In this document: piece by piece, positions 1 through 64,000 of the stretch
Position numbering within the stretch: position 1 is the stretch's first letter
How the letters are laid out: each line of letters opens with the position of its first letter
Position numbers and translations under genes: made by a program
DNA from: Mytilus californianus
Lineage: Eukaryota
DNA: 64,000 nucleotides
Direction: 5' to 3'
Assembly (NCBI RefSeq): GCF_021869535.1
Contig: NW_026262745.1
Coordinates: forward strand, 23,002,001-23,066,000
Notes under the pieces: generated by a model
The model's database searches: none
What the model saw: the letters and a program-made list of their open reading frames with translations, nothing else
Told to the model about the DNA's origin: nothing

Positions 1-28
1 TTTTATAATTATACATATCTCAAATTAG

Positions 29-248
29 TCTGTGCATCGATCTTCAAACACAGAGATTCTTGCTATATAAGAGATTATCAGAATTGACAAGTGACAATTT
101 CGTATACACACTGGTTTCAAAATTAGACGAGAGAATTTCTAGCTTTCTGCTTGGCAATCAGGAAGCTCTCTGGGACTTTTTAACACCAGAGCATTGTTTG
201 GATGTCCTTAACCAAGGATTTTCCTTTCTAAAATACTGTAGACTGTAA
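29..248 (+). CDS. Possible terminal coding exon of a gene lying upstream of the window (unidentified)
   Basis: The frame is open from an AG at ~26-27 to TAA at 246-248 (LCIDLQTQRFLLYKRLSELTSDNFVYTLVSKLDERISSFLLGNQEALWDFLTPEHCLDVLNQGFSFLKYCRL). Composition is less AT-rich than the flanks and an AATAAA follows near 360. No family recognised. Confidence 0.3.
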
Positions 249-764
249 ATACTTTTCCATCTAAAATATAAAGTGACATTTCTATTTTTATTATTTCAAA
301 ACTTTATAATTGTACATAATATATACATGTTGACTTTTGTCAATCTCCTATAGGAGGAAATAAAGTATGATGATAATTGTTTTGTGCTGTGTTCATCAAC
401 CTTTTAATTTTCTTTGGAGCATACTTGAAATCTGTTGTAAGATAATATTTATAACCTCTCGAGCTATAAACTGTTATAAATTTTATTTGTTAACCACTTA
501 TGAAACAATAAAAAAATGTTCTTCCAGTTTTTATTCAATTTGGAAAGGTTCCGTTTCATCCAACCCGTTCCACCTTTATTTAAGGCTGGTTTAGAAAATA
601 AATAGTTTTGGATTTAAGATAAAACCAATATACTAGAATGACAATTTATTTAATGAAACGCTATGTTAAAACTGCTTCAGACGAAGTTGTTCTAAAATGT
701 GTTTGTTGTTAAATTTTCGCTCCTCTATATTGGAACGCTCTCAATGTTTTATATAAAATAAGGA

Positions 765-1300
765 GATATGGTGATTCAATTATCCACCAGACTCAAAGTG
801 ACGTAGATGTTAATTACTATATATAGATCGCCGTACGGCCTACAACAATGAGCAAAAGCCATACCACATACACAGTGTAGCATCATTACCGGATATAGGT
901 ACCCCCGAAGCTGTGGAAAAAACAAATGTGAAATCAGGTAAGGTAAAATTATTTTTATTTTCATAATACATGTATTCTACGTTTTGCTGACAAGTAGAGT
1001 TTTGTGACACTGATTCCTAAAAATAAAGTAACTATTTTCTATCATTATTTCTTTGCTTTGTGGTGGTTGATGCTACAGAGTGAAAGACTCCAATATAACT
1101 GAATCTAAAATAATTCAAATGAGATAACCAACGACCTGATTTATGTTCAAAACAACAAACGAAAAACAAATATAATATACAGCAACAAACGACAACCACT
1201 GAATTACAGCACATTAATAAGTGCCTACATTTAACTGGTTAGATAGCGCCAAACCATCCTGAACCTGGAACCTGAATGTATAAATACTTGATTAGTACAG
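765..1300 (+). repeat. Degenerate, interrupted copy of interspersed repeat family A
   Basis: Contains cgtacggcctacaacaatgagc and aaacgacaaccactgaattacag, which recur in the copies at ~18770, ~54745 and (reverse strand) ~4620, ~35800, ~52610. Confidence 0.55.
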
Positions 1301-1717
1301 GTCAAAAATGGACCAAAAATTGTCTAAGGTCAACTGTGCCACCGGGAGTTGGACCCTCAAATTTTTAATAGTTTAAAAATTTATCAAAGAAAAAAAAACT
1401 AAAAACCTAACATTTATAAAAAAAAAACAGGTTAACCAAATAACATTAATATTCCTGCATAATTTTGTCTCACGAACAACAAAAATTGTATAATATATAT
1501 ATATATATTGTAGAATATAAATACAAATATTACTATAATTTTCGATTATAAGGTGCATGTAACATTTTCTACATCCGTTATGTACTAATGAAGAAATAAG
1601 TAAAACTACACGGCAACATGATATTTTTTACTTTTTTCGTTCTGGTAACCGCTCTCAGTATTCGGAAGGGGTTATTATGATAAACATATCTAACAATAAA
1701 CAGAAAACAAAATATGT

Positions 1718-1966
1718 CATCAGGTCAAAATATTTTAGCGTTCCCTCTATATATTGGGGAATTGGGGTATGTGAGCTTGCTTATCAATGAAGATTCTTAA
1801 ATTTTAATATACTCATGTTGCTTATTATAAGTGGATTTTTTTTGTTTGTTTATATATTCCATCAGGTCAAAATATTAAGCGTTCCCCTATATATTGGGGC
1901 GTGGGGTATACGAGATTGCTTATCAATGAAGATTCTTAAATTTTAATATACATGTTGCTTATTATG
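1718..1966. repeat. Local tandem duplication, period ~142 bp
   Basis: catcaggtcaaaatat...gcttatcaatgaagattcttaaattttaatatac...catgttgcttattat occurs at 1718 and again at 1860. Confidence 0.8.
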
Positions 1967-2794
1967 TATCCTTACAATTTTGATTTGTATGACCCGTGGT
2001 AAACTCATATCATGAGACCGGCACCCTGTTGATACATCCTGTTTCTTTGTTTGGAATTTATGCAAATCCCTCGGTAAGTATTTTTTTGTTTGTTTATATA
2101 TTCATAACGGATTAACGAGTTTTGAACATCTGTAAGCTACTGTTGTCTCTTATTATGTTTGACATTAAACAAGCAACAATCAATCAATTAATCCCTTATG
2201 ATGGACCATGTAGTTCGAAATACAATATGCACCTCAATTCCGCTTTGGTCCATATGATATTTGGAACATGACCACCTGATTCATTAGCTGCCTCATGACC
2301 CTCAGTGACCATGAATAATTTTTTAAATTTTATTTCATAATCAACCTTGATTGAAATCAAATGTCAAAATATTTGTGTACCTACATAGAGGCTGATGAGC
2401 AATAACAAAGTTACGGACATTTATGATTGTCCGGTTAAAGACAAAACTTCTTGGTATGTCAAAAGAAAAAAAACCCGGGAAATTAGATGCCAAGGGAGCA
2501 ATAAAAAACCTAAAATCGGATGAAAACAGACCACACCATGGCCAGAAAAGAACTCACTGAAAGAAAAGTCCACAAAACCCTACACGTCAAAACTAAATAG
2601 TCGGCAACACGATCACCATTAAAAACTATGAGTTTATTTTTTTTGTTTTATCAAGAATTTAAACATATCTGTACATCATACAACATTACTGAAGTTATAT
2701 TTGCCATACTTAAGTCTTTATCGTAATACACATAAAAAATTTAGTAACATATAACATTCAAAATAACTTCCAAAATTTCCATTTACAACTTGCT

Positions 2795-5700
2795 TTAGCG
2801 AAAATAAATTTCTGGGGTCGTTTCAGTGCACACTAATCCAGTTCCCCAAATTTCTGTAATGTCAAGTCCAAAACGGTTCATTAATTTGGTTATGAAATTC
2901 GATTTTGTTTCCTGTCGATAAAAACAACGAATAATGACCTTTCCAGAAATCTCATGGGAAATCAATTCCCGCAGATGTAAATATAGATGTTCAGCTAAAG
3001 TTTCCCCAATACATCCATAAACCTCTATATTGCATACCAGTCCTGCTGTAGTATTGAAATAATTGCCAAATGTTAAAATTCTGGTACCATTTTCCAAATT
3101 AGAACCGATAACTGTTGTTCGTATTGTTTTGATAAGAAAAGCGTTCGATTTTATCAGTCGATAGGGAACCCAGTCAACAATGACCCGGCTTTCTGGAAAG
3201 AGATGACAGGAGACTTGTTGATTGGTTAGTATATCACCAAGTTCGATTGCATCGATTGGTTTAGCGGAAGAAGGTGTAGTGTTTCCAATAGTGTTAAGTA
3301 TACTTTTCAGTTGATCTCCTGAGGTAATATAAGATCTGAATTCCTGAAATAAAAGATAAGAGATAAAATTGCAGAAAGTGGCTACGTTCGAATTCATTGC
3401 AACATTTCACATGCCTTAAACGGGGAGACGTATAATACAGAATCTTCTCAAAAGTTGACATTGGAAAGTTCAAGATGCAACGCTTGACAATATTATGTCA
3501 AAAATAGGTTACTCTGTTCAGAAATTAAAAACACTTTACCCTTATTCACATCAATGTTCAAAGAATACTTCCTGAATTAAGGGTGCATCATAGCTGCTAA
3601 ATTCGAATTCATTCCCACCGAATTGACTCAAACTCTTAATTTGATTTATGAATTATTAAAATAATTACCATGATAACAAGACTTCCATTGGAAACAATAA
3701 GCAATGCATGACATCGTAATCAAAAATCAGCATTTCGTGCTTATTTAAAACTAGACGCCATCTAATTAAACGTAGAGATGACCCCCAAAGACTACCGATG
3801 ATCATGTGACCGTTATAAATATAAGTATAACTATAGACAGACAAGCACGTGCAAAAGTAATATTAGAAAAACTCCTTAGATGTCTATCTAATTACTTAAA
3901 TTGATCAGCTACAGAGTACATACCTTCTAAAAATGAAGGGAAAAGATATGTTCTGGTGTAGTCAGATACGTTACAAGTACAAAAGACGTGAAAAAGAAAA
4001 AAAGATTAAGAATTATATGGCAAAAATGTATTAACAAAAATACCGAACTCCGAGGTAAATTAAAAAAGGGGAAGTTCATTAAATCTGAAAAAAACCAAAC
4101 GCTCAACTATATCAACCATAATCATTAATCACCATTAAAAGCTTCAATAAGTGGTTTTGTTTTCAGTAAATTAAAATCATACTAAATAGTTTTGTTATAC
4201 ACATAAACACTTAAACGGTACTACAACCTGTCGATACCTTTATTTTGGCATTGCACAAGGTCATGTTTTCTCTGACTGTTAATGACGTCTTTACACTAAA
4301 TCCATTGGATGTGTACTGATTGATATTTTAGTCTTAGATACATGATTTTTTCATTAGTTGTTATTGGCTTTGAAGTAGCTGTCAGTAACTGCGAGTACTC
4401 TCAGATCTGTACTTAGTGTCCTTTTTGTTGTTAGGGATGAGGGATGGATAAATACCCTGCCACGTCCGGTTTGTGTTTATGTTTGATAATTTTCAGCTTT
4501 GTACCGATCTGATGAGTTGAGCCTTTTTCAACTGATTTTTATAGTTTGTTCTTATGTTGTGCTGTTACACCACTGTCCCAGGTTAGGGAGTGGATTGAGC
4601 GCTCACAAACATGTTTAACCCCGCCACATTATTTATGTGCCTGTCCCAAGTCAGGAGTCTGTAGTTCAGTGGTTGTCGTTGATTCATGTCTGTCATATTT
4701 GTTTTTCGTAAATTGTTTTGTTATAAATTAGGCCGTTAGTTTTCTGTTTTGAATTGTTTCATATTTTTCATTTCGGGGCCTTTTATTGCCGACTATACAG
4801 TATGGGTTTTTCTCATTGTTGAAGGCCGTATGGTTGCCTATAATTGCTTTATTTGAACTGTGGAAGATAGTTGTTTCATTGGCAATCATACCACATCTCC
4901 TTATTTGTATATCATACATCAGACATCAGAGCTTTCTCTTCAGTGAAAGCAATAACGAGAACCTTCAAGACTTGTGCTAGAAATACAAATTAGTGTTACA
5001 ACCTTTATAAAAATAAAAGGCGAGATAAGCCTGAGTAAAATAAAAACGAAAACAAGTATTATCCATGGTTGATTCGTACTTTTGACTATAGTACACCTAT
5101 AAAGAGGTATAGACCTACAAAATGTAGGTTAGGTAATAGCCATTTGATTTTTGAAGTCGGGATTTTCAGGCAGACCATTTTAACTTGTTGCTAGGACGGC
5201 TTTATAATTAATTTCTAGGGCGACCCCCCCCCCTCCCCTTTTTCACATTTATTTTGCAGCATTTTGTTGGTCATAGTATTAATTTCATCCTTTCTTGGGC
5301 CACAAGATTACTTCTGTTAGTCTTAATAATTGTGTCAACCATTTTCATCAACATACTCTAGCTTCTAAACAATTTTAATTCTGGATGACATGAATGCTTA
5401 AAAAGAGACTGGCAAATATAAACGCATTTCTGATTTAAAGTTATAACATTTACAATAAACCAGGTCTACCCTCTGAAATAGCTTTCCAAATTACAGGTCT
5501 TTAGTTAGTACAGAGATACAAAATGTAGCGAGAACACTGTTGGCCAAATAACTCTGGAAATTGAAATCTGTGTGTTCAGAAAGTTGTTTTGATTACCAGG
5601 CCACCATTTGTTAAATATATCAAGAAATAAATATAATATTTAAATTTGTTATGCTTATACCATCATTAGAATTTTCTCTCTTTTTCCCGACTTAATTTGA

Positions 5701-7065
5701 TCTAATATTGCTTTAACGTGTGCTCCACTAGTTGCTGCCATTTTATCATATTTTCTGTCTTTTATTGTATTTCTCCTCATAACATCTTGTAATCCCATTC
5801 CTGCATACTCTTTGTTTGTCCTACCTGCTCTAGTTACCACAGTTCTCCCGTTATCAACTACAAAACTTAAGAAAAAACTAGCCTAAAAATAGAAAAATAA
5901 GTGATAATAACTTTGACGGGGCCCGATTAGGTGGTGTTGCATCTAACAAAGTCTATTCAAATTATTTTTGCAAAGAATTCCGCTCAAGCCGGTGCTAGGG
6001 GCGGTCTTAAACTTGCAGTGAGGTGAGAGTTAATTTGCTCCGTGTTGTAGGCCTCACTGTTACTTTGAGATGAAGAACATCAATAAAAGCGCTGTTTCTT
6101 TGCTTTTTGTGTGTTTTTTACTGTGCATGTATTGATTTTGTGTCATGGATGGATACCCCATATTCTTTGTTTTTCTATAATAATAACTTGTATGTTACCA
6201 AAACGTTGACTAAAATGTCTTCGAAATCAGGAAATCAGGAACACAGAGTATGAATAGAACCATCTTAATTTTGCAGTAAAACGAATATGAATGCATCAAT
6301 TTTCTTAAGTATGGTATATTGAGTTCTAAAATTGTTTTAAAAAAATCCATCACAATTATCACCTATCGATAAACATAAACAAAAGTTACATTGGTTAGGA
6401 CAAAACCATATATTATTATATATAAAGTCCACGACTGGACATGACAGACATGGGTTTAATATCTGTCCATGATTGTGAAATTATAAGGCATTTAAAACTG
6501 GCTTTCTGTGTATTAAACATTTTAGCGACAAAAATATCTTTCAGTGTTCTGTGTAAGTTATGGCAACTTAATGACTCCGTTTATTAAATTTCTTTATATG
6601 GAAAACAGATTCAATATTTGGTTTGATGTAAGCTGCCGCTGAAGAGTTATTGTGATCACCAGTGCAGAATACTTTTATACATACTCGTAAAGTTGAATAT
6701 AGGTTTCTTAGTTCAGTACGTATATGTCTTTTTTTAAGTATATTATTCATACTTGAATTTTTCTAACTTATTTGTAAATTCCATCGACATCTGATGTAAA
6801 AATTGTCTACTATCCGGATAGAAATGCATAAGCAAACCATTTTTTTCCAACTTCGCTTTACTGCATATATTAAAAAAAACCTACTTACAAATTTACCATC
6901 AACAACAGCAGCATAGGCTTCGACATTTGACATATCAAGTAACATGTGAAAGTAATCAGGAAGATAGTCGGTTCCACTGTAGATTTGACCCGGTGGAGTT
7001 ATGGCGCAAACTTGATCATAATCATCCTTTGTTACCCTGACAACTTTTATATTCCGGTTACTCAT
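2795..7065 (-). CDS. NAT16 / histidine N-acetyltransferase-like GNAT protein, 3 coding exons, 315 aa
   Basis: Coding exons 7065-6889, 5882-5661 and 3343-2795 (TAA). All junctions are GT-AG and phase 0 (TTT|gtaagt, ttttag|GCT, ATG|gtataa, tttcag|GAA). The protein MSNRNIKVVRVTKDDYDQVCAI..YSGTDYLPDYFH..VVDGKF/ASFFLSFVVDNGRTVVTRAGRTNKEYAGMG..FPESRVIVDWVPY matches the DYLP and VVDxGxT..R...GxG pattern I recall for NAT16-like GNATs. A likely 5'UTR exon donor (ACG|gtaagg) lies at ~7813. Confidence 0.75.
4235..4915 (-). repeat. Long copy of interspersed repeat family A (in intron 2 of the NAT gene)
   Basis: Closely collinear with 35440-36125 (ttggcattgcacaaggtcatg...actgcgagtactctcagatctgtacttagtgtc...ggcaatcataccacatc). 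Confidence 0.8.
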
Positions 7066-8039
7066 TTCCACATTGGATGACAATGAAATCTGAAAAAAAA
7101 GCAATATTAGCCAAAAGAAGATTAGGGATAGTTTATAACATATCATATAATCTAGTTTTATTATGTATTATCACTGAAGTACAAGAGGAAAGTGTTCATC
7201 ACACTGTTACAATGCTACTTTTGTCGAAGGATCAGTGTTTTGTTATGCTTAACTATATTGTACTTTAGTTCCAATCTGCTTAAGAATGAGGCAGTGGTGA
7301 AAACATACAAAAACACAATCAAGTTTACATTAATCTATGTTCAAAATGTATAATGGTGCACGAATATAATATTCGTTTCCTTTTCCTGTTCTTGTATTTC
7401 AAGATATATTTTGGTTGAAATGCAATAGAAATTAACAATTAAGGGGAGCTAACTCAATGATTTACTATCATTCTAACCTAAAGTTATCTTTAGATATTTC
7501 TCGAATTATTAGAGGGTAACTTCAAAATAGGATGGTTAGGACATTAGGTTTTTTTTTCGGCGATGTTTTGAAATTATTCTAAATTGTCTGATTCTTACAA
7601 AGACTTGCACTTAAGAGATGCGAACTTTGAACAACACTACGTAAATAAAATATCACAGTATTGCGAAACTATGACATAGTTGTGGAAAATAAGTACACAC
7701 AGACACATAGTTTCATGCATGTGATCAAATAATTGCATCGTGTGATTATGTTCCGTAACGGTATTTGAGGGATGTTATCAAAAGTAAAAAAATAAATTTG
7801 TGTATACCCTTACCGTCTTAAAAATACACACAGGTAATCGTTATGTCTACACTCATAAATCCATGTCAGTGAATACATGTACATATATTTATTCAAGTTA
7901 TTGGTCACATGATAAAGTAACGGTAAAGTGATTGTTTTTATAAACACGTGTTTGTGTTTATATTAAGCACATGTTTTGTGCTTATGTCTGAAGATTGGAT
8001 GGCATATACCAGCAATGCGGCTTTTACGTGCAGCTGATG

Positions 8040-8290
8040 AGATTCATGTATTAGATACAGAACAAAGGTAACACAAAAACAGGCTAGTAACAACCGTTGC
8101 CGTATAATTTTTCTGCACGAGTAGTCAGGCCAAGTCCGAGGCGATAGCCGAGGACCTTGACTTGACTGCAAGTGCAGAAAAAACTATACGGCTGGTTGTT
8201 ACCATCCCGTTTATTTTGTTACTTTTGTTTTGTGTCTGACTTGTACGACGTTTTTAATAAGAAAGTATTGCATTTTGAATTTAAGACGAT
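8040..8290. mobile_element. Palindromic hairpin MITE-like element, copy 1
   Basis: Internal inverted repeat gtaacaacc..gccgtata..tttttctgcac.agtagtcagg / cttgactgcaagtgcagaaaaaactatacggc..ggttgttac. A related copy lies in opposite orientation at 34960-35215. Confidence 0.7.
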
Positions 8291-10031
8291 TGCATAATTG
8301 AAAAGATTGAACACAATTAGAAAGTAATACATTGTACATTTAAGACGATTGCATAATTAAAAAGATTAAACACCAAAAAAAAAATGCATACCGGTTTATG
8401 TACCACGATGTTTGGATATATTTAGTCTTATAATAAATAAGGGATTTTGCATTAACACTAGCGCTTCTCAATTATATCAGCTGTGTGTGAGTAAAATTAT
8501 CGCTTATTCCTTTGATACATATTTTTGAAGTAGATGAAAATTCAATAGTTGAGAAAAGGGGATGGACTTCTTTAAGTGACAAGCAAAAAAAAAAGACGTT
8601 TAATATATATTTTCTATCATAATAGTCTAATAGTCTAGAAATAAATTAATGTCCTCTTTCGTAGCCACGTTACATTTTGAAAACAAAATAAATTGCCAAA
8701 GGGGGGGTTATAGTTTTGCCCCTCACCTATGGTCCCCTTTCCCGGCTCATACGTCCCTGCATTTATATATACCCCTCCACACCAAGAAAAAGCATACATA
8801 CGTACAAACAAAGCCAAACAAAGAAATATGTTTTGCCTCCTCCATCCCTCATTTTGAAAGTGGGGGCGGCGGAAATTGCCCCCTTCCCCGGATCATAGCA
8901 ACCCCCCTCCCCCCCCAAAAAAAAAGAAAAAGAAAAAGATAAACAACAAAAATATGTATAACATATTTAAGACATTTAAAAATTCAACGATGTATGCAAA
9001 TGAAATAAAAAACGTAAATACAACATGTATACATATTGTCAAAATCATTAAAAAATAAAGAACAAAATATATAAATTAAAAAAAAGTTATTTGTCTTTTT
9101 TATTGGGAATACGATGCAATTAAAAATAATTTATTTTTTCTCGTTTTAATTTTTTTGATCCATTTATTTTGGAAATCATTTTTTTTGTTTGTTTAAGTTC
9201 ATGCTCATTACAGTAATGTGATATTCGAGTAGACCCAAGTATTGATCACGTGACACAATATTTTTTTCATTTTCCATCCCTATAACCAAAATGGGTGGAT
9301 GTTTATTGATGTTGAGACTGATTTTGTGCTATCCCAATTCGACTAAAGCAAATTCCTTGAACATGAAGAGAAAACGGGAAATCCGCCGTATAGTAAGACC
9401 CCGTTCACACTAGCATTTTTTTAATCGATCTTAATAAAACCAATTAGCGTTCACATTATCTTTAATCATAACGATCTCTGTCGGTCTAATCTGAACCACT
9501 GCGTTCACGGTCTTAAACCTTTTGTCTTTTTTGTTTTTCTTTACTAATAGATAATTGGTATAATTAAATGTGGGCAAACCAGGAGTAAACCCAATTAGCG
9601 TTCACATTATCTTTAATAATAAATAATAATAAATATTTATTTTATTATAGTGTCACATATTGATTGACAAATATTTACATATCACAGTATTCAACAAAAC
9701 AATCAATACCCAGTCATAAATTTGACTTATGAGACACTTAACACATGCTATGTACATATCAATATAGTTTCACAGTTAAATTCATAAAATTATCATCATA
9801 AAAATTTAAACATTTTTATGCATTTAAAAGCATATACATTTTGAGCAAAAAAAAATAAAAATCTGAAAGGAATGTTGTTTAAAAAGTTTAAAAATAAATA
9901 AAAAAGATAAAAAAAAATATATATTTTAACATTTATAAACAATTTGCATATTTAATATTATCCTAAAATTAATCACAGTGACTTTAAAATCATAAAATAG
10001 ACTCTTACTGATAGTGTGTTATTAGTAATAA

Positions 10032-13000
10032 TTAAGAAAATAATTTTCGTCTCATAAAACTCTTGTGTAAACATTTGCTTAGACATTTTTGAATATCGGA
10101 ACATTTCATTATTTCAACAAGCTTAACATCATCATTTAACATTGAGAAATTGTCAATATATTGTGAACATTCGAACAACAATTCAAACCTAATGTCATCA
10201 TATAAGGAGCAATTTAAAAGAAAATGTTTTTCAGATTCAACACTATTTAAGGAACAAAATTTACACAGTCTATTTTCTAGTGCTGTAGGCGGCCTGGTGT
10301 ACCTGCCAGTCTCAATGGCTAACGGGAGCGAACCGGATCGGAACAAGGCTAGAGTACGTCTGTACGAGCGTGGTATAATTTGGAGAACGTATGTCTCGGC
10401 ATAATTGTTAGTTTTGAATAACCTGTACGTTCGAAGTTTGTTGCCATTTTGATGTCCACGATCATTAAATAGTTCACTTTGCCATTCGGTATTATCTAAC
10501 ACCTTTATTTTGTCCGTCACAAACTTCATAACTGTTTTTGTAGATAATAACAGATCATTTACAGTGTTTCGAATGTTTAATAAGTCGGTAATTTTATCCA
10601 CCTCGCGGCACCAACCTTTACGTCTTCTCGCGGCCCACTTCCAAATTTTGAACACGTTTCGATTTTGGTCTGTTCTTGTTATTTTACACAACAGTCTGAT
10701 ACAGGATATACGCTGCTTATTTAAACATGAAATCCACCCCATGTCGCCCCGACTTGCGATATTGGACGTGTTTTTTCCTACAGATAAAAAGAATTTACAG
10801 GCTTTGTTTTGAACTGTATTAATGACATTAATTGATTTAGTTCCCCACACTGCACTTCCGTACATCAGAATTGGATCCACCATAGAATTATAAAGTTTAG
10901 TGTATACACTATGTGACATTCCACCAGATGATGCAAATTTACCAAAAAGAGCTCCTAAAGCTCGACTAGCGGACTTCGCGAGTTCTTTACTGTTTTTGAT
11001 AAAAGTCAAATGCTCGTCTAGCCATATCCCAAGATACTTATATGAGTCAATGCATTTAATACTGTTTGCATCACATTCAAAATTACATCTGGTAAGGTTA
11101 AATGACTGTGGGCGAAAATGTACAACTTTAGTTTTATCTGCATTAATGGATAACTTCCAGTTAGAGCACCAGTCTGTCAACACATCCAACATAATTTGTA
11201 GACTTTCTTCGTTGGGCGCAATTAAGGCAATGTCATCCGCGTACAACAATATGCTTAACATAGTCTCATTTACAGTGATTCCACAATTCAACGCATTTAT
11301 ACGGTCTGCAAGGTCGTTAATATATACCGCGAAGAGCGTGGGCGACAGTATACAGCCTTGTTTTACTCCGGACGTCACACTGAACCAAGGGGTTAACTCA
11401 TTATTCACACGGACAGTACATTGAACATCTTCATAAAGCGATTTGATTGCACCAAGAAACTTCCCACGTACACCAATAACTTGAAGTTTATACCAAAGTA
11501 AATCCCTTTTGACCGTATCGAAGGCTTTTCTCATATCGACAAAACACACATAAGTTGATTTCCTGGCAATTTTCCGGTCATTTAGAATTGAATAAAGTGA
11601 AAATAAATGCTCCTCGCAACTGCGGCCTTTTCTGAATCCGTTTTGTTCATCGCACAAGCAATCATTAACTTCTAACCATTTACTTAGTCGAAAATTCAGA
11701 ACAGAACAGTAAATTTTACAAGGCACCGAGATTAACGCTATACCTCGATAATTTAAAGGGCATCTATTATCCGTGGAACCCTGTTTCAGAATTGGATTTA
11801 TAATTCCACTTGTCCACTGACTGGGAACTCGGCCAAGTTCGAAACACCCACTAATTATTTGGTATAAAAGTTCTATCGCCACTTCATTTTTCAAAACCTC
11901 GGCAGGTATATCATCAATTCCAGCAGCCTTCCGGTTTTTTGCCTGAGTAACGGCCAACAGAATTTCATCTCGGGTAATTACGTCATTTAAAGAATCAACA
12001 TTTATGTTAGAGTCGAAATCTGTTTCATCAAGATTGTTGTTATTCTCACTGTTATTCGTAAACAAAGCTTGAAACTCATCTTTCCATTTGTTTAAAACAC
12101 TGTTCTTATCGGTTTTAACATTTCCTGTATCGTCGATAATGGCCCACGGAACGCGTGGTTTTCGTTCATTCGCTATTCCGGTCTTTCCAATCGATTTCCA
12201 GAATTCACTTTGGCTACACGCATTCAGTTGGTCTTCAAGTTTTTGTTGTTCCTGGTACACATACTTCCTTTTATATTTCTGGTTTATCCTATCGAATTGT
12301 TTTCTAACGTTACAAAACTCTTCTTTAAGTTTACGTTTGATGGTCTTTGATCCTTGAAATTTTAACCACTTTTTTTCTGATTCACATACTTTATCCCACT
12401 GTAGAGAAAGATTATCATTCCAATAAGGTTTATATAAGGATTTCTTACGTTTTTGGTTTCCATTTGTAAAATTCAAAACTGGCAATTTATTTTCCATTTC
12501 ACTATGAATTAAAAGTTGAAATTCATTATACGCCGTTTGTACGTTTTGTGTGATTTGTATAGAATTTTCAATTCTGATGATAGTTTCATTCACTTTTTCG
12601 ATAATTCCTATGTTTTTCAAAAAATCGGTCGGAACATTTGCCAATTTAAATTTGCGGTTTTGGACTTTCGGATCACTTTTTAAAACATCTATGTTCTCCG
12701 TATTGCATCCTCCAGGAATAATAACATCACAGACCAGTAATGAATGGTCAGGAATTTTATCCGGCATATAATTAATTTCATTTATCACAGTTGACATTGA
12801 AATTATCTTAAAATCTTTTATATACTCTATATCCTCATAAGGAACGCACATATAATCTACAACCGATTTGCCAGACGTTGAAATGCAAGTAAATTCATGA
12901 TCCTGAAAACGGCCATTTAGCATAGCAAAATTTATATCACTTAAAAAATTAATAAATATATCTCCTTGATGATTTTCACTAAAATCGACAATATTTCGTG

Positions 13001-13520
13001 GTTTCACAATATCCACCCCCTCAACATAATCTGTATTTTGTCCTACACGTGAATTTAAATCGCCACAAATTATAATTTTTCCTAATTTCTGGTAACTATA
13101 AACTTGTTGAAGCAAATTTTGAAAATATAAATCCGAATCCATAGCTCTGCTTGAATCAGCTGGAGGTAAATAACACACTGCTACGATAACCGATATATCG
13201 GTAGATTTTGATTTAAATTTAATCCACTGTATTCCTTCTATTTCCATATCTAATATATCAGCATCGTAAAGGTTAAAAATTTCATTTTTCACAAGTAATC
13301 CTACTCCTGCAGACCCTCTGGTAGCATTTCTATGTAAAATTTTCCTGTTATGACCGAAGAATGTGTATCCGGGGATGTTTAATCTTTCGTCAACGCGCAA
13401 AAACGTTTCTGTTAGCGCAAGAATATCGCACTGAGAATAATCCAATACTCCTTTCCTGAATTGCGAGTTATCGTTCGTCTTTACTGACCACCCCCTGCAG
13501 TTCCAGACCCCAAGCCGCAA
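10032..13520 (-). CDS. LINE ORF2: AP endonuclease, reverse transcriptase and C-terminal CCHC zinc finger (1162 codons, no initiator ATG)
   Basis: APE motifs GVWNCRG, LALTET, GDLNSR, VDY and DH. RT motifs NYRGIAL, QNGFR, FVDMRKAFD, GVKQGCILSP, LLYADD and YKYLG. Zinc finger CKFC..EKHFLLNC. Confidence 0.95.
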   Translation of the reverse strand: MRLGVWNCRGWSVKTNDNSQFRKGVLDYSQCDILALTETFLRVDERLNIPGYTFFGHNRKILHRNATRGSAGVGLLVKNEIFNLYDADILDMEIEGIQWIKFKSKSTDISVIVAVCYLPPADSSRAMDSDLYFQNLLQQVYSYQKLGKIIICGDLNSRVGQNTDYVEGVDIVKPRNIVDFSENHQGDIFINFLSDINFAMLNGRFQDHEFTCISTSGKSVVDYMCVPYEDIEYIKDFKIISMSTVINEINYMPDKIPDHSLLVCDVIIPGGCNTENIDVLKSDPKVQNRKFKLANVPTDFLKNIGIIEKVNETIIRIENSIQITQNVQTAYNEFQLLIHSEMENKLPVLNFTNGNQKRKKSLYKPYWNDNLSLQWDKVCESEKKWLKFQGSKTIKRKLKEEFCNVRKQFDRINQKYKRKYVYQEQQKLEDQLNACSQSEFWKSIGKTGIANERKPRVPWAIIDDTGNVKTDKNSVLNKWKDEFQALFTNNSENNNNLDETDFDSNINVDSLNDVITRDEILLAVTQAKNRKAAGIDDIPAEVLKNEVAIELLYQIISGCFELGRVPSQWTSGIINPILKQGSTDNRCPLNYRGIALISVPCKIYCSVLNFRLSKWLEVNDCLCDEQNGFRKGRSCEEHLFSLYSILNDRKIARKSTYVCFVDMRKAFDTVKRDLLWYKLQVIGVRGKFLGAIKSLYEDVQCTVRVNNELTPWFSVTSGVKQGCILSPTLFAVYINDLADRINALNCGITVNETMLSILLYADDIALIAPNEESLQIMLDVLTDWCSNWKLSINADKTKVVHFRPQSFNLTRCNFECDANSIKCIDSYKYLGIWLDEHLTFIKNSKELAKSASRALGALFGKFASSGGMSHSVYTKLYNSMVDPILMYGSAVWGTKSINVINTVQNKACKFFLSVGKNTSNIASRGDMGWISCLNKQRISCIRLLCKITRTDQNRNVFKIWKWAARRRKGWCREVDKITDLLNIRNTVNDLLLSTKTVMKFVTDKIKVLDNTEWQSELFNDRGHQNGNKLRTYRLFKTNNYAETYVLQIIPRSYRRTLALFRSGSLPLAIETGRYTRPPTALENRLCKFCSLNSVESEKHFLLNCSLYDDIRFELLFECSQYIDNFSMLNDDVKLVEIMKCSDIQKCLSKCLHKSFMRRKLFS

Positions 13521-13526
13521 TACATC

Positions 13527-14456
13527 CTAGTGCTTTTTTATAAGTCGATTACCCGAAAATCTGTAACTTTTCTCACTACCGATTTCTTTCAGAACAGTCC
13601 GGACGCTTGCTTGAAAGTTGCGTGTTTCTTGGGGTAAATCGTTTTCAATGTACACCTTGTTATATTTAGTGATATTTCTAAGGTTTTTCTTGTTTTTCAT
13701 AATTTCTCTTTTATTGTCAAAATTGCCCACTTCTACAATAACCAGCCCAGGGGCTCGACCTTTACTATCCTTCCTTGTAACCGATTTCAACACAACGTTT
13801 GACAATGCTAGCCCGTCTTTCAACATAGCCTGCACTTTATTGGTAGTAATTATATCATTGTTCTTTTCATTTTCATCAAAGTCAAGATTTTTTATAATGA
13901 ATCTGTTTTTTCGTGTATCATTTTCTTTTGTACTGTTAACCTCTGCCAAAGACTTCTCTAAACCGTCAATTCTGGCCTGCATAGCAATTATGTCAGATTT
14001 TACTTCTGTTCTAACCTCATCTAACTTTTCCTTTATTCTGTTGTCGATCATACCAGAAATTTTTTCTGACAGTTTTTCTGACACTCTGTCTTCGAAGTTT
14101 GTTTCTAACTCATCAAGTCTTTTTTCCAGTTTTTCACTCACACTATTTATATTTGATGATAGTTGACTACTAAGTTGTAATATTAGCGATTCGAGTCTAT
14201 CTGTTTGGGTTGAGTTGATAGGTGCACTCGACATGTTACTTTGATATTGTTGTCTAAATTTCTTGTGTTCGTTTGCGTCTGATGCATTAATGTTTTGTTC
14301 TGATAATTGTCTTTTTCTAAAAGGTTGTTGAATATAATCATTACTTACAGTCGCTGTCTGACTATAAAACATTTGATCGTTGACCAGCTGATTGGCGCCA
14401 TTCCCGTCAGACAAAGAATATTGGAGAAATTGAGCCATATCGCCCTGAAATTCCAC
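13527..14456 (-). CDS. LINE ORF1 (coiled coil plus RRM-like domain), 309 aa
   Basis: Heptad-rich middle region (LEKRLDELE..MQARIDGLEKSL), followed by RKNRFIIKNL..GLVIVEV..KVYIENDL, typical of LINE ORF1 RRM/CTD regions. It lies directly upstream of ORF2. Confidence 0.85.
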   Translation of the reverse strand: MEFQGDMAQFLQYSLSDGNGANQLVNDQMFYSQTATVSNDYIQQPFRKRQLSEQNINASDANEHKKFRQQYQSNMSSAPINSTQTDRLESLILQLSSQLSSNINSVSEKLEKRLDELETNFEDRVSEKLSEKISGMIDNRIKEKLDEVRTEVKSDIIAMQARIDGLEKSLAEVNSTKENDTRKNRFIIKNLDFDENEKNNDIITTNKVQAMLKDGLALSNVVLKSVTRKDSKGRAPGLVIVEVGNFDNKREIMKNKKNLRNITKYNKVYIENDLPQETRNFQASVRTVLKEIGSEKSYRFSGNRLIKKH

Positions 14457-15249
14457 TTCTAATCACGGAAAATGTCGCAAAATGTCAGTTACAAACTTTG
14501 AGCTTTGATAATCACACTTCAATCGAGATAAAGTAATCCTTGCTAACACAAAATCAAACTTTTTTTTCAGAGCTGTCACAAAATCAACACAGACATTTAT
14601 CACGTGACCTGCTAAATATTTAATCATAACGATCTCTGTCGGTCTAATCTGAACCACTGCGTTCACGGTCTTTTAGTTTACTCCTGGTTTGCCCACATTT
14701 AATTATACCAATTATCTATTAGTAAAGAAAAACAAAAAAGACAAAAGGTTTAATGAGCATACAATTGTATAGTCTGTTCCAACTTAGGTATATAGATCAT
14801 ATATATATTCAAGTATTTTTTATTTTGTAACTCCATTTTCATTTGTATAGAAAAATAATAAATAAATCAAAAAAATGTTCTCTCAATAACTTAATATCAT
14901 TTTAATCGATTCATTTAACATACATGTACAAAACAATGACATGCAGTTATAAAGGTGTCTTAATATTTCAATAGTTTCTGATTGATTTTAATGATTTAAA
15001 TACACCAATATAAGTTCTCTTTTATTGAAAACATAATTTATATAATATATGAATCAAGTTTATAAATGCATTGCATACTAAAGGAAATGAATAAAGCAAT
15101 AGGGTAAAATAGGTAATATGGGCACTTTATGTATAATGATGGGAAATACAATCAAAAGTCACAAATTATTATATTCACAAAGTCACAAACTACAATATTT
15201 CACTAAGTTGTTCAGTTCAAATGGAGAAGATGGGTTGCTACGTCAGAGT

Positions 15250-15543
15250 AGTCTATTACACTGATCCCCGAGTCTTTTTTTGGTATCTGTCTTTCAGCAG
15301 TTTGAACCTGGTGTCTATTTTTCTGTATCTTCGTCTTTTTGGTGGGTGTGCTCCTCCGCCTGCATACTGGATAATATAAAATTCTGTTAGGGCCTGGGTC
15401 TTCTTTAAAGTTTATAAAGATATATAAAGTAACTCAATGATTTCGAAGATGTTGGGATGGGCATGTGGGAGTCGCTTCTCAATTTCGTTGTGCCATCCTT
15501 CCAGGTGATTGGTAGTGCAAGGTCCTTCTATGTAGTAGTGGTT
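15250..15543 (-). pseudogene. MULE/Mutator transposase C-terminal fragment
   Basis: Reads NHYYIEGPCTTNHLEGWHNEIEKRLPHAHPNIFEIIELL..*..QYAGGGAHPPKRRRYRKIDTRF, matching the MULE TNNxxEGWH..HPNI motif. It is preceded by a splice-acceptor-like ttttatag and has an internal stop. Confidence 0.7.
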
Positions 15544-16121
15544 CTATAAAAAGTTGCTACTGAACAGTTGCATTTATATTCTATTTGTTAGAATGAATTG
15601 GATTTTTTTTATATTAAATTTCAGAACAGTGTATTTATTAATAACCAACAATTAAAAATATTTTTGATTAATTGTACAAATAATAAACCTTTTTTGTCTA
15701 TTTGTCAAATTCAATACATTTTCCTGCTATAAACTAAATCAAATATAAATTATTTTTGCACATTTTCCTTGATTTAATAGCAGAATACAGTATCTTTTAT
15801 AAAATTATTCAGGTAAAATAAAAGGTAAAAAATATGACTATAATTCATAAATAAACTATAATTGTTAAAACAACAATTCCCCCTATGTTTACATATGCAT
15901 GTAATTAAAAGTGGGCAAACCAGGATGACACCGCGTTCACACTACATTTTGTACAATTAAAAATGCAATCGATCTGACCTAATTACCCGTAAAACTGTAA
16001 ACATTGTGTATAAGTAGAAATTATTAATCAAATTTATGTGTTAATACACTGGTACACACACTTGGAAAAAAAAATTGGATGAAGTAATTGCAATGTTTCT
16101 CTTGAATCACAAGTTCAAATT

Positions 16122-16376
16122 TTGATACTGGTGTTCTTGCAGTTTTCTTTAATTTTGAAACAAAAAACTATAGCTAGGAAGTTACACCAAAGAGAAATAC
16201 TGCGGTTCCTGAAAAAAAAAACTCAACAGAAGAAAAGAAGACACAGATTTCGCAAATATATGATACGGCGAAGACAACATTTTTTCAGTTTGCTTTTACT
16301 AGCATGTACACAGAGGTCTGTTAACAGAGAAATATGGGTTAAACAACGAACAACCGATATATATATACAGGGATGA
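16122..16376 (+). pseudogene. Harbinger-type transposase N-terminal relic
   Basis: An Arg-rich stretch followed by RSVNREIWVKQRTTD resembles the R..WVK.R motif at the start of Harbinger transposases. It is truncated about 250 bp from the right TIR. Confidence 0.5.
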
Positions 16377-16871
16377 TTAGTTTTGCCGCTATACATGCGC
16401 ATAAATTATTTGCGATTCAATTGTACTAGTTTAAATCGATCTCTGCGTTCACATTTAAAGAAAGATCGGTTCACGTAAATTTAGATCGATTCAAACTAAA
16501 CTACCTCTTTTGGTGTTTTAGTTTAGACCGATTAAAGACCGATTCAAAGCGTTCACATTGGCCCTTAAATCGATCTAAAGTGAACCGATTTAGTTTAAAT
16601 CGATCTAAATGTCCTAGTGTGAACGGGGTCTTAGATTTAGACGATTTAAAAGATTTCAGCTTAACTGCTTAGAAAACCCACGAGAGTTTTGTACTTTGAA
16701 ACATTTTATGGTTGCATTTACTCTAACTTGCAGTCAGTAACTTCGAAGACACTTTATTTAATTTCAGCGTTTTGGGAAATAGTTAGCTTTTTAAATAAAT
16801 ATAATTTTTATGAACACTTTATATATAAATTATATTTATAAAACAAGGTAATTAGGTCACAAGGTTTACGA

Positions 16872-16980
16872 TAAAGTGCCCATGAACTCACTGAATTCAC
16901 GAGTGACTCTATTCCGTGTCCGTGTAACACCCATTATTGTACTGTTTTTCTATAGCTCTGCTGGGGGCAAAGTCGTACAA
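16872..16980 (+). repeat. Left member of a distant inverted-repeat pair (partner at 33495-33654)
   Basis: taaagtgcccatgaactcactga..cacgagtgactctattc..gtgtccgtgtaacaccc..tgtactgtttttctatagctctgctggg(g)gcaaagtcgtacaa is the reverse complement of the partner. Confidence 0.8.
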
Positions 16981-17666
16981 TTGGAGGTATTCAAAGTTTG
17001 CCCACCAACCCACCTTTTTTTGAGTTGATTGCTGTTAATGTGGGTATATAGCTATATTAATGTGTATTTATATGCATTTTTCCTCTTTTGTAGATAGATT
17101 TTGATTGTGTATATACTTTAAATGCTTGAATACGTAGTGCATGCCTGAGTTTGTAGTGAAAAACTTTAGTTCGAAGAATATTTATTGCATTGAAGACCTG
17201 TTGGTGACCTTCTGCTGTTGTCTGTTCTATGGTCGGGTTGTTGTCTCTTTGACACATTCCCCATTTCCATTCTCAATTTTATTGTAATAAATATTAAGTT
17301 TCATGTGGACCCTATGACTAAAACGGCTGAGTTTACACCACAAAATTTACTCAGACATTTTGCATTATTGAGTGCCGACACAAATGTGCATCTGGAAAAT
17401 TTTTAAGGCATAGAATGCTCAGATATATAAAATTCAAATGCGTTTTATGTTTAAGAAAATTGAAAACTAACTAAACTTTGCAAGACCCCATGCATGTTTG
17501 TCAAAACAAGACCCCGTACATATTTGTAAGAGCGTTTGTCAGAGCAAGATCCCATACATGTTTGTCAGAGTAATATCAGAATTGGGTTTCTGGGTTAAAT
17601 GGACTGTTGTTTGACTGTTATGATTGGATTTAACCAACAGCACACCTTACGAACTATGTAAGGGCC

Positions 17667-19593
17667 TGAAAACAGTAATAACAAACACAGTGATGTAGGT
17701 TTTATATCTTGTATCTTCAAAAGCGCATGAGAAAGTCCTATATACAATTAATAACAGTATAATAGTATATAATGCAAATAATAGAAACATATAATTCATA
17801 TAATTTTCCAATATAAATGATCAGTTAATATATTTTGAGTATACAAACTTTACGTTAATGCATGAGCATATGCATATTAATGACGAACACGTATGCTTAT
17901 AATATTTCTTATAAATAAAAGCTTATTTAGCATTCAAATATATGAGCAAGATGCGGACTAAATCTTATATGTATGAGCATAATGCGTGACTTAATATTTG
18001 AACCTAAGAGAGCATAAAGCATATGCCGAAAAGCATAAAGCGTTGAATATATAATATCTTAACAATGGACATGAATAAACATGTTGAATTCTTTTATCCT
18101 TCGAATTATAATCATGGTAGAGCATATATTGCGCTTGTAAAAACTTAAACTATATAATTACCTATTAACCCAAAAATAATCAATTCCGACAATGAGCATT
18201 GGTTGAGAAATATTCGAAATCGAAACAAACTTAGCATTACGAAACTAATCGTGAATATTCAAATATTATGAATATGAAACAGTATCATGTGAAATGGGGA
18301 ATATAGCTTTTTAAAATATACATGCTTGCTTTTATCAAAAATTCATGACTCGTAATAATATAGGGCTAAACGACAAGAATAGTTTACGATAAATAATTTC
18401 TTATTAAATTAGCCTACACATGTGGAAATTACTCATAAAGCGTTTATTAAAATAATCCACATCTTACCCTTGCAGAACTGACCTTAATTCTTATACAAGC
18501 GATAAGTTAAAATTATCATTTCCAACATGCGAGCGTAAAACTAAATTCTATAACGCGTTTAAAAATACCCTTGAGTACAGAAAGTTTGTGAAGAATAAAC
18601 CAACCCTTTTTTGAACATATATATACATCTATTTACACTGATCGAGAAACAACAACTTGATCTTAACTTCTTTACGTGCAGAACTCATAGATATTTAACT
18701 TCAACTTTACTAAATAAAATGGAAACGAAACTTTACGAAGTTTCACGATTCATGAAAGAATAGATATAAGAAGATGTGGTATGAGTGCCAATGAGACAAC
18801 TCTCCATCCAAGTCAAAATTTATAAAAGTAAACCATTATAGGTCACAGTACGGTCTTCAACACGGAGCCTTGGCTCACACCGAACAGTAAGCTATAAAGG
18901 GCCCCAAAAAATTACTAGTGTAAAACCATTCAAACGGGAAAACCAACGGTCTAATCTATATAAAAAACGAGAAACGAGAAACACTTATGAACCACATCAA
19001 CAAACGACAACTACTGAACATCAGATTCCTGACTTAGGACAGGTGCAAACAAATGCAGCGGGTTTAAACGTTTTAATGGTACCAAACCTTCACCCTTTTT
19101 TCCTGAAACAATAGTGTAACATCACAACATAGAAAGACACACTATAAAATATCAACTGAAATAGCTTAACTCAATCAAAGGACATATTAACACCATTGAA
19201 CATACACTGAACAAATAAATTTGACCTATGACACAAAGTAAATACAAAATTAATAAACTAAGGGAAGAATAATAAAAGTAACATGTTATATCGGTAAGAA
19301 ATGTTAAACAATTAAAGAAAAACAATATGCTCGAACAAAAATACCATCCATTTGCAATAACTTTAAACACAGGTAAATGAAAATAATTTTGTTGTTAGGT
19401 ATACGTGTACAGTACCAATAGAGAAAGGAAATATTATTACAAAATAAATAATTTTGATGTTCATAGTACGAAGTGAATCATATTAACATATTAACTTTGA
19501 ATAAATAAAATACTTGACTCACTTGAAAACAGTAATAACAAACACAGTGAAGTAGGTTTTAGATCTTGTATCTCCAAAAGCGCATGAGAAAGT
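17667..19593. repeat. 70-bp direct repeats (17667-17736 and 19524-19593) bracketing 1.8 kb
   Basis: tgaaaacagtaataacaaacacagtga.gtaggtttta.atcttgtatct.caaaagcgcatgagaaagt occurs twice with 3 mismatches. Confidence 0.8.
18770..19150 (+). repeat. Interspersed repeat family A copy
   Basis: aagaagatgtggtatgagtgccaatgagacaactctccatcc...cacggagccttggctcacaccgaac...aaacgacaactactgaaca. Near-identical to the reverse-strand copy at 52610-52866. Confidence 0.85.
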
Positions 19594-20399
19594 GCCACTT
19601 TTGAGACCGATATTCACTTGTTCAATTTCGCGTTACTGTTTCAGGTTCGACCCATCAGATTCGTTAAACACCCGAGCCACCTTAGTTACCCTGATATTTT
19701 GGGGTAAAAAGGGGCGTGGAAAGATCTTTGCTGGACAGGACAAAGAGCCCTAATTGACCAGGTTACCTAGACATATGTTGTTTACACAACAACTTGTTTG
19801 TGTTTAAAGGACAATGGACTTAGTAAAAAAAACATGTCTTATTGTGTCCACTTAGCTTGTCGCTAAACATCTTAAATTGATAAAAATAATTATTTTAGAT
19901 TTGCAGCGCCATCTATTGGAAAAGGCTTAATTTCCAAAAAATTTCCACAAAATGTCACAATTTTGTGACTCTGAATATGCTAGATATGGTTATGTTTAGC
20001 TGATATTTGAGTGGATTTTTATAACAAGTATCATTCGTCCTTCGAAACTTGACAAAATGTTTTTGCTTGAGTATATAGCTATATTTTGGGCTGACCGGTC
20101 TAAAAAGGGCATTTTTGACATTTTTTGGATACTTCCTAAAAAAGTCAACAAAAAGACAGGAAATCTTGTAAACTACAATGCATTTTTAATGTTTTAAATT
20201 TTTCTATAAAGGTTTACATGTGTGCTACAAGTTTTATGATTTTTGAGCTGAGGTCTCCTACACCGTTACCATGGCAACGGAATAAAAATGAGTAATTTTC
20301 ACATATTTGTCACAATAATCCGTGTATTTAATCATGAAAACTTATTTATCTTTTGACACTGGCTTATGATATTTGGCATGAAGGTGTATTACAATAAGA

Positions 20400-20645
20400 C
20401 AGTGTATCTCATAAAAATTAAAACCGTCAAATGACCTTGACCTTTGACCTCAAGGTCAAAATACTTGATTTTTTTTTACATTTTCTTATCTGGAGCACAC
20501 CTTTTCCTCTCCCTTGACAAAGTCTTTTCATACTTGACACACAAGTGCAGCACCTCAATATCATGTGTCACATACCATAGATGATGACCTTGATCTTTGA
20601 CCTTCAAGGTCAATTAAAAAGTCAAGGTCAAATATTTAATTTCAT
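20400..20645. repeat. TGACCTT(G/T)ACCTT-motif repeat fragment
   Basis: Recurrent tgaccttgacctttgacctcaaggtcaa units at ~20431 and ~20584. Confidence 0.5.
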
Positions 20646-23600
20646 ATGTCACCCTAAAACCAAGCATATTCTTTCTTTCCATGTCAATATGAAAATGAAG
20701 AGATGTGGACTGATTGCTTATGAGGCAACTATCAACGTCAGTTAAAATGAAGTGGTAGTAAGCAATTCATAGGCCACAGAACGTGCAAGACCTTTTTTAG
20801 TACAGCTAAGGGTTTGTTCCTGGGGGTCATGCCCCGTCCCTCATAAACTAATGATGTTATTTAGATTTATCTAAAAAAAGGGTTCAGAACTCCATCCTTA
20901 ACCCATATTTAATCTTAATTGCCTTTCTAGTTCATCATGAGGGACATGCCCTGCCCCCTACATACCATTGATGGTAAAATAGCTTGAAATATGTTCATAT
21001 CCCTACCTTTAAATCATATATATATATATTCTCAATCAGCAAGACAACACCTTTGAGAACACCATATATGTTTTTGCTGTGGTTCGTGCCCCTTATATAT
21101 CTGTTCAGATACCCATCCCTAATCCATGTACTCAAATAAATGTATCAATACTAGACAAAAGTGTAACATATATTGTGTCCCTCATGCCCTACCCCCTCGT
21201 TTCCGATGATAAATTGGTAAATATATGGAAAACAGTACATATTTCCATGCATTTACCATATATTCTTACTTGCAATGACAATCTTTTTTTTACCAGAATG
21301 ATTTCTACAGTGGAGACATCAGTTTTAATTGACTAAAACGGTTCTACCTAGTTGTAATTAAATTCAAAGACAATTTGGTAGAATTCTGACTTTATGCAGA
21401 AAAAATTGAAATACTGTGAATTCAGAACGTAATGTGTGTAATATTATTATTACATATTCATGGTGACTGTCAAAAATGTGAGATTAATTAAAGCAAATTT
21501 AAATTATATTGAATATTGTACAAAAAATGAAATGTAACTTAGGTCATGTCACAGTCTGGGTCTTATAGGGGTAACTATGTGTTGTGGGTTTTCCTGTTTG
21601 TTGTAGATCGTGTGGCGACCTCTGGGTGTACGTTTTTGGTTAGTTAACTTCTGAGATGAAATATTGTCTCCTTGACATATACCCCATATCTGTTCTTGTT
21701 GTCCCCCTCAGCATCACATTGCGGCCGGGAATATATGAATGCTGTTCGTTCGTCTGTCCGTCCGAGCATCGGTCCGGATTGTAAACTTTCTAGCATAATT
21801 AATCGTTATCTAATTTGGATAAAATTTATGCAGTAGCTTTCTACAGACAACAGGTCAAGTTTGAAAATGAGCCTTGTACAAAAATTTAGTCGACGGGTAA
21901 CATTGAAAATCTGTTGTGTTATTCATATTGCAATAATTTTTAAATTTACAGGAATATATTTTGAAAGTTTTTGATCAGAAAGTTTCGACATACATTGTAC
22001 ATGTAAACGTCAGCTTGTTAGATTTCCCAAATAAACTAAGAAAACCATGAAGATTTTGATAAATAAAGGCTGGGTTTTGAAAAGGTCCAAGAAAGTTGTA
22101 AAATTTCCCCAAAATTGTAAGAGACGTTATTATAAAACCACATCTTTTTATTTTTATATTGTATGCTTTTTTGAGCAAGGAGAAAAACAACGTGAAAAAG
22201 ACCTCGTTATGAAGGCATTTGCGATCGCCCTAAAAACAACTCCATATAAAATGTTTCCACCATAAGAATGGTTATCATCAAATTAGATCAGAAGCTTATT
22301 TGGAAACTTTACTTTAAAGAAAACAAATGAATTGGTGGATAATTCTAATAAAGTGGAAACAATTGATGAAGCAGATGTAGGACATGATTAAGACTTCATT
22401 GAAGTACTACTGTCAAATATTGAATATATTGAACTCAAGATCAGTTAAGGACATAATAACGAGAAATTATTGCTTCTTCTTCTGTCTAATATATGTATTT
22501 ATATATCAGAAGTATTTGTGAATGTATCAACCAGACTCAAGCTAGCGAACAATATGCCAACGAACAATAAGATGCATCAAGCTAGCGAACAATAAGCCAG
22601 CGAACAATAAGAAAACGTCCAACCTGATCATGCCTAAAAACCGAAAACTTGCAATAACACGAAACGTCCTTTGAAATCTGATGACAATCATTTCCAGTAG
22701 GAAGACGAAATGCAATTCCATTTTACCAATACCAACATGGCCGACAAGGCTAAAAATAGAACTTACGGGGTAAAATGCAAGTTTTTTCTATTATCTTGAA
22801 AACTGCTAAAGATAGAGAAAATCTGACAGGGGCAGGAATTGTCAAAATGTTGAGATTTCCCTACCATCTATTTACGTCAAAACTGTCAGACGAGCTTATG
22901 TTGGAGTTTTTACCCTTAAATGACATAATTTTTGCCTATTATTTTAATCTCTGCAATAGATAGATACTTTACAATACAAAATTCGTAAGGGGTTCCTCGT
23001 ATTCTTGTGTCTCGCCCTTGATTGCAGCTGCCAGTGTTAAAGTATAATGTTGACCTAAAAAGTGAGTCCATTTATCAGTAAATACTAAATTGAAAAAAAT
23101 CATTTTTTTAGATGCTATTTCTTGATCTTGAAGATTAGCGTCTGTCCAAGTTTCATAACAATCCATGAAGGTTTACACATTTATCATGTCAAAAAAAATT
23201 CAATCCCAGATTGTCTGTAAATGTCAACTGTATAAAACTAAGTCCATCTTTCTGAAAAATACTGAATTGAAAAAAATATATTTTCAAAAGTTTGCTTCAG
23301 ACATTATTTCTTAATCATAAAATGGCTTCTGCCAAAGTTTTATAAAATTGTATGAAGGTTTGCCAAAGTAATTGATGTGTAACAAATTTTAACCCAGACT
23401 GTAACTACTTGTTAACTGTAAAAAGACCTATGTCAATTTATCAGTAAAATACGTAAAATCAAAATAAATATTTAATTAATGAAGATTTTTTACAATTTTT
23501 TGCATTTTTGCCAAGTATCTTAAAAACTACAATCTATAGATAGAAACCTTAGAAAGCAAGAAAAAATAGATTTACAACTATTTCGTAGAAAGAAACAGTT

Positions 23601-24234
23601 AAATACATGAGATGAGTTTAATTTTGACGAGTTAACTCTAGTAAAAATATGACAGCACAAATTATTTTAGAAGCCTGTTTTTATAATTAGATTTCTTTGT
23701 AATATCCCCTTGGTTATATAAAAATCAATGTTATGGTGACTATAATTTGTTAGCTGTCTACACCTTGTTAGATTATTGCTCTTTAAAAAAAAAAACGCTT
23801 TAAAACAACATGGATATACAGATTGATTTTATTAATTTTTTCAGAAATTGCAAATTTTGACATTTTTCTACAGAATCATAGAAAAAAATCACAATCAGTT
23901 TTTTTTGTCTAAACATTCACTTATTACACCTTGGTATGCTTTGTTTTATATTTTACTTTATGAAAAGAAAAGAAATATTGAAACACTTATAATGTATCAA
24001 GAGCAGAATGCTTAATTTGAAGAAAAAATAGATACTTTTTAAAGATTTTAGAAAATGCATTTTTTACTGAATTATCTCCCTTTGTACAATAGAAAATCAA
24101 TATTTATGGCTTCATTTATTGTAATTGTATTATCTTCATTGTTAGTTTAACTTACATTTTTAAGTATAATAATGGTTTTTACGGACGCGTATTACGGCCA
24201 TCCTTTTTATTATTTTTTTTTCAAATTGTCGACA

Positions 24235-24480
24235 TTAATCTTGGAATTATCAACTTTAATCTTGGAATTATCAGCTTTAATCTTGGAATTACCAACTTTT
24301 ATCTTGGGATTATCAACTTTAATCTTGGAATTATCATCTTTAATCTTGGAATTATCAGCATTTATCTTGGAATTATAAACTTTAATCTTGGAATTTCCAA
24401 CTTAAATCTTGGAATTATCAACATTAAAGTTGAAAATTCCAACTTTAATTTTGGAATTATCAACTTTAATCTTAAAAATG
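24235..24480 (+). repeat. 21-bp minisatellite (ttaatcttggaattatcaact)n in the left arm
   Basis: Directly visible array of about 11 units. Confidence 0.9.
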
Positions 24481-24893
24481 ACTGATATTTTACTTCTAGT
24501 CCATAGTTTATTGTGTTTCTCCGTATACTTAATCTAATTATAATTATTTTCTCGGCTACATTTTTTGTAAGGGGGGGGGGGGGGGGGGGGGGGGGGCTGG
24601 CTGTAACTTCCCAATAATGAGTATACGTGGATATGCCAAAAATATTGGCCATAATTTTGCGAGATTTTATATTTATGACGCTACTTTTTAATGACATTCT
24701 ATATTGATATGCATAGTTCTTTCATAATTTTATATTGATTTGGGGTATGTTCTACATATCTTTTATAAATATGTTATGGAAATCTTATATTAATGGCCAA
24801 TTGTGGTATTTGAATCAATCAGGGACTTTATATTTACATTAAAATATTGTACACAAGTAAAGGTCATTCTTTGTACATATTTTATTACATATA

Positions 24894-25804
24894 TGTGACT
24901 AGCCATGACATATCCAGACTTATGGAGGTAGAACGTCATTGTGAGAAAAACGTGGTTAACTATATGTGACTAGCCACTTCCAGGCTAAAGAGGGTGCATT
25001 GTCTAAAATTTGCTTATTGTATATTTATCTAGAATATTCGAAACAAAACTCTCTGTCATGTTATTATGACATATTTGTTGTAATAGCAATGAAACGAGTC
25101 ATTTCGAATACCAGTATGAAAATGAGACTGTTCTAAGACGACTTTTATTTATTGAAGGCACTAATTTATCAAATACAAAATCATTGTATTTATTGGCGCT
25201 TAGTAATAGCGTATTTGAATAAAATTCACAGAATTAAATTTACTACAATACAATTCTTAGCTCTATTTTAGAACATGTAATTTAAACAATGAAGTTAGTT
25301 TATAATTTGTCAAAGTAAGCCTTAAGATGTCCTTTTTTTAAAATGTCTTTTAATTTAGATTTATCATGCATGTCTCTACAGTTTATAAGTAGGTGTTCTC
25401 ATATATGATTTGATACGGTGCATTTATTATGGATATATTTCAGACTCCATTTATGAAAGAAAATCTATAGAGCAGAGAATTTTGATTCTTTTGTAGCTCT
25501 ATTTTAGAACATGTAACTTAAACTTGTTGAAATGAAGTTAGTTTAAAATTTGTCAAAGTAAGCTTTAAGAATTCCTTTCTTTAAATTTGTATTTTAATTT
25601 AGATTTATTATGCATGTCTCTATACATAGTATGCGACGCGTAACAGTTTATAAGTAGGTTTCTCTTATATGCATTTGATACAATGCATTTACTATGGATA
25701 AATTTCAGACTCCATTTATGAAAGAAAATCTATAGAGCAGGGATTTTTTTTTCTAACAATGACGTTCTACCTCCATAAGCCTGGAAATGTCATGGCGGGT
25801 CACA
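24894..25804. mobile_element. MITE with TGT..ACA termini (Ginger-like ends) nested in the foldback element
   Basis: ~57-bp TIRs tgtgactagccatgacatatccagacttatggaggtagaacgtcattg / caatgacgttctacctccataagcctggaaatgtcatggcgggtcaca. It carries an internal ~235-bp tandem duplication. A second, truncated copy lies at 40092-40745. TSD not clean (tata / attt). Confidence 0.7.
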
Positions 25805-25902
25805 ATTTTTATACATAAATAAAGGTACCAAATATTAGTTAATATTATATAAAAATGGGTACATTGTTTTAGACAAACATAGCACACCACTACCAAAAAA
25901 AT

Positions 25903-26165
25903 CAACTTTAATCTTGGAATTTCCAACTTTAATCTTGGAGTTATCAACTTTAATCTTGGAATTATCAACATTAAAGTTGGAATTTCCAACTTAATGTTGA
26001 TAATTCCAAGATTAAAGTTGATAATTTCCAACTTTACTGTTGATAATTCCAAGATTAAAGTTGATAATTCCAAGATTAAAGTTGGAAATTCCAAGATTAA
26101 AGTTGATAATTCCAAGATTAAAGTTGATAATTCCAAGATTAAAGCTGGAAATTCCAAGATTAAAG
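25903..26165. repeat. 21-bp minisatellite in the right arm, switching orientation at ~25985
   Basis: About 4 units read ttaatcttggaa.., then about 8 units read ttccaagattaaagttgataa. Confidence 0.85.
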
Positions 26166-27188
26166 TCGACAATTTGAAAAAAATAAATAAAAAAGAATGG
26201 CCCTAATACGCTTCCGTAGGTTTTAAAAACGTAAAATTTATATATTTCCAAAATTATCTACAGATTGATATTTAAAATTCATTGATTCTGTAAGAGAAAT
26301 TTTAAATTTGGACATTATTAAAGGAGAATTCTAAAAAGTACTAAAACAAGAGTCAACCAATCGTATATTCTAAAATGCGTTCTTAACTCTGTCACTTAAA
26401 ATAACCAAATAGAGATATGTTTATATTTTAATGAACAGAGAGCTGGTAAGTTTAAAAAAATGTGATTTTAAGATTTTTAAAAATGCATTTTTACTGGATT
26501 ATCTCTCTTTGTACCATAGAAATTCAATATTTATGGCATCATAAATTGTAATTGAACTATGGTCATCGTTACTTTGACTTATTTTGTTAAATGTTATAGT
26601 GCTTTTGAAAAAGAAACACTTACATTTCCAAAATTATCTACAGAATACCTTTCTTAAATTCATTGATTTATTGAGAGAAAATGTAAATTTAGGCATTTTT
26701 AGAGGAGAATTTTAGAATGTACTACAATGAGACCCCAGCAAGTTTACTAGCTAAAATGCATAATTAAGTATTCCAATTGATAAAACATAGGAAGTTATCT
26801 ATATATTTTTAATGGACCAAAGGCTAGATAATTTTAAAAATACGTACTTTTTATGATTTTCTGAAAATATTTTTTTTACTTTTTTACTTGATTATCTCCC
26901 TTGGAATAATCCACAAACTGTTTCTCGTAAATTCAAGTACTGATGAGTTAATAAAGCTTTAACACTTTATTATTCAATTAATCATCGTACTTTATCTCGT
27001 TGTTTTCTGCATTCATAAGTTTCAGGGTGTTGAAATTGGTCATTTTCATAGAAAAATACTGCCTCCAACATGGGGAAACTGGTTACCGGTACATTACAGC
27101 ATCTCCTAACTGAAAGGCATGGGAACCAGCTGAAATATTTGTTTTATGGGCTTCTTTCATAATGTTGTTTAAGCACACAAAGTTTCAA

Positions 27189-30100
27189 TTAAATCTGATG
27201 ACCCCCCTTGTGGACTGTTTTGCATGGTTTTATGGTAGACTGGGTGTTAAAGGACAATGAATGAGGAACACCAAATCTTACAATGACTTCTTCAACTATA
27301 ATCTTAGCCACAGTTTTAGCTTCTATATTAGGCATGACAAAAGATTCCGTCCACTTTGTATAGTAGTCAGAAACTACCAATATATATTTGTTACCACCCT
27401 CTGTTTCGGGCAACTCACCAAGGATATCTGTGGCTATCCTTTCCATTGGCCCATTAGCTTCTACTAAAGCCATTGGAGCTTTTTTGGACTTTTGTGGACT
27501 TTTTTGTCATTTGTCACGTCCATTGATATAAGTTCTGACGTCATTTTGTAACCCAGGTCAATAATAAGATTGTCTAATTTTTGCCAAAGTTTTATGAATA
27601 CCCAAGTGAGCAGAACATTTATCATCATGGGAAAATTGTAAAACCTTTTTGCGTTCTGATAAAGGAACAATAGCCTGCATTAAACAATTTTGGTTGCAGG
27701 GTCTTCGAACCGTCTGATGATAAGTCCGTCTCTTAACTCTAAGTTGTTCCATTGATTCCAAAGTGATCTTATAAAAAATCCCTTATGAGAAATATCTTTG
27801 TAATCAGGACGTTCATCTATTTCTACCCATTCTGTCACTATTTTCAGGTCATGATCATTTTTCTGAATTTCTTTTAAAGACAGATCATGATGTTCATTGT
27901 CATCATCTTTGTCATTACTATCACCAAAACGGGTGATAGCATTAACAGTATCATGTTGGTCTTCAGTCTCAGTCGAAACAGTCTCTTTTTCTAAACCGGA
28001 ATGATAACCGCATTGTTTGCAGGGAATGCGACTAAGTGCGTCTGCATTCCTATGTTGAGTTCCTGTTTTCTATGTTGAATTTGCATTTCAAATGAACCAA
28101 GTGTTTCTATCCATCTAGCTATCTGTCCTTCTGGGTTCTTAAAATTAAGCAACCACTTTAATGAACCGTGATCAGTTCTTACTGTGCAATTTCTGCCGTA
28201 TAGGTATGGTTTGAAATGTTTAACAAAACAAACCACAGCAAGCAACTCCTTGCGTGTCACACAGTACTTTCGTTCTGATTTTGAAAGAGTACGACTAGCG
28301 TAAGCAACAACATGTTCTAGCCCTTCATCAGATTTCTGAGTCAGGACAGCTCCGACTGCCAAATTGCTTACATCAGTATCCAAAATAAATTCTTTGTTGA
28401 AATCTGAATATCTAAGAACTGGTGCGTTAATTAATTTACCTTTCAATTGATCAAAAGATTCTTGACATTCTGAAGTCCAAACAAACTTAATTTCTTTCTC
28501 TGTAATTTTGTGTAATGGTTTAGCAATGTGGGCAAAGTTTTTAATAAATTTTCTATAGTACCCACAAAGACCCAAAAAGGAACGAACTTCAGTTATATTT
28601 GTAGGGGTGGGCCACTCTTTAACTACCTTAATCTTGTCAGGGTCAGTGGAAATTCCTTCCTCAGAGACAATATGTCCTAAGAAACGAACCTTGGTGGTAC
28701 ACAAGGTGCACTTCTTTGCCTTCAGCTTTAACCCAGCCGATTTAAGCATAGTAAAAACTTCTCTTAGATTATCAAGCATACCATCTAGTGTTTTTCCAAA
28801 AACGATTATATCGTCAATGTAAACCAGACATGTCTCCCACTGTAAACCAGCGAGTATGGTTTCCATCAATCGCTCAAATGTCTGTGTAGCGCAACACAAC
28901 CCAAACGGCATGACCCGAAATTGAAATAAACCCCTTCTCGTTGCAAAGGCTGTTTTGTGTTTGTTATTGTCGGCCAGCTCCACCTACCAATATCCTGAAC
29001 AACAGTCCAGAGTACTATACCATTTATTTCCCGCTAAATGGTCTAACGAATCGTCAATCCTCGGTAAAGGATACGCGTCTTTATTAAGGGTCACACTGTT
29101 TAAGCGTCTATAATCTACGCAAAAGCGATAACTGTCGTCCTTTTTCTTTACTAAAACTATTCCTGGCGCCCAGGGACTGTGGGAGGGTTCAATAATCCCT
29201 TTTTGTAACATTTTGTCAAGGTTGTCATTTACTACCTTGTTCAAATGATAAGGTGTTCTACGAGGTGGTTCTTTAAATGGCCTTGCGTTTCCCGTATTAA
29301 TTTCATGTTTTAAAAGATTGGTCCTTCCCAAGTCAACATCAGAAGAAGCAAACAAGTTCTGATTTTCTATCAACAAAGATTTAACTTTTTGTTTGTCTCT
29401 CGAAGTCAATTCGTCTGATGTCCTGTCTAAAAGATCTTGTAGATCTGATCTAAGTCCGTCATGTTTTTGTTCATTTAAAGAAATATTTTCGTCTAGTACT
29501 TGATCAACGTCAGACATTTGGGCTATAGTAGTACCAGGATAGATTGTCTTAGGATCTAGATCTGTGTTCATTAATCTAACAGGGACTTTTTCGCCTGACC
29601 TTACCAACGTTCTAGCAGTCAAAATGTAGTCTTTTCCTGCATGATCATTTGCTTCTAACAAAGCATTGTCAGCAGGTAATTTTTGACCTTCTGCTAAGCA
29701 AACCGTTCCATTAATTAATTTCTGACCTTGGCGGTATGACAACCGCTTCTGAAGCAACCACTCGGTAACAGCCTATTGATCCCTGAAAACACAAATCTAC
29801 CTTAAAATCACCAATACAAAAGAGCCCATTTTTAACATCAATTAAACAATTGTGTCGTTTCATGAAGTCCAAACCAAGTATACCATGAACTTGCAGATCA
29901 GCCACAACAGCTTCAGATTGCAACATGTTTGGACCGAAATGCAGATTGAAACTGCCTTTTCCACGAAGCTCTAACTTATTGCCACACACTGACCTAACAG
30001 TTGTCTTAACTTCGTTTAGATAGGATTTATCTAATGGAGTCAACTTATCGTATAACTTAGAAGATACTAATGTCAAAGTTGCTCCTGTATCAACCACAAA

Positions 30101-30211
30101 CTTAGCTTCAATGTGTCCTATAATTAGTTTAACATACATACCAGCATCTTCCGATGCTGTTGTAACCGCACCTTCATTTGTCTTACGGTTATCTTGTTTC
30201 CCAGTTTTCAT
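27189..30211 (-). pseudogene. Gypsy pol (protease, RT, RNase H, integrase), disrupted
   Basis: PR FVVDTGAT. RT YRFCVDYRRLN, YPLPRIDD, GYW*VEL (TAG replacing Gln at ~28982), FRVMPFGL and YIDD. RNaseH DVSNLAVGAVL, ELLAVV and TDHGSL. IN HDD..AHLG and PMERIATDILGELP..DYYTKW. Confidence 0.9.
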
Positions 30212-30269
30212 TAATGTTTTAACAGCCCCATCCCCCTTATTTCCATTATAATTGTTCTGATTTCTTCGG

Positions 30270-31298
30270 GGTAGGCGACAGTCCCTTGCTAAATGACCAA
30301 ATTTGCCGCAATTGTAACAATTCTTATTTGTCCTCTTACTTTGAGTATATCTTGTCTTATTATAAGAAGACCCCTCGTTTGTACCAATAGTTTTTAATTT
30401 TGCCTTTCAGTCGTAAGAGTACTAAGACTTTTCTCCATTGTTTGCATCCATGATGCAATGTCTTTGTTTGGCGAGTCACTATTTGAAATCTTTTCTTCCT
30501 TATCTGACTCGTCATAGTTCATAGTTTGCCGTAAATAACCTCGTCCCTCTATTACTTTATTTTCGGCTTTATTGTACGCCCCTAATTCAACGGCAAGTCT
30601 AACTGCATCGTTTAAACCTTTCGGTCGCGATTGTTTTATTCTAAGCCGCATTTTCGAATCAACGAGCGCGTCAATAAACTGCTCTTTCCCGAGAGTTTTT
30701 CGTACGTCCAACGGGGCAGTAGGATATGCCAAGTTGGACAATCTCCGAATTGACTGGCCTAATTCGGGAAGTGATTCGCTAGCTTTTTGAAGTCTTTCTT
30801 TAAATTGAACTCTGTATAACTCAGTTTGACTAGAAGGCGCGAATCGCTCTTCAAGTGCACTGACTAAATCAGAAAACCGTTTTGTCTTTTCTCATTTGGT
30901 AAATCTCCAAGTACAGCCTGTGCTTGTCCCATTAACGATACCGCCAAGTATCACCCTTTTCGATTTTCAGACCAATTATTTACAAGTGCACACATTTCAA
31001 AATGGGACAAATAGTCTATCCATGGTGTGCTACCGTCATATATTTTACACGGTTTTATTTTTACACCAGAATTATCTGTGTTATCAGTATGTCGGTACAT
31101 TGATTTGTCGATTTTGTCTTTTTCCCTAACATAACTATTATCTATAGGTAAAGGCAAAGTATCCCCTTCCTCTAAATCAATGTGGAAAAATTTAACAGTT
31201 TTGTGCGTATTCGGGTTGGTGAATGTTGGTAAATCACCTTTTTTTATTATCTCCTTTTCTTGACAATGAGGACCCTCTTGATCCCTTACCCGAACCAT
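30270..31298 (-). pseudogene. Gypsy gag, disrupted, with CCHC zinc knuckle
   Basis: YDGSTPWIDYLSHFEMCALVNNW and LAYP..GKEQFIDAL motifs. CYNCGKFGHLARDC is read on the minus strand at ~30280-30322. Confidence 0.8.
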
Positions 31299-31782
31299 TT
31301 CTTGTTACAAAAACATCTATTGGACGAACACCTTGATCTTTTGGTGTTTACGAAACAAAACTATTTCTATACATTGTTCCTTCTTCCATATCTTGTCACG
31401 ATTTGTTTTGTGTACTCGTCGATTGCCAATTTGTATCATCAAAATACATGTTTGTACTTTAATTTGCGATTTAACCATGCATACACCATATACTTTTAAT
31501 TTCAACACTATGTCATAAATGTACAATGTAATAAATGTCAATCAATGTATTGCCTGTACCACTATCGATCGTTAATCCCTAATGTAAATAATATACGCAA
31601 CTAAACTGTGGGAAATTTGAAACGTGAACAGGACATTTTTGATATACAATTTACAATTACGATCTGTGCAAAAGTGAACAGTTTGAACATATAAATTCTC
31701 ACAAGACAGTTTGGATATAAGTTTATGAGATGATCAATTTGGATATTAACTTTCACAATGGATTTAAAAAGGAACAATTTGG

Positions 31783-31800
31783 ATCCCACCGCTGCCACCG
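31783..31800 (-). promoter_or_regulatory. Primer binding site complementary to the tRNA-Leu 3' end
   Basis: The plus strand reads ATCCCACCGCTGCCACCG against the tRNA-Leu 3' end ATCCCACCGCTGCCACCA as I recall it (17/18). It lies 3 nt from the LTR end. Confidence 0.8.
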
Positions 31801-31803
31801 AAT

Positions 31804-32477
31804 TGTGTACGTGTACACAGGGTAAGCGTGTCTATTTCTATTTAAGAATGAGTTCGTTACCAGTTTGATACTGGATCCAAAATGTTCTATTTACAAAACA
31901 AATAACAAATAATCTTTATTCATATATTAACGTCAATGAACCAAAATATGTACAACTGCTCTTTGCGTTCTCTAATAAACTACATATAACTATTCTACTT
32001 TAAATATATACAACTGGTACCAATTTGTACTCTTACAAATTTGTCCTGGGTCAGGAACAAACTTGTCCTTCTGGTACAATTATGTACCCTACAAGTTTAC
32101 ACACTTGTCCTTGTCCTCTTGGTACTATTATGTACCTTACAAGTTGGTCTAACAGACTCACACTTTTCCTATACGATACAACAATACGGTTCAGTTTGTA
32201 AACGTACAAGTCCGTATTTTTAACAGGCACCAACCTGTTCTTTATTACACTTAGCAATAGTATCTATTATATCTAATATATACGAGACAGCGATCTCGAA
32301 TATCAACGTACCGTACCTTGGTCTTATGTCTCCGTAGACTTATGACACTACACCCTGAGCAAGGAATCTCTCCTGCTTATATACCCCAATGGTAACTGTA
32401 CCATTCTTGAAGGAGGGGTGTTCTACCAAAGTGCCTCCTTACTCGTATTACAGTTTCCTTTGGAACACCCCTTCACA
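31804..32477 (-). repeat. 5' LTR of the Gypsy element (674 bp)
   Basis: The minus strand starts TGTGAAGG and ends ..TACACA immediately before the PBS. It contains ~50-bp tandem units at ~32050-32150. The outer boundary is inferred from TG..CA only. Confidence 0.6.
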
Positions 32478-33494
32478 TTTGACCTGACCCAAGGTTTACC
32501 CGCAAAACATATGATTCTTTTCTATGTTTAATAAAGTATTATAAAAATGTATAAAATAAGGCTTCTGCCGAACTGTAACTAATGTAAACAATCTAACCTT
32601 AGATAGAAAATCATCACACATGTATTTCTTCCGTTGGGGTTCAACTTCAATAATTTCAAGATAACTTCAAATACCCCTAAAAAGTATATGTATTATGATC
32701 ATTATTGTTTAGTTATTTAGATATACAAGGAGAAGTGGAACATATAAATTATCATTTGTGCCTCAGATGGTACACAGTCAAACAAATCCTAAAGGCGTCC
32801 TAAAAACGTTCGAATGTTTCCATTTATGGGATCTTTGATTACATTGTCTTGCAAGCAGCATCGATGTATCGTGGAAACATAATCCCCAGAACATCGAATG
32901 AACTTCAAAGTGCAATTCGATGAAAGAAATGAATATCAGCAGAGCCTTGTCTTAGTTTGGTTCATTTTAACTTTTTGGCGGCCATTTTGAAATTTTCCGC
33001 AGTTTAAAAAAAAGTTTAAAAGTCTAATATACCGCCATGACTTACTAGAAACGTTGGATTACATTTTATATGCTTTTAAAAGAATTGATTTGAATATTAT
33101 TTGCTCTAATTTATACATCGTGGTGAAATGTTGACTGATTGAAAGCCATCTTGAAATGACCGCCATATTGGATGTTTCAGAGTGGTTCCATAGCTTAAAC
33201 ATGTTAAATTGACTACCATATATAGATCTACAATTGTGCAAATTTTCATGCTTTATCATCAAACCCACATTTCTTCTAAAATATGCACGAATCAGCTGGA
33301 CTAATATTTGGATACATGCAACTATACCATGTATTTCTAATATAATTGTATTTGATTATACACTTAAAGTTCAACGATGACACGCTGGGGGGAGGGGTAA
33401 ACAATCCTTGTTTTGGTTGCACTCCCAATAAATAGATTCGTTCATTTCGAAATTCTATCTATCTCATACGCAGATTTGTCACAGGTATCATGTG

Positions 33495-33654
33495 TTGTAC
33501 GACTTTGCCCCAGCAGAGCTATAGAAAAACAGTACATTAACGGGTGTTACACGGACACTTTATAGATGATACACGGACACTTTTTAGTTGTTACACGGAC
33601 ACTTTTTATGAATAGAATCACTCGTGCATGATCAGTGAGTTCATGGGCACTTTA
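33495..33654 (-). repeat. Right member of the inverted-repeat pair with 16872-16980
   Basis: Same unit in reverse orientation, with (t/a)acacggacact expanded to three copies. Confidence 0.8.
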
Positions 33655-33789
33655 AATTTCTATTAGATTTGAACTTTTTGTTTCACCGACATATTTCCTG
33701 TCTGTTTAAAATATTTACGTTGGCATCAAATAACTGTATTTTTTTCAAACAATTCCAGTATATTACTATTCATATCAGTACACTACGGA

Positions 33790-34040
33790 ATTGACCATTT
33801 AACTTCAAAAGGGGGGTTATGGTTTTTTCCACAAAAAAAATATTCTGATCCCCAATTTTATGAGAAAAAATATAGTGTGGTCAAGCAGATGACAAAATAA
33901 TGTTCTGATTCCTGATTTTCCGAGTACAGTATATTAAAATGCTAATTTCGAAAAAAATATTTGGTGATAGCGTTGAAAAGGTAATTAATTTTCTTACTCA
34001 GAAAAAAAAACATACCCCTTTTGAAGCTGAATGGTCGGAC
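33790..34040. mobile_element. Small MITE-like element
   Basis: Inverted ends gaccatttaacttcaaaagggg / ccccttttgaagctgaatggtc. Confidence 0.5.
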
Positions 34041-34959
34041 CGTAAATGTATTTTTTCAATATATGGGCATGAATAGTATTCTGGACAATGCTGAAAGTAA
34101 AGAAATGCTGGTACCGACGTTTATATTTCAATATAAAAGACAGTAAATATATATACATAAAAAAATCAAATCTAATCAAAAGATAAAATCCCTATCAACT
34201 CACCAATGCACGATTGATCCTATAAATAATAAGTGTCCGTGTAATACACGTGCAAATAGGCAGCAAATCTTGAAGAAAATCTTTCAACTTATGTCACCAA
34301 TTTTGGACGGTAAGCTGCGATTGGATCATAATTGTGACACGTGTTTAATCCTGATCAATACTATTAGAGACCTACAAGCATGAAAATTAAAAAAAAAAAA
34401 ACCAAAATATATGCCTATATATATCTATTAACAAGCCAAAATCTATTTTTTCATAACATTTCATTCACTAATGAAATAAGAACTTCGTTCTTTTTATACA
34501 TTTATACTGTTATTGAAATCATATATATTGAATTCATATATTTGGGAGCAAACGGACGATTATTATTATTTTTTTAAGGGGGAATGGGGAATGGAATGGC
34601 ACATCTTGCATTTTTTCAACAAAAAAGGATCAAGTCTGTTATTTTAAATGTTTAACCCCCCCCCCCCCCCCCCCTTTCCGTTTTTCCCCAAATAAAAATC
34701 AAATGTTAGCTTGCTTACCTCTTAAATCTTTTTCCTACATTACTTACTTGCGAAGTTGCATTTAAAAAAGTCTCAAATGTGTACGACATTCATCTTTTAC
34801 TTGATATGGTTCTTTTTTATAAAATTATTAGATTTTTGAATTTCTTGAGAAAAAAAAACTCTCGGCGGAAGGAAAGTGAAAAAAAAAGTTTGTTTAAACT
34901 GTAACTTACATTAACTTGTATATGGTCATTTAAGTCTCTAATCTGTTTAATTTTGCTAC

Positions 34960-35215
34960 CTCTTCTAAATGCAAAATGTACTACTTCTTTCTTGAAACGT
35001 CGTACAAGTCAGATACAAAACAAAGGTAACAAAAAACAGGCCGTAAACAAACTGCCGTATAGTTTTTCTGCACTTGTAGTCAGGTCAAGGGCCTCGGCTA
35101 TCTCCTCGGTCCTTGACCTGACTACTCGTGCAGAAAAACTATCCGGCAACGCTTGTTACCGGCCTGTTTCTTTGTTACCTTTGTATTGTATCTAATACGT
35201 ATCTAATGAACATCT
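34960..35215. mobile_element. Palindromic hairpin MITE-like element, copy 2
   Basis: tttttctgcacttgtagtcaggtcaagg..ccttgacctgactactcgtgcagaaaaa. Reverse-orientation relative of 8040-8290, including the flanking aaacgtcgtacaagtcaga. Confidence 0.7.
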
Positions 35216-35439
35216 ATATATACACAGAAGATTTAAACATCTTATTTTAACTTTTAAACAGGTAAGATTACTTCCGTACATTTTGAACTCACTTTTAATA
35301 TTTGTCCTAAATAATGACATATTTACATTTCCCTGCGCTGTACAAACTGGTACATTGAAATGGGAATTTGTATAATAAAATGGCAAAAGTTAAATATATT
35401 TTATTACTTTAAATCGCCCATAGTAATGACTATACCTAT

Positions 35440-36125
35440 AATTTGGCATTGCACAAGGTCATGTTTTTCTTTGACTGTTGATGACGTCTTTACATCCATT
35501 GGATGTTGGATGTGTACTGATTGATATTTTTGTCTTAGATACATGAATTTTTTTATTAGTTGTTATGGGCTTTGAACTAGCTGTCAGTAACTGCGAGTAC
35601 TCTCAGATCTGTACTTAGTGTCCTTTTTGTTGTTAGGGATGACGGATGGATAAATACCCTGCCACGTCCAGTTTGTGTTTATGTTTGATAATTTTCTGCT
35701 TTGTACCGATCTGATGAGTTAAGCCTTTTTCAACTGATTTTTATGGTTTGTTCTTATGTTGTGCTGTTACATCACTGTCCTAGGTTAGGGGAGGGTTGAG
35801 CGCTCACAAACATATTTAACCCCGCCACATTCTTTATGTGCATGTCCCAAGTCAGGAGCCTGTAGTTCAGTGGTTGTCGTTGGTTGACGTCTGTCATATT
35901 TGTTTTTCGTAAATTGTTTTGTTATTAAATAGGCTGTTAGTTTTCTCAATTGAATCGTTTCATATTTTTCATGTCGGGGCCTTTTATAGCAGACTATACG
36001 ATATGGGTTTTTCTCATTGTTGAAGGCCGTACGGTTACCTATAATTGCTTACATCCACTTCATTTAAACTTTGGTGGATAATTGTCTCATTTGCAATCAT
36101 ACCACATCATCTTATTTTTATATTG
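35440..36125 (-). repeat. Long copy of interspersed repeat family A
   Basis: Collinear with 4235-4915. Confidence 0.8.
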
Positions 36126-36409
36126 CATGCCATTATTGGAACAGTTTCATTCTCGACAACTTTCAGGAATCACATATATATGTTTTTATCTGATATGAAT
36201 ATTGCATATATTTGCTAAATATTCTAAAATCGAATGTTTCCTTATAAAAAACTAACATATAAAATTGCTTGTGACTGAAAATGTAAGCTACATGTATACA
36301 CTAAAAGATAATTAATTGTAGATATTTCACCAGTGATCGTACGATAAACGGTGTTCATATGTTCTTTACAAATTAGCATGGATTATTAATTGTGAAATTA
36401 GTCGTTGAA

Positions 36410-37370
36410 CACGGATCGTTACGTTTGCGCGACAAAACGCATTACGTTTGCGCGAAATTTACCTGTTGAAAGGTTACTACATTTTCGCGGATTTATACAA
36501 AAACATATGAAAAATAAGTCCATAACTTTTATAACAAAAAACTTAATATTGTTAAAATATTAAACTGAACAGTTTTGCAGACGATATAATGTCAAATGCT
36601 CAGGACTATGCATGAAATTTGCAACAAATTTGCAACAAATTTGCCGACTACTTAGAAGAAAATTACGTTACCAGCGAGTCAAAATGTCCACCAGCAATGT
36701 GGATAGCTGTGCCCAATGAAGAAACAAAACGTACCAACAATGGCCAGAGTCTTTTCATAGCCATTACAATAAACAGTTTTATTCAACTCATCCAGCCATC
36801 TACACTTTCCGTTGAGATGTTTCTACAAGTTTAGGCGACTACTTAATTAAAATTCGCGTCAGCGATAACCAAGCTCTTGTAAAACGCACAGACTAAGAGA
36901 AAATTCAGTTTACCGTTCAACAATTTCTGAAATTTCAAACTGGTGAAATTTCCCGTCAATGCTATCTCAAATCGCTAGAATACAAGTACCAGGCAAGGAC
37001 TGATCTATAGAAGATTCCCGTATAGATATCATCCGCATGTATACTGCGTTATATTCATGACTATATACTTTGAATGTTCTTTTCCATGATATTTGTATTT
37101 TATTCAAAACTTTTTTTTTACATACATGTAGTGCTTTTTAATGTTTATATAAACAAATAAAGACTTGTCTTATATATGTATGAAGTAACAAGATATGGTA
37201 TGATCGGCAATTTATGTTCAAAACAATAACCGAATTACAGGTAAAAAAAACCTCTGGTAAACTACAGGTAAATTCGCACAAACGTAATACCATTTTTCCG
37301 CGCAAATGTAATGCGTGTCATTTTAAAATCCGCGCAAGTGTAGGTCGCCCGTTGAACAACCTCGGATCAT
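36410..37370 (+). mobile_element. MULE-derived relic with subterminal inverted repeats
   Basis: The internal fragment CNKFADYLEENYV..PPAMW..KRTNNG, followed after a frameshift by ESFHSHYNKQFYSTHP, is the MULE RTNN.ESFH..HP motif. The ends share the inverted block attacgtttgcgcgaaatttacctgt / acaggtaaattcgcacaaacgtaat. Confidence 0.65.
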
Positions 37371-40091
37371 GTATTCGCCAAAACACTCTTTACTTTTGAA
37401 ATGTTTTGGTTTTGAAGCAATGACATGATGGTACAAAAGAACTCCTTATAAGGATAATCCCAAAAGTCACATGATTTGAAAACATGCAAAGACCCTATTA
37501 TTATTTTACATCACCAAAACGAAAATGTATGTATCAACAACATATCAATTTTAATGAAAAATATATGGATTTGTAATTCGAGATTTGATTTGATGACAAA
37601 TCTAAGAACGTTTTTGGGCGATTTTATGTGCCTACTTGTTTACACATATTCACTAATTAAAAAAGAATTATTTTTTTAAATTTTCAGTTCTAGTTCAACA
37701 AGCTAAAGTTGTATGCAACATTTTACCAAAATATGTGACATAGTCCATTTGCTGTACCTTGACCTTAATCGGCATTACTGTAAACAATTATTACTAAGCT
37801 AAAAACAAATTTAATACACTACGAATATTTTACATTGATAACGCTGAGGAGAGAGTTGTCATTAGACATAAACTCCATACGGTACGTAGACCAACCTTTA
37901 TCATTGACCTGTAGCTAACGGTTCGTTAATGACATGAATCAAATTATACAGCTTGACTGGTCATTATTAGTACATTAATTATGTAATTTCGCTAAAACTA
38001 AAGTTGCAGCTCTATTAGAAGTTGATCTAAAAAATTTTGTCTGCTCTGTTCAGAATCAGAAATTAAAACTGCCACCAAAAAAGAGGGTACTTCGGATAGG
38101 GTAAGCTTTTGCTTTATTTTACAATAAGTCACCAACGTAACCCTAAAAGAGCAATTCTTGATTGGAGATTTTACATCTGATGCCTTGTATAGGGAGAGAG
38201 TCACGTTCTCTACACTTTAAAGAACCCTTAAAATCGTCCTACATCAGTTTCAACGTCCCTATTTCAAAAAGTCACAAAGTTGCGTATTTTTGTATGTCTT
38301 GCTGGCAAACGGACGTCCCCTTATTATGGGATTTGCCGCTGGACGAGAGAAATCCAGGCCACCGTTTCACAAAGCCTTCTTAACTTACGATCACCGTATC
38401 ATTTTACGACCCGTTTACGTGTGGTTCTACGTTCCCGTTACGTGTGTTTCACAAAGGCATCGTAAAGGACTACTAAGTTGATCGCAAGTTACGCACTGTG
38501 TATCATCGTAAGTGTATCGTAAAACGGAACTCTAGCTGTAAACAGGAGGTGTGAATCGTAGTTTATTTACATCGGAATATGGCACACTCTTCTTTCACAG
38601 ATCGACGAGTCGAGCATGCCGATGAGAGCGGACGTGAAAATGTTTGCAGAGAGAATCCTTCAACATCATTGAAATTGTTTTGCTAAATTGGTTTCATGGA
38701 TAAATATTGTTATCCTTACATCTTATATTTTATGTTTTGAATTATATTTTTTTGTTGAGGAATTTTCTGCAGATATTTTCAGGTTTGTTTGATACATGTG
38801 GTTAGATGGAATCCATTAGTAGTTTCCATGTGGGAAACTATCAGACCAATCTATTTGATGTCTGAGAGTTTTAGCTGTTGTTCCCCTAATGGATGGGTAG
38901 TTTCTTTCCGAGATGCTTTATTGTAGGATTTTCGGCTTTCCTCTACCGGGAATACAGCTGGGCATTTAGCGGTATCGGTTTGGAATCCAAGTATGTCCTT
39001 TCAGGTTTCTCGTTCGTTGCCTTGGCATTTGTGCGGCATCCGGGGTGACCTTATCCATTATTTTGTATATAATTGTTTTTATATTTTGAATTTTTATATT
39101 TGTAAGGACGAGCGAATCAGGTGAGTGGGTGTGTTCGAATGTTTTCATTTGTAGACGAAACACAAGCCTTGTATCTTTGATGGGTTACTTCCTTTAATAT
39201 TCAATAATACTTTTTTTCCTTGTATCGGAAATTTGAAATAATAGGAGAGTGACGAGACGTGTTTATATCTGATCAAAGGATTAAACGAATTTTTTAACAA
39301 TTATTTGATAATGTCTAAAGTTATTATAGTACTGCAATTTTAGAGGAGATATGATTGATTGATTGCTGTTTTCTGAACGTACAGTGGCAAATATTTCATG
39401 CAGATTTATGACCAAGAGAAGAATTTTTAAACAAGAAATAAGAAGTTGCATGCGTTTTCGTTGAAAAAGAATTAAAAGAAAGTCCAATAAAAATAAACAA
39501 AACCAGTGTATATAATGTGCGAATCCTGAAATACCATTTTCACTGTATCCGTTAGGAATTTCTAATGTAGAATGTTAAATAAACAGACGACAAATTCATG
39601 ATTTTTGAATAGAATAAGAAATAAGATATAATGTGTACTGTTTTTATAAATTCATGATATAGGTATGAGATGCGGACGGGTTTTCATCGCGCCTACAGCC
39701 ATTTAGGTGTAAAATTGATACACAAATAGATAAATATTAAGAATAGTTCACGAACAGAGCGTGCAAGAGATTTAAAAGCAGCAGTTAAGTTTCATTTGCA
39801 GAAAAAATGTACCTTTTAACATAGTTATTAATGTTGTATAACTTAAAACAGGTTTTGTTATTCAGCTTGTTATTGAATTAAATTCCACTATGCTGTATTC
39901 GTTATGCGATTCATGTTTACTGTCGAATAATGATACTAGACTTTCATTTTCACTGTAGGAGCGATTCATTTCTATTGTACATGCGATGCATTTTCACGGA
40001 AGGAAATTAATTAATTTTCATCATATAACGTCTTACATGTAATTCAGCCGACTCTCTAACAAAATTTATGAAGTCAGAAGGATTGATTATA

Positions 40092-40745
40092 TGTGACCCG
40101 CCACGACATTTCCAGGCTTATGGAGGTAGAACATCATTGTGAGAAAAACGCCGTTAACTATATGTGACTAGCCACTTCCAGGCTTATGATGGTACATTGT
40201 CTAAACTTTGCTTTTTGTATATTTATCTAGAGCATTCTGAAGCAAAAAAAAAAAACTCTGTCATGTTATTATGACCTATTTTTTTGTAATAACAATGAAA
40301 CAAGTCATTTCGAATACCGACATGATAATGAGACTGTTTGATGACGAATTTTTCATTATCGAAGACACTAATTTATAAAATACAAAATTGTTGTATTCTA
40401 TTGGCGCTTAGCTATCTTCAACAGCGTATTTGAATAAAAATTTCAAACGAATTAAATTTACAACATTACAAACAGTTCTTAGCTCTATTTTAGAAAATGT
40501 AATTTAAACTTGTTAAAATGAAGTTAGTATAAAATTTGTCAAAGAAAGCTTTTAGAACTCCTTTTTTTTTTAATTTGTCTTTTAACTTAGATTTATGATG
40601 CATGTCTCCATACATAGTATGCGACGCGTAGCAGTTTATAAGTAATTGTTCTCATATATGCGTTTGATACAGTGCATTTATTATGGATATATTTTAGACT
40701 CCATTTATGAAAATCTATAGATCAGAGAATTTTGATTTTTTGTAT
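40092..40745. mobile_element. Truncated copy of the TGT..ACA MITE
   Basis: tgtgacccgccacgacatttccaggcttatggaggtagaac.. is collinear with the 24894 copy, but has a single internal unit and no right TIR. Confidence 0.75.
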
Positions 40746-41734
40746 CAATTTAAAATGTAGATTCAAATATTTATATGTCGTTGATACAGACAAAAAGATC
40801 TTATCATGTCAAAATCATGATACAACAGGAAATTTTCATATGCACGGTCTGAACACAAGCATTTACAGAATAAGATATTTCTTACTGAATAGAGAAAAAT
40901 GACCAAAAGAATTACAGAATGCAGAAATGTAAAACCCACCCACCCCTCTTTCCCCCCCTAATTCAGACCCTCATATATCATTGTGACGGAAAGTTTTGTT
41001 TGTTCTATTTAACTGTTTTTATTTTCGAAAAGAATATTTGTACAAGGTGTTGTTAATAAATGTAACGGACAATATATATACCATGCCCTCTCAGCCGACG
41101 TCGTAATTTCATTTTTAATGAAAGAAAGTATTTAAAAGCTTCTCTCCCTGTGCAATATGATTTATTAAACTCATTAGGCAGAGCAATTTTTATGACTACT
41201 TGCATAATTGTTTAATTGTATCAAATTTATATTTAATAATAAAAGTTTCAGATCTTTAATATCGAAAACGGGTTAAAATTATTTACTTGCATTAATATTG
41301 ACATAAAAACATCCAGTTCGTATTTTTTGTGTTTTTTTGTAGATCTAAGAAAAAAAGCAACTCTGTTACACTAAAACAATTTACTAATTAAAATTGTCAC
41401 ATGGTGTCTTCTTATGTCGTCTGAATTACAATGTAAGTTATTGATCTGTAATTTATATATTCGCCATCCGTAATTATTATCTAAAATGTTTATTTGGCAT
41501 GCCATACTCGATAGAAGTGCGGACGTGAAAGAAAGCACTCTTCACAAAAAACGTGAACGGAGATTACATTCCACGGAGATTACATTTCGATGATTTCGTC
41601 ATTTATAAAACATAATACGTGAATCTGAAGATAGAATTTGTATTAAAATTGAATGTTGACACCGATATCGATCTGTTGGATGTAGAATTTATTTTCAAAA
41701 TAGTTTATTTAGGATATACCATTCCACGGAGATT

Positions 41735-43490
41735 CCACAACTGGAGGAAAAACCAAAATCATTTTGGCAATAAATAAAAGGGAAAAAGACTGAAACATCA
41801 GGAGTCTCACCTTTGAGAGGTAAAGATGGATTACTTTATAGTGATCCACAAACACAATCAAATATTTTTAATGAACAATTTAAAAGTGCATTTACTAAAG
41901 AATACAAAACTTCAATGCCACATAAACCTAAAAGTCCCTACCCCACCATGCCAGATATAACCATTAATATCAATGGCATAATTAAACTCCTTAAAATATA
42001 AACCCCCATAAAGCTAGTGGGCCTGATAATATCCCTGCTATTTTCCTTAATAAACTCTCAGAAGAGATACCCCCCTTCCTTTTATTCTTTTTTTCAAAAA
42101 TCCATAAATGATGGAAAAATCCCAGAAGAGTGGAAACAGGCCAATGTTGTGCCAATTTTTAAAAAGGGAGATAAGCATAATGCAATTAACTATAGACCGG
42201 TTTCTTTAACGGCTATATGTTGTAAGGTTTTAGAACACGTCTTAACAAGTAACATTAGAAAACATTTAGATTTAAATAATATTTTAAATGATTGCCAACA
42301 TGGCTTTAGGAGTAAACGTTCCTGTGAAGCACAACTTGTTATCAGCATCCGGGACATACTAGTAGCCAAATACTTGGCAGAAGGTAATCAAGTTGATGCA
42401 ATACTTTTAGATTTTTCTAAAGCTTTTGATATGGTCCCCCATGAAAGGTTAATAACAAAGCTTAATTATTATGGTATACGTGAAAATAACTTACTTTGGA
42501 TAACAATTTTTTTTTGTCAAACAGGCAACAGCAAGTCCTGCTTAACGGTGTTCAATCTTCCAAATTAGCTGTTGACTCGGGTGTTCCTCAGGGCACAGTA
42601 TTAGGCCCAACTTTATTTTTGTTATTCATAAACGACCTACCTGAGCATGTCTCCTGTAAGGTTCGTCTTTTTGCTGACGACTGTTTACTTTAAGAAACAT
42701 CAAATAATATAAATGAGTCTCAAGCACTCCAAAAAAAATCTATCAAGCCTTGAAAATTGGGAATCTGAATGGCAAATGAAATTTAATCCTGAAAAATGCT
42801 ATGTCATAAATATATCTAAAAAGTCGAAAACTAATTTATTTCAATATAAATTACATAACCATGTACTTGAATCTGTCAAAGACAGCAAGTATCTAGGAGT
42901 TACAATAAGCAATGATCTTGATTGGGGGCCCCATATTAATAATATAACTTCAAAGGCAAATAAAACACTAGGATTTTACGTAGAAACATGAAAAATTGTT
43001 AAAAACCTTACGTACACATCACTTGTGCGTCCGACCGTCGAGTACTCCTCACCAGTTTGGGATCCGTACAAACAAAGCCAAATAAACCAAATTGAGCAGA
43101 TACAGCGTAAGGCAGCAATATATGTTTTTAATGACTATAACGATAGATCACCAGGTGCTGTCACTGGTATGTTAAACAAACTAAAATGGGAAAACTTGCA
43201 ATCCCGTAGAACAAAAGCTAAGCTTGTCTTGATTTATGAGATTAATGGGGGGTTGGTCGAAGTCACTAATGACGTCCTGACACAATCTGACAGGCGAACT
43301 AGAGGCCTACATAAATTTCGACATATATATACAAATAAAGACTTTTTTAAATCATCTTTTTTCCCAAGTACTATTGCTGTCTGGAACGATCTCCCAGAAA
43401 CAATTTGCATGTCACCCTCCCTAGAATCCTTCAAAGGTGGTATCTCCACCTTAACATTTGGAGGTTCTAGTATGGCTAATTAATTAGTGT
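41735..43490 (+). pseudogene. 5'-truncated CR1-group LINE, RT region with frameshifts
   Basis: [59 protein letters not shown] and EYSSPVWDP are spread over several frames. Confidence 0.9.
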
Positions 43491-44109
43491 AATTAAGCCA
43501 CTGTACATAATGTGAATATGTTTAACATTAAGCTACAACTAATGTTATTTTAAATTGTAATTGAACTGTGGCAAATATTTTTATCTTATAACAAAATTTT
43601 CGACATCCATTTGCATGTACATAGCGCCACAGTTCCGGGATATTACACACTCCGGCACCGGAGTCTTTCCCGTACCAGGAAGAAGAAGTACATGCTTAAC
43701 AAATTTCTGCAGTTTTCAACTTTGTTTAGTTTTCAAGACTGATATGATTTGGAATAAATGACGATTTAACAAAATTATTTATGGTAACGTTATAAACAAA
43801 ATTATTTATGGTAACCTTATAATCAAATTTAACTCATATCACACTCTATGTTGTGCTAAATATTTAGTCTTGCTTGGTCTTCTATCCGTTAACGGGAATT
43901 ACAGGTTTACGAAGAAAACATTATGACGGCCGGTACGATCACTATCGTTGTGCAATATGTACTAAACTTTATAAAAATAAAAAATATAGATAATAAAGAA
44001 ATATAAAAATCTCAGATTTAATTATAACAAGCTACGGGTATATAACTCGAAGTCGTTAGTTTTGCTTTGTTACGGTGGGACAAATCAGCGTCATAAAATG
44101 GGCGCTTTA

Positions 44110-44366
44110 CCGGAGAACCAGTGAGTAGCGCAAAGCTAACAAAACCTGCGTTTCAGGAGTAAGTGCATGGGACCTATTTGTATCATGTTTTATATCTGGT
44201 TCTATTGCCAATGTGATTTCATTGATACTGTGTCTATCCAGTCTGTATCTGGATATAATATCCTTTTCATTTTCAAAATGATCAAACGAAGAAAGTGTGG
44301 TTCTAATATTGAAGATTCTTCTTCGTCTTCTAACATTTGCGGCATCTTGATCGAGAATAAAGCCAT
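44110..44366 (-). pseudogene. Harbinger transposase N-terminal/HTH relic
   Basis: Reads RRRRRIFNIR..FDHFENEKELY, then after a frameshift SRYRLDRHSINEITLAIEPDIKHDTNRSHALTPETQVLLALRY, the HARBI1-type HTH pattern. Confidence 0.75.
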
Positions 44367-44756
44367 CTTAGATATGGTTTAATTCATATTTGCGGAAATA
44401 TACGACTGGGTATAGCTGTAGTAAGTTACGCCAGGATTTACGTATTATTTACGCTCATCTTAACTTACGACGGCTTTGTGAAACGGCTGTAAAACCTACG
44501 ATTTATTTACGATGAACGTACGATGACACGTAAGACTTACGAAGGCTTTGTGAAACGGTACCCAGGCTGCTATACATATATATTTTTAACACGATCAACC
44601 GATGGGGTGAAAATTCAATAATCATCTTACATTGCTTGTTATAAATTCAAACCCAGTAACTTTAATTCAAAGTTTATAAGTTTGATTTAATCGCTAATAA
44701 TCAAATTGCATTGCTTGAGTTCTGCTTTAGGTCTTTTATTCTATTGTAGAACCATT

Positions 44757-47700
44757 ATGTTACTAGTCTTACTGGCACTGGTTTTTGGTGTTAATTGCAT
44801 TCTTGGATACACGGAAAATGAACGGAAACAGTTTTTGATGGCGGGATTGTCTGATATTCAACGAGAAACAATTGACGGAACAGTAACAGTTGAGAGTGGA
44901 ACCATCCCAACATGGTTAAATGGTAGAAAAGCTTTCACACAACATTATCAAATATCTAGAATTTTACAATAAGCATGCTGACCATTTCCCTGAAATTAAT
45001 GGCATACTTAATTTGCATAAGGCATACTTCCATGTGATAGTTTAGAAAACAAAATGAATATATTCACTTGGAATGTAAAGAAAATAACGAAAAAACTATT
45101 TTATGCAATTTCTTCGAAATAATGACACTTAGACTTATAATGTCGATGAAGAAAAAACCTTCCTAAACACAGTTTTATTTCTGATAAAATTTTCTGACGT
45201 GAAAAAAGCAGCATCTAGTTAATTCTTAGTAGATAGGTCCATAATTTATTTTAAAACTGCAGTTTGACAAAAATGCAATGCAATGGTGACGCCTAGATCT
45301 CTATTTTTGATTGACTTCTAATTCTACTGTTGAGTTTCTATCTCTATGAAGTTTACCTATTTTAAAGCACATAGTCGATATTATAAAGCATAATTCTTAT
45401 GAGAAACATGAAATTATTTAGACACCCCTCCCCCCTTTCCAAAAAAATAAGATAAATATTGCGCTACAATGTAACATTCAAGCTTTTAAAATATTAGCAG
45501 AAAGTATGTCATGTATATAATTATTAAGTGGTGTATTATTATTATCTGATGTATTTTTTTTCTTTCAAAAAGGTAATTTTATGCGACATTCCTGTGGTGT
45601 CTTTGGTGAAACTGATCATTTGGATAGCAACGAACCCAACTATATCAGCCATCTTTTCGATTGCATTGAAATTGGTTCAAAGTTCAAATTAGAAAATGGA
45701 CAAGTGACGTTTACAAATAGGTATGAAATATAATCATTCAGTATCTAAACCAAACTTTACCTCTACTTTTTCTTGATTGAACACACGATAAAAAAGACAT
45801 ACAAGATACATTTTGTTTTTGTAAAAAACAGGCAATCAAAGCTCTTTATTTAAAGGAGAACCGCCAAGATCATCACAAAAGAACGAATACGAACAAGAAA
45901 AACAGTTAACAAAGCAAAACGCAGAAAACTAAAGTTTGAGCAACTGGAACCTGTATGCATTTCCTGCTCCATATGTGACAACCGTCGTAAACAAAATGTC
46001 GAAAAATCAAAGTAAACATACGCTACTACTTTCATTTTTACTAGGCTAGTTTTTTTACAGTGTAAAATTAAAATTGAAAAGAATTTTATACCTGCAAAAA
46101 GTTTTGTCACGAAAGCCTTACTTATAAGCAGGATCTTCCTCTTGGATCGTGCTACAAACGATACTATTTGATTTTAACGAAAGAAATCTCTGTATTACTG
46201 AAAAATTATATATTACACTAGGGTTTTCGATAACACAAACTTGTCAAAACATTTACTAAATTTTATCATCGGTACAAAGACATCATTCGTAAATATAAAT
46301 CAACGTGCAGACATCTTATACGTTCAGGTATTTCACATCCCATCTTTTATGGTAATATTCTATACAAAGCACAAAAATGTCGTCATTCACCTCAAAGGCT
46401 AACCAAACCTTTAAACAGACTTATTCTGAAGGGATATAGCTACGATACTGTTGTCAGGTCATTAAAGATGGCATTTTTTGGAATTAATATTGATTCACTC
46501 ATAGGGTCTTTGCATCGGAAATAAAACACATATATTCTAAAACCAGTTGTTGGCATGAAACGGGTTATGTTCTTCTCGTATATTTTATGATGGTATGGTA
46601 CTAAACCTCTAACGGGAGGGATTATGCTTGATTTTCATATGATGAATCAGTTTAATTGAGGTCTGGAGCTGGAATGTCAGTAACTGCTAATAGTCCTTTG
46701 TTAATTCATGTTGATCATTGTCATTTTGCTTAGTTTCTTCTGTTACAAGGACTTCTTTTAAACTGAGTTTTACTGTGCGTATTGCTGTGTGTTTGTTTAT
46801 TCTACATTGGCTAGATGTATAGGTGGAGGGTTGAGATCTCACAAAACATGTTTAACCCCGCCTCATTTTTGCGCATGTCCCTTTGTTAGTCTTGCATATT
46901 TTTTCTAAATTTTTGGTTCATTTATATGTTTCGGAGTTTAGTGTGACGTCCATTTTCTCTGAACCAGTATATATTTTTGTTTAGGGGCCAGTTAAAGCCC
47001 GCCTCCGGATGCGGGAATTTCTTGCTGTGTAGGAGACCCATTGGTGGCCTTGAGCTGGTTTCTGCTCTTTGGTCAAGTTGTTGTCTCTTTAGCACATTCC
47101 CCGTTTCCATTTTCAAGTTTATTTTCATACTACTGGATTTATTTTATAACATGATGGTGAACTGAACAACGTTCACTCAAGTTATCTATCCTATTTGTTG
47201 ATTAACACTAATACTCCAGTTACGAGAATAAAAAAATGAATGAGAATTTTATTTTTGTATATTCTCACGTATTCTCAAATGAAACGAATTATACAAAAAG
47301 CTTTAAAAAGCTTTTAAGGTACACAAATATCAATTTGACCCAAATGCTATAAAAAAGTTTAGGAGGAATGTCTGACAAGCACCAGAGCCACATGACAAAT
47401 TGTAAATCGACCTTAGTCATCTGGAATCAACATTAAAATTTCGACAACATACAAGAAAGAAAAATTATATAAGAGCAAAATCCATTGACCAGATTGCCAT
47501 AGAAACAATTGGTGGGGTTAAAAAGCTTAAAAAAATCAATCTATTATAATTAACAATTATCTTGTCCCCAATTGTTTCATAATTTTTGAGATTGCATCTC
47601 CCGGTCTGATTATATTCGACTTCTAATGTATCTATAATCTGTGGTGACAAACAAAAACTTTCGTATAGGAGAAAACAAGCAAATAAAATAATAATAATAA

Positions 47701-50700
47701 TAAAAAAATACAGAATAATGAAAAAAATAAATAATTTAATACTGCAGTGAAAACCATAAATTCAATCTATCCAAACAATCAAAATGTGACAACAAAATAT
47801 AACATGGATACAAGGTATCTCTTTAAAATGGGAAAATAGAGATGCATGATCGAGTGGATGTAGATAATGTTAGTTACAGCAAGTTTAAAGGAATTTTGCA
47901 TTTATGCTCTAAAATTCAAAACTTGTCTTTTACATAGATGGTATGACACCCAGTCAAACGAATTTTTCAATCGTTATGGGAGGAACATGAACAAGTCTAG
48001 TGTTTTTATGGCCGGAACGTACAGCAAGGCAGTAAGTTTCATTTTTTAAGACTCGAAAGACCGGTCTTCGCATACACTATGAAGAAATATTCATCTAGAT
48101 GTAACCAACTGATTGGGCAAATTTACAGTATTTCTACAAAATAAGCAGATGCATATAACGAATCATCTAGCACAGGAATATTTATCCAAAATAAACCTCC
48201 ATATCTGAAGTAAGAGTTATTTGTGCAAAATTTTATTAAGCGTATTAAATATAAAAGTGAAAGAGACGACTTGAAAACATAAGGACTCGTCAGTCTATGT
48301 ATAAAATCTTAAGAAACATTGACAGCATTCATATAATCAAAATTTAATACACAATCAATCGTAGAAATAGATTTCTGATACATCAAAATATAAAAAAACC
48401 CAACTTTTTTATAGAACCTGTCACAAGTACAGAATTTTAAACAATTTGGAAAGCAGTCAAACAAAATTGTTGAAGTTCCACATGTCAGTTGGTGGCAGAT
48501 CGGTAACCAAGCCATTGCTATGACAGAAATGCCTGTAGGTGTAGTGATTAACCCAGTAAAGGTAGAGCATAATGGTTATATAAGTTACCTAGACAATAAC
48601 TTTGGCTATGGCAAAAGTATCCAATTAACTAACAACCCGGCACATGAGCACACTGAAGCAGACGGTACATTGTGGAGCACAGTCACAGCTGTCAGATTTA
48701 CATCACAGACTAACCTGAATATTTGGTAAGTGTCGCTTATACTCGAAAGTGTCATATAGTAGCGACAGTTCAACTAACAGGGTGTTAGTAATGGCCACAA
48801 GTTGATTTCATCTGTCCGTAAATTGATTCGTCTTTTCTGTGTAACCTGAAGTATTATTGAAATTTCTTGATTGGATGAACCCTATGTACTTATGTTAAGT
48901 TGGGTCAAGGTTACTCAATTCTAACCATCTCTTAAGACAGATCATTAGCATTGCTCTTTATATGTCGAACATTGAACTGTTTGTTATTAATGACAACTGA
49001 CCGATTAAAAGAAAAATAAAACGCACCATTTAATAAAAGACTTCAAAGAGAGGTAAAGATCATATGAACTTATATGTACAAAAAAAAAAGTTTTTACTAA
49101 TGATTTTTGACCTATTTGGCCATTTTTACGAGTAAATGACAACCCTATTTAATAAAAAAAAACAAACTATTTTACTTTGAAATTCAGTCAATATGGTATT
49201 AACCATAATATTGTAAGGCTTAATTTAACTAGAACCAATGCATTCATTTTTTTTAATGAAGAACATACAATATATATAGTGGGTTTATTTATTCAACCCA
49301 CAAGTAAAATTACCTAATCGTTAAAACTGATATTAGATTTAAAATAAGTCACTTATCAGAGGTAAATGACATAACAGAGGGATTATGTTTCCTGAATATA
49401 TATTATTGGATCGTGACCGCAGTCTTAACCGCCATCATTGGACATCTTATTCAAATATGATACATTTATAATTTAACGGGTTCACTGTTGAATATCCAAG
49501 TTTATGTTTAAATACTAAAGCATGGTAGATTATTATACAAAACTGATGCACGTTGTCTATATGCTAGATAAATTCAGAAACATGTACATGAGGGTCTGGA
49601 TTGAGGTGGGTCGTCATTCCTGTATCAATTGATTTTTTAGGCCATTTTTCTTTTCTTTAATTTTTTGGTCCATTATTCTCCATTCTTTATTCTTTGCCAA
49701 ATTTCTGTATTTTATTGTTGCCCTTTATTCTGTACCTTTGGTCCATTATTCTCTATTCTTAAAACCGCATGCACGCCCTCGTACATATTTGCGGTTATTT
49801 GTGACATAAGAAAATGAGCTTAAATCTTATGCAAGAAGGTACTGCCTAATGCAACAAAATATCATCGGACGAAGTATGAAAATAAATAGATTGTTATACG
49901 TATTTTGGATAGACACAAAATGTTATCATAAAACGTTCATGCATTGCCTTTATATGTTTTTGTCGTAATTTTGAACAATTTTAACGTGCTGAATCGTTAA
50001 CAATGATAAACCTTCATTGACAATATATGTTTAGGCAAAGATTTCACAATTACAAACACGTTTTATGTTATAGGCGAATTATTTACAAAGTTGGTGCTGA
50101 TAGGATCAGACACAAAGTTGGAGAATACCATTATAACGATGCAGATTTAACAAAGTGCTCTAGAACAAAGCCATTCAACACTTACCCAGATTTAAGTTCA
50201 AGATTTGGCTATTTACACTCGTTTAGCTCGACAGAAAAATATATAATTCTCCCTGAGACGGCCTATATGCATGATCCTTGTTTTTACGGTAAGGTAACAT
50301 TTATGTAGAAAATTAAGAATACATTTACCTTGACTTAGATGATTTATACATATGAAGGATAAATCTTTATGTGTTAATTGTGTGCTCGATTCAAATAGTT
50401 GAATGATTAAATGAATTCCGAAGTTGAAGAGCACTGACACCAACAATTTAAAACATTGTGCCAAATATGGCTAAAGCAACCAATGCCTAGGGATAGAAAA
50501 CCGTAGTTTTTTTTTAACGATTTAAAAATTTTATGAACGGTAAGCTTCAGGGATAAATATGTTACATTATGTTAATGCTATTTTGTCTTGTTTTCATGTG
50601 TGCATTTTTATGTTAGTTAATGGCTCCAATAATTAATAATCACGAAGCCACAGATTGTATTCTGCAAATTCTGCTTATTAATGTTAATAAAAAAAATGTT

Positions 50701-53700
50701 TTTAAAGTGTCATATATTGATATTGCAATAAGAAAATTACAAGCACAATATACATACATAATAAAACAACCAGTATCACAAAAACATCTGACTTGCGAGA
50801 CACTATGTATCATTGTATACAAATGACAAGAAATCTACATGTTTCATCTTGAAATTAAGTGTTTTTAACAAAGTTATCACGCAAAGTTTATAAGAATCTT
50901 ATTTATGTTTATAGCTCATTACCAGAATGGGGAACCATTCTTTCCTCAGGGGTTCAAATTTGAACAAAAAGGTATGTCACGGTTAGTAGTGATGAGGAAG
51001 TCGGACGGTAAAATAATCGCCAGTATTAAAGCAAAACCTTTCTTCGTAACTCATCAGGTGAGCTATCTGAATAAAACCTCAATAGTTTTACATTGTCTTT
51101 TTCAATGTTTAGTTGATATTGTCATCCAATTGATTCACTCTTTTAAAGGGGCATAAGCTACGAGATATAAAAAATCTTTAATGAAAGTGAATTAGTTTTA
51201 CAGCCAGTTTAGTTCAATATTGTCAAAATAAGCTACGAAACATCGGTGATGAATTATTCACTTGCAAGTGAATAATTCGACATCATTGAATCCGTATTAA
51301 TGTGACCTTCAATTTAACCCATTAGCTAGAGATTGGTCCCGCATGTATTAGTCGTGATCAGCCATTAAAAGGAAAAGAATGTCAACATTGAAAGTGAAAC
51401 AAAGATGAACCATTTCGTTGACTGACTCGATCAACAAAATTACATGTATATTTTGTTTAAAGTAGGAAACAGAACATATAATGGGACAGCAACCCAACGT
51501 CACAAATAATCAAAATATATTATGTCCTCAATCAAACATTGAAATCGATAACAATAATTAGCGACATGGTTTGGAAACAATTGTGTTTTAGATTTTCTGT
51601 ATGACTAGTGGAAACAGACAAAACCGTTGTGCGAGGTCACAGAAATTTGTTTAATGTATATGTCATTTTGATTTTTAGCTTGGATCGTATGAAGATGGTG
51701 AATTGATACATATGGATATGTTAATGTATGATGACGCCTCTATATATGACAGGACGACATATATTACTAGTCTTATGGCTAATGTAAGTTTTATATACCA
51801 ACGGTCTGTTCCTAATATAAAATAACTACGCGACAGTTTATAGATGAAAATTATTTGAATTCAAGAATTGAAAAAAGTGTTCCATTGAAATCCATTATTA
51901 TCGTTACTCGGTCAGTTACTTTATTATAATAAGTACCGGTACGTAATCGGATTTGTTCTGTTCAGGGAATTCCCATTATACTTTTTGTGTTTTACATAAA
52001 TTTGAAATTTTGAAAAATTGAAATATTATGTTAGAGATTTGAATCAATATATATCATGACAGACCTGTTCCTTTTAACCATTATATTCTATTGTAGACTC
52101 CATACACTACTAATGTAACAAGAATAACTATTAATACAACTGACTGGACAGCAATGTTTAAGAATCTCCGTAGTGGTTCTCCTGCTGCCTTTGAAATGTC
52201 AAACATCAACTATGCATACAATGGTAGGAAATATACGTATGCTTATATGAGTAGGAATTTCGACAGAGCGGACATAAATGCTGTGACTAAGGTACTTTTC
52301 ATAATTTCTTCAAACTTCTTTCTGCAACGCTACTATATTCCAAGAGATTGTTTGCTCTAATCATCAAAATATTATTAATTAAGTTCGTACTTTGCTAGCT
52401 TTTTTGGAAGTTTTTCTCTTGATGGACAAGAAAGATTTGACTAATAATTAAAATGTAAAATCTACAAAAAAAAAATGTACCTCTTGAACGTCAATTTAAG
52501 AATATGATGTCCAGTATTTGATATGTCTCTTTATACATGTATGAGATTTAAAACAATGCAACACGTGTTCATTAGACTGCTGCTTTTTTTCGATTTTTAG
52601 TTCAAAACAGTCAGGAACCTGTTGTTCAGTGGTTGTCGTTTGTTGATGTAGTTCTTAAGTGTTTCTCGTTTCTCGTTTTTTATATAGATTAGACCGTTGG
52701 TTTTCCTGTTTGAATTGTTTTAAACTAGTCATTTGGGGCCCTTTGTAGTTTGCTGTTCGGTGTGAGCCAAGGCTCCGTGTTTGACCTATGATTTTTTACT
52801 TTTTACACATTGTGACTTGGATGGAGAGTTGTCTCATTGGAACTCATACCACATCTTCTTATTTCTATGTCGAATAGATTTTGTATTAGTGATGCCTTTT
52901 ATATGTTTTACCTTTTAATCTTATACAGTTAAATGTGGATACTGGTGTTGAAACGGAATATGTTTTCCCGGAGGGAATGTTTGTTCAAGAACCTCAATTT
53001 GTGTCCCGACCTAATTCAACAGCAGAAGATGATGGCGTTTTACTAGCACAAGGGGTCGATGGAACAAAACATAAAGGTAAACTGTAATCAAGTGCTGTGT
53101 CAACGGGGAACTTTTTATGCGGAAAATTAATTCCTCTTTTTGAATAAGATTTTGTTTTTCAGTCGTCATCTATTTGAGCAGGAGTTTTGTAAATTATCTA
53201 TTTCATGTGGGTTTTGTTTCATTGTGGATGTGTCTTTTTTTCTTTACAAAATAAAATATAACCCTTTTTTCTTAAAATGCGAAGACTGTGTGGTTAATTT
53301 TGACACTTCTGATGCTGCTACAATTCTATTAGAATTGAAAAAAAAGTTTAAAAGCTTTAAAGGGATTTAGATTTCAAGGTTTCTTTAATTGTTTTTTAAT
53401 CATTTTATTACAAACGTCATTTTAGTCTGATTAATTCAGAGGAAGGCTAATCAAAAGAAATATCATTCAAAGACATTGTTTGGTCATATAAACAACAGGC
53501 AAAAGATATGATTATATGAGTTAATGGTAAAAGACTCTTGACCAGCATACATTTTATAGGAACAGTTATAACCTCTTAATATACATCAATATTATGCTCA
53601 TAAATCCGTATTTATTTCAATTCCTTTAGATGAATGAACTAAAACCTCTTGATTTAACTTGATTTAAATTTGTAGACAAATACATTATCTAGAAAATAGC

Positions 53701-54314
53701 ATTGCTGCATGATCATTTGAAGAATGACATTTGGATTTTTTACAGCATTCCTCTGTGTAATTGATGCCAAGACAATGAAGTTGATATCTCACGTAACAGC
53801 ACCAGATATAGCTTTATTGGGATTACATAATAGGTATATATACATTATAATTTAATTCTATAATGGAAGTGTTTAGCTTCAATCCATTTCAATTTTCTAA
53901 TTCGTTCCCTAAATTGATTGTCATTTTCTAGGAAGAAAAACGATTTTATTGTAAATTAACCTTTTTTTTCACTAATCGCTCAAATACTTTATTCCATCTA
54001 ATGCTCTGAAAGTCACAAAATTTCAATAATATATTACAACATCTAAAATGCTGAATTACATTTCTTTCCTACATACATTATTTGTCATAACTTAAAAGTT
54101 TGATCATTTGCTCTTATGGTTTGTATTTACCCCCATGGTTATTTAATCGTCTAATCTTTTTTTAACGAATGTGATATTTAGAAGGGATAAGGTGAAAATT
54201 TATACTAGCATTTATCATGTTTATAACTATCAAATATATATTTTTTACAGATTTTTTGGTCTGGAGGTTGGAAACTCTTCTGTTGGTTCAGCGGAAATAA
54301 TAGGAAAAAGATAA
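44757..54314 (+). CDS. Carotenoid cleavage oxygenase (RPE65/BCO family) with predicted signal peptide, 11 coding exons, 558 aa
   Basis: Coding exons 44757-44922, 45573-45720, 47938-48031, 48415-48725, 50074-50288, 50915-51057, 51679-51783, 52097-52291, 52929-53076, 53746-53833 and 54251-54314 (TAA). Total 1677 nt, all GT-AG, phase-consistent, no internal stop. Family motifs: GTIPTWLNG, HLFD, AMTE, PAHEH, YLHSF, FVTHQ, FEMSNIN, GRKYTYAY, QEPQFV, AEDDGVLL, IDAKTM and GLHNRF. Confidence 0.93.
46150..46520 (+). mobile_element. Penelope-like element RT C-terminal fragment (intron 2 of the oxygenase gene)
   Basis: Reads ERNLCITEKL..GFR*HKLVKTFTKFYHRYKDIIRKY..GISHPIFYGNILYKAQK..LNRLILKGYSYD, followed by family-A-like flanking sequence to ~47125. 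Confidence 0.6.
52610..52866 (-). repeat. Interspersed repeat family A copy (intron 8)
   Basis: Reverse complement of the 18770 copy. Confidence 0.85.
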
Positions 54315-54744
54315 CAACAAAAATAGTTTATAGCAGAGAGAACGTTTTCAAATTTGTAACACTACATATAGTTGTGATCTATCCATAAGAATTGCCAAAT
54401 AGTGTTCATTTAGAATATATTTTTAACTTTTAATAAAATTTCGCTATTTCATAATCATTATCATTTTCCTTATTTGTCACATATATGTATGACGTTGTTA
54501 TTATTAGAGATTGCAAACTACTAAAATTATTGTTTTTCCATAAGCAACAATAGTAGGTTTTCTCAAGAAGCAGGATTAGGAAAGCTTATTTTTAGAACAA
54601 ATCTTTGATATAATTATCCATTTTTTAGTCCAAAAGTATATGTTCTCGTTGCTTTTCTCAACTCTTTTTTGAGTTATCTCCCTTGCCTAACAATTCTGCA
54701 CTAAAACCATGTTTAGTCACATTTTACAAAATACTTCCTATAAA

Positions 54745-55075
54745 AATAAGAAGGTTTTGTATGATTGCCAGTGAGAAAACTCTCCACCAGAGACCCAAAA
54801 TGGCGTGGAAGTTAGCAATTATAGGTCACTGTACGGCCTTCAACAATGAGCAATACCATCGTTGTAATATGGAAAGCTATAAAAGATCCCGAAATGACAA
54901 ATGTAAAACAATTCAAACGAAAAAACTAACGGCCTGATATCTGTTCACAACAATAAATGATAATCAAATATGATATACAGCAACAAACGACAACCACTTG
55001 GGACAGAATAATATATATTGTGGCGGGGTTAAACATGTTTGTGGGTGCCCCAACCCTTCGCCTTACCTGTGAGTT
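54745..55075 (+). repeat. Interspersed repeat family A copy
   Basis: tgtatgattgccagtgagaaaactctccacc..gtacggccttcaacaatgagc..aaacgacaaccact..gcggggttaaacatgttt. Confidence 0.8.
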
Positions 55076-56096
55076 CCTTTGGGCTAAGAACACTATGTTA
55101 TTTTGCCTTTGGAACAGTTCACGCGATGCCTAGTAAAAATAAATGTCGGTAGTAGACAACGACCAATCAGGATTAACCATTCTTTTAATTCTGAATACCA
55201 TGATATCTTCAAAGGCTGCGGCAAAGTTACTCAATTATTTATTGTAACCTAGAAGATGGAAACAACCAGAACTAGAAATAAAAAAGAGCATTCAAGCGAG
55301 ACAAATCAAAGATAGCCAGGCAGAATTAAAGACAAAAAAGGAAATACGTATACAATTACGAAACACTCTAGGCTATTCAAAATGACATCGCACCTGACCT
55401 CCCCCCCCAAATAAAAACAAACAGAAATCCAAATTAAAAAGAAATAATAATTTAAAAAACACAGAAAAAAACGGGAATGTCATAAAATGAACCGGAGTAC
55501 GTAAACATGGGTTTTTCTTTGCATGCGTTTTTGTTAATTAGAAATGAAGAAGTTCTTTTTCCAATTTTTCTCTTTTTTTGTCAATAAGTTGGCATTGAAA
55601 ATGTTTAGAACTAAGAAATTATATCTATTTATATCTATTTCTATACAGGAAATATATATGCCCCCACATCGCCCTAATGAACTTAAATTTAACAATGAGA
55701 ACACTATGCTCATATTTTATGTCTAATTTAAAAGGTAGGTGTATATGTTTCATTTTTTGTAATTAGGGTATGCGTCACTTGATATAAAATGCACTACTGA
55801 ACACTATTGTTTGGGAGTCTTAAGTTTACTATTTTTATAAAACTTAACATGGACAGTAGATCAATAATCAAATAAGTAAGTCATTGTTTTGTTTTTTATG
55901 CTCAAATATTTACGATAAAATATAATTCTGAAACTTTTTGCTATGAAAGATAAAATGACAAATTGATATTATCTGAAATGGATCAAACAATCATGAAATG
56001 TTTTTTAAAAGTACATTACAATGAAGAAATACAATGTTGCATTCGACTATATCAGTTTTTACATACACATTAACTTTTTAATGTAAATGCTAGTAA

Positions 56097-56386
56097 GGGA
56101 GCTACCATTTGATTTTTATGGGGGGGGGGGGGGGGGGGGGGGGGGGGGGCTAGGTTGAAATTTGAAAAAAGGCAGGACGGGAGTTTTGAGTAAAAAAAAA
56201 GGCATAATGAGCAACTTTGCAAAAAAAAGGCCGGATGACATTTTATGTAAAAAAAGTTAGGATAAAATGATAAAAAGAAAAGGCAGGACTGAATAGAGTG
56301 AAAAATAAATAGGCAGGACAGAGATTACAACTAAAAAAAATGCAGGACAAAATTCCCCCCACCATAAAAATCAAATGGTAGCTCCC
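56097..56386. mobile_element. Tourist-like (PIF/Harbinger) MITE, 290 bp
   Basis: Perfect TIR gggagctaccatttgatttttatgg / ccataaaaatcaaatggtagctccc with a TAA duplication at 56094-56096 and 56387-56389. Contains an internal poly-G run. Confidence 0.9.
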
Positions 56387-56711
56387 TAATATACATGTGA
56401 AATATGATATCGACTTCAGTGCACAAACAAGTTTGTAAACGAAATATCTAAGGGTACTTATATCCACAAAAGACATCAGTGCCATTCTCCGATGCAAACT
56501 GTAAAAAATCAACAAACACAATCTGCCTCAATATTGATACTGTGAGAACATGTACAGTATCAGGTTATGCTAGCACCAGCTCGACACTAAAGTGAAATAG
56601 GAACAAAATAAAAATATAATATCTTACAACATTTTGAATAAATTCTGCAACGCACCAACCATGAAAATAATAATTTTGTTGTTATACAGCATCTGTTAAA
56701 CACAGGTAAGA

Positions 56712-59700
56712 ATGCAACATAAATGGAGAAAACCTGTCCTGTTTGGGTTTGGAGTTGCAGTAGTTTGTTTAATGATATTTCTGGAAAGTTTTCATCCATC
56801 ATTGACAAATATACAGTACAGAAAATACCAAGATAATCTTAAAGAAGTGAGTTGTATGTTTTTGAATATGCTTAACATATATTTAGAACACACAAACTTT
56901 TATGAATTTGAATTGATTGCGTCTGACAGTTAGTAGAAACCTTAAAGAAAGGTCATTTATTGTTAGAGGAAACACCCAAAGCTGTAAATTACAGAGTATT
57001 TAAAGACAATTTTAGTTCTGAGGTTTATTTACATATTTTAGATAACAAAAATCTAGTATAATTTTGCAGATTTAGAACGGGCAAATCATAAATTACCTTT
57101 TGAAGCTGGTAGATGGTATAACACCTACAAACAAAACAGAAACTGTACTTTGTGTAGTAAAAATGAAATTGGGGACGAGTTTCACTTTATCTTGGAATGT
57201 CCATTTTTTGAACAGGAGAAGAAATTAACATACACAAATATAGTTAAACCAGACCAAATATTTTAAAGCATAAAATATTGATTTCAGCAAAAAAGAAAGC
57301 AAGGCTTATTAAACTTTGCAAATTCACAGCAAACAACTATGAAATTGTTTGACACAAAACATTATAATATTAATTGCTGTGACAGAATCAAATTAATAAT
57401 CTCGAAAGTAGCTAAATCCGTCAATGAAATGAAACGTAATTTCGTAAATATTAAAAAATCTCAATATTTTTTAAATTTCAGGTAATAACAAACGGTAAAA
57501 TCTCGGCAATTCTCTGAAATAAATTCTATCAAAAACTTTGATTTTCCCGCCCTTTACACCACCAAGAACTTGCAGCAGTTACACAGACTATTAAACGTCA
57601 TAGGTGTTTGAGCAAAAAATGAATGAGCTAGGGTTTTGTCAAAGAACGTCTCGTTCTTTTGCTCAAAAAGTTCATCGGGAAGTACCAAGAACTAATAGAT
57701 AAATATTCAGTTTCTACTTCAAAAATAAATACAAGATGGTCTTGAGCTATTGATTCGAGGTACTGAAATTGTGTATTTTTTTTATTTACTTTACATTTTT
57801 CCTTTTATTTGTGTTCTTGCTATTTCCTGCAAAAACTTTTTAATCTGCGTCCTTGTCAATTTACTATCACCTACACATTTTTGTTGGCGTCTTTGTCAAA
57901 TTTACTATTTGTCAGACACCTATTCTTGTTTGCTGGTACTTTGAATTTTTCAATACTTTGAATGAATTAATACTTTTGTAACTCATTCTTCAGTACAACT
58001 AAACAGATAACTTCATATTTGGTGAGCAGCTTGGTAGTGATGTCTTGTAACGTGTTAGCGATTTTGGGATCTGTCAGACACATTCTTTCTGTTTTTCGAA
58101 ACTTTGAATAACTATTTGGGTTTGGTTAGCACTAAAACGCAGTCAACTTTTTGTTTATTTACAGAATCTATTGTTTAAACCAGTCAATGACACCAACTGC
58201 ATATACACAGTAAGTACCGAAATGTTAGTACTGAAAAAAATGAAGGAGGAGTGCATTACTCGTGTTCACAGACTTGGCACCAACTGTACGCTTGTTTATT
58301 TTTGTTGGGAACATGACGTCAAAGTCAAAATCAACTGTTGAAAAGAAACTACTGAAATCGTTAGAAAAATATTTTTCATTGACAAATTAAATGATCGGTT
58401 AAATTGTATTTTTTAGATGAAAGTTTAAAAATTCAAACCCAATTTTCGTTTAAATTTCGTGATGATGATGCTTATCTCTGAAGGAAACACAGTCAAACAT
58501 GAATTAAAATTATATATATTTTTTTTACAGTTAGATGAATGGATAGATCGTGATGTTGAAGGGAATTTTATAATACCCCGAGATGATGTTGTGAAGTTGT
58601 TACCTCATAATATAGCCGAGTGTTTATTCAGAAGGTATACATTGTAACACAGGTAGAGAGTATTTTTCTAAACCGATTGTTTTCCTCAGTAGTCGTTACA
58701 CAAAGACAAATTAAAATTTTGTTACGCTATGGCACACGATGACTATTAGTCGTGTTTCATGGAGTACAGAACATCTAAGGGAGTTAACTATTTAGAAATC
58801 AGCTGAACGTTTTAATCACATACCATTAGTAAGAAGATATCAAGCTTCTCAATGATTAAAAATAGTGTTTGTCAAACTGCTATATATCCAATGAAATTAT
58901 TCCTGTAAATTGTGTGGTTCAAATTTCTTGATTTTTTTTATATTTTTGTCAAAAGATCAAGGGAAATATTTTGTAAACATTTTATGAAAATTAAACGAGC
59001 CAAATCTATTTTAATCAAAGTGTTGGGTACCCCCTTAAAACAATGTTATTTGGCTAACATGCAATTCAGAATATGTTTGACCTTAGTTCATCAAATAACA
59101 AGAATAGGAAATAACGTGTATCCCTTTTCACCTTCAAGACTGTTTAAAAAATAAAATAATCATGTAGAGGAAGTCACAATCTATGTGCTGCGATAAAACG
59201 AATGTTCATGTCGAGAAGGATGCACGGATATGATTGATTGCTGTTTCCTTAAAGTCTCGGATTGAATTGCCCTATTCCTTCCTGGCGTGACTATGCATTT
59301 ATATATCCTAGACTGTCAAAACAGGTTCATCCAACGAAAGAGGTTAGGGTGGCCATATTTCATTACATTTCAGATTTCAGCTTCCTAATTGTGAACTTTC
59401 CATTTCTATGTAGCAACATTCCATCAGCGCTTGCATACGGAGTAAATATCTCTCAGTTGATACGATATTCCAGGGCTTGTATTTCCTATTATGATTTCCT
59501 TGGTAGAGGATTGCTGCTCACTAGGAAGCTATTAAACCAAGACTTCCATGTGGTGAAGTTGAAATCATCCCTTCATAAATTTTACGGACGCCATCACGAG
59601 TTTGTTAACAGTTATGGAATATCCGTTTCACAGATGATAGCGGATATGTTCCAATTGTCGTAACTACAATCCCATCCCCTTTTCCCCGAATGTGACCTAC

Positions 59701-62700
59701 CGAATTAGACTTATTACCGGGTTTGTACTAACATGAGCAAATCGACGGGTGCCACATGTAGAGCAGGATCTGCTTACCCTATCAGGAGCACCTGAGATCA
59801 CCCCATTTTTTGTGGGGTTCGTGTTGCTCAGTCTTTAGTTTTCTATGTTGTGTTTTGTGTACTGTTGTTTGTCTGTTTGTCTTTTTCTTTTTAAGCCATG
59901 GCGTTGTCAGTTTATTTTGGACTTATGAGTTTGAATGTCCCTTTGGTATCTTTCGCCTCTCTTTCATGTACCAGAGCCAAGTGACGCTACCCAGGAGATA
60001 TGTTGCTACATTTGTTTGCTACACTGTTCAATGAATTGCTCTAAAAAGTATAACAGGTCGTCTGTTGACTTCTATCATCAGTATCTTATATTAAATTGCA
60101 GATTCAAATCCATAGCTAACAATCAGAAATCAGTCCTGTATTGAACATATTGTATGTAATAATATACATATCTTACCGATACTATTGCAAAATATCACAA
60201 TTGCATGAAATTGTTCCTGATTTGAAGATATTAATACTAGAAAATCTATTTATGAAAAATACAGTCAAGAAGAAGATCATTTAATAAAGTAAAATTTCAA
60301 AATCTTTTCAAGTCTGATTATTAATAAAAGTACATTGAGACATATCCAAAACAGATTCAGATGATGTTATATTACCCGTTTTATGTTTTTAGTCATATCC
60401 CAAAGTGAGAAACTGGACAAAGTAGCGACCATTCCAGCGCTGTTTATATATCATAAACCATGGTACTAAAACCAAGGTTGCAATATTTTCAGGGAAAGTT
60501 CACCCTAGACCTTGTTTAAGATTTGTTGGTGTTGATGCTCAGATGTTTGCTGTCCACACATAAGTCGCGAGCGTGCTTGATGAGAGGTTTTACAGAAATA
60601 CGTGTCGTACGCGTGTTTTTTTTTAACCATCAGCCGTATTTATTTTTTTAAGAAAATTATGTGACTTTTTTTTTAATTAAGTCGATCTTTTAAAATATTT
60701 CTAGATATACTACAACTCTACAGACTTATTGTGCTAAACGTAGCCATCATGGTCAATTGGAACATAGTTGGAATTTTTGTATTGATGGCTGTTATAAACC
60801 AAACAGTAATACAAAAGTTATTGCATTCAGGTAATAATACAATCTTGCCTAAGTTTCTAGAAGCATTCTTAAGGTTTTAACAAATATCAGCAAAATAATT
60901 GAGTATTCATGATTGTCGATCGGTTCTGAGAAAATAGCTTGAAAAGAATGGTGATTTATTTCATCTATTAAGTTAGATCGAGGAATATAGTAGTATTATT
61001 AGCTTTTCATTTGGAATCTCGAAGAAAATAAATTCTCGTTTGAATTGTTTTACATTTTTCTTTTGTAGCTAACTATGCGGTTTTAGTTTTGCTCATTGTT
61101 GAAGACCGTACGATCTATAGGTGCTACCTTCTACGTCATTTTTTTTTATCTCTTATACTAGTTGAAAATTGACTCATTGACAATCACACCACATCTTCTT
61201 TTTTTTTATGAAACAATATATGCTAATGTCATTTAGTTCTTAAAATGAAAGAAAACTTCTGGTTTTCACCAATTATTGTTATATATGTATAGAAAGGCGA
61301 CCAAATATAAGATTTATTACACAAATATTACGTAATGAAATACTTATTGTTCTTCTGACACTTCTTAACAGTCTATAATGAGGACAGTGACAATTGGTCG
61401 TACGTCCCTGCAACTCTAGTACCTACCCTATATCTAATTCCAGACGTCCTCTGTTTTAAGAAAAAAAAAAACAGTTAACAATAATTGTTTGGTCCACAGA
61501 TTATTCATTTAAAAGGAGCAATTAAATATGTGCTTATATACAACATTAAAGGATTTGAGTACCTCCATACGTTTATGTAAAAATGTAGCTTACAGTCCGA
61601 ATTAAAGCAGCTATAGGACAAAATATAATGATACACCACTCATCATATATAATGTATGGTTCAGTGGTTGTATGGTTATAAATTCCATTTCAGCATTCGT
61701 GACGACTATCCAAACGCTTATGGTCTTTCGGCTTTCTTTAATAGTACTGCATATCGATTTAGTCCGAGGTAAGATATGTAAATTAATATACAATATAATA
61801 TGAACCTCGTTTTTCTACTGTACCGTAGCGAGTACAAATAATCAAATGGTTTTTTTTTAATAAACTTTGACCCTTCAATATTGAGCTTAATTTTATTTCC
61901 ATCCGTTGTCTTTTTTTTAGATATCGACATGGCTTTAACGCGGACCGCGATTAGGACCCAAGTGCATCAGTAAAAATAACAAACAAAAACTAAATCCAGA
62001 ACAATGCGGAATCATAGTTACTGTGGTTTTTAGTAATATCCTGGATCTAACTTGGAATAACAATCAATCCAGAATCCTCCTAGTATATCTCAATTTCTAC
62101 TAGTAGTTATTAATATTCTGATTCATACTACATTGTAATTAGTAATCAAAGTACTGAAGTACTGAACATCGGATGACCGCAAGTTCTTGTGGATTGTCAA
62201 AAGCACTTGTCACAGAAAAAAATCACATCTCTATACCTGAAACTGAGGTTAATGTACAGAGATATTTTTTTTCTGAGACAAGTTCGTGCGTGGATGATGA
62301 ATAAATGACAGGAAATTCAACCTCACCGTAATAACTATTATATTGTAGTGATACAAATCAGTATACACTGGTTTGTTGTTATATATTATATTTTCATCCA
62401 TTTGTATATCATTCTATTCTACTACTCTAATAAAAGTGCAAAGCAAGTGCATGGTGGACACTCTTCTGTAAAAATTCGATTTTTCTAAAAGATTGAATAT
62501 GAGTAGGCATTCATATTTCCCGCAAAAACAATCTTCAATGCAGAGTTACCGGTCCTTGTCGGGATTGTCGCAAAATGTTCTTGAGATATTCTTCCGCATG
62601 CTTTACCATATCAATGATTTTTTACTTATATATATATATCTAACGACAAAACATTTTCATATAATTAATTTATGTTCTAAACAAAAATATTGTTATCAGT

Positions 62701-64000
62701 ATTCATTGAAGAGATGTCTTTATAACAAGCGATAAGGAATGTTATTTTGCACTCGTTAATATCCGTGTATCTATCATTTTTATAGATCGGTTACAAACCC
62801 AAAACGAAAGTTACGTAATGGAAATCTAGGCGATAGCAATACATCGGAATGCCCTCACGGTCATCGCGATGTAAAAATCAGAATTCTTATTTCTAAGAGT
62901 AGATATTGGAATTCTTTTAATCAGTATAAATCAGAATTCTAATTCTACTAATAGAAATTGGAATTCCAAATTGTACTTGGAGGGTTCTGGATCCTACTGG
63001 ATTCCAATTTGTTCTGTAATATACTTTTATGTGGATAATTCTCAGGACAAACAACAACAACTTTACTCGGTAATTGAGAAAATAAATTTTAAGATAAGAG
63101 TGTTCATACAGTGATATCTTCATTATTTAAACACTCCGACATTCATTTTCCAAAGATGACAACGTAAAACATTCGTATTTGTCTGAGAGATTTTTTAATA
63201 ACTCTGTTTTAGAGATTCTATGAGAAAAAGAAACGACGTTATGTTTAAATTGAAGTCAAGGAACAAACTTGAAGACACAAGGCGACTTTGGACAATGGAT
63301 GGTATCAAAGACTTTCTAAAGAGTACAAATGTTGGTAGTTACTTTTAACATCTATGATGTAGATACGATTTTTATTTTTTTTTCTAATTATTTTCACTGC
63401 TATCAAATTGTTCTGTGTTTATTACGACTAAGAAGGGGCAATAATGTCATTCGGCGGCTTGTAATATTATTAATTTTTATCGTTTTTTTTCAAGTATAAT
63501 ACATGTAATAAATTAGTTTCTGTGATATTGCCCTTAAAAGAGCATCGACAAATCATAAAAATACAAACGAGGAAAATTAAAGGGTGATACGGATTATGCG
63601 TTTACAAGACAGCAACACAACACACAAAAAAAAGCCAAAAGATTATTCCGAGCAGCATACCCGTAAAGCACCGACATAGTCTAATAACTAATACTGATAT
63701 TTGTATATTTCAAATGCATATCTACACATTTATACATTAACAATTTCCTATTTATTGTTACAACTTAATATCATTGCAATTCAGTAATATAAAAAATGAG
63801 TATGTAATCTTTCAAATTGTGTGATATTTTAGCTCAAGCAACACATACTCATCATTGATGCCGAACATTACACAAACTTAGTTATCACCAAAATCTTCAA
63901 GACTCACATCGTAGATGAAATTCAACAAATTTCTGTTCGTCTTACCAATGAAGATTATATAATAGTTGACTATAAGCCGATACTGTGTAAATTAAGAAGG
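56712..64000 (+). CDS. Divergent METTL24 / Methyltransf_22-like type II membrane protein, 3' end outside the window
   Basis: Phase-consistent exons 56712-56846, 58531-58634, 60705-60830, 61694-61768, 63213-63330 and 63833-64000+. Translation: MQHKWRKPVLFGFGVAVVCLMIFLES (basic plus hydrophobic anchor)..ECLFRRYTTTLQTYCAKRSHHGQLEHSWNFCIDGCYKPNSNTKVIAFSIRDDY..STAYRFSPR..WTMDGIKDFL..HILIIDAEH..DEIQQISVRL. This parallels my recollection of the family's RY.T.Q..C, W..C.D, YSFGI, H.FDP, KIDIE and QL..E motifs. The donor after 63330 (gttggt) is weak. Confidence 0.6.
56990..57350 (+). mobile_element. 3' fragment of another RTEX-like LINE (intron 1)
   Basis: Reads NHKLPFEAGRWYNTYKQNRNCTLCSKNEIGDEFHFILECPFF, the same zinc-finger type as ORF2 at 10032. 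Confidence 0.75.
59340..59965 (+). mobile_element. Penelope-like element RT C-terminal fragment plus 3' repeat
   Basis: Reads DFSFLIVNFPFLCSNIPSALAYGVNISQLIRYSRAC..KLLNQ..KLKSSLHKFYGRHHE, which I recognise as a PLE-type RT thumb region. Confidence 0.7.
61035..61205 (-). repeat. Short copy of interspersed repeat family A
   Basis: ttgctcattgttgaagaccgtacg..tctcattgacaatcacaccacatcttctt-like end. Confidence 0.7.

Follow-up and report, generated by a model that had tools for sequence, protein, structure and literature searches.

Does the carotenoid oxygenase gene at positions 44757 to 54314 of this DNA encode an enzyme that leaves the cytosol? An original prediction had proposed that an intact 558-amino-acid (aa) protein of this family is routed to the secretory pathway. 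We followed it up in the window, by which we mean the whole 64-kb stretch of Mytilus californianus DNA analyzed here; it contains no N runs. Our preferred reading is an exported, signal-peptide-bearing carotenoid cleavage oxygenase (CCO), soluble and acting outside the cytosol, and we assign this explanation as a whole a probability of about 0.72.

Gene model and transcript support

Eleven exons on the plus strand, from 44757 to 54314, join into a 1,677-nt open reading frame of 558 aa plus a stop codon, and all introns are GT-AG. The product is letter for letter RefSeq XP_052076841.1, "carotenoid isomerooxygenase-like [Mytilus californianus]"; with this match and the complete set of splice sites, the claim that the gene encodes an intact protein is borne out. 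Coding exon 1 (44750 to 44922, ATG at 44757) is preceded by the acceptor sequence ...ttattctattgtag and codes for the leader plus the first part of the mature protein, as far as ...IPTWLN and the first base of G56. Exon 2 (45573 to 45720) carries C63 and the HLFDC motif with C86, and exon 3 (47938 to 48031) carries the N123 sequon (NKS). Exon 4 (48415 to 48725) opens with the N137 sequon (NLS) and contains E174 (AMTE) and H213 (AHEH). A clade-specific insert with C268 lies in exon 5 (50074 to 50288), together with H288 (YLHSF) and C309 (DPCFY). Exon 6 (50915 to 51057) holds H358 (FVTHQ) and is followed by exon 7 (51679 to 51783); exon 8 (52097 to 52291) holds the sequons N400 (NVT) and N407 (NTT) as well as E427 (FEM). 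The last three exons encode E480 (QEP), the N488 sequon (NST), and an EDDG motif (exon 9, 52929 to 53076); H536 (GLHNRF; exon 10, 53746 to 53833); and the N546 sequon and C terminus ...EIIGKR before a TAA stop (exon 11, 54251 to 54314), with a tail predicted to be disordered.

RNA reads of M. californianus runs were placed on 6,000 letters of the window (43500 to 49499). Spliced transcripts joining exons 2, 3, and 4 were found there with no mismatches and confirmed the plus strand. The joint between 45720 and 47938 was seen in a spliced RNA contig of run X1, and the joint between 48031 and 48415 (GT..AG) was seen in RNA contigs of runs X1 and X7. Stranded reads fall on exons 1 and 4. Confirmation of the start exon by RNA had been suggested, and here the outcome was divided: splicing and strand were seen for exons 2 to 4, but read support for exon 1 is very thin, at about one stranded read (run X17) and none in the contig runs.

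The 5' end and the start codon

Two cDNA contigs from a congener (L002 and L003) align at 35202 to 35261 and then jump to 44748/44750. They mark a probable noncoding leader exon in the 5' untranslated region (UTR) at 35202 to 35261 on the plus strand (92% identity), whose 5' boundary is undefined. The donor at 35261/35262 (CAG/gtaaga) and the acceptor at 44750 are both canonical in the window; the 35261-to-44750 junction was observed in congener cDNA only, and not directly in M. californianus reads. We rejected a start exon driven by a promoter of its own (TATAAA at about 44642), because in the congener cDNAs exon 1 is spliced at its 44750 acceptor to a leader exon lying 9.5 kb farther upstream.

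In the spliced 5' UTR, an in-frame TAA lies six codons upstream of the leader ATG, and a short in-frame upstream open reading frame (ATG at 35206) terminates at that TAA. In the unspliced case, an in-frame TAA at 44688 to 44690 precedes the leader ATG with no ATG between them. The same ATG is first in frame with or without splicing of the leader exon. In seven cDNA contigs representing five related genes, the leader Met is likewise the first ATG after an in-frame stop, 5 to 14 codons upstream.

Fold and iron center

The protein belongs to the carotenoid cleavage oxygenase/RPE65 superfamily. It matches PF03055 (RPE65) with an E value of 8.6e-61 and 206.9 bits (cutoff, 27) over residues 37 to 540, covering profile positions 6 to 468 of 469. 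Single exons match this profile in collinear order; used as queries, they gave weak or no Pfam or PDB matches, and a search with one exon against a representative set led to the first full-length relative. The AlphaFold model is a seven-bladed beta-propeller (pLDDT, 93.1; pTM, 0.90), with pLDDT below 50 at residues 549 to 558, the disordered tail. The top Foldseek matches were 6VCF, 8FTY, and RPE65 entries (E values of 4e-36 to 1e-29; TM of 0.74 to 0.88 on the target), and the best fold matches are NdCCD, NinaB, and RPE65.

The original prediction had listed four iron-ligand histidines and the second-sphere glutamates of the AMTE, FEM, and QEP motifs, and the alignment agrees. H213, H288, H358, and H536 are invariant in 42 aligned proteins, and Glu also occupies the three second-shell positions (E174, E427, and E480) of the window protein and of almost every clade member. 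The first three histidines align with RPE65 His180, His241, and His313, and the glutamates align with Glu148, Glu417, and Glu469. For H536, the aligned residue is the final His of NdCCD (6VCF), which corresponds to RPE65 His527.

Leader and probable secretory routing

The protein starts with MLLVLLALVFGVNCILG followed by YTENE, and this start is its sole strongly hydrophobic 19-residue stretch (KD of 2.24, versus 1.10 for the next best), as had been described. The leader reaches a KD-9 maximum of 3.56 at residue 2, and its hydrophobic core spans about 11 to 12 residues (L2 to V12). From hydrophobicity, residues 1 to 17 (44757 to 44807, plus strand) are a predicted signal peptide, with the predicted cut just before Y18. 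The n-region lacks basic residues, and the cleavage site in M. californianus is I-L-G rather than A-x-A, with Gly17 at -1 fitting the -3/-1 rule. Paralogues have AxA-type sites (AHA/YT, VAG/YT, THA/YT, and AHA/FS) immediately before the aligned Y or F. The leader lies outside the Pfam domain and is modeled as a separate helix with lower pLDDT (70 to 75). At the other end, the window protein has no C-terminal hydrophobic tail, KDEL/HDEL, transmembrane segment, or recognizable lysosomal sorting signal, consistent with the earlier description of its C terminus.

Scored by hydrophobicity across the clade, the leader is present in 19 of 20 bivalve, two of three annelid, and all five hemichordate sequences and in several other marine sequences. 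Mouse BCO1, NinaB, an RPE65-like protein, and BCO2-like proteins lack it (KD-9 maximum of ≤1.8). About half of the clade carries a C-terminal tail resembling a GPI signal. GPI signals function only in the ER lumen, and the tails of these paralogues therefore count for secretory routing. These features, with the in-frame stops in cDNA and the loss of PDPC(K), conserved sequons, and conserved cysteines described below, support the predicted routing, and entry of the oxygenase into the secretory pathway is well supported by sequence.

Sequons, cysteines, and a lost palmitoylation motif

All six N-X-S/T sequons that had been reported are present (NKS123, NLS137, NVT400, NTT407, NST488, and NSS546), but their number is not evidence, because composition alone gives six: shuffled sequences had a mean of 5.75 (standard deviation, 2.15), and the probability of six or more was 0.52. 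Conservation is a separate matter. In the alignment of 21 bivalve sequences, the N123 sequon is found in 21, the N400 sequon in 19, and the N407 sequon in 16, and all three are conserved while their middle residue varies.

The PDPC(K) motif is absent in all 34 clade members aligned; the window protein has GTYSKANLSQ where mouse BCO1 has FGTMAYPDPCKN. In mytilids, an N-x-S sequon occupies the alignment column of the PDPC(K) cysteine (N137 in the window protein). C268 and C309 are present in 34 of 34 aligned clade members and in no outgroup sequence. All 27 aligned bivalve, annelid, and other marine sequences have both C63 and C86; hemichordate and nematode-like sequences mostly lack both.

Phylogenetic placement

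The phylogeny unites the leader-bearing proteins of bivalves, annelids, and hemichordates with nematode-like ones in a single clade (support, 100/100), whose stem measures 1.64 substitutions per site. The canonical metazoan clade (BCO1/BCO2/NinaB/RPE65) has 100/99 support, and the window protein falls outside it. The tree took in the nematode-like proteins P0151 and P0152 and the hemichordates; lancelet and mollusc-type BCOL sequences were not in the tree. A bacterial CCO group including a Rhabdochlamydiaceae sequence is a weakly supported sister of the leader clade (84/81), a position that is not robust. As a weak substitute for tree placement, a clade profile compared with the PDB scored 267 bits against NdCCD, 189 against NinaB, 173 against RPE65, and 148 against BCOLg (9PLV), with no special similarity of the window protein or its clade to BCOLg; the profile also matches stilbene and isoeugenol oxygenases.

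A proposed secreted oxygenase and the alternatives

We propose that the pre-protein would be imported into the ER by its short cleavable N-terminal signal peptide, with cleavage predicted after Gly17 leaving a mature protein of about 541 residues. This would fold as a seven-bladed beta-propeller with Fe(II) held on H213, H288, H358, and H536 and supported by E174, E427, and E480. N-glycans are probable at the conserved N123, N400, and N407, and N137 is perhaps glycosylated as well, in the loop where intracellular relatives have the palmitoylated PDPC(K). Judging from conservation, a clade-specific C268-C309 disulfide is probable and a C63-C86 disulfide is possible. Since there is no membrane anchor, the enzyme would be released in soluble form. 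Outside the cytosol, it may carry out O2-dependent cleavage of a C=C bond in a carotenoid or apocarotenoid, and if lancelet BCOLg is a guide, its substrates would most likely be carotenoids from algal food within the digestive tract.

Other readings share part of this evidence. The leader might not be N terminal in vivo if an alternative 5' exon supplied an upstream in-frame start, leaving the protein cytosolic or otherwise targeted. Because a splice acceptor at 44750 leads into exon 1, use of different 5' exons is conceivable; M. californianus reads on exon 1 are very thin; and two database models, isoform X1 of M. edulis and one from M. coruscus (P0113, 605 aa; P0116, 610 aa), have N-terminal extensions of 46 to 52 residues that would bury the leader. 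However, these extensions have no counterpart in the 64-kb window (best E values, 0.085 to 0.11), the leader exon conserved in the window carries an in-frame stop, and so do the seven related cDNA contigs just before the leader Met. A buried segment would not be expected to stay conserved over hundreds of millions of years, and we consider a masking upstream start highly unlikely. Hardly more credible is an uncleaved signal anchor that would make a type II membrane protein with a luminal or extracellular propeller. The minimal, uncharged n-region and the I-L-G site would suit it, but the core is too short for a membrane span, Gly17 and the textbook AxA sites of paralogues at the aligned position point to cleavage, and paralogues in need of an anchor rely on a GPI-like tail at the C terminus.

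The remaining alternatives accept entry into the ER. Bivalve digestion is largely intracellular and lysosomal, and the enzyme might act, unreleased, in the ER/Golgi lumen, digestive-cell lysosomes, or secretory or pigment granules. All that the leader and conserved sequons show is entry into the pathway, and the conserved C-terminal -GKR or -G is similar to motifs that undergo processing in secretory granules. We think retention improbable given that the protein has no KDEL/HDEL, transmembrane segment, or recognizable lysosomal sorting signal and that release into the medium was shown for BCOLg, the nearest experimental precedent (PMC7221588). A secreted enzyme whose natural substrate is not a C40 carotenoid but an apocarotenoid, stilbenoid, phenylpropenoid, or other conjugated dietary or environmental alkene deserves somewhat more weight, if still on the unlikely side. 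The very long stem separates the clade from all characterized CCOs, and the superfamily includes the stilbene and isoeugenol oxygenases that the clade profile also matches. On the other hand, filter-feeding mussels ingest large amounts of algal carotenoids, and the enzymes that match best in sequence and fold (NdCCD, NinaB, RPE65, and C. elegans BCMO) act on carotenoids or apocarotenoids. Lancelet BCOLg itself cleaves beta-carotene (PMC13734108).

If the preferred reading of an exported, soluble enzyme holds, carotenoid breakdown or retinoid/apocarotenoid production could begin extracellularly, as recently proposed for lancelets. To our knowledge, animals cannot make carotenoids. Mussels and clams hold an expanded, uncharacterized branch of leader-bearing CCOs, some with GPI-like tails, and its members are candidates for research into the coloration of bivalve tissue and shells. 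As predicted soluble glycosylated propellers, they may also offer practical material for structural and expression studies.

Comparison with known systems

The original prediction started from the background that animal members are only cytosolic, mitochondrial, or bound to the ER surface, and it left open whether a secreted invertebrate clade had been described. That background is out of date, and such a group is known: BCOL proteins, with signal peptides predicted by TargetP in molluscs, annelids, and lancelets (Poliakov et al. 2017, PMC5643517). HEK293F cells secrete BCOLg, which is not palmitoylated (2020, PMC7221588), and its crystal structure is N-glycosylated with a disulfide; it is gut expressed and cleaves beta-carotene (2026, PMC13734108). 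The idea of an exported animal CCO is thus not new, and because the concept is already published, the mussel gene adds breadth rather than a new principle. We found nothing specific on the XP_052076841.1 gene in the literature on bivalves or Mytilus.

Within the BCOL assemblage of Poliakov et al. 2017, whose published maximum-likelihood bootstrap is 44%, the mussel protein falls by sequence in the uncharacterized branch that holds "C. elegans BCOL." The latter, from the supplement of PMC5643517, matches the clade by eye on motifs, not by alignment (YDRNMSKASV/YGRNMNKSSV, LDFWKVGN/VSWWQIGN, and FVTHQLNAFE/FVTHQLGSYE), and also appears to have the conserved Cys pair and a hydrophobic N terminus. 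Its N-terminal GFPEAWDGD...CPSKNIPKWL is nearly identical in P0152, a member of the 100/100 clade to which the mussel protein belongs. The same clade takes in the hemichordate proteins, among them a Saccoglossus fragment, and these match "Saccoglossus BCOLa" by motif. The C. elegans BCOL/Saccoglossus BCOLa branch is not listed in the signal-peptide Table 1 of PMC5643517, and its bivalve members, GPI-like tails, and conserved sequons and Cys pairs were not found described in the BCOL papers. The molluscan BCOLs of PMC5643517 (Aplysia, Lottia, and Crassostrea) have different motifs (SSAHPVPEPG and PYMHSFSVT) and belong to another branch.

Lancelet BCOLg (XP_002601288.1; PDB 9PLV) has an N-terminal signal peptide, as is predicted for the mussel protein, and shares the absence of PDPC(K) and the four iron-binding histidines; its glycosylation, disulfide, HEK293 secretion, gut expression, and beta-carotene cleavage offer a functional model for the mussel protein by analogy. 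The analogy in function and site is loose because sequence similarity is low; 9PLV scores only 47.8 bits (E value of 7e-12) against the Mytilus orthologue. The two also differ in their disulfides, Cys422-Cys449 in BCOLg versus the conserved C268-C309 pair of the mussel clade, and in the second shell, where BCOLg has Asp at two of three positions and the mussel clade has Glu. Asp at these positions was called a general BCOL feature (2026 preprint, PMC13734108); it marks a tendency of the lancelet-type branch and does not formally define BCOL.

Read jointly, these comparisons allow a tentative proposal, to which we give somewhat less than even odds: the bivalve, annelid, hemichordate, and nematode clade would be a second ancient bilaterian lineage of secretory-pathway CCOs, with its own hallmarks and not specially related to lancelet BCOLg. 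The hallmarks may be a retained Glu triad, an insert stapled by C268-C309, a glycan at the site of the palmitoylated Cys, and paralogues that are either soluble or GPI anchored. Were this so, export arose twice in animals or predates the BCO/RPE65 radiation, and the clade might have another substrate and another site of action (gut lumen, cell surface, haemolymph, or mantle secretions) than BCOLg.

The intracellular enzymes BCO1, BCO2, NinaB, and RPE65 have in common with the mussel protein the superfamily, the fold, the center of four His and three Glu, and a length of 500 to 620 aa, but they have no leader, carry PDPC(K), and lack the C268 insert. The RefSeq name "carotenoid isomerooxygenase-like" comes from NinaB and is misleading for this protein, a point that our analysis corrects. 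The best match among solved structures is the CCD of Nitrosotalea devanaterra (NdCCD, 6VCF), with 119.9 bits by sequence and a TM of 0.88 on the target. NdCCD and the bacterial CCOs differ from the mussel protein in being prokaryotic and 455 to 500 aa long, in keeping a DPC-type motif, and in having no Cys-pair insert.

Gene model and domain architecture

Between 44.7 and 54.3 kb of the window, which contains no runs of N, stop-free + strand segments matched the Pfam RPE65 family collinearly. Joining by splice sites and homologue-guided tblastn gave eleven exons at 44757-54314, with every intron GT-AG and a 1677-nt open reading frame (ORF). The 558-aa product begins with the expected MLLVLLALVFGVNCILG|YTENE and is identical, letter for letter, to RefSeq protein XP_052076841.1, "carotenoid isomerooxygenase-like [Mytilus californianus]" (P0111; coding source JAKFGE010000009.1, assembly GCA_021869535.1). 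This NinaB-like product name is not supported for 44757-54314: in the tree described below, the canonical BCO/NinaB/RPE65 clade does not include the protein.

The protein matches PF03055 over residues 37-540 (8.6e-61), and an AlphaFold model built from an input alignment of 42 sequences has a pLDDT of 93.1 and a pTM of 0.90. The N-terminal hydrophobic segment, or leader (predicted signal peptide, residues 1-17), is modeled less confidently, as a separate helix, and the model shows disorder over the last ten residues. The first Foldseek matches were the Nitrosotalea devanaterra carotenoid cleavage dioxygenase NdCCD (6VCF), NinaB, and RPE65. Four iron-ligand His and the Glu of AMTE, FEM, and QEP had been proposed to be retained; these are invariant or nearly so among 42 aligned proteins and pair with RPE65 and NdCCD residues in the alignment.

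Evidence for transcription in M. californianus comes from a read comparison that covered a 6,000-letter stretch, over which reads were sparse. A 615-nt contig from run X1 was spliced through exons 2, 3, and 4 at the predicted junctions with zero mismatches, a contig from run X7 contained the exon 3-exon 4 junction, and stranded raw reads from run X17 placed a few reads on exons 1 and 4 in the orientation of + strand RNA. Intron 2 carries a repeat (46100-47100) with very high depth in runs of RNA-derived contigs (word depth up to ~12,000), many variant letters, and loose ends. No Rfam family was found for this repeat, which probably represents a transposable element or satellite of high abundance.

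The start of the protein

Transcripts using an upstream in-frame start would mask the hydrophobic segment, so the position of the initiating Met bears directly on the predicted signal peptide. Two congener cDNA contigs (L002 and L003) align across all eleven coding exons and encode a protein ~95% identical to the window protein. Their upstream alignment identifies a 60-nt 5' exon at 35202-35261 (+) with a canonical donor (CAG|gtaaga), which joins exactly at 44750, 9.5 kb away in the window. Ahead of exon 1 stands a strong acceptor, ttattctattgtag|AACCATTATG, with its end 7 nt short of the ATG. Six codons 5' of the ATG there is an in-frame TAA, both in the two cDNAs and in the window's own 5' exon plus exon 1; once these two are spliced, this TAA also closes a short upstream ORF of 15 codons that shares the frame of the main ORF (35206-35253, + strand, ATG at 35206). 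If exon 1 is left unspliced, an in-frame TAA at 44688-44690 precedes the ATG, with no ATG in between. Five more cDNA contigs (L004 to L008), which represent four additional bivalve-clade genes, likewise carry an in-frame stop, 5-14 codons ahead of the hydrophobic Met. These stops support the leader Met as the probable start of the protein.

In two database models from other Mytilus species, P0113 (605 aa; M. edulis isoform X1) and P0116 (610 aa; M. coruscus CAC5360458), the leader is preceded by a further 46-52 residues and would thus become internal. No counterpart of these extensions was found in the 64-kb window; alternative 5' exons or artifacts of prediction could account for them.

Upstream lies a histidine N-acetyltransferase-like gene on the minus strand (exons at 2269-3344, 5657-5882, 6870-7090, and 7814-7912; Pfam Hisat_C, 1.8e-22), whose introns end CT..AC as read on the + strand. 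In congener cDNA contigs, the 5' exon of this gene is 33 nt from the oxygenase 5' exon, whereas the two are 27 kb apart in the window. This difference could come from a head-to-head promoter, from sequence inserted in M. californianus, or from chimerism of the contig.

Leader conservation and phylogeny

Relatives were gathered by a one-exon representative search followed by word searches. These recovered ~20 bivalve sequences (Mytilus, Mercenaria, Ruditapes, Dreissena, Mactra, and Mya, plus further transcript contigs), proteins from Capitella, four from Ptychodera and two from Glandiceps, a Saccoglossus fragment, and several other marine sequences, two of them nematode-like. Of 20 bivalve sequences, all but one truncated model (19/20) have a hydrophobic N terminus and, after it, a small-residue site; so do 2/3 Capitella models, 5/5 hemichordate proteins, and most of the other marine sequences. 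Paralogues have AHA|YT, VAG|YT, THA|YT, or AHA|FS immediately ahead of the residue aligned with Y18. No comparable leader was found in BCO2-like proteins, an RPE65-like protein, mouse BCO1, or NinaB of the fly.

In a maximum-likelihood tree of 52 sequences and 550 columns, which included BCO1/BCO2/RPE65/NinaB-type sequences, the leader-bearing animal proteins formed a single clade of their own, supported at 100/100 and subtended by a very long stem (1.64), apart from the canonical metazoan clade (100/99). The sister of the leader clade was a small bacterial group, weakly supported (84/81).

Other marks of probable secretory routing

The Cys of the PDPC(K) motif, found in intracellular relatives, is palmitoylated in RPE65 and BCO2 (PMC7221588). 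Alignment showed that this motif is replaced throughout the leader clade, and in mytilids, some other marine sequences, and one nematode-like sequence, an N-x-S/T glycosylation sequon (N137) occupies the Cys column. All six predicted sequons are present in the window protein, but their number is no evidence of secretion, being at chance level for the composition (mean of 5.75 in shuffled sequences; P = 0.52 for the observed six). Individual sites are conserved among the bivalve sequences: N123 in 21/21, with a variable middle residue (K, Q, E, D, A, R, or N), N400 in 19/21, and N407 in 16/21.

C268, which lies within a clade-specific insert, and C309 are both present in all 34 aligned clade members and in no outgroup, which suggests a C268-C309 disulfide. 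C63 and C86 occur together in all 27 aligned bivalve, annelid, and other marine sequences and are mostly both missing from the hemichordate and nematode-like sequences.

About half of the clade (P0037, P0038, P0041 to P0044, P0046, P0050, P0060, P0062, P0067, P0030, and P0147 to P0151) has, after small residues, a hydrophobic C-terminal tail 15-20 residues long, in the form of a GPI attachment signal. Such a signal can act only inside the ER lumen, and its presence in paralogues therefore gives independent support for secretory routing of the clade. If the tails are GPI signals, the clade would hold both GPI-anchored and soluble forms. As originally predicted, the window protein has no C-terminal tail or KDEL, and no second hydrophobic segment was found in it; with its closest kin, it terminates in -IIGKR or -[IV][IV]G. 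Set against the paralogue tails, this C terminus points to a soluble form for the window gene.

The window protein ends ...EIIGKR (54294-54311), and -[IVL][IVL]-G or -G-K-R ends are conserved in tail-less P0034, P0036, P0039, P0040, P0045, P0047, and P0048. Dibasic-processing and amidation sites of secretory granules classically take this form, with Gly or Gly-Lys-Arg at the C terminus. Speculatively, these ends might be such a site, or instead the remnant of a lost GPI signal.

Leader conservation, PDPC(K) loss, conserved sequons, and paralogue tails are several independent lines, all at the level of sequence, that support routing of the window protein to the secretory pathway.

Relationship to known BCO-like proteins

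Whether a secreted clade had already been described in invertebrates was left open by the original prediction; it has been. Poliakov et al. (2017) described a BCO-like (BCOL) assemblage without PDPC(K) in lancelets, molluscs, annelids, and nematodes and tabulated TargetP signal peptide predictions for Crassostrea, Aplysia, Octopus, Lottia, Capitella, and lancelet proteins (PMC5643517). A 2020 paper refers to "the secreted BCOL subfamily" and shows that lancelet BCOLg carries no palmitoylation and that part of the protein is released from HEK293F cells (PMC7221588). An October 2026 preprint gives a 2.4-Å structure of secreted BCOLg (PDB 9PLV) with four N-glycans and a Cys422-Cys449 disulfide, and reports that the protein is expressed in the gut and cleaves beta-carotene at the 15,15' position; its authors propose action on algal carotenoids in the gut lumen (PMC13734108). 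A secretory-type animal carotenoid cleavage oxygenase is thus a kind already known.

The molluscan BCOLs of the 2017 supplement (Aplysia, Lottia, and Mimachlamys) have motifs unlike those of the mussel protein, whereas its "C. elegans BCOL" has a hydrophobic N terminus, the conserved Cys pair, and the stretches that mark the mussel clade, with an N-terminal motif almost identical to that of P0152, a member of the leader clade. By these motifs, the mussel protein would be, in the 2017 naming, a BCOL of the nematode/hemichordate branch. That branch, made up of C. elegans BCOL and Saccoglossus BCOLa, is sister to the lancelet and mollusc cluster in the 2017 tree and is missing from the signal peptide table; the BCOL clade as a whole has a maximum-likelihood bootstrap of only 44% (PMC5643517).

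As a weak proxy for kinship with BCOLg, a profile of the leader clade scored NdCCD at 267 bits, NinaB at 189, C. elegans BCMO-2 at 178, RPE65 at 173, and 9PLV at 148; 9PLV again scored below those enzymes when a single orthologue was the query. The clade may be a second secretory lineage of these oxygenases, of separate origin or far greater age, that includes soluble as well as GPI-anchored members. It differs from BCOLg in the second shell, where the mussel clade keeps all three Glu, while BCOLg has Asp at two of the three positions (PMC13734108).
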